Source: Candidatus Woesearchaeota archaeon (GTDB lineage: Archaea; Nanobdellota; Nanobdellia; SCGC-AAA011-G17; GW2011-AR18). Taken from it: DNA of 34,716 nt. The notes below the pieces were generated by a model. That model did not search any database and was not told where the DNA came from. It saw only the letters and a list, made by a program, of their open reading frames with translations. This document shows positions 1 to 34,716 of the stretch, piece after piece. The stretch covers positions 1 to 34,716 of the forward strand of contig JAGVZG010000024.1 of the NCBI GenBank assembly GCA_018302765.1, written 5' to 3'. The position numbers and the translations under genes are program-made. The number at the start of each line of letters is the position of its first letter. The first letter of the stretch is position 1.

Positions 1-1378
1 GTGCTGTAGTCTTCTTGCAAGCTCCAGAATCACATGTCTGATTAACACTGCAATCTGAATTACTGCTGCAGCTTGTTATGCTAGGAACAGCGCCAGAAAC
101 ACATTCATTATTTCTGCAAGTTCCGCTTGGGCAATCAGCATCAGTAGTACATCCTAACAAAACAGAAGAAGCACATCTATTATTAGCACAATTATTGCTC
201 TGACATTGATTATTTGAAATACAATAATCTCCTTCTGATGATTTGCACACGCCGCCACTACAAGTATCACCAATAGAACAGTTACTATCTTGTGAACATG
301 ACTTTTCACAAATACCAGAAAGGCAATTATTGCTTAGACATTCAGAAGACAAACTACAAATCTGTCCTTCTTCATCTTTACAAAATCTTTCATCGCAAAT
401 TTGTCCAGCAGCGCAGTCAAAATCAGTACCGCAAGGCGCTATAGGAAATGTAAAAACACCGGGAACACATTTTCCATTTTGACATTGATTAGTTGAACAT
501 TCATAACTATTCTGGCAATTTTCATTCTCAGATTTTCTAGCAACACAGCTATAACTTTGGCCACTTGAACTGCAATAATTATTTAAAGCACAAACTTGTA
601 CATTCCTAACACTATTTGTCTGATCCACTTCTACACAAGCACTTAATAAATTATTTGAATAAAGATAATTTACACAGCTCAAATTGCTGCCAGAGCCACA
701 ACTTCCTGCAATATTTTTTATTGCATTATAGCCACCAGAAGTAAATGTGTAGCCTTCAGCTGTAAAAACATCATCTAATGCCCTATATATTGCATCTTGT
801 TGTTGAGACAAAACACAAGATCCACTATTTCTATCACAATTAAAACCACCTAAGCAAGGAGTATCAGGGCATAAATTATCTGGCACTCCATTACTATTAC
901 AGTCTTCCCCAGTTACGCCTGCATAAACAACAATAGAACAATCACATTTGTTGGTTTGAACATCACATCTTCTGCTAAGACATTGATTATTTGCACTGCA
1001 ATAATCTCCTATATTGCCTTTTGGTAAGCAACTTATTTTATCTACAAAAATATCCCTACTTCTTATGTAATATTGAGAAATGCCACAATAAGTGCTAGCG
1101 CTACAAACATAAGCAGTCTTAAAAAGATCATTATAGCAACCATATGGTTCTGAACTAGAACACTGCCAACGGCCAGGAACAATAAGTCCGTCATCAGTTT
1201 CTTGATCCTGAACAAAACCACACTCACCTTCGTAATTATTATCTAAGACCCTATAGCTTGTATACCAGGGCAGTGTTCCTAAACCACCAAGACCTCCTAT
1301 TTCGCCAAAAGCAAAAACACTAAAAGAAGTAATTATAATAAACAAAAAAACACAAAATAAAAATATACCTCTTTTCAT
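1..1378 (-). CDS. Secreted cysteine-rich repeat protein (partial, runs off the left edge; absent from the ORF track)
   Basis: ATG at 1376-1378, MKRGIFLFCVFLFIIITSFSVFA signal peptide. I translated 2-1020 and the N-terminal region by hand without a stop. At least 8 modules of C-x5-C-x4/5-C-x4/6-C, e.g. CISNNQCQSNNCANNRC and CTTDADCPSGTCRNNEC. Confidence 0.9.
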   Translation of the reverse strand, partial: MKRGIFLFCVFLFIIITSFSVFAFGEIGGLGGLGTLPWYTSYRVLDNNYEGECGFVQDQETDDGLIVPGRWQCSSSEPYGCYNDLFKTAYVCSASTYCGISQYYIRSRDIFVDKISCLPKGNIGDYCSANNQCLSRRCDVQTNKCDCSIVVYAGVTGEDCNSNGVPDNLCPDTPCLGGFNCDRNSGSCVLSQQQDAIYRALDDVFTAEGYTFTSGGYNAIKNIAGSCGSGSNLSCVNYLYSNNLLSACVEVDQTNSVRNVQVCALNNYCSSSGQSYSCVARKSENENCQNSYECSTNQCQNGKCVPGVFTFPIAPCGTDFDCAAGQICDERFCKDEEGQICSLSSECLSNNCLSGICEKSCSQDSNCSIGDTCSGGVCKSSEGDYCISNNQCQSNNCANNRCASSVLLGCTTDADCPSGTCRNNECVSGAVPSITSCSSNSDCSVNQTCDSGACKKTTA

Positions 1379-1405
1379 AATCAAATATTAATTACATTGC
1401 AATAT

Positions 1406-2014
1406 TTAAACATTCCTTTTTATTGTCCAAATACCAACTTTGAATTTATGTTTTTCCTTTTTATGAAACCTGTAAATTTTACCAATTGCAAAATCTCTCT
1501 CAACTATATTCTGAACTGCAAAATCCCTTTCTTCGCATAGTTTTTCTATAAAATTTTTGCTTTCTATTTTATGTATGGAATAAATATTGTCTGTATATTT
1601 CATTGCAACTTCTAAGAATGATTTGTCTGCCTTTCTCTTTTGAACTCCAAACGGTGGATTCATAATAACTGTATTGACTTTTTTACTAAATAATGAAACA
1701 TCGCCCAAAACCAGTTCATAATTTTCTCCAGAATAAAAATTCAATAAATTAACTTTGCAAACTTCCAAGGCATTTTTGTCAGAATCTAAAAAGTAAACAA
1801 ATTTCGCTCCTAATAATAAAGCACCAATACCTAATATTCCATTGCCGCATCCAAAATCTGCAACAACTTTTCCATTTATGTCTCCACTTTGATAAGCAAG
1901 CCACAACAATTCAGAAGCAATATTGCTATCACTTTCATACTGTTCTAAGTTAACATTAAACTTTATTAAATGCTGAAGCCTGCTTAATTCTATGGCTAAT
2001 TTTTTCTTATTCAT
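1406..2014 (-). CDS. METTL5-like SAM-dependent (rRNA) methyltransferase
   Basis: LEQY near the N-terminus, motif I VADFGCGNGILGIG, motif IV MNPPFG. Confidence 0.85.
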   Translation of the reverse strand: MNKKKLAIELSRLQHLIKFNVNLEQYESDSNIASELLWLAYQSGDINGKVVADFGCGNGILGIGALLLGAKFVYFLDSDKNALEVCKVNLLNFYSGENYELVLGDVSLFSKKVNTVIMNPPFGVQKRKADKSFLEVAMKYTDNIYSIHKIESKNFIEKLCEERDFAVQNIVERDFAIGKIYRFHKKEKHKFKVGIWTIKRNV

Positions 2015-2065
2015 AAAAATAAGAGAAAAACAAAATAAATAAAATTTACGCTAGAAAAACAAGTC

Positions 2066-3922
2066 CTAACTTTCTTGAACAAGTGCATATACTATATTTG
2101 ATTTACCAGAGAAAGGCATATTGGTTATTTCCAAAGTGTTGTCTCCTACACTTACAGGTAATAACTGATAAACTTTCACCCATGCACTTGTAAGATTAGT
2201 ATTAGCATCTCTTTTATATAAAGCAAACTTATTTTCATTATAGCCTACTAACTCACTATCATTCCAATGCCATCTTGCTACTTCTATATTTCCACTTCCA
2301 AATGGATAGCTTATTTTAACAAATTTATTTTCAAAAGATCTAACATTTCCAGGAAGTGGCGCAACTGAAGAATTTGATGAAGACCAGCTTAAAACATAAC
2401 TTCCAGTAAGATCTACTATATCAAACATACTAAATCTAGTATAGTCTTTAAAGTCTCCTCTAGGATTATCAAATACTACATCTGAAAAACCAACAAAATT
2501 TTTCCTTAATGGGTTTGGAGATGGATTTTCAATATATATATCGCCTCCCCTATTTCCATAATAATGATCACCAGTAATAGAAGCCATGCTACTAATATAA
2601 GAATTAGTTATATATGTTCCATAATTATTATTATAAATATTATTATATCCTAATGAATTATCTGCTCCACTAATAATAACAATACCACGATAACTAGAAC
2701 TAATCTTATTATAACCAATCCATGTGCTATTAGAATTACTTATATAAACTCCCTCTCTAAGGTTATTAAAAATAGTATTTGAAAATAATCTTATATTTTT
2801 AGATAAAGTTATCGAAACACCGCTCCACATATTACCATAAATTGAATTATTCAACAATAGATTATTATTAACACTATCAAAAATAACTCCATATTCTCTG
2901 TTTCCCAAAATAACATTATTTGAAAGAATATTATTACTTGAAGTTCTATCCGGACTATAATAACCTTTCGCATTTAAATAAGAAGATTTTCCTGCTATTT
3001 TAATTCCATTACCTGTATTATAAATATTATTTGAATCAATAACTGTAGAACTTGTATTATAAAGATCTACTGCAAGACCGGTTGTGCTACCACTAGTAGA
3101 AATTCCATTGGAAGATATTTCATTAGAATAACTCTGATAACTTCCTATGCTTGTCCCAGCATTTAATACTGTATTAAAATTAATAATACTGTTGGAAGAC
3201 TTTGTTAAATTTAATCCAACATCAATGCTACTAATTTTATTAGAAAATACTTTAGCTGATTTAACATCTTGTAGAAATACCCCAGTAACATTCCAATTAG
3301 TAGCTCTAGAATAATTTATAGGATTACTAGGATTATAATTAGAATATATAGAACAAGAAGAAATATTAACATTATTTGCTGAAAAAACAGAAATTGCCAT
3401 GCCCTCAAATGTTGGCTGATCAAATACAGTTATTGCATGACCATTGCAATCTAAATTAACATCAGAAGAAGTTATTTTAATACAAGAATATGAATTACTT
3501 AGGCCTTGAGGACTATTGCTTATAGGGGCACCTGTTAAATCTGTAGTAAGAACATAATTACCAGGAGTATCTATAACTGTACAAGCACTAACATCCAAAG
3601 AAGTTGCTGTAGACAGCTCCAAATGTTTTTTTGAAATTGGTGGAGCCTTAGGAACTACAAACCTGGGAACTGCAAAACTCCCATATTTAGTAGTAATTGT
3701 TTTCTCAATAGGAAGTCTTTCAACAATAAGAGGTGAAGAAGCATTAGTTACAACTGGTTTCAAACTAGCAGTTTCTGTTGCCTTCCTAAAAAATTTAAAT
3801 TTACTAAATTCTAAAATTGGATTTCCTGTCACATTGTCACTTGAATAAAAACCTAAAAACATAAATACTAAAAATAAAACTAGAAGACCACCAACAAACT
3901 TCATCCAAAAGCCTCTTTCCAT
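2066..3922 (-). CDS. Membrane-anchored right-handed parallel beta-helix (NosD/CASH-type) surface protein
   Basis: N-terminal hydrophobic helix; CTVIDTPGNYVLTTDL entry motif; many Asn/Ser-rich repeats (NNxIxxNxxxGIxL); distinct C-terminal beta domain. Confidence 0.8.
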   Translation of the reverse strand: MERGFWMKFVGGLLVLFLVFMFLGFYSSDNVTGNPILEFSKFKFFRKATETASLKPVVTNASSPLIVERLPIEKTITTKYGSFAVPRFVVPKAPPISKKHLELSTATSLDVSACTVIDTPGNYVLTTDLTGAPISNSPQGLSNSYSCIKITSSDVNLDCNGHAITVFDQPTFEGMAISVFSANNVNISSCSIYSNYNPSNPINYSRATNWNVTGVFLQDVKSAKVFSNKISSIDVGLNLTKSSNSIINFNTVLNAGTSIGSYQSYSNEISSNGISTSGSTTGLAVDLYNTSSTVIDSNNIYNTGNGIKIAGKSSYLNAKGYYSPDRTSSNNILSNNVILGNREYGVIFDSVNNNLLLNNSIYGNMWSGVSITLSKNIRLFSNTIFNNLREGVYISNSNSTWIGYNKISSSYRGIVIISGADNSLGYNNIYNNNYGTYITNSYISSMASITGDHYYGNRGGDIYIENPSPNPLRKNFVGFSDVVFDNPRGDFKDYTRFSMFDIVDLTGSYVLSWSSSNSSVAPLPGNVRSFENKFVKISYPFGSGNIEVARWHWNDSELVGYNENKFALYKRDANTNLTSAWVKVYQLLPVSVGDNTLEITNMPFSGKSNIVYALVQES

Positions 3923-3985
3923 TGAATTAAATCTTCATAAAAGAACTATTAAAAGATACCGATACTATTAACTAATAACAAATTA

Positions 3986-4420
3986 TTACTTTCTTACAAA
4001 GTCTCCTATAGTTAAAGCAGAATTATTAACTTTTGTTATTGGTGCTTCAGCTATTTTTTCTTTAACCACAAGTTTCAATCCTAAAAATCTTTCCAGCTTT
4101 CTAGCTAATTTTATACTAGGTTTAATAGAACCTTGCTCAATCTTAGATAATAAAGATTCCTTTTCATTTATTGAATTGGCAAGATCATGCTGACTTAATC
4201 CTCTGCTCTCCCTTGAGTTTTTAACAATTACACTAAAATCATCTGTAATGCAATCAACAACTTCATTCTTTATATTAATAATCCTTTCATGTTTCTTAAC
4301 AATAGGTTCTTCAATAACCTTCCCAAATTTCTTGCAGTTGGAGCAAACTCTTAATTTAATTCCTTCAACAAAAGCAGAAAATAAAACACTTTCACTTCCA
4401 CAAAGCTCACAATTAACCAT
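3986..4420 (-). CDS. mbf1: Archaeal multiprotein bridging factor 1 (Zn ribbon + HTH)
   Basis: CELCG...VCSNC zinc ribbon; RESRGLSQHDLA...SKIEQG...ARKLERFL HTH; LTIGD C-terminus. Confidence 0.9.
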   Translation of the reverse strand: MVNCELCGSESVLFSAFVEGIKLRVCSNCKKFGKVIEEPIVKKHERIINIKNEVVDCITDDFSVIVKNSRESRGLSQHDLANSINEKESLLSKIEQGSIKPSIKLARKLERFLGLKLVVKEKIAEAPITKVNNSALTIGDFVRK

Positions 4421-4474
4421 GAGATTAAAAATATCAAGATGTTTATAAAAATTATTAATGCCAAAAATACCTAG

Positions 4475-5128
4475 TTATTCCTTAAGATTCTGAGTAATTA
4501 AATATTCAGGAGTATATCCTTCAAACTTCTTATGAAAATTTACTACTATTGTTGGAGCTGTAGTAACATTGTAATAACTTACAAAAGACCTTAGGGCAGT
4601 ATCATTAAAGTCCTTGTCAAAAGACAATACAACAGTATTTTTGTATTTTTTAACTATATTGTCTAAAACATAACCTTGGTTCAATGAATATTGATTGTTC
4701 TCAACATTGTAAAAAAACAAAATTATATTGGACTCATCATCCGGGCAAATATCAATCATTTGTCTCTTCAAAGTATAAGTCTTGATTTCAAACAAAAAGT
4801 ATTTTCTTTTAAGGACTTCATAGTAATCTCCATGAGATATGCTCTTCGCGTCATATCTTGCAAGAGTATTACCTATGTCAGCTAAATCCCCACCTAAAGC
4901 CTGAACCCTATTTAATAATAAACTACAATCTTTAGCTCCAAAAGTTTCAAAAAAATCTTTTTCAATAACAAAACTATCAACATCCAATTGCTTGTTCAAC
5001 AAAGAATTATCAGCATTGCCAATCCTATAACTATCCAGCAAAAATCCAGCATATAAACCAGCAACAAATATAACTAAAGCTAACAAAAGTGCAGTAAACA
5101 GCATTATTTTCCTGAATACATTTACCAT
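4475..5128 (-). CDS. Membrane-anchored hypothetical protein with a thioredoxin-like C-terminal domain
   Basis: N-terminal TM helix; ILFFY...QGYVL...VLSFD...APTIVVN pattern resembles a Trx fold, but there is no CxxC. Confidence 0.55.
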   Translation of the reverse strand: MVNVFRKIMLFTALLLALVIFVAGLYAGFLLDSYRIGNADNSLLNKQLDVDSFVIEKDFFETFGAKDCSLLLNRVQALGGDLADIGNTLARYDAKSISHGDYYEVLKRKYFLFEIKTYTLKRQMIDICPDDESNIILFFYNVENNQYSLNQGYVLDNIVKKYKNTVVLSFDKDFNDTALRSFVSYYNVTTAPTIVVNFHKKFEGYTPEYLITQNLKE

Positions 5129-6369
5129 TTTCTCTCAGCCCTAAATAATTCCAATACTAAAGCATGAACCCACTGCATGCTTCTAAATATTGGATAAACA
5201 AATAAATATAATAATGAAGGTATATAAAACCTCCACTTCTCTCCAACGTAATCATGGGCAGATAAATACAAATATAGACCAAGAATTAAGACAACTGTAG
5301 AGGGAAATAAAAGCTTAAAATTTGTATTTAAAATAAGCTGTTGAATTCCTGGATAAGTAAAATCAAATATGCCAAATCTTTTTATGTAAATCTCAAATAT
5401 AAAGTCTATTAAAATGTCTAAAAAATGATAACTAAATACTATAACTGAAATAAACACAATCAATAAAAAAAACACTTCTATTGGAATTTGAAATAAACCT
5501 AATAAACCAAAATTCTTATTGAATATAAATTTCCTGTACTTGATGTTATTGTGTATAAAACCCCTAAACCATCTTACTCTCTGCATCCACATCTTTCTCA
5601 TTGTCTCAGGCACATTGGTATGGAAGTTGCCATTCTCACACATAACAATTCTATAGCCGTTGTATCTTAATTTCAGAGCAATCTCAAGATCTTCAGTTAG
5701 ATTGCCAGTGTCGTATCCTCCTAAATTCCTAATAACTTTCGTTCTAAACAAACTAAGGGCATTTGTAATATGTAACGTATCAACTGACCCTAATAATTTC
5801 CTTACAAATGCTGCCATTATATACTCCAGTCTCTGCATCTTCGCAATCCAATTGCCTTTATTTTTTATCAGTGTAATAGCTACAACTGCAGCAACATCAG
5901 AATTTCCTTGCTCAAAAAATCTTGTAATCATGTTTTTTAGCAGATTTCTAGAAGATATGGAATCTGCATCATAAACCCAAAAAAACCCTCCTCTTGCAAT
6001 CTTTAGCGCGGTATTCAAAGCCCCAGCCTTGCCTAAATTTAGCTTATGTCTAATCAAATTTATATTAGAATAATTTCCATTTTTTATAAATTTTTTAACA
6101 ACATCAAAAGTAGAATCGCTGCTCTTGTCATCAACAACTATAATCTCAATTTTATCTTTGGGATAATTCTGGTGTAATATAGAATTCAAGGTTGGAATTA
6201 TAGTATCTTCCTCATTCCAAACAGGAACAGCCACAGTAACAAAAGGTAAATCTTTTAATTTAATATTATCAATTTTGTAATTTTTAGAAGTATAATTAAC
6301 TATAACCCACAGCAAAGCTACAAATACAGATATAAAAGACAATACCCAAATATAAATCTCAAATATCAT
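5122..6369 (-). CDS. Processive family 2 glycosyltransferase (PgaC/IcaA/cellulose-synthase-like)
   Basis: PVWNEE, VDDKSSD, GKAGALN, DADS, TEDLE and QRVRW motifs; one N-terminal and several C-terminal TM helices. Confidence 0.9.
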   Translation of the reverse strand: MIFEIYIWVLSFISVFVALLWVIVNYTSKNYKIDNIKLKDLPFVTVAVPVWNEEDTIIPTLNSILHQNYPKDKIEIIVVDDKSSDSTFDVVKKFIKNGNYSNINLIRHKLNLGKAGALNTALKIARGGFFWVYDADSISSRNLLKNMITRFFEQGNSDVAAVVAITLIKNKGNWIAKMQRLEYIMAAFVRKLLGSVDTLHITNALSLFRTKVIRNLGGYDTGNLTEDLEIALKLRYNGYRIVMCENGNFHTNVPETMRKMWMQRVRWFRGFIHNNIKYRKFIFNKNFGLLGLFQIPIEVFFLLIVFISVIVFSYHFLDILIDFIFEIYIKRFGIFDFTYPGIQQLILNTNFKLLFPSTVVLILGLYLYLSAHDYVGEKWRFYIPSLLYLFVYPIFRSMQWVHALVLELFRAERKW

Positions 6370-6407
6370 GACAATAAAACCTATAACTAAATCTTATTAA
6401 TCTTACG

Positions 6408-7826
6408 TTATGATTTGATATTTCTATTATACCAAACATCAACTTCAGTATTATTAAATGCTTTAAAAAATAAAGCAGGGCTGTACTTAAGCAAAAACAT
6501 AAAGCCCTTGTCTTCATTGTTAAATACTTCCTTCTTAAGTCTATTATCTATAAAAATATAACCAACATCATGTTTGTTAAGCAAAGAAACTGTAAGATTT
6601 ATATCTATGTTATTAAACAAAAAATCAATATCCTTTTTTCTGACAATTGGTTCTGGAGCATACAAAAAGTTTTCATCCAGCAATGTTTTTTTGCCAATGT
6701 AATTTATATAATTTCCAAAACGGTAGTCTGCTAGAACAGTTCCTTCAGAATTTTTATCTTCTAAAAATCTTATACCCTCAAAAAAACTAGGCGTTGGCTC
6801 AAAACTGGAAACTTGGTTATAAAAAACTAATAAAGAAAATAAAAGTCCGCAAAAAATAACAAGCAGTGTTAAAAACTTAAATGACCTCTCCTTCCACTCT
6901 CCAAAAATAAAAGGCATCAATCCAAAGGCAGCAAAAAAAGCGATAATAAAAGACAAATAAGACAGTAAGAAATTAAAATAGTAACTCAAAAACAATAACA
7001 AAAATATAAACAAATAAACAAATAAAAACCTGAGTTTAATATTATAGTATTTATATATGCCTATAAAAGCGAGAAATAACATAAAAAAGCCAAACCCATA
7101 CTTCCCTCCGAATCCAAAAACTACAAAAGAAATTAAACCTGAAAAACTAAACTTGGTAAAACCTAAAACAGATTGAGACAAACCCAAAGTAAATATGCTA
7201 TAAAATTGAATCAAAAATACAAAAATAAAACCAATAAAAATAATATAAAAATCATCAAATTTTTCTTTCTTTAGGCAATAACAGAAAAATAAAAATAATA
7301 CAACCAAGAGCGACAAAATTGAAAAGAAGCCTGTAAAAAAGAAAGATATAAAACCAAATAACTTTCTATCTATGGCAAACATATAAAATCCAAGCAATAT
7401 AAAAAAAATAGATGCAGAATATTTAGTAGAAGTAGAAAACAAATATAAAAATGCAGGAGAAATAATCAAAAGAAAAGAAGAAACAAACTTTATCTCTGGC
7501 TTGATCTTACTAACTAAAAGATAAAACACAATAAAAGAAAGCAGTCCAAAAATAAAAGGCAGGAATCTGGACAGAAAAACAGGATTAATGCTTAATAAAA
7601 TATACCAAGCTTTTTCTTCAATAAACGGCTTGCCTCCATAACTTAAACTATCATAACTAATGGAGCTACTACTGCTAAATTCATTGGCAAACCTTAAGCT
7701 CTTGTAGCTGTCAGAACCTATAAGCAATCCATCGCTGAATTTTTCTCTTATTATTATTAGTGAAAGTAAAGAAATAATGCAAAGTAAAAATAAAAAATAA
7801 AAATAGATCTTAGCACTTAAAGACAT
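6408..7826 (-). CDS. Polytopic GT-C-fold membrane protein (PMT/STT3-like), paralog of the upstream gene
   Basis: DSYKSLR and YDSLSYGGK in the first loop; about 12 hydrophobic segments; soluble tail TVLADYRFG...LLNKHDVGYIFI. Confidence 0.6.
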   Translation of the reverse strand: MSLSAKIYFYFLFLLCIISLLSLIIIREKFSDGLLIGSDSYKSLRFANEFSSSSSISYDSLSYGGKPFIEEKAWYILLSINPVFLSRFLPFIFGLLSFIVFYLLVSKIKPEIKFVSSFLLIISPAFLYLFSTSTKYSASIFFILLGFYMFAIDRKLFGFISFFFTGFFSILSLLVVLFLFFCYCLKKEKFDDFYIIFIGFIFVFLIQFYSIFTLGLSQSVLGFTKFSFSGLISFVVFGFGGKYGFGFFMLFLAFIGIYKYYNIKLRFLFVYLFIFLLLFLSYYFNFLLSYLSFIIAFFAAFGLMPFIFGEWKERSFKFLTLLVIFCGLLFSLLVFYNQVSSFEPTPSFFEGIRFLEDKNSEGTVLADYRFGNYINYIGKKTLLDENFLYAPEPIVRKKDIDFLFNNIDINLTVSLLNKHDVGYIFIDNRLKKEVFNNEDKGFMFLLKYSPALFFKAFNNTEVDVWYNRNIKS

Positions 7827-9324
7827 AATATCTGCCTCCCCTTAATGAATCAAAGCATTTGCTTCTTTTAGCATACTTTAAACTATCTATCTTGTAAGTA
7901 TCTTTTGTATCGTCAGAAAGATAAATAAGTTTTACATCATATTTTCTTAGAAGGCTAGTAGCTATTGCCTCACTGACAGTTGTGTATACCACCTCAACAT
8001 CTTTTGCCCTGCCAACAGGGTTAGGAGCTAAAACAAAATCACTATCAACAACATTTCTCCTGTTTCCTATAGCTGCTATAAGATTACCCTCACCAAGATT
8101 TCCTAAAACAACAGTATCAACGTCTTTTGTATTAATACTAATCCAACTAACTTCCTTAAATTTAGAATTTGCAATTTCATTGCTGTCTTTAGCAGCAGAC
8201 AGCGAAGGCATAAAAGAAGAAAAAGCAAAAGCAATTAATAGTAAAATAGTAAATAAATTCCTAATATGTTTAAATTTTAAATTAGCCAGATAACTATAAA
8301 CCTTACTAAGAGAAACAGATGAAAAAATAGAAAGAGCCAAGCCTAAAAACATTAAGCCAAGAGAAATTGTTAAGAATCTAAATACAATTAACAGCAATAT
8401 AGAAATAGAAAAAGCAACAAACATAAAATCAATTTTTCTTTTTTCTCTGAATACAGATAAATAAACACCAAAGCTTCCAAATATTAAAGGTAATAACCCA
8501 ATTCCAATCAACAAATCTATAGGAACCAATTTCCTAAAAGAGTCACTAAGAATATTAGAAGGTATATTTTGCCATAAAACGCTCATTCCATAATCCAAAA
8601 AAGCTTTCTTGTATATTATAAACTGCAATAATATCATTAACAAAATTGAAAAAACTACTGCCTCTTTTTTTAACTTTGTTGCTGTTAATGCGCCGCCAGT
8701 TAGTAATAAAAAATAAATAAAAATAACTACGACAAATACCAACGCAGAAGAATGCAGCAAGGGCAACATAAATGAAGAAATAATAAAAAACCATAAATAA
8801 AACTTGTTCTCAAGGTTCAATAATGAATAAAGCATTAGAAATAAAACAGGTATTACTAAAGAATACACAGAAATATTATTGAGTGTTTCAAAAAAAAGAA
8901 TAGGATAAAACGAAGACAATAAAGCAGAAAATAAAGCCGCGTAACTGTTACCGCTCATGTTCTTAGCTATAATATAAACAACAAAAACAGTACAAGATAT
9001 TAGAATTTCTGGAATTAATTTAAGCATAAACATAGAGCCAAAAGTTAATAATGCCATCAAAATATGAAACAACGGAGGATAAAGCACAAGCCTCCCACCA
9101 TAACTTAGATCATCATAAACCAATATACTTTTCTCATGAACAATACTTTCTATATGCCTCAGATGAAAGTAAGAATCATCTGTATTAAAATGACCTGTCT
9201 GAAAAGCAAAATACAGTCTAAAACTCAGAACAAATAAAAACAATAAGAATAGTAATATGTACTCATTCTTGATTTTGCGTTTGAGTACTGCTATCATTTG
9301 TATTAGTATTAACCTCGCTTCCAA
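7810..9324 (-). CDS. Polytopic GT-C-fold membrane protein (PMT/STT3-like)
   Basis: DDSYFHLR, YDDLSYGGR, YPPLFH; many TM helices; tail VLGNLGEG...LLRKYDVKLIYL. The true start may be the ATG at 9297. Confidence 0.65.
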   Translation of the reverse strand: MEARLILIQMIAVLKRKIKNEYILLFLLFLFVLSFRLYFAFQTGHFNTDDSYFHLRHIESIVHEKSILVYDDLSYGGRLVLYPPLFHILMALLTFGSMFMLKLIPEILISCTVFVVYIIAKNMSGNSYAALFSALLSSFYPILFFETLNNISVYSLVIPVLFLMLYSLLNLENKFYLWFFIISSFMLPLLHSSALVFVVVIFIYFLLLTGGALTATKLKKEAVVFSILLMILLQFIIYKKAFLDYGMSVLWQNIPSNILSDSFRKLVPIDLLIGIGLLPLIFGSFGVYLSVFREKRKIDFMFVAFSISILLLIVFRFLTISLGLMFLGLALSIFSSVSLSKVYSYLANLKFKHIRNLFTILLLIAFAFSSFMPSLSAAKDSNEIANSKFKEVSWISINTKDVDTVVLGNLGEGNLIAAIGNRRNVVDSDFVLAPNPVGRAKDVEVVYTTVSEAIATSLLRKYDVKLIYLSDDTKDTYKIDSLKYAKRSKCFDSLRGGRYYVFKC

Positions 9325-9811
9325 ATATGGTCTGAATTTTGCTTCTTAACTGATTCTCAACGACATCAAAATAATCATAAAATTTAGTAGTCAGCTTTAA
9401 TATTCTTGTTCTTCCCATTGGCTCACTTACTATAAACCCAAATTCCTTTAGTAATTTTACATGGTCATAAGCACCGTTTCCCCTTATTTTTATTATCTCG
9501 CTTTGAGAAACAGGATTTTTATAAGCAATAATTGCTAAAGTTTCCTGAGTTGGTCTGTCTAGTTCAGAATCTGTCAGCAAATTTTCAGTTAAATACAAGT
9601 AATTTCTCTTGATGTTTAATTTCCATCTCTCACCCTGTTCTACTATTTCTAAGGCTGAACTCCTGACATCATAATCTTTTTTTAACTCCTGAAGAACATC
9701 TTTTAAATATCCAATACTTCCCATGCCGCAGAGTTTGCCTAATTCTTCTAGCTCTATAAACCTACCTATAGTAAATAAAACTGTCTCTACTTTATTCTTG
9801 TCTTCTTGCAT
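9263..9811 (-). CDS. scpB: SMC-Scp complex subunit ScpB
   Basis: ETLAIIAYKNPVSQSEIIKIRG and GRTRILKLTTKFYDYF winged-helix motifs. Confidence 0.92.
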   Translation of the reverse strand: MQEDKNKVETVLFTIGRFIELEELGKLCGMGSIGYLKDVLQELKKDYDVRSSALEIVEQGERWKLNIKRNYLYLTENLLTDSELDRPTQETLAIIAYKNPVSQSEIIKIRGNGAYDHVKLLKEFGFIVSEPMGRTRILKLTTKFYDYFDVVENQLRSKIQTIFGSEVNTNTNDSSTQTQNQE

Positions 9812-9870
9812 AAATGTTAAACACCTGTAATGATTTAAAAGGCTTGCGGCACACTTAGTATAAAAATAAA

Positions 9871-12231
9871 TTAAAGATTAATAGCGTACCTCAATATAGC
9901 CCCAACACCACCCAAATCCCTTAATTGCACACCTTCCTTTGTTTCTACACTAACAATAAAAACCTTGGTTCCGACAGCATTAGCTTTTTCCTCAAACTCA
10001 TCTATTCTAGGAAAAGCTTCTGATATTAATATTCTATCAACAGCGCCATAGTCTAAGGCCTTTATAATATCATCAGCTCCATAAAGAACTTTATCAGAAT
10101 TTGTTGATAGCAAAGTAAAAAATTCATTTAAAATTTCCTTCTCCTTTATAATTTCAGCTTCAGCTAGAGTGTCATGTGATTTCTCTACTAACTCATGAAG
10201 GCCTTGCTCATCAGTATAAGTAATATCTTTTATCGCAACAATTTTCTTCTTTAGTTCATTGTGCAAATAATCTCCATTTGCAAAAGTTTCCTTAGTAGGC
10301 CCAGGCCCACCAATTAAAATACCTTTCAAATCTTTGCCTACAGCAGCAAATTCTATATTAGCAACTTCAGCAATTCTTTTGTAAAATTCATTTGCAGCTT
10401 CTTCTCTTAATCTTGCGTAACGTTGCTGACTATTGTGAACTAAAATACCATTAGCAAAGAAATTCTTACCTTGAACACTAATATCAATTAACTCATTTTC
10501 TCCTTCAATAACCTGAATCTTCTTTATCTTAATTGGTATTAAAGGATAATCTACAACTTTCTTTAATTCTTCATATAGTTCAACTTCAGTTTTTAGCCTA
10601 TTTAAGAAAACACGTCCAAATACTCCTTTACTCATTGCTCTCTTATTACATAAAAACATTGATGCGGATTTAAAATCTTGTTTTAAATAACCAAATTGCT
10701 CTATTAATCCTCTAATCCATTTTCCAGAGGGAGTAACCTGTCTAATATTGTTTCTCTCTGTTGTTAATTCTATTAACTTATTCAATTTAACAATTTTATC
10801 TTCAGCAACAAAACCAATATAATTTTTAAAATTAATCAAAGATTCTTTATCAGTAATTCTAATTACCCATTTGCCACGTCCAGCATAGCAAAAAGAACCT
10901 ATAATACTAAACCTTAACAATAATAACCTTACCTGATTAACTAAAGATTTATTCTTCATTGCAATTCCAACTTCATCTTTTACAGGATAAGCTTCAGCAT
11001 CATAAATACCCTTCAAAAAAGAAGCAACAACTTCATTCTTAGATAACATAATTTTTGTCGGAACTAAAGAAGTCTCACAGTATTTCTTTTCTGGGAATTG
11101 ATTTTTAACAAACCTAACAATATTTCTGCTATTAAGTCTTATTTCATAATAATGCTTATCATTCCTATATCTAAAAGAAGGTTTTTTACCAAATATATTA
11201 TAAGTTAAAGATTCATAGTATCTAGCAACATCTTCTCTTTGTTCAACAAGTTCAATCCTATTATCTTTATCATAACTTCCATCCCCAATCATATAACCGA
11301 CAAATCTTGCTAAATCTTCTGTAAGAATTACAGGCAATTTAGTGCTGTTATCGCCTTTATAATTTAATCTTTGTAGTTCTCCATTAAAATCTATTTTTTC
11401 AGGCATTAATAAAAAGTCTTCATCAATTTTTAATTCAGAAGCTGTTTTTTCACTTATTTTACCTTTATTCCATACAAAGAAAGTATGATTTGAAGAAGAA
11501 TCAATTTCTAGTCTTGGATATCCAGTAATAATTTTCAATATTTTTTTGTGTTTAGTTATAGAAGATCCTAAAACTTTTGAATTATTAATTAAAGTATTCT
11601 CAAAATTAAAACCACTGACTATATTATTTTTACTTACTTCTTTAATAGGAACAATTCTACCATCATCTAAATAAACTAAACTTTCAGGATCCAAACACCA
11701 GCCTCCAACCTTAACCTTTCCAGGAACTGAAGAAGTAAAATCTCTAACAACCTGAATACTTTTCCCTCTCAAAAATCCAATTGTAGATTCTCTGTTATCC
11801 ATAACAATCAAGCCATAAATTTCATTAATCTGCATCATTTCTTCTAAAGGACCTAAAACAAAAGTCTGATCGCATCTATACATTCTAACATTCACAGGAA
11901 CAGGAGGTTCAATACTCCAAATCTTAATATCTTGTTTTCCCTCTTGGCTAGCAATATTTCCAGCAAAAGCAGCTAATCCATTTTCAGGAGTCTTGCTATA
12001 CAGTCTCAAATGCCTTATCATTCTTTCCAGAGAATCTTGCACATTTAATCTTGTTGTCTTGTCTTTAATATTAGAAGCAGTCCCTTGTTCCTGAGCTAGA
12101 TGTTGTATAATTTTAATTATATCATAGCCAGCAGGAATATATACGCTGACAAATTCTGTATGTCGTCCTCTATATTGCTTTAACTCATTGACAAATTTCC
12201 TAAGTTTATACTGTTGTTTTGTATCTAGCAT
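9871..12231 (-). CDS. prf1: Archaeal peptide chain release factor aRF1 precursor with an intein (364 aa after splicing)
   Basis: GRHTEFVSVYIP, TASNIKD (NIKS-like), YRCDQTF, GKVKVGGW|SQQRY loop, GGPGPTK, LGGVGAILRY C-terminus. Confidence 0.95.
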   Translation of the reverse strand: MLDTKQQYKLRKFVNELKQYRGRHTEFVSVYIPAGYDIIKIIQHLAQEQGTASNIKDKTTRLNVQDSLERMIRHLRLYSKTPENGLAAFAGNIASQEGKQDIKIWSIEPPVPVNVRMYRCDQTFVLGPLEEMMQINEIYGLIVMDNRESTIGFLRGKSIQVVRDFTSSVPGKVKVGGWCLDPESLVYLDDGRIVPIKEVSKNNIVSGFNFENTLINNSKVLGSSITKHKKILKIITGYPRLEIDSSSNHTFFVWNKGKISEKTASELKIDEDFLLMPEKIDFNGELQRLNYKGDNSTKLPVILTEDLARFVGYMIGDGSYDKDNRIELVEQREDVARYYESLTYNIFGKKPSFRYRNDKHYYEIRLNSRNIVRFVKNQFPEKKYCETSLVPTKIMLSKNEVVASFLKGIYDAEAYPVKDEVGIAMKNKSLVNQVRLLLLRFSIIGSFCYAGRGKWVIRITDKESLINFKNYIGFVAEDKIVKLNKLIELTTERNNIRQVTPSGKWIRGLIEQFGYLKQDFKSASMFLCNKRAMSKGVFGRVFLNRLKTEVELYEELKKVVDYPLIPIKIKKIQVIEGENELIDISVQGKNFFANGILVHNSQQRYARLREEAANEFYKRIAEVANIEFAAVGKDLKGILIGGPGPTKETFANGDYLHNELKKKIVAIKDITYTDEQGLHELVEKSHDTLAEAEIIKEKEILNEFFTLLSTNSDKVLYGADDIIKALDYGAVDRILISEAFPRIDEFEEKANAVGTKVFIVSVETKEGVQLRDLGGVGAILRYAINL
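10432..11697 (-). mobile_element. 422-aa intein with a LAGLIDADG homing endonuclease in aRF1
   Basis: Block A CLDPESLVYLDDG (Cys at 11695-11697); block B SSNH; LAGLIDADG motifs LARFVGYMIGDG and FLKGIYDAEA; blocks F/G DISVQGKNFFANGILVHN; +1 Ser. Confidence 0.97.
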
Positions 12232-12254
12232 TACTTACCTCGCCAAAATATAAA

Positions 12255-14645
12255 CTAAAACTCAACCTTAAGTTCTTTTCCATACTCTATTTTTTCTGCC
12301 TGAATTACTGCTTTAAGGTCATTTTCAACATTGTTTAAAATAAGATTATCAACTGTCAATACCTTAATTGGCTCTTTAAGAGACTTTAAATTTTTAGCTT
12401 TTTCCTGTCTGACAAAGCCTATAACTCTAACAAATTCATCTCCTACCTCAACAAATCTCTCATCTAACTTAAACTTCAAAACAGGCCAGTTACTAATATG
12501 AACACTTTCTTTATTCTCAATATTTATAAACATATTTTGATAAATCTCCTCTGTAACATAAGGCATGATTGGTGCAAACAATTTTATTATGTTCAAAAAG
12601 CAAATATGTAATGTGTACAAGGCACTCTCTTTGCCTTTAGTTAATTTTTCTGAATACAGCCTGTATTTAATAAACTCTAAATAATTATCACAAAAATCCT
12701 TCCAGAAAAATAATTCTATTGCACATTTAGCTTTGCTGTACTCGTAAGATTCAAAACTTTCAGTGCATACTTTAATAGTATTCTCTAATTTATGTAATAT
12801 CCATTGATCAATAATCTCAAGTTCTACTTTTTTTAATTTATAATTACCAAAATGAGATTTGCAAAACTTGTAGGCATTCCAAAGTTTATTTATTGTTCTT
12901 TGCCCAGTTAATAAATCCTTCTCCAAATACCTTAGATCATCTCCCAATTTAGAACCTGCTGCCCAAAACCTAAGAGCGTCTGCAGAGAATTTATCTAAAA
13001 CTTGTGCAGGTTCAATTACATTGCCCTTGGATTTATGCATTGCCTCGCCCTTAGGATCTAAAACATGACCAGAAATAACAATATTTTTCCAAGGCACTTC
13101 ATCATTGTGATAAATACCTTTAACTACTGTATAAAAAGCCCATGTCCTAATTATATCATGAGCCTGAGGCCTTAAACTGCAAGGATATAACTTCTTAAAT
13201 TCTAAATCATAAACACCATCCTTTGCCCAATTCAAAATTATTTGTGGAGTAACACTGGAAGTTGCCCATGTATCCATAACGTCATTTTCTCCTTCAAAGC
13301 TGCTAGAACTGCATTTGCATTTTTTCTTAGGCTTATCAACTAAAGGATCAACAGGTAAATTATTTTCTTCAGCAACAATAACACTTCCGCATTTCTTACA
13401 ATTCCAAACTGGAAAAGAAATTCCAAAATGCCTCTGCCTGCTTATGCACCAATCCCATTGCAGTCCTTCAATCCAATGTTCATATCTTAACTTCATAAAC
13501 TCTGGATGCCATTTTATTTTTCTGCCTGCATCCACAAACTTTTTTTTATTGTCTAAAACTTTAATGAACCACTGTTTTGTGCTTAGAAATTCTACCTCAA
13601 TTCCGCATCTCTCATGAACATTAACTATGTGTTTTATGGGTTTCTTAGAAACTAATAAATTCTCTTTTTCTAAGTCATTTAATATTTCCTTTCTAGCTTC
13701 CTTTATGTTCAAGCCTTCATACTTGCCAGCAAGCCCATTTAATTTACCATCTCTAGTAAAAATCACTCTAGGCTCCAATTTTCTTTTCTTTATTGCTTCC
13801 ACATCGTACTTATCACCATAACTACAAATCATTAACATTCCAGTTCCTTTCTCAGGATTGGCAGACTCATCAGCAAATATAGGAACATTATAATTGAACA
13901 AAGGAACTATTGCTTTTTTCCCAACATACCTTTTGTATCTTTTGTCATCTGGGTGAACATAAACACAAACACAAGCTCCGAGTAATTCAGGCCTTGTAGT
14001 TGCTATAACTATCTTGCTATCATCTTCCAATTTAAAGTTAACATCATTAAAAGTAGAGTCTAGTTCTTTGTCCTCTAAATCTGCCTGCGCAATTGCAGTC
14101 TGACAATGAACACACCACATTGTCGGCGCTTCTCTTTGATAAACTAAATTTTTTTTAAATAAATCAATAAAAGATTTCTGAGAAGTTCTTCTGCAATGTT
14201 TATCTATAGTAGAATAAGCATTAGAAAAATCACAACTCATACCTATTACCTTCCAATCATTTATAAAATCATCTTTAATTTCCTTAATTGTTTTTTCGCA
14301 TAGCTTAACAAAATCCTGCCTGCTCATTTTAGTAGATTTAACATTCTTTAGTCTTTCAACTAATCTTTCTGTAGGCAAACCATTATCGTCTGTACCAAAT
14401 GGATAAAAAACACCTTCTCCTTTCATCCTGTGGTATCTGACAATAAAATCTTGCTGAGAATAACTAAAAGCATGTCCTATATGCATCTTGCCAGAAACGG
14501 TTGGAGGTGGAGTATCAACTACAAAGGGCTTAGATTTTGATTTAGCATTAAACTTATAGACTCCTTTAGATTCCCAAAACTTTCTCCATTTAGTTTCTAT
14601 AACTTTATAATTATAAACATCATTCGAGTTCATAAAAAAATACAA
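12255..14645 (-). CDS. valS: Valyl-tRNA synthetase (archaeal type)
   Basis: DTPPPTVSGKMHIGH, WDWCISRQR, DVMDTWATS, RPQAHDIIRTW; the KMSKS position reads AMHKS. The start may be the ATG at 14633. Confidence 0.97.
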   Translation of the reverse strand: MYFFMNSNDVYNYKVIETKWRKFWESKGVYKFNAKSKSKPFVVDTPPPTVSGKMHIGHAFSYSQQDFIVRYHRMKGEGVFYPFGTDDNGLPTERLVERLKNVKSTKMSRQDFVKLCEKTIKEIKDDFINDWKVIGMSCDFSNAYSTIDKHCRRTSQKSFIDLFKKNLVYQREAPTMWCVHCQTAIAQADLEDKELDSTFNDVNFKLEDDSKIVIATTRPELLGACVCVYVHPDDKRYKRYVGKKAIVPLFNYNVPIFADESANPEKGTGMLMICSYGDKYDVEAIKKRKLEPRVIFTRDGKLNGLAGKYEGLNIKEARKEILNDLEKENLLVSKKPIKHIVNVHERCGIEVEFLSTKQWFIKVLDNKKKFVDAGRKIKWHPEFMKLRYEHWIEGLQWDWCISRQRHFGISFPVWNCKKCGSVIVAEENNLPVDPLVDKPKKKCKCSSSSFEGENDVMDTWATSSVTPQIILNWAKDGVYDLEFKKLYPCSLRPQAHDIIRTWAFYTVVKGIYHNDEVPWKNIVISGHVLDPKGEAMHKSKGNVIEPAQVLDKFSADALRFWAAGSKLGDDLRYLEKDLLTGQRTINKLWNAYKFCKSHFGNYKLKKVELEIIDQWILHKLENTIKVCTESFESYEYSKAKCAIELFFWKDFCDNYLEFIKYRLYSEKLTKGKESALYTLHICFLNIIKLFAPIMPYVTEEIYQNMFINIENKESVHISNWPVLKFKLDERFVEVGDEFVRVIGFVRQEKAKNLKSLKEPIKVLTVDNLILNNVENDLKAVIQAEKIEYGKELKVEF

Positions 14646-14689
14646 GAAACTAATTATTAAAAGCTTTCCATTAATTGCGTTTCACATAC

Positions 14690-14703
14690 AAAAGATTTAA
14701 GAA
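14690..14703 (+). promoter_or_regulatory. Probable BRE/TATA promoter of tRNA-Phe
   Basis: AAAAGATTTAAGAA about 26-39 nt upstream of the tRNA 5' end. Confidence 0.55.
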
Positions 14704-14728
14704 TATACTACAAATTAAAATTTTAAAC

Positions 14729-14820
14729 GGGCCTGTAGCTCAACCTGAGGAAAAATTTCGGTTATGGAGAGCATACGGCTGAAGACCGTAGTGTCGTGGG
14801 TTCAAATCCCACCAGGCCCA
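14729..14820 (+). tRNA. trnF: tRNA-Phe(GAA) with an 18-nt D-loop intron; CCA not encoded
   Basis: Acceptor stem GGGCCTG/CAGGCCC; D stem GCTC/GAGC; anticodon stem TACGG/CCGTA with loop CT-GAA-GA; T arm GTGGG-TTCAAAT-CCCAC; discriminator A14820. Confidence 0.96.
14748..14765 (+). other. Non-canonical tRNA intron at position 18/19 (bulge-helix-bulge)
   Basis: Central helix AACC/GGTT, 3-nt bulges TGA and ATG, flanking helices CTC/GAG and GGAA/TTTC. Cutting after bulge nt 2 restores the D-loop AACCTGGGA. Confidence 0.9.
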
Positions 14821-14852
14821 TATCATAAAAATTAATTAAAACATTTACTAAG

Positions 14853-15368
14853 TCATTCTTTTATAGAAACTATTATTGACTGAGAAGAATACTCTTCGCT
14901 TCCTTTGCCTACTCTAATTATAAATGCATAGCTACTGCCGGGAGGCAATCCAGTCGGCAGTCTTACTTCTATTGGAACAGTTGCTCTGTTTCCTGCTTTA
15001 ATTTTTCCTGGCTGTGATATCTTAAACCATTCTTCTTTGCCTTTACCGTCAGTCGGTTTAATTTCAACTTTAAAATCTGCACTTGACTCTAAATTCTCAT
15101 CAAAATTCTGAATAGCAACAAGACGTCCTAATGGTTTTCCTGGTTCTATTGTCCAAGTTAAACCACCACTAACATAAATCCTATCAGTTGCACCAATTCT
15201 TTGCTGTATTTCTTTTTCAGCCTGCTCAAAGGCCTGTAGTCCCAACTGCTCAGTCTTACTAAAAATATTTCTCACGAAAACCAAACCCAAAATTAAAAGA
15301 GTAACCCCTATTACTATAACTATTATTGTAGTCATAGAAAGTTCAATTGCACCTTTTTTTGATTGCAT
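14853..15368 (-). CDS. Type IV pilin-like protein with a class III signal peptide
   Basis: MQSKKG|AIELSMTTIIVIVIG: basic leader, Gly at -1, Glu in the first mature residues, hydrophobic stretch, then a beta-rich domain. Confidence 0.75.
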   Translation of the reverse strand: MQSKKGAIELSMTTIIVIVIGVTLLILGLVFVRNIFSKTEQLGLQAFEQAEKEIQQRIGATDRIYVSGGLTWTIEPGKPLGRLVAIQNFDENLESSADFKVEIKPTDGKGKEEWFKISQPGKIKAGNRATVPIEVRLPTGLPPGSSYAFIIRVGKGSEEYSSQSIIVSIKE

Positions 15369-15458
15369 AAATGTTTTCTAATTAAATTTCTATTTAAAGG
15401 TTTTGAATTAACAAATTTCACTGAAAAGTTTGTAAATTTAAAAAAAGAAGAGAAAAAT

Positions 15459-15680
15459 CTAAATACTGTCTATAGCGCTCAGATCATCGTCCAAGCCTTC
15501 TAAGTCATTGTCATTTAGATCACTGTTTTCTGTGTCTATATTATTAATATCATTGTCTATCGGCGTACTAACTTGAGAAGTGTCTAGCTTAGCTTCTTTG
15601 GTTTCAGTTTGGCTAGTGCATGCAGTTAATACTACTAATAAAAACAAAGATAAAAATAAAAAATTTTTAATCTGCGTCAT
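15459..15680 (-). CDS. Small putative lipoprotein with an acidic tail
   Basis: Signal peptide ending in the lipobox-like VLTAC; Asp-rich C-terminus; SD-like GTGGTGA upstream. Confidence 0.6.
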   Translation of the reverse strand: MTQIKNFLFLSLFLLVVLTACTSQTETKEAKLDTSQVSTPIDNDINNIDTENSDLNDNDLEGLDDDLSAIDSI

Positions 15681-15711
15681 ATCAATTCACCACATTACCA
15701 ATATATTAAAT

Positions 15712-16989
15712 TTACGCAGTGTCCTCTTCTACACCAGGCACAGTGTCTGATGATGTCTCAACACTATCTAAACTTGTTCCGCATGTTGCAGTAGGTTCTG
15801 TAAAAGGACAGCCTGCTGATGCAGTCGAAGTCGAATATGTTGTAGTCTCTGTAGATGTGGTTACTTCTGTAGACACAGTATTATCTGACTCGCTAGAAGA
15901 CAAATCAACAGTAACTGCTCCTGTAACAGCCGTTGTTTGTGTATCGCTAGTACTTGTATCTGAACTACTTGTAGTATCAGTACTAGTTGTTGCACTAACA
16001 TCTGTCTCAGATACCTCTAATTCCTCAGTAACTTTAGCGCCGCCTTTAGCCCTAAAACTTGCGACTATTTCCTTAAGGTCACTATGTGCTAATTTTAATT
16101 CCTGATGCGCTTGCACTAGTAATTCATGCCCTTGTTTTACACTAGTTTCTGATTTGTCAGCAAACTTAGTTCTAGCTTGTTCTATAAGTTCTTTAGCCCT
16201 AGCTATATGCGCTTTGAAACTGTCTACCTTTGGTTGTACTGAAGATACATCTTTACCTTCACTCTTTAGTTTTTCCAAGACTCTATCTAATTTAGCTTCT
16301 AATGACTTTGATCTGCTAACAGCAAATGCAAATTTATGAGTCATTATTGTTCCTCTAGATCCTTCTAAATCAGACTTTATGCCTTTCCAAGTGGTTTTAA
16401 TTTCCTTTGTTAATGCTTTAACCTCTTCTTTAGTTGTTGCAGCATCTAGTTTAGCTTTTAAATCACTAATAACTTTAAGCTGTGCATTAACTTCTTCTAT
16501 ATTAGCTTCCAAATCAGTTGCATCTTGCGACTGAGCTTCAGCACTAGCTATTTCCTCTTCTAATTTAGCTTTTCTCTTGTTTAATACATCTTCTACTACG
16601 TTCAAAGAACGCACTAAATAAGATTTAGCTTCTTTTTCTAAGAAATCTTTCTTCATTTTCATGCAGTCTTCAGTACTTTCATTATCTTTGCATTTTAACT
16701 TAAGTTCATTATGCTTGCCTCTAAGAGTCATTTTAGAACTTAAGAAATCTTTCCTAGATTCCACAAACTTATCTTTTGCCTGCACAAACCTTTCTCTTAA
16801 TAATTCATGCCTATTCTTCGTATCTTCTTTCATTTTCTGTATAGAACTTGCATCTCTTCCGAACTCGCTTACCCCTCTTACATCTGGCCCGCTCGTTCGC
16901 TTATTATCATCGCCACTTTTACCAGCAAATACAGGGACTAAACTAACCAAAAATAAAGTCAAAACAACTAATGCCATTATCTTTTTCAT
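15712..16989 (-). CDS. Secreted coiled-coil protein with a Ser/Thr-rich tail
   Basis: MKKIMALVVLTLFLVSLVPVFA signal peptide; Lys/Glu/Ala helical core; S/T/D low-complexity C-terminus; SD GGAGGT at 16995-17000. Confidence 0.75.
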   Translation of the reverse strand: MKKIMALVVLTLFLVSLVPVFAGKSGDDNKRTSGPDVRGVSEFGRDASSIQKMKEDTKNRHELLRERFVQAKDKFVESRKDFLSSKMTLRGKHNELKLKCKDNESTEDCMKMKKDFLEKEAKSYLVRSLNVVEDVLNKRKAKLEEEIASAEAQSQDATDLEANIEEVNAQLKVISDLKAKLDAATTKEEVKALTKEIKTTWKGIKSDLEGSRGTIMTHKFAFAVSRSKSLEAKLDRVLEKLKSEGKDVSSVQPKVDSFKAHIARAKELIEQARTKFADKSETSVKQGHELLVQAHQELKLAHSDLKEIVASFRAKGGAKVTEELEVSETDVSATTSTDTTSSSDTSTSDTQTTAVTGAVTVDLSSSESDNTVSTEVTTSTETTTYSTSTASAGCPFTEPTATCGTSLDSVETSSDTVPGVEEDTA

Positions 16990-17189
16990 TTTTTACCTCC
17001 ATACTTATTTACTAAACTTAATTTTTATTGTATAATACAATAACAAAGACAAAGTTTCTTTATAAATATACTTTCAAAATGCTAAATTTAAAAGTTTATA
17101 AGAAGGATTAAAACTTTACAAAGCTTTATTTTTCCTTATTTTCAGATTTAGAAAGATATTTAAGTTTCTTTGGCCTAAAAAAAGTAAAA

Positions 17190-17858
17190 ATGAAAAAAAC
17201 TATATTATTATTGCTTTTGTCATTAATTTTAGTTACTGCAGCAAACGCAGCAACAATAACAGGAACAGTATATGATTTTTCTTTGGAAAAAATAAACAAT
17301 GTAATAGTAGAAGTCAACACAATACCTACACAAAGAGAGATAGCAAAAATAGGTTCTTACTCATTTAATTTAGCAAAAGGCAGTTATACAATAACAGCAA
17401 AAACAATAGAAAACAAACTTATAGCAACAGAAAACATAACTATAAAGGAAGAAGGTACTTATAATTTAGATCTGATAAGCTTTATAGACATAAGCGAGGA
17501 AGAAGAGTTATCAAATGATACAAATCTGGATATTGTTAATGACGATATTGAGATATCAGAAACAAATAATTATTTATGGTTGGTTTTAACTTTTATTCTA
17601 ATAATTGTTATAGCTGGAATAATTTACTATAAAAAGAGAAAACCAATTCAAGATATAGAAGAAATAACAGATGATCTTAAAGAAAAAATATTAGAAATTA
17701 TAAAAAGAGAAAATGGAAGAACAACACAGAAAGAACTAAGAAAATTGCTCCCATATTCAGAAGCAAAAATAAGTCTAGTTTTAACAGAACTTGAATCAAA
17801 AGGAAAAATAGAAAAAATAAAGAAAGGAAGGAGTAATGTTATAATATTAAAGAAATAA
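17190..17858 (+). CDS. Membrane protein: secreted beta-sandwich (carboxypeptidase-regulatory-like), TM helix and cytoplasmic winged helix
   Basis: Signal peptide; ATITGTVYD...GSYTITA; TM LWLVLTFILIIVIAGIIYY; wHTH GRTTQKELRKLLPYSEAKISLVLTELESKGKIEKIKKGR. Confidence 0.75.
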   Translation: MKKTILLLLLSLILVTAANAATITGTVYDFSLEKINNVIVEVNTIPTQREIAKIGSYSFNLAKGSYTITAKTIENKLIATENITIKEEGTYNLDLISFIDISEEEELSNDTNLDIVNDDIEISETNNYLWLVLTFILIIVIAGIIYYKKRKPIQDIEEITDDLKEKILEIIKRENGRTTQKELRKLLPYSEAKISLVLTELESKGKIEKIKKGRSNVIILKK

Positions 17859-18941
17859 TTACTTCATAATTTTTGCTCGACGAACACCTTGCTTGGAGTC
17901 CGAGCCGCTCGTATCTCTATTGCAGTTCATGCTAACTCTATCAGAATTAGCCAAGAACCTAGAGACGGCTGTTATTATGGGTTTCCAATAATATAAATTC
18001 CCATTTCCAATATTTTTTAAGGGAAGACCTTGATCAGTCGCCTCTTCCAGCCAAGAATCTAAGCTTATTCCAGGAAGTTTATTATCCATCAAGCAATCTT
18101 GCAAAGGTTCTATAATTTCTATTATATCTCCATTATCATTTATTTTATGATAATCAATGCAAAGCTTTCCTTTTCTGTCAACAAACTTTGCATCAAGCCA
18201 TTCAGCTCTCCATGGAGATTTGACTTTCATTATTTCATTTAATATTTTAACTGCCACACTCTTACTAACTATTTCTCCATCTGCATAAAAAACTTCTTCA
18301 GATTTTAATAAATTCAAAAAATCAACAAATTGTCTTATTGTAAGCATAAACTCATTATTTTCATGCAATAATTTCTGACATTCCTCCCAAGTTTTATCTG
18401 AGTATTCTCTTTTTATTGAAACAAGCAAACTAGGATAAGAAGAATTTCCTACTTTGTCATTTCTAGGTAATATTATCCAATTCTTTGGATCTTCTACACT
18501 AGCAACAAAAGGTTTACCACCTTTAATTTCAACTTCAAACAAAACTGCAAAGTTCTTTCTACGCACTAATTCTCCAAGCAAACATTCCATTTTAACAAAC
18601 AAAGACTTACCCAAAACCCCTCTTTTAATAACTTCAATTTGATTGCTTCCTTCTAAAAACCTTGCAATCTCAAACTCTACCGAATCTAGTGCATATATAT
18701 TCCTAACATCAATTCCAATATTATCAATAATAGTATTAAGTTCAGAAAGAATTAAACGCTTAATATCAATAAAAATATTAGAGCTTGTTATCTCTTTAAC
18801 TGAAATTGTTCTAATTGCACCACTTATAATACCTTCATTCTCAATTAATTTTATAGTTAATATAATATTATAGTCTTCTTTCCAGCCAAGAATATTTCTA
18901 ACTGTATCATTAATTTTATCAAATCTTACATATTCAATCAT
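17859..18941 (-). CDS. Hypothetical protein with a C-terminal domain resembling DPANN DGR target (C-type lectin fold) proteins
   Basis: LTIRQFVDFL, WRAEWLDA, GLP, YYWKP and a terminal SRFLANSDRVSMNCNRD...GVR segment; recognised from memory of the family. Confidence 0.55.
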   Translation of the reverse strand: MIEYVRFDKINDTVRNILGWKEDYNIILTIKLIENEGIISGAIRTISVKEITSSNIFIDIKRLILSELNTIIDNIGIDVRNIYALDSVEFEIARFLEGSNQIEVIKRGVLGKSLFVKMECLLGELVRRKNFAVLFEVEIKGGKPFVASVEDPKNWIILPRNDKVGNSSYPSLLVSIKREYSDKTWEECQKLLHENNEFMLTIRQFVDFLNLLKSEEVFYADGEIVSKSVAVKILNEIMKVKSPWRAEWLDAKFVDRKGKLCIDYHKINDNGDIIEIIEPLQDCLMDNKLPGISLDSWLEEATDQGLPLKNIGNGNLYYWKPIITAVSRFLANSDRVSMNCNRDTSGSDSKQGVRRAKIMK

Positions 18942-18980
18942 TAAATTTTTAAAAATAATACTATAATAAAAAGATTTAGT

Positions 18981-19529
18981 TTAAGCAGCATTTGTCATAC
19001 TGCTATAAGAAATATAACTATCTAAATTACTTCTGGCTTGATACAAATAATTAACAGCATTTATCAAGTAACCACAAACCATATCTTTGTTCATTGGAAC
19101 AGGAAATCCTCTCTTAATTTTATCATCTCCCCACATCTCAATCTGAAGTATTTTTAATATGTCATAAACCTTCTCGTCATTAGCCTGTATGTTTTTTGTC
19201 CATCCAGAAATCAAATCTCTAAGCTGATCAGGATTCTTAATTGCATTTAACGTATTGATAGTATTATTCATGCGTTCATCAATAAATATAATTCCTTTAT
19301 TGATACCAGACCTCATGCTAACAAGCCTTTCTTTAACTTGTTCATAATACAAAGGTTCGTGCCTTCTAGCTGGCTGAAAATCCCTCATAGCTTCCAAAAA
19401 TTTTCCAATGTTTTCATAAGCTGATTTTAAACTATCCTTTGAAGATCTCAAATAACTATGAATTTCTTCCTCATTAATTCTATTGTTAGAATATATAAAT
19501 CTATTTTTGATAGTGTCTAAAAACCCCAT
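18981..19529 (-). CDS. Hypothetical helical protein
   Basis: 182-aa ORF with genome-typical composition; no recognisable motif. Confidence 0.7.
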   Translation of the reverse strand: MGFLDTIKNRFIYSNNRINEEEIHSYLRSSKDSLKSAYENIGKFLEAMRDFQPARRHEPLYYEQVKERLVSMRSGINKGIIFIDERMNNTINTLNAIKNPDQLRDLISGWTKNIQANDEKVYDILKILQIEMWGDDKIKRGFPVPMNKDMVCGYLINAVNYLYQARSNLDSYISYSSMTNAA

Positions 19530-19642
19530 AGCAACAAAAACTAGTCATAAGTTTAAATAAATTTCTCTACAGAAAAATAGTTATGCAAGCCATAGAAATC
19601 TTTTTAAACAATACTAAAATACCAAGAAAATCAAAAATCTGA

Positions 19643-19679
19643 TGGATTATAAAAATAATCCACTTAACTCCGTAAGGAG
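19643..19679 (+). promoter_or_regulatory. Tandem hairpins in the rps19e leader; the second contains the SD
   Basis: TGGATTAT-AAAA-ATAATCCA (19643-19662) and CTCC-GTAA-GGAG (19668-19679); TATA-like TTTTTAAA at 19601-19608. Confidence 0.5.
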
Positions 19680-19685
19680 CTGACA

Positions 19686-20111
19686 ATGGCAACAATATAC
19701 GATGCAGATATACAAAAATCTATAGAAAAACTTAGTGATAGTTTAAAATCCCACATTAAAGACCCAGAATGGTCTAAATTTGTTAAGACAGGCTCGGCAA
19801 AAGCAAGGCCGCCAGCAGAATTAGACTGGTTTTACAAAAGAGCAGCATCTCTTCTAATTACTATATACAAAAAAGGACCTATTGGTGTATCAAAACTAAG
19901 AGTTAAATACGGATCAAAAAAAAGAAGAGGCCACAATCCAGAAAAATTTTTCAGGGCTTCTGGAAAGATAATAAGAAATATACTTCAACAACTTGACAAA
20001 GCAAGCTTAACAATATACAAGAAAGAAGGTTTAAACAAAGGAAGAGTAATATCACCAAAAGGAAGATCCTTAGTAGACAAAAACTCTGTAATAATAAAAA
20101 ATGAGCAGTGA
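19686..20111 (+). CDS. rps19e: 30S ribosomal protein S19e
   Basis: PEWSKFVKTG...RPP...WFYKRAASLL...GPIGV..LRVKYG...ASGKIIRNILQQL. Confidence 0.97.
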   Translation: MATIYDADIQKSIEKLSDSLKSHIKDPEWSKFVKTGSAKARPPAELDWFYKRAASLLITIYKKGPIGVSKLRVKYGSKKRRGHNPEKFFRASGKIIRNILQQLDKASLTIYKKEGLNKGRVISPKGRSLVDKNSVIIKNEQ

Positions 20112-20370
20112 GGTAGAAGAACAAAAAAAGATTCAAGAAAAAATCTTAGAAATTGAATCTATGGCTAAAAAATTTATGACTCAAGAAGCAATAGAACGCT
20201 ATGGCAGATTAAAAAGTGCTCATCAACAAAAAGCGCTTCAGGCTATGGTATTAATTGCACATCTTGGGTCGCAAAACCAAATAAAAGAAAAAATAACTGA
20301 TGAACAATTCAAGGATATATTAATGAGATTAGAACCAGAAAAAAGAGAAACAAAAATAATAAGGAAATAA
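20101..20370 (+). CDS. PDCD5-like DNA-binding protein
   Basis: MTQEAIERYGRLK...GQIKEKITDEQFKDIL...KRETKIIRK; usual position directly after rps19e. Confidence 0.85.
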   Translation: MSSEVEEQKKIQEKILEIESMAKKFMTQEAIERYGRLKSAHQQKALQAMVLIAHLGSQNQIKEKITDEQFKDILMRLEPEKRETKIIRK

Positions 20371-20372
20371 AA

Positions 20373-20546
20373 ATGAGCCGTTACAAACCAAAGGCAAAAA
20401 AACTACGCTTGGCAAAGAAAGGAAAACAAACTAGATGGGCACCTCTCTGGCTAATTCCAAAATTAAACAAAGGATTAAGAAAAATTCATCCTTCAAGATA
20501 CACAGCAAAGAAAAGAAGCTGGAGAAAAACAAAAACTAAAGCATAA
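20373..20546 (+). CDS. rpl39e: 50S ribosomal protein L39e (57 aa; absent from the ORF track)
   Basis: MSRYKPKAKKLRLAKKGKQTRWAPLWL...KRSWRKTKTKA; conserved position before rpl31e. Confidence 0.93.
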   Translation: MSRYKPKAKKLRLAKKGKQTRWAPLWLIPKLNKGLRKIHPSRYTAKKRSWRKTKTKA

Positions 20547-20549
20547 AAA

Positions 20550-21065
20550 ATGACAGAAGAAAAAATATTCACAATTGGCTTAAGAAAGGAATTTCTAAAG
20601 AAACCAAAATACAGAAGAGCTAAGAAAGCAGTTACTGCTGTAAAAGAATTTATCATGCAACATTTGAAAGTCAAAGAAGTTAAGATTGGTCCTCACTTAA
20701 ACTTAAAAATTTGGGAGCGTGGAAAAAGAAACCCACCGTCAAAAGTAAAAGTTAAAGCAACAGTAGAAGAAGGAACTGCTTATGTAGAGCTTCCAGAGTT
20801 TAAATTTGAAAAAGTTAAGCCTAAAGAAGAGAAAAAAGAAGAAAAAACAGCAAAAGAAGAACAAAAGAAAGAACAGGAAAAAGAATTAATAAAAGAATTA
20901 TCTCATGAAGAAAAATTAAAAGAGAAAAAAGAACACCATTACGAGCCTATAGAAACTCCTAACGCTGAAATTAAACAACCAGAAAAAGATATAGAAAACA
21001 AATCTAAAAAAGGAAGAGTTGTTGGAAGCACAGGTAAAAAAGGCGCTAAGCAAGCTAAACCTTAA
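20550..21065 (+). CDS. rpl31e: 50S ribosomal protein L31e with a long Lys/Glu-rich extension
   Basis: FTIGLR...RRAKKAVTAVKEFIMQHL...LNLKIWERGKRNPPSKVKV. Confidence 0.95.
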   Translation: MTEEKIFTIGLRKEFLKKPKYRRAKKAVTAVKEFIMQHLKVKEVKIGPHLNLKIWERGKRNPPSKVKVKATVEEGTAYVELPEFKFEKVKPKEEKKEEKTAKEEQKKEQEKELIKELSHEEKLKEKKEHHYEPIETPNAEIKQPEKDIENKSKKGRVVGSTGKKGAKQAKP

Positions 21066-21105
21066 TTCTATAAGTTTTTATATTAAATAATACTAGGAAA
21101 TTTTT

Positions 21106-21588
21106 ATGGAAGAAAAAGATTTTCTTGAAAATTGGAGATGGTGTAATAAAATAACAATTGAAATATTAAAAAATACTCCAAATAATGTATACTTTTCTAA
21201 ACCATTCAAAAATAGATTTAAGTCATTTGCATGGGAATTTGCTTGTTTATTAACAACAAGAGAAATGTACATTAATGGATTCAAAAATAATAATATCAAT
21301 AAAAATACTAAAGCAACTTCCAATGAAGAAGCTGAAAAATTTAGTAAAGAACAAATAATTAAAGAATTAGAAAAAACAAATAAATCAATTGAAAAAATAA
21401 TAAAAGATAATAAAATAAAGGAAATAAAATTCTTTGGAAATAAAACAAGTAAATTAAGTTGTATTTCATGGTTAATGCAGCATGAACAACTACATTTCGG
21501 AAAATTAATGTTATATTGTGCTCAACTAGATATAAAACAATCAAATTCTTTAAAGATAATCTGGGGAGAAAGTAGCTTTAAAAAATGA
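21106..21588 (+). CDS. DinB/YfiT-like four-helix-bundle protein
   Basis: Y..KPF..., FAWEFACLL and C-terminal LMQHEQLHFGKL pattern. Confidence 0.6.
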   Translation: MEEKDFLENWRWCNKITIEILKNTPNNVYFSKPFKNRFKSFAWEFACLLTTREMYINGFKNNNINKNTKATSNEEAEKFSKEQIIKELEKTNKSIEKIIKDNKIKEIKFFGNKTSKLSCISWLMQHEQLHFGKLMLYCAQLDIKQSNSLKIIWGESSFKK

Positions 21589-22235
21589 CTATGAAAAATA
21601 TATCATTCTGGGAAAAAGTATTAAAAGACATACCGGAATCTTATAAAAAATGGTTTAATGAAGAAAAAAAATATCTAAATAAATCTATAACTAAAGACTC
21701 TAAAGTATTGGAAGTTGGATGTGGCAATGGAAGAATATTTATTGACTTAATTAAAAAGACTAAAAACTTAGTTGGTATAGACAATGAAGAAAAAGCAATT
21801 AAAGATGCAAAAAAACTTTTTAAGCGTTATCCAGAAATAAAATTTCTATTAGCAGATGCAAGAAATATTCATTTTGAAAATAATTACTTTGATTTTGTAT
21901 TATGTATAGGAACATTTGCTAACTTCGGCAATTATAAATTTAAAGTTTTAGATGAAATGAAAAGGGTTGTAAAAAACAAAGGGCTAATTATAATAAGCGT
22001 TTATTCAGAAAATGCTTTTGAAGAAAGAATGAAATTGTACAAGAAGATTAAAACTCCAATTAAAGAAATAAAAGGGACAACTATATTATTTGATCAAGAA
22101 GTTGAAGGAGATAACATGTCAGAACAATTTTCAAAAGAAGAACTTATTGAAATATTTAATAAATGTAAATTAAAGCCGTTAGAAATAAAAAAATTTGGAA
22201 TTGGTTATATTTGTAAACTGACTAAAATAAAATGA
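21585..22235 (+). CDS. Class I SAM-dependent methyltransferase
   Basis: VLEVGCGNG, VGID, ADARNIHFENNYFDFV, LDEMKRVVK. Confidence 0.88.
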   Translation: MTMKNISFWEKVLKDIPESYKKWFNEEKKYLNKSITKDSKVLEVGCGNGRIFIDLIKKTKNLVGIDNEEKAIKDAKKLFKRYPEIKFLLADARNIHFENNYFDFVLCIGTFANFGNYKFKVLDEMKRVVKNKGLIIISVYSENAFEERMKLYKKIKTPIKEIKGTTILFDQEVEGDNMSEQFSKEELIEIFNKCKLKPLEIKKFGIGYICKLTKIK

Positions 22236-23221
22236 ACAAACTACCATTTGAAGAAATACAAAGAGAAATTTTAGTGAAAAAAGAATCTTCTACAAATGAA
22301 GCTTATGGAAAAAGACCAGAGCAAAGAACAATTAAAGAATTACTAAACTATGGAGTAATTTGCTTAAATAAATTAGATGGTCCTAGCTCTCATCAAGTAG
22401 CAGATTATGTAAAAAAAATATTGAAGTTAGAAAAAGTTGGACATGGTGGTACTTTAGATCCTGGTGTGACTGGAGTTCTACCAATATCATTAGGTAAAGC
22501 TACAAAAATAATGGAAGCATTATTAAAAGCAGGTAAAGAATATATTTGCTTAATGCATATTCATTCCCAAATACCACAATCAAAAATTCATAAAAGCTCT
22601 AAAGAATTTATAGGAAAAATAATACAATTACCTCCAGTAAAATCTGCAGTAAAAAGGCAATTAAGAGAAAGAGAAATTTATTACTTAGAAATTCTAGAAA
22701 TTAAGAATCAAGATGTTTTATTTAAGGTTGGCTGTCAAGCAGGTACTTACATAAGAACGCTGTGCGTAAACTGGGGGAAAGCCTTAGGAACTAATGCACA
22801 TATGCAACAATTAGTAAGAACAAAAGCCGGTCCATTTAATGACAAAGAATGGTCTTCACTACAGGACATAAAAGATAGTTTCTCTCTATATGAAGAAGGA
22901 AATGAAAAGGAATTAAGAAAAATAATAAAGCCTATAGAATTTGCAGTGCAGCATTTAGCAAAAATCTGTATAGTAGACTCTGCTGTAGACACAATATGTC
23001 ATGGAGCTAATCTCAGTATTCCTGGAATATCAAAATTACATTCAAATATTGAAAGAGAAGACTTAGTAGCAATTACTTCATTAAAGGATGAATTAATAGC
23101 GATAGGAAATGCATTAATGACATCAGAAGAAATTATGAAAAACGAAAAGGGCTTAGTAATTAAAATAAATAAAGTTTTCATGGAACCGGAAACTTATCCT
23201 CATTTCAAGAAGGAAAATTGA
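22232..23221 (+). CDS. cbf5: H/ACA pseudouridine synthase Cbf5 (TruB family + PUA)
   Basis: LNKLDGPSSH, catalytic GHGGTLDP, KEYIC, QLPPVKSAVKR, GTYIR and a C-terminal PUA domain. Confidence 0.96.
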   Translation: MNKLPFEEIQREILVKKESSTNEAYGKRPEQRTIKELLNYGVICLNKLDGPSSHQVADYVKKILKLEKVGHGGTLDPGVTGVLPISLGKATKIMEALLKAGKEYICLMHIHSQIPQSKIHKSSKEFIGKIIQLPPVKSAVKRQLREREIYYLEILEIKNQDVLFKVGCQAGTYIRTLCVNWGKALGTNAHMQQLVRTKAGPFNDKEWSSLQDIKDSFSLYEEGNEKELRKIIKPIEFAVQHLAKICIVDSAVDTICHGANLSIPGISKLHSNIEREDLVAITSLKDELIAIGNALMTSEEIMKNEKGLVIKINKVFMEPETYPHFKKEN

Positions 23222-23226
23222 TATTA

Positions 23227-23745
23227 TTATTTTGTTAATCGAATAGCTTCTAAGCAAGTTTCTTCCAAACTTTCAAAAAGAATTTTATCAGAAGCATCTT
23301 GAGACAAATCATACTTTATAGTGTGAATTTCTGGAAATTTGCCATCAGTACCAAAACAAAATCTCAAAGATCTATCAATTCTATAAGAAGTAAAAGCCTG
23401 TCCTAATTCAAATCTAGTCATTGCACCATAAACTTTTTGACAATCATGATTTGCTTCTCCTGGTAACCAAAACATTACAGCGCCAGTTTTCGAAGCTAAA
23501 TCAAAATAATGTCTTTCCCAAGCTCGGGCTCTAGAAAAATATTCTTGATTCCCTGGTAAAACATATTTTGCAACTGATTCTCCAACTTCCCAACGTGGAG
23601 AAGCAACAAATAATTCTGAGTTTCTTAACAATAAAAATTGAACTGCTAAATCTTGCCAATTTGGTGCACCCCTTATTGGCCCAGCCAAAAAGATAATAGA
23701 ACCATCTACTTTTACATTAGTTTTAGAAACTATTAATCCTCCCAT
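23227..23745 (-). CDS. Nucleoside 2-deoxyribosyltransferase-like protein
   Basis: IFLAGPIRGAPNWQ, WER, VMFWLP and TRFELG pattern. Confidence 0.7.
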   Translation of the reverse strand: MGGLIVSKTNVKVDGSIIFLAGPIRGAPNWQDLAVQFLLLRNSELFVASPRWEVGESVAKYVLPGNQEYFSRARAWERHYFDLASKTGAVMFWLPGEANHDCQKVYGAMTRFELGQAFTSYRIDRSLRFCFGTDGKFPEIHTIKYDLSQDASDKILFESLEETCLEAIRLTK

Positions 23746-23784
23746 AATATAAAAAATTAAAAGAAGCTTAAATAACTTACGCTA

Positions 23785-25830
23785 TTAATACTCAATATCA
23801 TACTTAACTAAATTACATTCTTTAGAATTCTTAATCTCAACAAATTTCTTCAATATACTAGAAATATCACCTATTTTATGCTTTACTTCTAATTTCTCAT
23901 CAAACTCAAAAGGAAGAAATTCATTTTTCTCATAGCAAGCTAATTCATTTAAGTTTAATAAAGCACTTAGGGACTCAGATAATGAATAAATCTTATCCTT
24001 AGAAATTAAAAATCCCTTCTTAACTAGATTATTCATAATGTCAAAAGCTTCAGAAAACATTATGCCTGAATTTTGAAAAACATCAGCAGGAGTAATACCT
24101 TTACCCAGATTTTTACAAGTAGTTAAAACTCTATTTTCTTTCTCAGATAATTTATCCAGATTCAAAATCAAAGATTTACCAATGCCTCTTTCCAGATCAG
24201 TAACAACATGCCCATTATTCAGATTGACAAGAATATTAAACTCAGACTTATCTTTAATGCAAGCAAACATATGGCAAGGTACTAAAACAGCCTTCAAACT
24301 ATTGACCTTCTTATTAACTAAAGAAATTATTTCATTTTTTGTTAGCTTAGGCTTTATCATGCTCATTACTTCTTTAGTGCCATTTATATTACCAGAACTA
24401 ATTAAAGAATCAAAACTTGTTGGAGTTAATTCCAATTTAGCATCTGCAAATGTTCCAACAACGTCAATACTTTCTCCCCCATGCTTTGTTCTTCTAGGCC
24501 TTACATCAACAAACAAAGGCATATCTGTAACTCCAATTACCATTGCAGTTCCTACGTGTAAATTAACAATCTCATTTTCTGTTTCAGAAGTTATGCCTTC
24601 CACAGAACTACTTATTGATTTTAAATCATTGGGATTTGTTATCTTAAATATTACCTGTGTGCTGCACTGACTTAATATGGTCTTCTCAACACGTGCAGGC
24701 CTTTGTGATACAACAGCCACACCAAGACCAAATTTTCTGCCCTCAGCAATAACTTGTCTCAATATAGAGGAACTTTTTACTTCTCCATAATTTCTCTCAG
24801 GTGCATAATTATGCGATTCTTCAATAACCAAGAAAAAAGGAGGAACAATGCCTTGTTTTCTGGCATTAAATAAATCTGAAACCAGTTTATAAACAATTAT
24901 TTCTTGTAACTCCTGTGGTATTCCTCTAAGATTAATTATGCTACATTTTCCTATATTAATAATTTCATTTATACTAGTTGCAGACTCAGAAAATATATTA
25001 AGTCTTTTCAAATAATCTATAATACTTATCAAAGACCATTTAGCATTGTTCTCCTCAGACTGCAAACCCAACATTAGCTGATCAAAATCAGAGACTCTTG
25101 TAACGTCCATCAAAGCTCCATACAATAAACCAATCTGACTGGAAGTTAATTTGGCAGGCAGTAAATGCATCAATTCACTTCCAGTTAAGTTATTTGCACT
25201 TAACTTCAAAATTTTAGCTTCTGGATTCTTCTCAATGTCAGGACTGTATTCTTGAATCTGTTTGATATAACTTTTAGGATCCAAACCAAAATTTTTCAAT
25301 AAAACTCTATTATCTGAAGGAAATTTCAAACTTGAATATTCGCCATGTGGATCTATAACAACAACTGGAATCTTCCTCTCTAATATTTCTTCCAGTAAGA
25401 CACCACAAAAAAAGCTTTTGCCAGAACCTGATTTAGCCAGCACAGCCAAGTGCTTAGTTATAATTTTATTTAAATCTAAATAAACTTTAATACCTGGTCT
25501 ATCTTCCAAAACACCTATAAAAGCGCCATTTTTATCACTTTCTAGCCCCAAAATATTTCTTACAAACCCATCATCAGCGTATTCAACACTAGAATCAGGT
25601 TCTAGTGGTGTTCTTAAGTTTCTTAATACTCCTTGACCATCTTTATAGCCCAAAATATTACATTTAGCCCTAGTTACGCCTTTTTCTTTTTCTATTTCTA
25701 CAATCTGTGCAAGAACATCATAGCCTTCTTTATGAAAAGATTTAACGTACATAAACTTTTTAGCACCGCTTTCTACCAGAAAATAAAACTGGTTAGTACT
25801 ACTCTTGCCTACTATTTTTCCTAACAACAT
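23785..25830 (-). CDS. HerA/FtsK-family ATPase (DUF87-type) with an N-terminal HAS-barrel-like region and a C-terminal winged helix
   Basis: Walker A AKSGSGKS; Walker B LVIEESH; EGRKFG; SQRP; C-terminal helical extension. Confidence 0.88.
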   Translation of the reverse strand: MLLGKIVGKSSTNQFYFLVESGAKKFMYVKSFHKEGYDVLAQIVEIEKEKGVTRAKCNILGYKDGQGVLRNLRTPLEPDSSVEYADDGFVRNILGLESDKNGAFIGVLEDRPGIKVYLDLNKIITKHLAVLAKSGSGKSFFCGVLLEEILERKIPVVVIDPHGEYSSLKFPSDNRVLLKNFGLDPKSYIKQIQEYSPDIEKNPEAKILKLSANNLTGSELMHLLPAKLTSSQIGLLYGALMDVTRVSDFDQLMLGLQSEENNAKWSLISIIDYLKRLNIFSESATSINEIINIGKCSIINLRGIPQELQEIIVYKLVSDLFNARKQGIVPPFFLVIEESHNYAPERNYGEVKSSSILRQVIAEGRKFGLGVAVVSQRPARVEKTILSQCSTQVIFKITNPNDLKSISSSVEGITSETENEIVNLHVGTAMVIGVTDMPLFVDVRPRRTKHGGESIDVVGTFADAKLELTPTSFDSLISSGNINGTKEVMSMIKPKLTKNEIISLVNKKVNSLKAVLVPCHMFACIKDKSEFNILVNLNNGHVVTDLERGIGKSLILNLDKLSEKENRVLTTCKNLGKGITPADVFQNSGIMFSEAFDIMNNLVKKGFLISKDKIYSLSESLSALLNLNELACYEKNEFLPFEFDEKLEVKHKIGDISSILKKFVEIKNSKECNLVKYDIEY

Positions 25831-25922
25831 AAAAACCCGATTAAATATCTATTTATAAAACCTATTATGCTATTTATTATATTAATGTAAAAATTTATAT
25901 ACAAAGCTTATTCTGAATATTT

Positions 25923-26600
25923 ATGGGTATATTTGATTTTTTATTTAGAGAAAAAAAAGAAATGAATTTGGATTTAATTATACAGATATATATAAATTTA
26001 TTAAAAATATTCAAATTAAGAAATGTACTTCCTGAACGCCCCAGAAGGTTCAAACCAGATGCATTAATTGATCTTTTTCCAGAAAGTGCACAATATAATG
26101 AGAGAGAGAAAGAAGAATTAAACCTGAAACTTAATAAGATAATCTTAAATTTCAGTTTGTTAAATAGCATTTTCGTTAACAAATTTTCAAAAATATATGG
26201 AACATTAGAAAGACTAAGTATTATAAATACAAGGCATACAAGCAAACCAATAACATTAATATACGAAGAAGGGGAAAACGAAATAAACAAAGAAACAAAA
26301 GAATTTTTAATTAAGTGCTATGAAAATAATATTATTTTAATATTTGAGAACTTCTTAAAGCTAGAAAGCGATATAAAAAAGATCATAGGACAAATTAAAA
26401 GCAAAGGAATAATAAAAGAAGAATGTGATGAGGCATTAAGCGCACTTAGAACTGTCAACCCAATGATTGTGGATTTTACAAATTTGTTAGTTGAATTAAT
26501 GGAAATATATCTGCATGCAGAACACGAAGTCATAATATCTGAATTTGAGGAAAAAACAGGCAGAAGAAGTAAATCTTATAGAATAAGAAATGCTGCATAA
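25923..26600 (+). CDS. Hypothetical helical protein
   Basis: 225-aa ORF; no recognisable motif. Confidence 0.7.
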   Translation: MGIFDFLFREKKEMNLDLIIQIYINLLKIFKLRNVLPERPRRFKPDALIDLFPESAQYNEREKEELNLKLNKIILNFSLLNSIFVNKFSKIYGTLERLSIINTRHTSKPITLIYEEGENEINKETKEFLIKCYENNIILIFENFLKLESDIKKIIGQIKSKGIIKEECDEALSALRTVNPMIVDFTNLLVELMEIYLHAEHEVIISEFEEKTGRRSKSYRIRNAA

Positions 26601-26638
26601 ACAGTATAATTTATAATTTTTCCTAAAGTAATTCTCTT

Positions 26639-27658
26639 ATGAAAACATTGAAAATACTAAAAGAACAGCCAAAATTAAAAGGCTTAATAAAAATAACAAA
26701 AGAGTCAGGCATACCTCTTTTAGGATTAATCCATATTGGTGTAATAGACAGAGGTTCATCACTATTGCAAGTTAGAGCTTCAACATATTGTAATATGAAA
26801 TGCACGTTCTGTAGCACTGCAGCTAATTCTTTTGAAATTCATCCTTATAATTATGAAGTCGAGCTTAATTACTTAGTAGACTGGATAAAAGAAGTAATAA
26901 AATTAAAAGACAATCAAGTAAATCAAATTAATATAGATTCAGTAGGAGAACCAACTGCATATCCAAAAATTATAGAATTAATAAAAGAAGTTAAAAAAAT
27001 TCCAGAAATGAATATAGTAACTATGCAGTCTAATGGGACAATATTAAATAAAGAAAAAATAAAATTATTGGAAGAAGCAGGATTAAACAGAATTAATTTG
27101 TCAGTTCATTCATTAAATCAAGAGCAATCAAAAGAATTATTTGGATCAACTAACTATAATTTAAATAGAATATTAGAAACATGTAAATTAATAAATGAAT
27201 CAAAAATAGAATTAAATTTAACACCTGTATATCTTCCTAAAGCTAATGATGAAGAAATAGGAAAATTAATTGAATTTGCAAAAGAACTAAAATGTAAAAT
27301 TAGTATACAAAAATATGAAATATACAGATACTCAAGAAAGAACAAAAAGGTAAAAGAACAAAATTGGTATAAATTCTACAAAAAATTAGAAGAGTTAGAA
27401 AAAAAATATAATTACAAACTAAAGTTAGGTCCAATAGATTTCAAAATAGAAAGATCAAAACGTGTACCTTTAGTAATGCAAAGAGGCGATATATTAACAG
27501 TTGAAGTTATAATGCCTGGATGGATGAAAAATGAGATGATTGGTAAAGCAAATAATAGGACAATAACTATAACAGAATGTAATTCAAATATTGGAGAAAG
27601 AATAAAAGTAAAAATTCTAGAAACAAGAGATAGTATTTACATAGCTAAAAAGACTTAG
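26639..27658 (+). CDS. Radical SAM protein with a C-terminal TRAM domain
   Basis: GVIDRG, CNMKCTFC (CxxxCxxC), GEPT, RINLS; TRAM-like GDILTVEVIMPGW...GERIKVKI. Confidence 0.88.
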   Translation: MKTLKILKEQPKLKGLIKITKESGIPLLGLIHIGVIDRGSSLLQVRASTYCNMKCTFCSTAANSFEIHPYNYEVELNYLVDWIKEVIKLKDNQVNQINIDSVGEPTAYPKIIELIKEVKKIPEMNIVTMQSNGTILNKEKIKLLEEAGLNRINLSVHSLNQEQSKELFGSTNYNLNRILETCKLINESKIELNLTPVYLPKANDEEIGKLIEFAKELKCKISIQKYEIYRYSRKNKKVKEQNWYKFYKKLEELEKKYNYKLKLGPIDFKIERSKRVPLVMQRGDILTVEVIMPGWMKNEMIGKANNRTITITECNSNIGERIKVKILETRDSIYIAKKT

Positions 27659-28358
27659 ATTTCCCAAAATATTTATTGTAATTTTCTATAAAAACCTCTC
27701 CTATCTGAGGAAAACCAATTTCATATTTTTTAGTCTCCAAATCTTCATACTCTTTATGTAGAATATCATTATTTCCCATTTTCCCCAATAATTCATTTTG
27801 TCTGTTGCATACATTTGTTAAAATATTTAAGTAGCCAAATGAAGGTGAAAGAGAAACAACAATTCTTCTACTCAATACAGATTTATGTTTAGATTCAATT
27901 CTCTGTTTGTGTAATTTTGTTCCATTAAACTCATCTTCATATCTGGGAAATATTCTTGATTCATATGACTCCTGCTCTTCAATAATACCTACTGGTTCTC
28001 CTGCTATTAAATTCCCAGTGCATAATATTCTTTTATCCCAAGGTAATAATTCAAATTTATTAATGATTCCTCCATAACTAGACATACCAGAACAGTCTCT
28101 TAGAGTAATGTATCTCATTTGATAATCAGGTTTTGTAAAATCATGAAAGATTTTATACAACAATTTATTCAGGCATGAAATACTTTCCGAATCAATAATA
28201 TCAAATCCATTTTTTGGAGCGATATTAAACCTATAATTAATATATTCATCTCCACTCAAGAAACCTACAGGTTTTTTATATTGTAATCTATACTGATCAA
28301 CCAAAATAATACATGAATCTTTCAAAATTGCCTTTATTTTGTCTAATAAATTATCCAT
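27645..28358 (-). CDS. Hypothetical protein
   Basis: 237-aa ORF preceded by SD GAGGTGA. Confidence 0.7.
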   Translation of the reverse strand: MDNLLDKIKAILKDSCIILVDQYRLQYKKPVGFLSGDEYINYRFNIAPKNGFDIIDSESISCLNKLLYKIFHDFTKPDYQMRYITLRDCSGMSSYGGIINKFELLPWDKRILCTGNLIAGEPVGIIEEQESYESRIFPRYEDEFNGTKLHKQRIESKHKSVLSRRIVVSLSPSFGYLNILTNVCNRQNELLGKMGNNDILHKEYEDLETKKYEIGFPQIGEVFIENYNKYFGKSKSF

Positions 28359-28433
28359 TTTACTTTCCTTTTAATCACCTCTAGAAATAATTATAATATA
28401 TTAAGAATTAAATTTTATAGCGAACATGTATGT

Positions 28434-29084
28434 CTATTTTAAGAAAGATAAAGTATCAGGAATTACTTTAGATTCAGCCTTCTGTAAATGCTTTTGAAAA
28501 GTGGCCAGTGAAATTTTCATTAATACAGCTAGCTTCCTCAAACTAGTTCTTTTAGGAGCTTCATAATAACCTTCTTTAATTGCTAATTCTAAAGCCTTTT
28601 TTTGTAAATCAGTTAATTTAGGCATTAACTTTGGAAAATAAATATTTTTAAGAGGAGTATTTTTAATACTTAGTAAATCAAAGCTATCACAAAAAGGTTT
28701 TATTTTCTTGATGAAGTTTATCAATTCTTCTTTTTTATACGAAGCAATTTCCCAGTATTCATAACCTTTATTATCAATAAGGATAGGTTTGACAGAAAAC
28801 ATTTTTCTAGAGAATTCAGAAACAGGTTTGTTTTTCGCACTTTCAACTAAAAACAAAGTATTACCATTTATTTCTAAATATTCAGTTCTATTATCTTTTT
28901 TTAGATCATTTAAAAAATTCTTAATATTTTCATCGTTTCCTATTAATTGATGGATTGAAGAGGTTAAAACTTTACCTTTACTTTTTTCTTCCTTTAAATC
29001 CAAAGATTGCATAATTATTCCAAACTTTTCACATCTGTTTCCAATTATACAATTATGTTTTAGTTTAATGTTAGCTATCCACAT
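28434..29084 (-). CDS. HTH_10 (bacterio-opsin activator type) transcriptional regulator
   Basis: LTDLQKKALELAIKEGYYEAPKRTSLRKLA..MKIS.ATFQKHLQKAE. Confidence 0.88.
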   Translation of the reverse strand: MWIANIKLKHNCIIGNRCEKFGIIMQSLDLKEEKSKGKVLTSSIHQLIGNDENIKNFLNDLKKDNRTEYLEINGNTLFLVESAKNKPVSEFSRKMFSVKPILIDNKGYEYWEIASYKKEELINFIKKIKPFCDSFDLLSIKNTPLKNIYFPKLMPKLTDLQKKALELAIKEGYYEAPKRTSLRKLAVLMKISLATFQKHLQKAESKVIPDTLSFLK

Positions 29085-29151
29085 ACATACCTGTATGCTA
29101 ATGGAATATTTAAAATTTTAGGTTAAAAATAAAGAAACTATAACTACCTAA

Positions 29152-29276
29152 TAATCCAAGCTCTGGTGCAATCCTAGTTTTTCAGATAATCTTTGGTAAT
29201 TTTACTTATTCAAAACCTAGGTTTTTTCGTATAAATATTAGTAAATAATTAGGAATGCACCAGAGCCGTAATCCAA
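29152..29276. repeat. Intergenic inverted-repeat element (20-bp arms) flanked by 8-bp direct repeats
   Basis: Arms 29160-29179 and 29247-29266 match at 18/20; TAATCCAA at 29152-29159 and 29269-29276; perfect 14-bp palindrome AAAACCTAGGTTTT at 29212-29225. Confidence 0.8.
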
Positions 29277-29337
29277 AACACTTAAAAATATCCTAAAATA
29301 TAAATAAAGTATAATAATTAAAATAAGGAGGTGCGAA

Positions 29338-29691
29338 ATGGCAATTATGGCTGAAAAAGTAGGCGCTTGGTCGTTTATTATAGGCGCCTTAATAGCAGTA
29401 ATTTTAGGAGCTATCGCATCTACTGCAGGTACAAAATGGGTAATAGGCTTACTATTAGCAATAGGTGTAGTTGTAGGTCTATTAAACATTAGTGATAAAG
29501 AAATTGTACCATTCCTTGTAGCTTGTGTAGCGTTTTTAGTGGCTGCGCCAGCATTAGGATCTGCAGTAGCTGGCTTTGGAGCAACATTCGCTTGGCTAAC
29601 CAGAATATTAGTCCATTTAGGCGTATTTGTAGTTCCAGCTGCAATAATAGCTTCTGTTAAAGCAATCTTGGCTCTAGCCAGCTCAAGATAA
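29338..29691 (+). CDS. Small 4-TM membrane protein
   Basis: Four hydrophobic helices with a GLLNISDKE loop; strong SD GGAGGTG; T-rich tract after the stop. Confidence 0.8.
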   Translation: MAIMAEKVGAWSFIIGALIAVILGAIASTAGTKWVIGLLLAIGVVVGLLNISDKEIVPFLVACVAFLVAAPALGSAVAGFGATFAWLTRILVHLGVFVVPAAIIASVKAILALASSR

Positions 29692-29724
29692 AAGCTTTTA
29701 AATTCTTTATTTTTTCTTTTTTAT

Positions 29725-29997
29725 ATGAAAAAAGTGATTATAACAATTTCTGGAGACGTGCAAGGAATTTTCTTTAGGGCATTTGTAAAAGATAGGGCAA
29801 ATGAATTAGGTCTGACAGGCTATGTAAGAAATACAGAAGATAAAAAAGTAGAAGCAGTAGTAGAAGGTCATGAACTAAAAATAAACAAACTGATAGAATC
29901 TTGTAAAGAAGGCCCAATGGGTGCAAAAGTTAATAATGTAATGACTAAGACAATTCCTTGTACTGGCGAATTTAAAAATTTTAGAATCAAATACTAA
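29725..29997 (+). CDS. acyP: Acylphosphatase
   Basis: GDVQGIFFR, GYVRN, VEAVVEG, GPMGAKV. Confidence 0.92.
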   Translation: MKKVIITISGDVQGIFFRAFVKDRANELGLTGYVRNTEDKKVEAVVEGHELKINKLIESCKEGPMGAKVNNVMTKTIPCTGEFKNFRIKY

Positions 29998-30037
29998 AAA
30001 ACAAAACTTTGTTAAATAGTTATTTCTAACAAAAACT

Positions 30038-31129
30038 ATGGAAGCAATAGCAATATGCATACAAGGATTAGAAGAAATAACTAAACTAGAAATTAAAGAA
30101 ATAATAAAACAAAAATCAGAAACAATAATACCATCAAGAATAAAGTTCAAAATAAAAGAAGAAAAAGATCTTGCCAATTTTATTTATAATACAAGAAGCA
30201 GTATAAAAGTATACAAGTTAATAACAGTATTAGACTTTATAGACCTAGAAGATCTTATTAAAAAGGTAAATATTATAAAATTCCCGAAAATTAAAAGTCC
30301 ATTCATAGTAAGATGTGAAAGAATTGGCGAACATCCTTTTAATTCATTGGACATAGAAAAAGAAGTTGGAAATATAATAAATAAGGATAATAAACTAAAA
30401 GTAGACCTAAAGAATCCAACTACAATAATTTTAGTTGACATAATAAATAATAAGTGTTTTTTAGGCATAGATTATACTGGAATAAAGCTTTCAAAAAGGA
30501 ACTATAGAATAAAATTAATTCCAAATTCACTAAACTCTTGCACCGCATATTCAATGTTAAGAATAGCAGAAGTAAAAGAAAAAGATACAATTCTAGATCC
30601 AATATGTAAATCAGGAGAAATACCAATAGAAGCAGCGCTATATATTCAGAAAATAGCAAATGGCCTGAAATTATCTGATCAGCTAGCATTCACAAAATTA
30701 ATAAAATTCAAACCAAAAAACAAAGTAAAAAATAAAAAATTAAATATCTATGCAATAGATTCATCACAAAATAATTTAAAATGTACAGAGATAAATTCCA
30801 AAATAGCCAATGTTAATAAAAATATCAAATTTAGCAGATATGAGCTAGAATGGTTAGATACAAAATTCGAGAAAAACTCAGTAGATAAAATAATAACATT
30901 TCCGCCATATCAAACAAATAATCTGCCAAAACAAGAAGTAGAAAAAACCTACAAAGAACTTTTTTATCAGTCTGAATTTATATTAAAAAACAATGGAATA
31001 ATGACAGTTCTAACACCATTTCCGGAAATAATAGAAAAATATGCAGTCATGCATAATTTTAAAAAAGAAATAGAGTATAAAATAAACTACATGCATCAAA
31101 ATTTTTCAATATTGAAATTTAGAAAATGA
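30038..31129 (+). CDS. THUMP-domain RNA methyltransferase (Trm14/Trm11-like) with degenerate motifs
   Basis: GLEEITKLEI N-terminus; THUMP segment; GIKLSKRNYR; LDPICKSGEIPIEA; ITFPPY. Confidence 0.8.
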   Translation: MEAIAICIQGLEEITKLEIKEIIKQKSETIIPSRIKFKIKEEKDLANFIYNTRSSIKVYKLITVLDFIDLEDLIKKVNIIKFPKIKSPFIVRCERIGEHPFNSLDIEKEVGNIINKDNKLKVDLKNPTTIILVDIINNKCFLGIDYTGIKLSKRNYRIKLIPNSLNSCTAYSMLRIAEVKEKDTILDPICKSGEIPIEAALYIQKIANGLKLSDQLAFTKLIKFKPKNKVKNKKLNIYAIDSSQNNLKCTEINSKIANVNKNIKFSRYELEWLDTKFEKNSVDKIITFPPYQTNNLPKQEVEKTYKELFYQSEFILKNNGIMTVLTPFPEIIEKYAVMHNFKKEIEYKINYMHQNFSILKFRK

Positions 31130-31824
31130 AATTCAAAATAAATAAACAAATGTTTGAAAAATTCGAAGGATTGAACATTGGGATAATTATAGCCAAGAAT
31201 ATTATAAACAAAGGAATACCAGAAGATATTATAAATAAAATTAAGGAAAATGAAATTAGAAAAAACTACAAAACAGAAACATTATCAGAGCATCCAAAGA
31301 TTAATTGTTGGAGAAAAGCTTATTCAATATTTGGAGGGGAACCAAAGAAAAATAAATCCTCAATAGAAGCTCTTTACAGAAGAATTTTAAACGGTGAAGA
31401 ATTAAGGCATATTAACAAATTAGTTGATGCTTATAATTTTATATCTCTAAAATACATGCTTCCAATTGGTGGTGAAGACATTGACAAAATAGAAGGTGAT
31501 GTGGAATTAACATTTGCAAAAAAAAATGAACCGAAAACATTACTCTTAGGAGACAAAGAGCAAAGATCTCCACATGAAGGGGAAGTAATCTACAAAGACA
31601 AAATATCAGCAATATGTAGGAGATGGAACTGGCGTGAAGCAGAAAGAACAAAACTTACAGAAGACACAAAAAATTGTATTATAGTAATAGAAGGGGTTTC
31701 TCCAATAAAAAAAGAAGAAATAGAAAAAGCAATATTAGAATTAAAAGAAATCATATTAAGTTTATGTGGTGGAAAAATAAATTACCATATTCTAGACAAA
31801 AATAGTATAGAAATAGAATTCTAA
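31126..31824 (+). CDS. Stand-alone B3/B4 domain protein (PheRS editing-domain homolog)
   Basis: WRKAYSIFG...SSIEALYRR...INKLVDAYNFISL...GGED...CRRWNWRE. Confidence 0.85.
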   Translation: MKFKINKQMFEKFEGLNIGIIIAKNIINKGIPEDIINKIKENEIRKNYKTETLSEHPKINCWRKAYSIFGGEPKKNKSSIEALYRRILNGEELRHINKLVDAYNFISLKYMLPIGGEDIDKIEGDVELTFAKKNEPKTLLLGDKEQRSPHEGEVIYKDKISAICRRWNWREAERTKLTEDTKNCIIVIEGVSPIKKEEIEKAILELKEIILSLCGGKINYHILDKNSIEIEF

Positions 31825-31864
31825 ATTAGGAAGATTTTTAAACAAACTACATAACTACAAAAAT

Positions 31865-33361
31865 ATGTCAAAGGAAGAAGAAATATTCAATCAAAGGCTT
31901 AAAAAAATAGAGGAAATAAAAAGCTTGGAAATAAATCCATATCCTTACAAATTTGACCAGAAAAATCACTCTAAGGAAATTCTTGAAAAATACAAAAACC
32001 TAGACAAAGAAGAAAAAACAAAAGACAATGTCTCATTAGCTGGAAGAATAATGAGTTTAAGAGAAATGGGAAAAGCTTCTTTTGGACATATTCAGGATGT
32101 ATCTGGAAAAATACAATTCTACATTAGAGAAGATCAAGTTGGAGAAAAAATATACACTTTGTTCAAAAAATTGGATCTTGGTGACATTATAGGAATAACA
32201 GGTACTGTATTCAGAACAAAAACAGGGGAAATTTCAATATTAATAAAAGAATTAGAATTATTAGTTAAATCTCTAAGACCTTTACCAGAAAAATTTCATG
32301 GTCTAAAAGATACAGAGATAAGATACAGAAAGAGATATGTTGACTTAATAGTTAATCCTGAGGTAAAAGAAACGTTTGTAAAAAGAGCAAAGATTTACAA
32401 AGCAATAAGGGAATTTCTAGACCAAAGGGGTTTCATAGAAGTAAGAACTCCAATTTTGCAAACACAATATGGCGGAGCAAATGCAAGACCATTTATAACA
32501 AAAATCAACGCATGGAATATGAAAATGTACTTAAGGATAGCATATGAACTGGATCTAAAAAGATTAATTGTTGGAGGTTTTGAAAAAATATATGATCTAA
32601 GTTCATGTTTCAGAAATGAAGATGCAGATAGAACTCATAATCCAGAATTTGCCATGATGGAAATCCAATGGGCTTATGCAGATTACCATGACGCAATGAA
32701 ATTAACAGAAGAACTATGGGAATATACTGCTAAAGAAATTCTAGGAACTACAATAATTGAATATGGAGGTAACAAAATAAATCTAAAGGCGCCCTGGAAA
32801 AGACTAACTGTTAAAGATGCGCTTAAAGAACTTACAAATGTTGACGTTGACAAACTAAAAGATCTTGATTTGCTAAAATTAATAGATCAGCATAAAATAG
32901 AATACGAAAATAAACCATCAAGAGGAGAAATTATAATGTTGTTATTTGAAAAACTTTGTGAACATAAATTGATTCAGCCAACGCACATAATAGACCATCC
33001 AAAAGAATCTTGTCCATTGGCAAGAATACATAGAAAAGACCAAAATTTAATAGAAAGGATAGAGCCATTCATTAATGGGTTTGAAGTTGGCAATTGCTAT
33101 ACAGAATTAAATGACCCAATACTACAAAGAAAGCTTCTTGAAGAACAAGCAAAGAAAGGCCGTGGTGGAGATGAAGAAGCTCATCCAATGGATGAAGACT
33201 TTGTTCAGTCAATGGAATTCGGGCTTCCTCCAAATACAGGAATTGGTGTTGGCGTAGATAGAATGATAATGTTATTAACAGGCGCTGAATCAATAAGGGA
33301 TGTAATTCTTTTCCCAACAATGAAGCCTGAGAACTTAGTTGAAGAAAAACAGGTAAAATAA
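31865..33361 (+). CDS. lysS: Lysyl-tRNA synthetase, class II
   Basis: OB-fold AGRIMSLREMGKASF; YRKRYVDL; GGANARPF; FRNEDADRTHNPEF; motif 3 GIGVGVDR; LFPTMK. Confidence 0.97.
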   Translation: MSKEEEIFNQRLKKIEEIKSLEINPYPYKFDQKNHSKEILEKYKNLDKEEKTKDNVSLAGRIMSLREMGKASFGHIQDVSGKIQFYIREDQVGEKIYTLFKKLDLGDIIGITGTVFRTKTGEISILIKELELLVKSLRPLPEKFHGLKDTEIRYRKRYVDLIVNPEVKETFVKRAKIYKAIREFLDQRGFIEVRTPILQTQYGGANARPFITKINAWNMKMYLRIAYELDLKRLIVGGFEKIYDLSSCFRNEDADRTHNPEFAMMEIQWAYADYHDAMKLTEELWEYTAKEILGTTIIEYGGNKINLKAPWKRLTVKDALKELTNVDVDKLKDLDLLKLIDQHKIEYENKPSRGEIIMLLFEKLCEHKLIQPTHIIDHPKESCPLARIHRKDQNLIERIEPFINGFEVGNCYTELNDPILQRKLLEEQAKKGRGGDEEAHPMDEDFVQSMEFGLPPNTGIGVGVDRMIMLLTGAESIRDVILFPTMKPENLVEEKQVK

Positions 33362-33422
33362 ATTAAATATTTAGAGAAACAAAGAAACATTTATAAATCA
33401 TCAAAATTGGTATTTTACTTGA

Positions 33423-33459
33423 AAAACGAGCTAAAGGCCTAAAAACCTATTCTCGTTTT
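33423..33459 (+). promoter_or_regulatory. Hairpin at the probable 5' end of the histone mRNA leader
   Basis: AAAACGAG (33423-33430) pairs with CTCGTTTT (33452-33459); TATA TTTATAAA at 33390-33397; SD GGAGGT at 33479-33484. Confidence 0.45.
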
Positions 33460-33490
33460 ATAATAAAAAACAAAATTCGGAGGTAAGAAA

Positions 33491-33661
33491 ATGGGTGAAT
33501 TATTGGTTGTAAGAAGTAAAATAAAAGACGTAGCAAAAGGAATGAATGTTTCTGGTGATTTTGCAGATGCTTTAAGCGCTAAAGTAGAGATGCTTATTAA
33601 AGAAGCTTGCAGAAGATCTAAAGAAAATAAGAGATCAACAATTCAACCTAGAGACCTATAA
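33491..33661 (+). CDS. Histone-fold protein with truncated alpha3 (56 aa; absent from the ORF track)
   Basis: MGELLVVRSKIKDVAKGMNVSGDFADALSAKVEMLIKEACRRSKENKRSTIQPRDL; histone RxTI..RD clamp; strong SD. Confidence 0.88.
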   Translation: MGELLVVRSKIKDVAKGMNVSGDFADALSAKVEMLIKEACRRSKENKRSTIQPRDL

Positions 33662-33680
33662 GTCTCTAGTTTTTCTTTTG
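33648..33680 (+). terminator. Hairpin plus T-tract terminator over the histone stop codon
   Basis: CTAGAGAC-ctataa-GTCTCTAG (8-bp stem) followed directly by TTTTTCTTTT. Confidence 0.6.
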
Positions 33681-33801
33681 TGTTTATTTTTTCTAATATA
33701 TTTTATAAATTCTACCAGAAGGAATATAAACTATAGATGCTTCAAATATAGTGAATAAGCCAGTATGTTACAAAAATTATAAATAATAAAAGAGGAAATA
33801 A

Positions 33802-34227
33802 ATGGCTTCTAAAGTTAAAGGTTCTAGGACAGAAAGAGAACTTGTTCATCTATTTAATAAAACAGGAGACTGGTCTGCAATAAGGGTCGCAGGCTCTGGT
33901 TTAACAAAAGATCCAAATCCTGATGTTTTAGCAGGAAATATAAAAAGACATCTAGCAATAGAATGTAAATCAATTAAAACCACATCAAAATATTTATATC
34001 CTGAAGATGTTAAACAAATAGAAGACTTTGCAAATAAATTTGGAGCTGAGCCTTGGATAGCAATAAGATTTAACCATAAAGGGTGGTATTTCCTAAAAAC
34101 AGAAGACCTAAAAAAAACAAAAAGCTCAAATTTAGTAATTAATGTAGAATTAGCTGAAGAAAAAGGTTTAAAATTTGAAGAATTGATAAAAGAAGGTGAA
34201 ACAAATGCAGAACATAATAAAATATAG
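33802..34227 (+). CDS. hjc: Archaeal Holliday junction resolvase
   Basis: KGSRTERELV, RVAGSG, PDVLAG, AIECKS. Confidence 0.93.
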   Translation: MASKVKGSRTERELVHLFNKTGDWSAIRVAGSGLTKDPNPDVLAGNIKRHLAIECKSIKTTSKYLYPEDVKQIEDFANKFGAEPWIAIRFNHKGWYFLKTEDLKKTKSSNLVINVELAEEKGLKFEELIKEGETNAEHNKI

Positions 34228-34582
34228 TGGTTTAAATGATCTTAGTGAAGAAGAAAAAGGGACATTAAAAGGTATTGTAGAAAAAGAATATCCAAAAATT
34301 CAAAGATTGATAAAAAATACATGCGATCTAATAGTGGATGTTAAAATATTAAAGAAAGATTCAAGAAAAAGATTTTCTATTAGTATGAGATTAGAAGCTC
34401 CTGGAAAAATATATAGTGTAAAAAACAAAGATACAGAAAAAGGTGGAGATTGGAATATAACAAAAGCAACACACGAAGAAACAAACGCTCTAAAATTTGA
34501 GATTAAACACCAATTAAAGACAGACACAGAGACATGGAAAAAAGGCGGACTTAAAGCATTGATTAAAAGGTTTAAATCCTAA
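34196..34582 (+). CDS. Hypothetical protein, probable HPF/RaiA-like fold
   Basis: Pattern ..YPKIQR..DLIVDVK..RFSISMRLEAPGK..WNITKATHE..L resembles HPF-like alpha/beta domains. The start may be the ATG at 34205. Confidence 0.5.
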   Translation: MKQMQNIIKYSGLNDLSEEEKGTLKGIVEKEYPKIQRLIKNTCDLIVDVKILKKDSRKRFSISMRLEAPGKIYSVKNKDTEKGGDWNITKATHEETNALKFEIKHQLKTDTETWKKGGLKALIKRFKS

Positions 34583-34623
34583 TATTATTTATAGACTGCT
34601 CTATCTAATTCTGATCTTAGTAA

Positions 34624-34711
34624 ACTAATTCCGAGCCTATCCCATCGTTCGCGAATACGCTCACTTCACAGCAAGCTGTGGGGCATTACGGCTCGGTAAA
34701 ATTGACTAATT
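34624..34711. repeat. GC-rich palindromic element with 7-bp inverted arms and 7-bp flanking direct repeats
   Basis: CCGAGCC (34631-34637) / GGCTCGG (34690-34696); internal hairpin CACAGC-AA-GCTGTG (34667-34680); ACTAATT at 34624-34630 and 34705-34711. Confidence 0.65.
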
Positions 34712-34716
34712 TCAAC

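Follow-up and report, generated by a model that had tools for sequence, protein, structure and literature searches.

The insertion of an intein into the catalytic loop of a cell's only release factor raises the question of what the interrupted gene still encodes, how translation is terminated around it, and how the element persists at such a place. We studied this in the window, a stretch of 34,716 nucleotides from a Candidatus Woesearchaeota archaeon (assembly G000). Its minus strand carries an aRF1 open reading frame whose product exceeds the cut-offs of Pfam eRF1_1, eRF1_2 and eRF1_3, and that of NCBIfam aRF1_eRF1 (TIGR03676; 409.9 bits for a cut-off of 234.7). The intein lies in frame within it, with ...PGKVKVGGW upstream and SQQRYARLREE... 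downstream (Table 1). The host protein shares with canonical aRF1/eRF1 (TIGR03676; structures 4af1, 3agk and 1dt9) the three domains, the NIK(S/D) and YxCxxxF motifs, the GG tip of the loop and the R(F/Y)xRL helix after the tip. The motifs for stop-codon recognition are kept (NIKD at residues 54-57, YRCDQTF at 118-124), and N54, Y118, C120 and F124 are invariant in the alignment of 50 homologues from which we built an AlphaFold2 model of the precursor (mean pLDDT 88.4). The modelled exteins match aRF1 structures 4af1 and 3agk in Foldseek. Relative to the sister species (L033), the exteins have a dN/dS of 0.06-0.07, which indicates that the gene is under strong purifying selection.

Table 1. 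Features of the interrupted aRF1 gene, in window coordinates.
Feature	Position	Strand	Description or basis
aRF1 precursor ORF	9871..12231	(-)	786 aa + stop; the genome's sole aRF1 gene
N-extein, residues 1-178	11698..12231	(-)	aRF1 domain 1 (NIKD, YRCDQTF) and first half of domain 2, ending in GGW; TIGR03676 positions 1-172
Trp178 codon TGG (residue -1)	11698..11700	(-)	Stands where GGQ has its catalytic Gln (TIGR03676 position 173)
Intein, 422 aa, class 1, Cys1 to His421-Asn422	10432..11697	(-)	Translation, Pfam/NCBIfam matches, model
Cys1 codon	11695-11697	(-)	First intein residue
Block B, S68-S-N-H71, Ser variant of TxxH	11485..11496	(-)	Translation, family alignment
LAGLIDADG homing-endonuclease domain, about intein residues 116-385	10543..11352	(-)	Pfam and model
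LAGLIDADG motif 1, ARFVGYMIGDG, intein residues 130-140, acidic D139 kept	11278..11310	(-)	Translation, alignment
LAGLIDADG motif 2, FLKGIYDAEAY, intein residues 227-237, acidic E235 kept	10987..11019	(-)	Translation, alignment
His421-Asn422, C-terminal splice residues	10432..10437	(-)	Translation, homologue comparison
Ser+1 (AGT) and Gln+2 (CAG)	10426..10431	(-)	Transesterification nucleophile; Gln of the GGxSQ pattern
C-extein, residues 601-786	9874..10431	(-)	Remainder of aRF1 domain 2 and domain 3

The inserted element is very likely an ordinary class-1 intein with a two-motif LAGLIDADG homing endonuclease, placed between Trp178 and the following Ser of the sole aRF1. Positions 10432-11697 of the minus strand translate without a stop into exactly 422 residues, Cys first and His-Asn last. 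The 786-aa ORF scores above the cut-offs of Pfam Intein_splicing (PF14890, 55.6 bits for 35.8) and LAGLIDADG_3 (PF14528, 65.2 bits for 22.5), and its intein part also matches the NCBIfam intein-bearing models of IF-2, DnaB, RNA polymerase A'', V-ATPase A and RtcB. The residues expected at the splice junctions (Cys1, His-Asn and Ser+1) are present in 116 of 116 parsed homologues of the aRF1 intein, and S68 and H71 of block B are each at least 85% conserved in this family. The intein is modelled with a pLDDT of about 90-97 and has the HINT fold, matching 7qss (TM 0.76) and 1dq3 (TM 0.64) in Foldseek. Its endonuclease is modelled as a pseudo-dimer of two alpha-beta-beta-alpha-beta-beta-alpha halves, with helices at 305-317, 333-347 and 369-378 in the first and at 399-413, 428-441 and 462-471 in the second, each successive pair being separated by two strands. 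A sequence-only reading of this DNA had described a 422-aa intein with Cys1, an SxxH block, a His-Asn end and Ser at +1, lying between GGW and SQQRY, and translation, HMMs and model bear this out in every detail. The same is true of its two LAGLIDADG motifs with acidic residues retained (IGDG, YDAEA), which correspond to D139 and E235; the endonuclease is apparently intact. We conclude that the intein is real and canonical, and that it is probably functional.

Among solved structures, the closest relatives of the intein are the VMA inteins of Thermococcales (TliVMA, 7qss; PhoVMA, 7qst), PI-PfuI (1dq3), PI-TkoII (2cw7) and PI-SceI (1vde). They give the best matches in sequence (E 2.5e-9) and in fold (E 8e-26), the Foldseek ranking being headed by the TliVMA intein-endonuclease and continued by 4af1, PI-PfuI, PI-TkoII and PI-SceI. 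All have in common with the window intein a class-1 HINT domain with an inserted two-motif LAGLIDADG_3 endonuclease, and all lie at a catalytic motif of an essential protein. They differ from it in their host sites, which are an ATPase P-loop or RNR instead of the GGQ loop of aRF1, and in sequence (identity about 20%), the window intein having Ser at +1 and Trp at -1. A precedent for a translation factor as host is provided by the aIF2/eIF5B inteins of Methanocaldococcus and Pyrococcus (PRK14845), to whose intein part alone the window intein matches (E 6e-17 and 1e-16), although that host is an initiation GTPase and not a termination factor.

The loop into which the intein is inserted departs from the canonical one. 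It reads GGW, and the TIGR03676 match breaks off after position 172 (GG) and continues from 174 (Ser). Where canonical aRF1/eRF1 has the catalytic Gln, the window protein has Trp, with a Gln at +2, two residues on. No other choice of intein boundaries rebuilds GGQ: W has to occupy the place of the Gln for the spacing GG-x-S-x-x-R-(F/Y)-x-R-L to hold. The lack of the canonical Gln could mean that the gene is a pseudogene, or the result of an assembly or sequencing error, and that something else terminates translation. We regard this as extremely improbable, because the ORF is intact and its exteins have the low dN/dS given above, the same GGW recurs in seven species of this clade, some of which have an intein and some of which lack one, and no other release factor was found in G000. 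Sequencing error or an altered code as the source of GGW was likewise rejected: TGG is two changes from CAR (at least two from either CAA or CAG), a tRNA-Trp(CCA) was identified in G000 by ARAGORN, and relatives share W, F or Y at this position.

The distribution of these loops indicates that the change belongs to the host. Intein-free relatives carry GGW (L005, L011), GGF (L008, L010, L012, L013, L016) or GGY (L049); Trp at -1 is a trait of the host lineage and not an effect of the intein. In a tree of the exteins built without the column of the Gln position, the GGW sequences form one clade (support 99), with a clade of GGF sequences as its sister group (the two together supported at 96). 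Other GGF rows, and GGY rows, fall among the GGQ rows, so that Gln was replaced at least three times. The global representatives described below add GGM and one GGS. Across 310 non-redundant sequences, which are not phylogenetically independent, Gln at +2 (the pattern GGxSQ) occurs in 43 of 44 W/F/M/Y forms vs 50 of 264 GGQ forms, and Tyr at +5 in 41 of 46 non-Gln forms vs 59 of 264. All 31 W/F forms among 114 close homologues of an intein-free GGW factor, also not phylogenetically independent, continue with S-Q. According to Burroughs and Aravind (2019, PMC6514570), GGxSQ characterises two relatives of aRF1, aVLRF1 and acVLRF1, so that a shift of the catalytic Gln to this place becomes a concrete hypothesis.

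The methyltransferase that acts on this Gln follows a similar pattern. With TIGR00537, the model of the archaeal Gln methyltransferase, nearly all GGQ relatives reach 110-148 bits, and no GGW or GGF genome exceeds 87 bits (45.6 bits in G000). Mtq2 thus appears to be missing alongside the non-Gln loop, in an association that comprises only two or three independent events. NPPY is the motif of HemK/Mtq2. An Mtq2 pseudogene at C27:107880-108329 of G000 was considered and rejected: the best candidate there, L088 499-1098 (-), encodes an intact methyltransferase of 199 aa that carries NPPQ and is not Mtq2, scoring 45.6 bits for a cut-off of 87. No position of the 23S peptidyl-transferase centre varies consistently with the W/F trait in two W, two F and eight Q genomes (G000 has no assembled 23S rRNA). 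One candidate, U2504C, is shared by G001, G003, G004 and G021 with the GGQ genome G038, and is absent from the GGF genome G030. We hold it to be reasonably probable, though far from certain, that the spliced GGWSQ product works and is the only release factor of this cell. On this reading, the supposedly universal catalytic Gln would have been replaced by a bulky hydrophobic residue (W, F, Y or M) in several DPANN lineages, its role being dispensable or moved to the Gln two residues downstream; Mtq2 would have been lost along the way, and the intein would sit inside the re-wired loop. The full-text literature search returned nothing on a natural loss of the GGQ Gln in aRF1, and this loss, in a sole and conserved release factor, is more surprising than the intein itself.

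Whether termination depends on splicing turns on what else the genome encodes. The G000 assembly comprises 1.02 Mb in 28 contigs, with 100% of the marker genes found, and a TIGR03676 profile search of it retrieves a single aRF1, the interrupted gene. A second intact copy, which the sequence-only reading had named, together with a failure to splice, as counting against its claim, was looked for in this marker-complete assembly and not found. Neither the bacterial RF-1 domain (PF00472) nor Pelota was found there, the only Pelota match being aRF1's own C-terminal half. TAA, TGA and TAG terminate 409, 109 and 73 long ORFs of G000, respectively, and none of the G000 tRNAs detected by ARAGORN is a suppressor. 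With one aRF1, no RF-1 domain, no Pelota and a marker-complete genome, termination in this archaeon very probably needs the splicing of aRF1, as had been proposed.

The canonical residues allow the steps of the reaction to be predicted. Splicing would begin with an N-S acyl shift at Trp178-Cys1, followed by transesterification onto the hydroxyl of Ser+1. Asn422 would then cyclise with the aid of His421, and an O-N shift would join ...GGW to SQQRY.... Ligation would rebuild the tip of the M-domain loop with which aRF1 reaches into the peptidyl-transferase centre. Before splicing, a 422-aa domain stands in the catalytic loop, so that the cell's only release factor should be inactive, and every termination event would depend on the reaction.

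Such a dependence invites the idea, raised in the same reading, of a conditional switch, in which redox state, temperature or host contact would gate splicing and thereby place the supply of release factor, and all termination, under post-translational control. Circumstantial points in its favour are the position of the insertion, in the catalytic loop of a sole aRF1, and the retention of the site across several DPANN phyla, even as mini inteins. Retention is, however, fully explained by the lethality of imprecise excision, and the five other inteins of G000 sit in ordinary hosts, e.g., GyrB and AAA ATPases. A cysteine acting as a redox trap was specifically considered and rejected: the intein family conserves no cysteine but Cys1, and residue +1 is Ser, so that no disulfide trap is evident. 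The analysis thus lends the switch no support, and we consider it improbable.

The element is not isolated. Among 40 related Woesearchaeales, aRF1 was matched in 35 genomes (G000 included), and in 14 of these 35 the match is split at TIGR03676 position 172-174. The ORFs with split matches in these 14 relatives are of about 500 aa, corresponding to a mini intein, or of 660-880 aa, corresponding to a full one. A set of 54 further species representatives gave the same picture. We then used a library of 1.8 billion proteins, searching the representatives of its 50%-identity clusters and examining the best 150, of which about 85 have an insert of 127-578 aa at exactly this point of aRF1. A word-indexed search of public data gave at least 582 90%-identity clusters of intein-bearing aRF1, one of them from archaeon GW2011_AR20, and the site is also occupied in Aenigmatarchaeota and Micrarchaeota. 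At JGI such clusters are labelled 'peptide subunit release factor 1 (eRF1)/intein/homing endonuclease'; among the names given at NCBI are 'LAGLIDADG family homing endonuclease' and 'helix-turn-helix domain-containing protein'. A release factor is an uncommon intein host only by the classical catalogues, and the earlier statement to that effect does not hold for public DPANN data. A widespread and catalogued site had been said to lower the novelty of the element; the database search indeed finds this one widespread and already machine-labelled. A full-text literature search returned no paper on the aRF1 intein or its allele family, so the family is widespread and machine-annotated but apparently undescribed. 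Separately, two metagenomic proteins have a second insertion site in aRF1, at the YxCxxxF motif.

The window element is one member of a very large allelic family of aRF1 inteins in DPANN archaea, with endonuclease-bearing and mini forms. It shares with the family at the GGQ/S junction the insertion point, the C1, HN and S+1 residues, block B and a C-terminal NF(I/F)ANG..VHN, and belongs to its class of about 420 aa. It differs in two respects: most inteins of the family sit behind GGQ and this one behind GGW, and most full-length members have 502-510 aa with an extra XRE-type HTH domain, which the window copy lacks.

All inteins at this site are homologous. A tree of the splicing-domain columns separates two deep lineages, endonuclease-bearing and mini (support 100/98). 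The seven species of the GGW extein clade differ in the state of the element: there are full inteins of 422 aa in the window and 421 aa in L035, a 359-aa intein in L033 that has lost 63 aa from between its LAGLIDADG motifs, mini inteins of 144 aa (L030) and 142 aa (L027), and empty alleles in L005 and L011, the kind of intein-free relatives whose existence had been anticipated. The sequences closest to that of the window in the extein tree hold a decayed intein and one from the mini lineage. AU tests on this tree reject a clade of mini holders (p 0.0096) and one of full holders (p 0.018), with the reservation that a tree had been seen before the groups were defined and that ancestral polymorphism could yield the same incongruence.

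Synonymous divergence points in the same direction. Relative to L033, the intein has a dS of about 0.46, compared with 0.88-1.4 for the exteins. Between about codons 81 and 520 third-position identity is high, and it is low at both ends of the gene, the pattern that co-conversion around a homing event would leave. This contrast comes from one sequence pair, and the C-terminal splice region of 37 codons does not share it. The endonuclease region has a dN/dS of about 0.2 vs the sister species; of the 73 columns conserved to 85% or more among 45 full-length inteins of the family, the window copy retains 71. The two exceptions, F232Y and G236A, are both in motif 2 (family consensus FDAEGY), and G236A alters a Gly that is 96% conserved. 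The codon of Ser+1 is AGY in the intein-bearing GGW alleles and TCY in both empty ones, a split that could reflect target immunity.

These data can also be read as those of a fixed passenger, whose endonuclease is inactive or has lost its targets and which is inherited vertically only, being kept since imprecise loss is impossible in an essential loop. The change at the highly conserved Gly of motif 2 would fit such a history, as would the deletion in the endonuclease of the closest relative, the persistence of endonuclease-free mini inteins in many lineages, and the TCY codons of the clade's empty alleles, which may make them poor targets. It is at odds with the retention of nearly all family-conserved positions, both acidic residues included, with the dN/dS of the endonuclease region, with the incongruence between intein lineages and extein tree, and with the lower synonymous divergence of the intein compared with the distal exteins. 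We judge this reading less likely than not.

The combined evidence fits an ongoing homing cycle, in which the family would persist by invasion, decay of the endonuclease, and occasional precise loss or replacement. The intein would also be retained since its imprecise loss at this site would be lethal. The window copy looks like a young, intact stage of this cycle, and from its sequence we put an active endonuclease at roughly an even chance or a little better. The suggestion that the element may still be mobile is in this sense favoured by the conserved positions, the AU incongruence (p 0.01-0.02) and the lower dS of the intein, support that is indirect throughout.

The locus is a clear example from nature of a cell that very probably depends on protein splicing for all of its translation termination, and its intein is one of a large set of alleles whose target is the most conserved motif of the archaeal/eukaryotic release factor. 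Beyond the intein, a sole aRF1 that is under purifying selection with GGW, GGF, GGY or GGM in its loop constitutes a natural experiment on the roles of the catalytic Gln and of its methylation.

At the loop that canonically carries the GGQ motif, the host aRF1 has Trp at the place of the catalytic Gln and a Gln two residues later (GGWSQ; see table). The Trp is a lineage trait, common to intein-free relatives, in which W, F, Y or M also takes the place of the GGQ Gln. The +2 Gln is present in 43 of the 44 such variants, and Mtq2, the archaeal Gln methyltransferase (TIGR00537), is absent or gives a weak match in every searched GGW and GGF genome. The peptidyl-transferase region of 23S rRNA is unusually variable across the Woesearchaeales. 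This comparison covers relatives' loci (L089-L101), the genome holding the window (G000) having no assembled 23S rRNA. The stretch corresponding to E. coli 2450-2454 reads AACAG, AACUG or AAUUG, CGAUGUCGG is replaced by CGACGUCGG in part of these rRNAs, and domain V is interrupted by inserts in two relatives (G032, G038).

The aRF1 is the sole aeRF1 superfamily member in G000, and no Pelota/Dom34 homologue was found in this whole genome; several relatives have one, seen as a second, weaker match to the aRF1_eRF1 model (TIGR03676) in ORFs of about 350-380 aa. The aRF1 gene belongs to a co-directional run, whose neighbours are tentatively assigned from their translated sequences alone.

Features of the aRF1 region and further intein-bearing ORFs
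Feature	Location	Strand	Basis
Trp codon at the catalytic Gln place	window 11698-11700	-	
Ser+1 codon	window 10429-10431	-	
Gln codon two residues after Trp	window 10426-10428	-	
Putative valyl-tRNA synthetase, upstream	window 12255-14645	-	translated sequence alone
Putative ScpB-like protein, downstream	window 9263-9811	-	translated sequence alone
Putative large membrane protein, downstream	window 7810-9324	-	translated sequence alone
Five further intein-bearing ORFs of G000	contigs C5 (two), C8, C10, C23		

Besides aRF1, the 1-Mb genome has five intein-bearing ORFs; judged by the sequence flanking the inteins, GyrB, an AAA/MoxR-like ATPase, secretion-type ATPases and a large RNR-like protein are among the hosts. 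In GGQ lineages, the majority of the full-length aRF1 inteins among the matches listed are 502-510 aa long (e.g., loci L037 and L080, and most database matches listed) and have an additional XRE-type helix-turn-helix domain (PF01381), placed after the N-terminal splicing region and ahead of the endonuclease; the 422-aa intein of the window lacks this domain. There is also a second aRF1 intein site in the YxCxxxF motif for stop-codon recognition, where the intein immediately precedes the Cys (..YLYM|C...HN|CDDHY..); it is occupied on top of the GGQ-site intein in two metagenomic proteins, P0056 (1187 aa) and P0076 (1452 aa).

Every intein-bearing allele of the GGW clade, including that of the window, encodes Ser+1 with AGY, and both intein-free ones (L005, L011) encode it with TCY, a difference that may represent an altered homing site.

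What the first reader, a model, noticed from the sequence alone, without database searches (positions are those of the whole stretch)
11698..11724. Universal GGQ motif of the class-1 release factor reads GGW (GKVKVGGW|SQQRY)
Seen: the codon before the intein is TGG (11698-11700), at least two changes from any Gln codon, so not a single base-call error. The rest of the protein looks intact (NIKD, YxCxxxF) and genes in the window end in TAA, TAG and TGA. Established: GGQ is conserved in class-1 release factors of all domains and its Gln is methylated. Inference: either catalysis uses a Gln shifted to +2/+3 (SQQ), as I recall for GGWSQ-type loops in VLRF1/baeRF1 relatives, or termination tolerates Trp, or the change arose with intein homing. 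Any of these would be unusual for a housekeeping aRF1 next to valS.
Basis: partly seen in the sequence, partly recalled or inferred. Interest (0 to 1): 0.82.

Follow-up and report, generated by a model that had tools for sequence, protein, structure and literature searches.

The report
Release factor with GGW, not GGQ
The only stop-codon release factor of this tiny Woesearchaeales (DPANN) archaeon really has tryptophan where release factors are said to carry a universal catalytic glutamine. The change is inherited and under selection, arose several times, has nothing to do with the intein beside it, and goes with loss of the enzyme that methylates that glutamine.

Summary
Observation confirmed. 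The aRF1 gene (window 9871-12231, minus strand) reads PGKVKVGGW, then a 422-aa LAGLIDADG intein, then SQQRY. TGG lies at 11698-11700.

- **Only copy.** It is the only aRF1-like gene in a 1.02-Mb genome rated 100% complete. No bacterial-type RF domain and no pelota were found.
- **Under selection.** Exteins have dN/dS of 0.04-0.11, and all three stop codons are in use.
- **Not caused by the intein.** Intein-less orthologues next to valS read GGWSQQRY or GGFSQARY, and 83 relatives carry the same intein after a normal GGQ.
- **Distribution in the order.** Of 200 typed genomes, 183 are GGQ, 8 GGW, 8 GGF and 1 GGY. A tree needs at least 4-5 independent changes, and one clade of all aromatic forms is rejected (p-AU 1e-5).
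- **Mtq2.** No intact Mtq2 Gln-methyltransferase was found in 0/17 aromatic genomes, against hits in 162/183 GGQ genomes. In an Aenigmatarchaeota sample the figures are 0/44 against 48/54.
- **Other archaea.** GGW is also the sole aRF1 in four other archaeal genomes checked (two Desulfurococcales, one Aenigmatarchaeota chromosome, one Micrarchaeota).

Best reading: a working release factor in which a bulky hydrophobic residue replaces methyl-Gln. Gln at +2 (the GGxSQ loop of Vms1-like factors) may help, but some GGW factors lack it.

This scan found GGW aRF1 at least eight times before on other DNA. I found no paper describing it.

The parts
9871..12231 (-). aRF1 precursor gene (786 aa plus TAA stop): N-extein, intein, C-extein
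   Evidence: ORF. Pfam eRF1_1, eRF1_2, eRF1_3, Intein_splicing and LAGLIDADG_3. TIGR03676 scores 409.9 bits against a cut-off of 234.7. It is the only aRF1-like locus in the genome.
11698..12231 (-). N-extein, aa 1-178 (N domain plus the first part of the M domain), ending ...PGKVKVGGW
   Evidence: TIGR03676 positions 1-172 match here at 226.6 bits. dN/dS is 0.06-0.11 against G001, G004 and G006.
12061..12072 (-). NIKD (aa 54-57), the NIKS-type stop-codon recognition motif
   Evidence: Sequence and coordinates.
11860..11880 (-). YRCDQTF (aa 118-124), the YxCxxxF motif of the N domain
11698..11706 (-). GGA GGC TGG = Gly176 Gly177 Trp178. The position of the universal GGQ reads GGW, and Trp is the -1 extein residue.
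   Evidence: W aligns with Q of solved aRF1 structures.
10432..11697 (-). Class-1 intein with a LAGLIDADG homing-endonuclease domain, 422 aa (Cys1 ... SSNH block B ... HN)
   Evidence: Pfam Intein_splicing 55.6 bits and LAGLIDADG_3 65.2 bits. Boundaries. dN/dS is 0.19-0.26, more relaxed than the exteins.
9871..10431 (-). C-extein, aa 601-786 (rest of the M domain plus the C domain) and the TAA stop
   Evidence: TIGR03676 positions 174-314 and 360-402 match here. dN/dS is 0.04-0.11.
10417..10431 (-). SQQRY (aa 601-605). Ser601 is the +1 splice nucleophile. Gln602 is the '+2' Gln of the spliced GGWSQ loop. Tyr605 replaces the usual Phe.
   Evidence: S-Q-x-R-Y is invariant in aromatic-loop Woesearchaeales aRF1.
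12255..14645 (-). valS, the conserved upstream neighbour (context showing orthology)
   Evidence: The same valS-aRF1 arrangement is seen in the GGW locus L011 and the GGF locus L013.

Best explanation
SHOWN. The gene is the genome's single class-1 release factor. It is an orthologue of the GGQ-bearing aRF1 of related Woesearchaeales and is interrupted by an intein exactly in the catalytic loop. After splicing the loop reads GGWSQQRY. Trp at the Gln position is an inherited trait under purifying selection. It is shared with intein-less orthologues, replaced by Phe or Tyr in other lineages, and arose at least 4-5 times in this order.

INFERRED. The spliced protein is the working terminator for all three stop codons. 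Peptidyl-tRNA hydrolysis relies on what structural work on bacterial factors puts at the centre of catalysis. That is the GG-dependent placement of the loop in the peptidyl-transferase centre and the main-chain NH of the residue after GG. In this reading the large hydrophobic side chain (W, F or Y; M elsewhere) takes over the packing and water-selecting role normally played by N5-methyl-Gln. The methyltransferase Mtq2 then has no substrate and is lost, which suits a streamlined genome. Gln602 (+2) and Tyr605 (+5) form the background on which every change in this order occurred. They probably help, by coordinating water or as a permissive context, but they are not indispensable everywhere.
For: - **Single copy.** No second eRF1_2, TIGR03676 or pelota hit and no bacterial RF-1 domain turned up in a genome rated 100% complete. 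The near-closed GGF genome G030 (2 contigs) also has one aRF1, as does the Aenigmatarchaeota chromosome CP070804 with GGW.
- **Function retained.** Extein dN/dS is 0.04-0.11 with dS of 0.9-1.7. NIKD and YxCxxxF are kept. TAA, TGA and TAG are all in use.
- **Orthology.** valS synteny. The gene is nested among GGQ aRF1 in a tree built without the loop columns.
- **Recurrence.** The tree needs 5 changes, at least 4 of them forced by well-supported branches. The AU test rejects one aromatic clade (lnL difference 162, p 1e-5).
- **Residue spectrum.** In the order: W 8, F 8, Y 1. In the Aenigmatarchaeota sample: W 39, M 2, Y 2, A 1. Nearly all are bulky hydrophobic residues.
- **Mtq2 (TIGR00537).** In the order, 0/17 aromatic genomes have an intact orthologue: 11 have no hit, 4 have only other methyltransferases, and 2 have an orthologue with NPPY changed to NAPY. 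By contrast 162/183 GGQ genomes have a hit. In the Aenigmatarchaeota sample the figures are 0/44 against 48/54. On independent pairs the direction agrees 4 of 4 times.
- **Gln at +2 not always needed.** GGWSAN occurs four times and GGWSAS once.
- **Literature.** The main-chain amide of the Gln is held to be critical, Q-to-P abolishes release, and the side chain gives packing that selects water (PMC4691834; PMC6742477). H. volcanii Mtq2 methylates Gln187 of the aRF1 GGQ, and Y111A in NPPY kills the activity (PMC6144793).
Against: - No biochemical or structural data exist for any GGW aRF1.
- Yeast and E. coli work is cited in the papers read as showing that GGQ is required (Song 2000 and Mora 2003, as cited in PMC4691834).
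- In Woesearchaeales Q at +2 is invariant (37/37 and 11/11), which fits the rival shifted-Gln reading at least as well.
- The Mtq2 association has too few independent contrasts for significance (4 pairs, p = 0.125).
- 21 GGQ genomes also lack a hit, mostly incomplete bins.
- The 23S rRNA of this genome is not assembled, so its peptidyl-transferase centre is unseen.
- The genome is a metagenome bin, so a missing gene is 'not found', not 'absent'.
Confidence: 0.55

Rival explanations
1. Register shift. The catalytic amide is still a glutamine, but it is Gln602, two residues downstream (G-G-x-S-Q). [quoted passage not shown] The flexible Gly-Gly would let the loop reach two residues further, and Trp would be a spacer or stacking residue.
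For: - S-Q follows the aromatic residue in every Woesearchaeales case: 37/37 database clusters, 11/11 intein-less genomes and 5/5 spliced intein alleles. Only 46/83 GGQ relatives have Q at +2, and position +3 varies among Q, A, G and R.
- Nearest GGQ relatives of the aromatic lineages have Q at +2, e.g. G125, G166, G167 and G020.
- GGxSQ is the published motif of aVLRF-1 and acVLRF-1, predicted active hydrolases (PMC6514570).
- In Actinomycetota baeRF-type proteins x is W.
- 39 of 44 non-GGQ Aenigmatarchaeota aRF1 also keep SQ.
Against: - GGWSAN (G247, G270, G331, G351) and GGWSAS (G253) have no Gln at +2.
- The loop has the same length as in GGQ factors. There is no insertion, whereas the paper says VLRF-1 loops are longer.
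- If Gln602 played the role of the canonical Gln, one might expect its methyltransferase to be kept, yet Mtq2 is gone.
- Phylogenetic inertia could explain the invariance within one order.
Confidence: 0.27
2. Division of labour. This aRF1 only recognises stop codons and recruits partners, while hydrolysis is done by another protein. That protein could be an unassembled canonical RF, an unrecognised GGQ protein, or help from the host, since DPANN are often episymbionts.
For: The genome is a bin of 28 contigs. rRNA genes are missing from it, which shows that some essential genes are unassembled. Four related bins show no aRF1 at all.
Against: - No eRF1-family, pelota or RF-1 domain was found elsewhere in a bin rated 100% complete.
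- Near-closed and closed genomes with GGF or GGW also have one aRF1.
- The GG pair and the whole M domain remain under strong constraint. That would be pointless for a loop with no catalytic job.
- The same loop is the sole aRF1 in free-living Desulfurococcales such as Zestosphaera tikiterensis.
Confidence: 0.06
3. Changed chemistry. Like the endonuclease activity proposed by some for Vms1/ANKZF1, the factor releases the chain by cutting the tRNA 3' end rather than hydrolysing the ester.
For: The only support is the loop's resemblance to GGxSQ and GxuQ factors. The nuclease proposal for these factors is mentioned, and disputed, in PMC6514570.
Against: Every termination event would damage a tRNA, which is costly for a housekeeping factor. 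The protein is otherwise a canonical aRF1. Burroughs and Aravind argue for hydrolase activity in the VLRF families.
Confidence: 0.03
4. Artefact or decay: a sequencing or assembly error, a pseudogene, or a by-product of intein homing.
For: Reads could not be inspected. The residue lies directly at an intein junction.
Against: The same codon is found in independent assemblies of 8 species and in 23 database clusters. The frame is open, with dN/dS of 0.04-0.11. Intein-less alleles carry W or F, and intein-bearing alleles elsewhere carry Q.
Confidence: 0.01

Closest known systems
Canonical archaeal aRF1 / eukaryotic eRF1 (NCBIfam TIGR03676; Pfam eRF1_1/2/3; solved examples 4AF1 Halobacterium salinarum, 3AGK/3VMF Aeropyrum pernix, 5LZU mammalian)
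   Same: Three-domain architecture, NIKS-type and YxCxxxF motifs, the Gly-Gly pair, loop length and the downstream R-[FY]-x-R-L-R helix. The family score is well above the cut-off (409.9 bits). It is the single housekeeping copy next to valS, and it nests within GGQ orthologues in the tree.
   Different: The Gln of GGQ is Trp, with Phe or Tyr in sister lineages. Its methyltransferase Mtq2 is missing. Gln at +2 and Tyr at +5 are fixed. A homing-endonuclease intein splits the loop between W and S.
aVLRF-1 and acVLRF-1 (Vms1-like release factor families) and baeRF family 10 (Burroughs and Aravind 2019, PMC6514570; Pfam PF18859, PF18854)
   Same: The catalytic-loop motif G-G-x-S-Q. In Actinomycetota members found here the loop is literally PGKHDQGGWSQARY.
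   Different: The window's protein keeps the stop-codon recognition domain motifs and the C-terminal eRF1_3 domain, and has no N-terminal coiled coil. It scores below the acVLRF1 cut-offs (24.8 against 27.1 bits; 20.9 against 125). It is a canonical aRF1 that converged on the loop, not a member of those families.
Pelota / Dom34 (TIGR00111)
   Same: Same superfamily, and also lacks the catalytic Gln.
   Different: Pelota has a different Sm-like N domain, a poorly conserved loop and no Gly-Gly constraint. The window's protein scores 92.5 bits against a cut-off of 177.65 and has the eRF1_1 domain.
Laboratory GGQ mutants of RF1/RF2/eRF1 (Shaw and Green 2007; Santos et al. 2013, Q253P; as summarised in PMC4691834 and PMC6742477)
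   Same: These studies put the main-chain amide at the centre of catalysis, with the Gln side chain giving packing and nucleophile selection. A natural non-Gln factor is therefore chemically conceivable.
   Different: Those are engineered bacterial or eukaryotic proteins assayed in vitro. Here the replacement is natural, fixed, recurrent, and is the cell's only release factor.
GGW aRF1 noted earlier by this scan in Aenigmatarchaeota, Thermoprotei and other DPANN (notes e1-944768, e1-1066486, e1-5226983, e1-5044408 and others)
   Same: The same loop, the same single-copy status, and the same loss of Mtq2 in one of those reports (re-tested).
   Different: This is a different order (Woesearchaeales). 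It has W, F and Y forms, several independent origins inside one order, and an intein inserted exactly between the variant residue and Ser +1.

Membership tests
aRF1/eRF1 class-1 release factor (TIGR03676; Pfam eRF1_1/2/3) | Three-domain architecture and a family score above the curated cut-off | tested here: met
   eRF1_1 58.4, eRF1_2 120.5 and eRF1_3 74.0 bits. TIGR03676 scores 409.9 bits against a cut-off of 234.7.
aRF1/eRF1 class-1 release factor (TIGR03676; Pfam eRF1_1/2/3) | Stop-codon recognition motifs NIKS-type and YxCxxxF in the N domain | tested here: met
   TASNIKD (aa 51-57) and YRCDQTF (aa 118-124).
aRF1/eRF1 class-1 release factor (TIGR03676; Pfam eRF1_1/2/3) | GGQ motif at the tip of the M domain | tested here: not met
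   The motif reads GGW, and W aligns with Q of 4AF1 and 3AGK. I therefore file the protein as an orthologue by descent and a new variant of the kind, not as a textbook member.
aRF1/eRF1 class-1 release factor (TIGR03676; Pfam eRF1_1/2/3) | Orthology: single housekeeping copy, conserved neighbourhood, nested among GGQ orthologues | tested here: met
   Only locus in the genome. valS-aRF1 synteny. Tree.
aRF1/eRF1 class-1 release factor (TIGR03676; Pfam eRF1_1/2/3) | Stop-codon-dependent peptidyl-tRNA hydrolysis on the ribosome | not testable with these tools
   Only indirect evidence: purifying selection and no alternative factor found.
aVLRF-1 / acVLRF-1 (Vms1-like release factors) | GGxSQ catalytic-loop motif | tested here: met
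   The spliced loop is GGWSQ. The motif is as stated in PMC6514570.
aVLRF-1 / acVLRF-1 (Vms1-like release factors) | Family architecture (aVLRF-1: no C-terminal pelota-type domain and an N-terminal coiled coil; acVLRF-1: no stop-codon domain) and a family score above the cut-off | tested here: not met
   eRF1_1 and eRF1_3 are present. PF18859 scores 24.8 against 27.1, and NF041024 scores 20.9 against 125. Architecture as described in PMC6514570.
Pelota/Dom34 | TIGR00111 score above the cut-off and an Sm-like N domain | tested here: not met
   92.5 bits against 177.65, and the match covers only the M and C domains.
Class-1 intein with LAGLIDADG homing endonuclease | Cys1, block-B (T/S)xxH, C-terminal His-Asn, Ser/Thr/Cys at +1, and an endonuclease domain | tested here: met
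   CLDPES..., SSNH...ILVHN then S. Intein_splicing scores 55.6 against 35.8, and LAGLIDADG_3 scores 65.2 against 22.5. Splicing itself is not testable.
Mtq2 (archaeal HemK-related Gln-N5 methyltransferase, TIGR00537) present in the genome | A hit at or above the 87-bit cut-off, with the MIYEP...FNPPYLP...SSLTG signature | tested here: not met
   The best hit in G000 is 45.6 bits, has a TAG inside, and is a different NPPQ-type methyltransferase. A query with the G030 Mtq2-like protein found nothing.

The most novel reading that the evidence does not exclude
There are two natural designs of the release-factor active loop. Besides GG-(methyl)Gln, archaea have repeatedly evolved GG-aromatic-Ser-Gln-x-Arg-Tyr. 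In this design the amide-bearing residue sits two positions later, as in Vms1-like rescue factors, and needs no Mtq2 methylation. The 'universal' GGQ and its 'universal' methylation would then both be dispensable for canonical stop-codon termination in living cells.
Probability: 0.3. Interest if true: 0.9.

Novelty: new variant of a known kind. Interest (0 to 1): 0.8.

Why it matters
[quoted passage not shown] A sole, selected release factor without that Gln, arising several times and always without intact Mtq2, is a natural experiment on a long-running question. Does the Gln side chain take part in catalysis, or does it only pack the active site and select water?

The finding gives ready-made variants (W, F, Y, M, with and without Gln at +2) for release assays and cryo-EM. 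It links canonical termination factors to the GGxSQ loop of Vms1-like rescue factors. It also warns annotation pipelines and motif-based screens not to call such genes defective. The intein between W and S adds a case where the catalytic loop exists only after protein splicing.

Tried and rejected
- **Second release factor.** eRF1_2, TIGR03676, pelota and the bacterial RF-1 domain were searched in the whole genome. Nothing was found beyond this gene.
- **Intein as cause.** Rejected.
- **23S rRNA co-variation.** The genome has no 23S assembled. In two GGF genomes (G030, G169) compared with two GGQ genomes (G025, G107), A2451, A2503-U2506, U2584/U2585 and A2602 are the same. Positions 2452/2453 vary without any link to the loop: the GGQ genome G025 has U2452. 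With 2 against 2 genomes this says little, and I made no claim from it.
- **Weak TIGR00537 hits in aromatic genomes.** Alignment shows they are other methyltransferases, except in G030 and G169.
- **Independent-contrast test of Mtq2 loss.** The direction is right 4 of 4 times, but there are too few pairs for significance.
- **Primary papers.** Shaw and Green 2007 and Santos 2013 are not held, so I cite them only through papers that summarise them.
- **Solved structure with a GGWSQ loop.** None exists. The nearest, Balon 8V9J, has a different loop.
- **Literature searches.** Searches for GGWSQ, GGW or GGF motifs, for GGQ with DPANN or Woesearchaeota, and for GGQ with aRF1 and tryptophan found nothing relevant. 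The Thermoprotei ribosome preprint 10.1101/2024.11.12.623245 does not mention release factors.
- **Bias.** The genome contigs pattern forced S-Q, so it cannot be used to judge the invariance of Gln at +2. I used unforced patterns for that.
- **Not run.** No structure prediction or complex prediction, because neither can place the loop in an rRNA active site.
Full report
**The sequence**

On the minus strand of window 9871-12231 lies a 786-codon frame. It reads ...SVPGKVKVGGW, then CLDPES...GILVHN, then SQQRYARLREEAANEFYKR...

- The codon before the Cys is TGG at 11698-11700. The finding's range 11698-11724 is PGKVKVGGW.
- Pfam finds eRF1 domains 1, 2 and 3, an intein splicing domain and a LAGLIDADG domain.
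- The NCBIfam aRF1 equivalog scores 409.9 bits against a cut-off of 234.7.
- The aRF1 model matches positions 1-172 up to the junction and resumes at position 174 right after the insert. The 422-aa intein (Cys1, SSNH, His-Asn, Ser +1) therefore sits exactly after the residue that should be the Gln of GGQ.
- In alignments of an intein-less orthologue to solved aRF1 structures, the Trp aligns with that Gln, with no gap: 4AF1 ggqsaqrf and 3AGK ggqsqrry against ggwsqqry.

**Is it the working release factor?**

- The assembly has 1.02 Mb in 28 contigs and is rated 100% complete. It holds no other match to eRF1 domain 2, to the aRF1 model or to pelota, and no bacterial RF-1 domain.
- Against three relatives the exteins give dN/dS of 0.04-0.11 at dS of about 0.9-1.7. 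The intein is more relaxed, at 0.19-0.26.
- NIKD and YRCDQTF are intact.
- Long open frames in the genome end in TAA (329), TGA (86) and TAG (56).
- The gene lies next to valS, as do its orthologues.

Nothing suggests decay or a spare copy.

**The intein is not the cause**

Among 40 relatives, intein-less orthologues read GGWSQQRY (L011, L012) or GGFSQARY/GGFSQQRY (L013, L014, L016, L026, L029).

Of the 120 nearest clusters in the protein collection, named Woesearchaeota or Nanoarchaeia by their sources, 83 are GGQ, 23 are GGW (10 with the intein) and 14 are GGF.

I scanned all 240 genomes of the order with two DNA patterns that leave the codon free. This typed 200 genomes:

| Loop | Genomes | Notes |
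|---|---|---|
| GGQ | 183 | 83 have an intein at this same site |
| GGW | 8 | 6 with the intein, 2 without |
| GGF | 8 | |
| GGY | 1 | |

The intein is a common tenant of the site whatever the residue before it.

**Several origins**

I built a maximum-likelihood tree of 49 aRF1 with inteins removed and the loop columns left out. It puts the window's protein in a well-supported GGW clade, inside an 11-member W/F clade of its own family. It places the other aromatic forms elsewhere: G029; G165; G030 with G169; and G119 (GGY) as sister of the GGQ genome G125. Five changes are needed, and at least four are forced by well-supported branches.

Forcing all aromatic sequences into one clade costs 162 log-likelihood units (p-AU 1e-5). 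The group was defined by the loop, not by the tree, but I had seen the tree first.

Codons are TGG, TTY and TAC. Q to W and W to F each need two base changes, so other residues were passed through on the way (inference).

**A fixed context**

- Every aromatic Woesearchaeales loop is followed by S-Q-x-R-Y: 37/37 clusters, 11/11 intein-less genomes and 5/5 spliced intein alleles.
- Only 16 of 83 GGQ relatives have both Gln +2 and Tyr +5, while position +3 varies.
- The nearest GGQ relatives of the aromatic lineages have Q at +2.
- The window's protein is not one of those families. It keeps the stop-codon domain and the C-terminal domain and scores below their cut-offs.

**The methyltransferase goes with the glutamine**

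Mtq2 methylates the Gln of aRF1 in Haloferax, needs its NPPY motif, and is said to occur in all archaea (PMC6144793). Searching its NCBIfam model (TIGR00537) gave the following.

*In the order:*
- 162 of 183 GGQ genomes have a hit at E of 1e-18 or better. Most of the 21 without a hit are incomplete bins.
- 11 of the 17 aromatic genomes have no hit, and 6 have only weak hits.

*What the weak hits are:*
- Those in G002, G006, G023 and G015 are other methyltransferases.
- G030 and G169 keep a true orthologue whose NPPY has become NAPY.
- The window's genome has nothing better than 45.6 bits against a cut-off of 87.

*Independent contrasts:* Mtq2 goes the same way in 4 of 4 pairs, too few for significance (p = 0.125).

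*An independent sample of 151 genomes from the phylum of an Aenigmatarchaeota chromosome:*
- 48 of 54 GGQ genomes have Mtq2.
- 0 of 44 non-GGQ genomes have it (39 W, 2 M, 2 Y, 1 A).

Loss without replacement does occur, for example in G020 and in families f3 and f24. An aromatic loop with intact Mtq2 was not seen in 61 genomes.

**Wider distribution**

A pattern scan of one genome per prokaryote species found 111 loci with PGKxxxGG[WFY]SQxRY.

- The archaeal loci come from many Aenigmatarchaeota, from Desulfurococcales and Sulfolobales (PGKHS[RK]GGWSQRRY), from Micrarchaeota, from a Nitrososphaerota genome and from Nanoarchaeia.
- The six archaeal representatives scanned are true aRF1 by score, at 332-499 bits.
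- In four of five whole genomes checked it is the only aRF1: a Desulfurococcales bin, Zestosphaera tikiterensis NZ3, the Aenigmatarchaeota chromosome CP070804 and a Micrarchaeota bin. The Nitrososphaerota genome has a second, intein-bearing copy.
- Bacterial hits are baeRF-type proteins with the same loop.

**A limit on the shifted-Gln idea**

In the unforced Aenigmatarchaeota scan, five GGW factors read GGWSAN or GGWSAS, with no Gln at +2. I did not verify that these are sole copies.

**Mechanism**

The papers I could read state the following (PMC4691834; PMC6742477):
- The two glycines adopt a backbone conformation no other residue can.
- The main-chain amide of the Gln is critical, and Q to P abolishes release.
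- The side chain, helped by methylation, packs the pocket so that water is the nucleophile.

On that basis the most economical reading is that the GGW factor is catalytically competent through its backbone and the rRNA. A bulky hydrophobic side chain would stand in for methyl-Gln in packing. That would also explain why nearly all replacements are W, F, Y or M and why Mtq2 becomes useless.

Gln +2 may assist or may have been the permissive background. The rival view, that it is the true catalytic residue in a shifted register, fits the Woesearchaeales data equally well but not the GGWSAN/GGWSAS factors or the unchanged loop length.

The rest goes to a hidden second factor, altered chemistry or artefact. 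All mechanistic steps are inference. None was tested.

**What could not be checked**

- Reads could not be inspected.
- The genome's own 23S rRNA is not assembled.
- Splicing and release activity could not be tested.
- In two GGF and two GGQ relatives the core peptidyl-transferase nucleotides are the same, and second-shell differences do not track the loop.

**Novelty**

- I found no paper that reports a natural aRF1 without the GGQ Gln.
- No solved structure carries a GGWSQ loop.
- This scan has reported GGW aRF1 at least eight times on other genomes, once with Mtq2 loss. A later check there rejected a claim of rRNA co-evolution.
- This window adds a further order. Within it there are W, F and Y forms, statistically supported multiple origins and a degenerate Mtq2 (NAPY) caught in two species. 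An intein is inserted between the variant residue and Ser +1.

I class it as a new variant of a known kind, of high interest.

Noticed in passing
window 10432-11697 (-); order-wide: An intein occupies the site right after the GGQ/GGW residue in about 89 of 200 typed Woesearchaeales genomes. It occurs as mini-inteins (130-144 aa) and as full-length LAGLIDADG forms (359-431 aa). The catalytic loop of the release factor exists only after splicing.
   Followed up: partly
whole genome G000 (window is contig C9): No pelota/Dom34 was found. TIGR00111 matches only the aRF1 gene. No 23S rRNA is assembled.
   Followed up: partly
G005 (98% complete), G017, G011, G003 (same family as the window's genome): No aRF1 at all was found with the N-extein protein or with TIGR03676. 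G019 has only a contig-end fragment. The cause may be assembly breaks at intein-bearing genes, but this is unexplained.
   Followed up: no
L037:295-870 (G030) and L200 (G169): The Mtq2 orthologue in two GGF species has its NPPY catalytic motif changed to NAPY, yet is 92% identical between the two species. It is either decaying slowly or has been put to another use.
   Followed up: partly
L039 (G006), L040 (G002), L041 (G023): A distinct 227-244 aa methyltransferase (VFYP..DTELL..NPPYSD..DKDH..WSNFADF) is the best TIGR00537 hit in several GGW/GGF genomes. Its substrate is unknown, and its presence in GGQ genomes was not checked.
   Followed up: no
L080, L101, L102, L126, L127, L135, L169 (Actinomycetota, Gaiellaceae, Binatia) and L076 (Patescibacteria): Bacterial eRF1-superfamily proteins carry the identical loop, PGKHDQGGWSQARY or PGKHKMGGWSQTRY. 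The two scanned, L080 and L076, hit baeRF family 10 in Pfam and score far below the cut-offs of the ribosome-hibernation-factor models in NCBIfam.
   Followed up: partly
G243 (Nitrososphaerota chromosome OY969807): L190 and L191/L192: This genome has two aRF1 paralogues: a GGWSQRRY copy (331 bits) and a second copy in a 929-aa frame that looks intein-bearing. It would be a natural place to compare the two loop designs in one cell.
   Followed up: no
L197 (G107 23S rRNA): The alignment of the peptidyl-transferase region breaks right after ...GGGTTCAGAACGTC (about E. coli position 2594). This suggests an intron or insertion in the 23S gene.
   Followed up: no
G247, G270, G331, G351 (GGWSAN), G253 (GGWSAS), G287 (GGASQRRY), G264 and G361 (GGMSQ): Further loop variants occur in the Aenigmatarchaeota sample, including GGW without Gln at +2, and GGA and GGM forms. 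I did not check whether they are sole copies.
   Followed up: no
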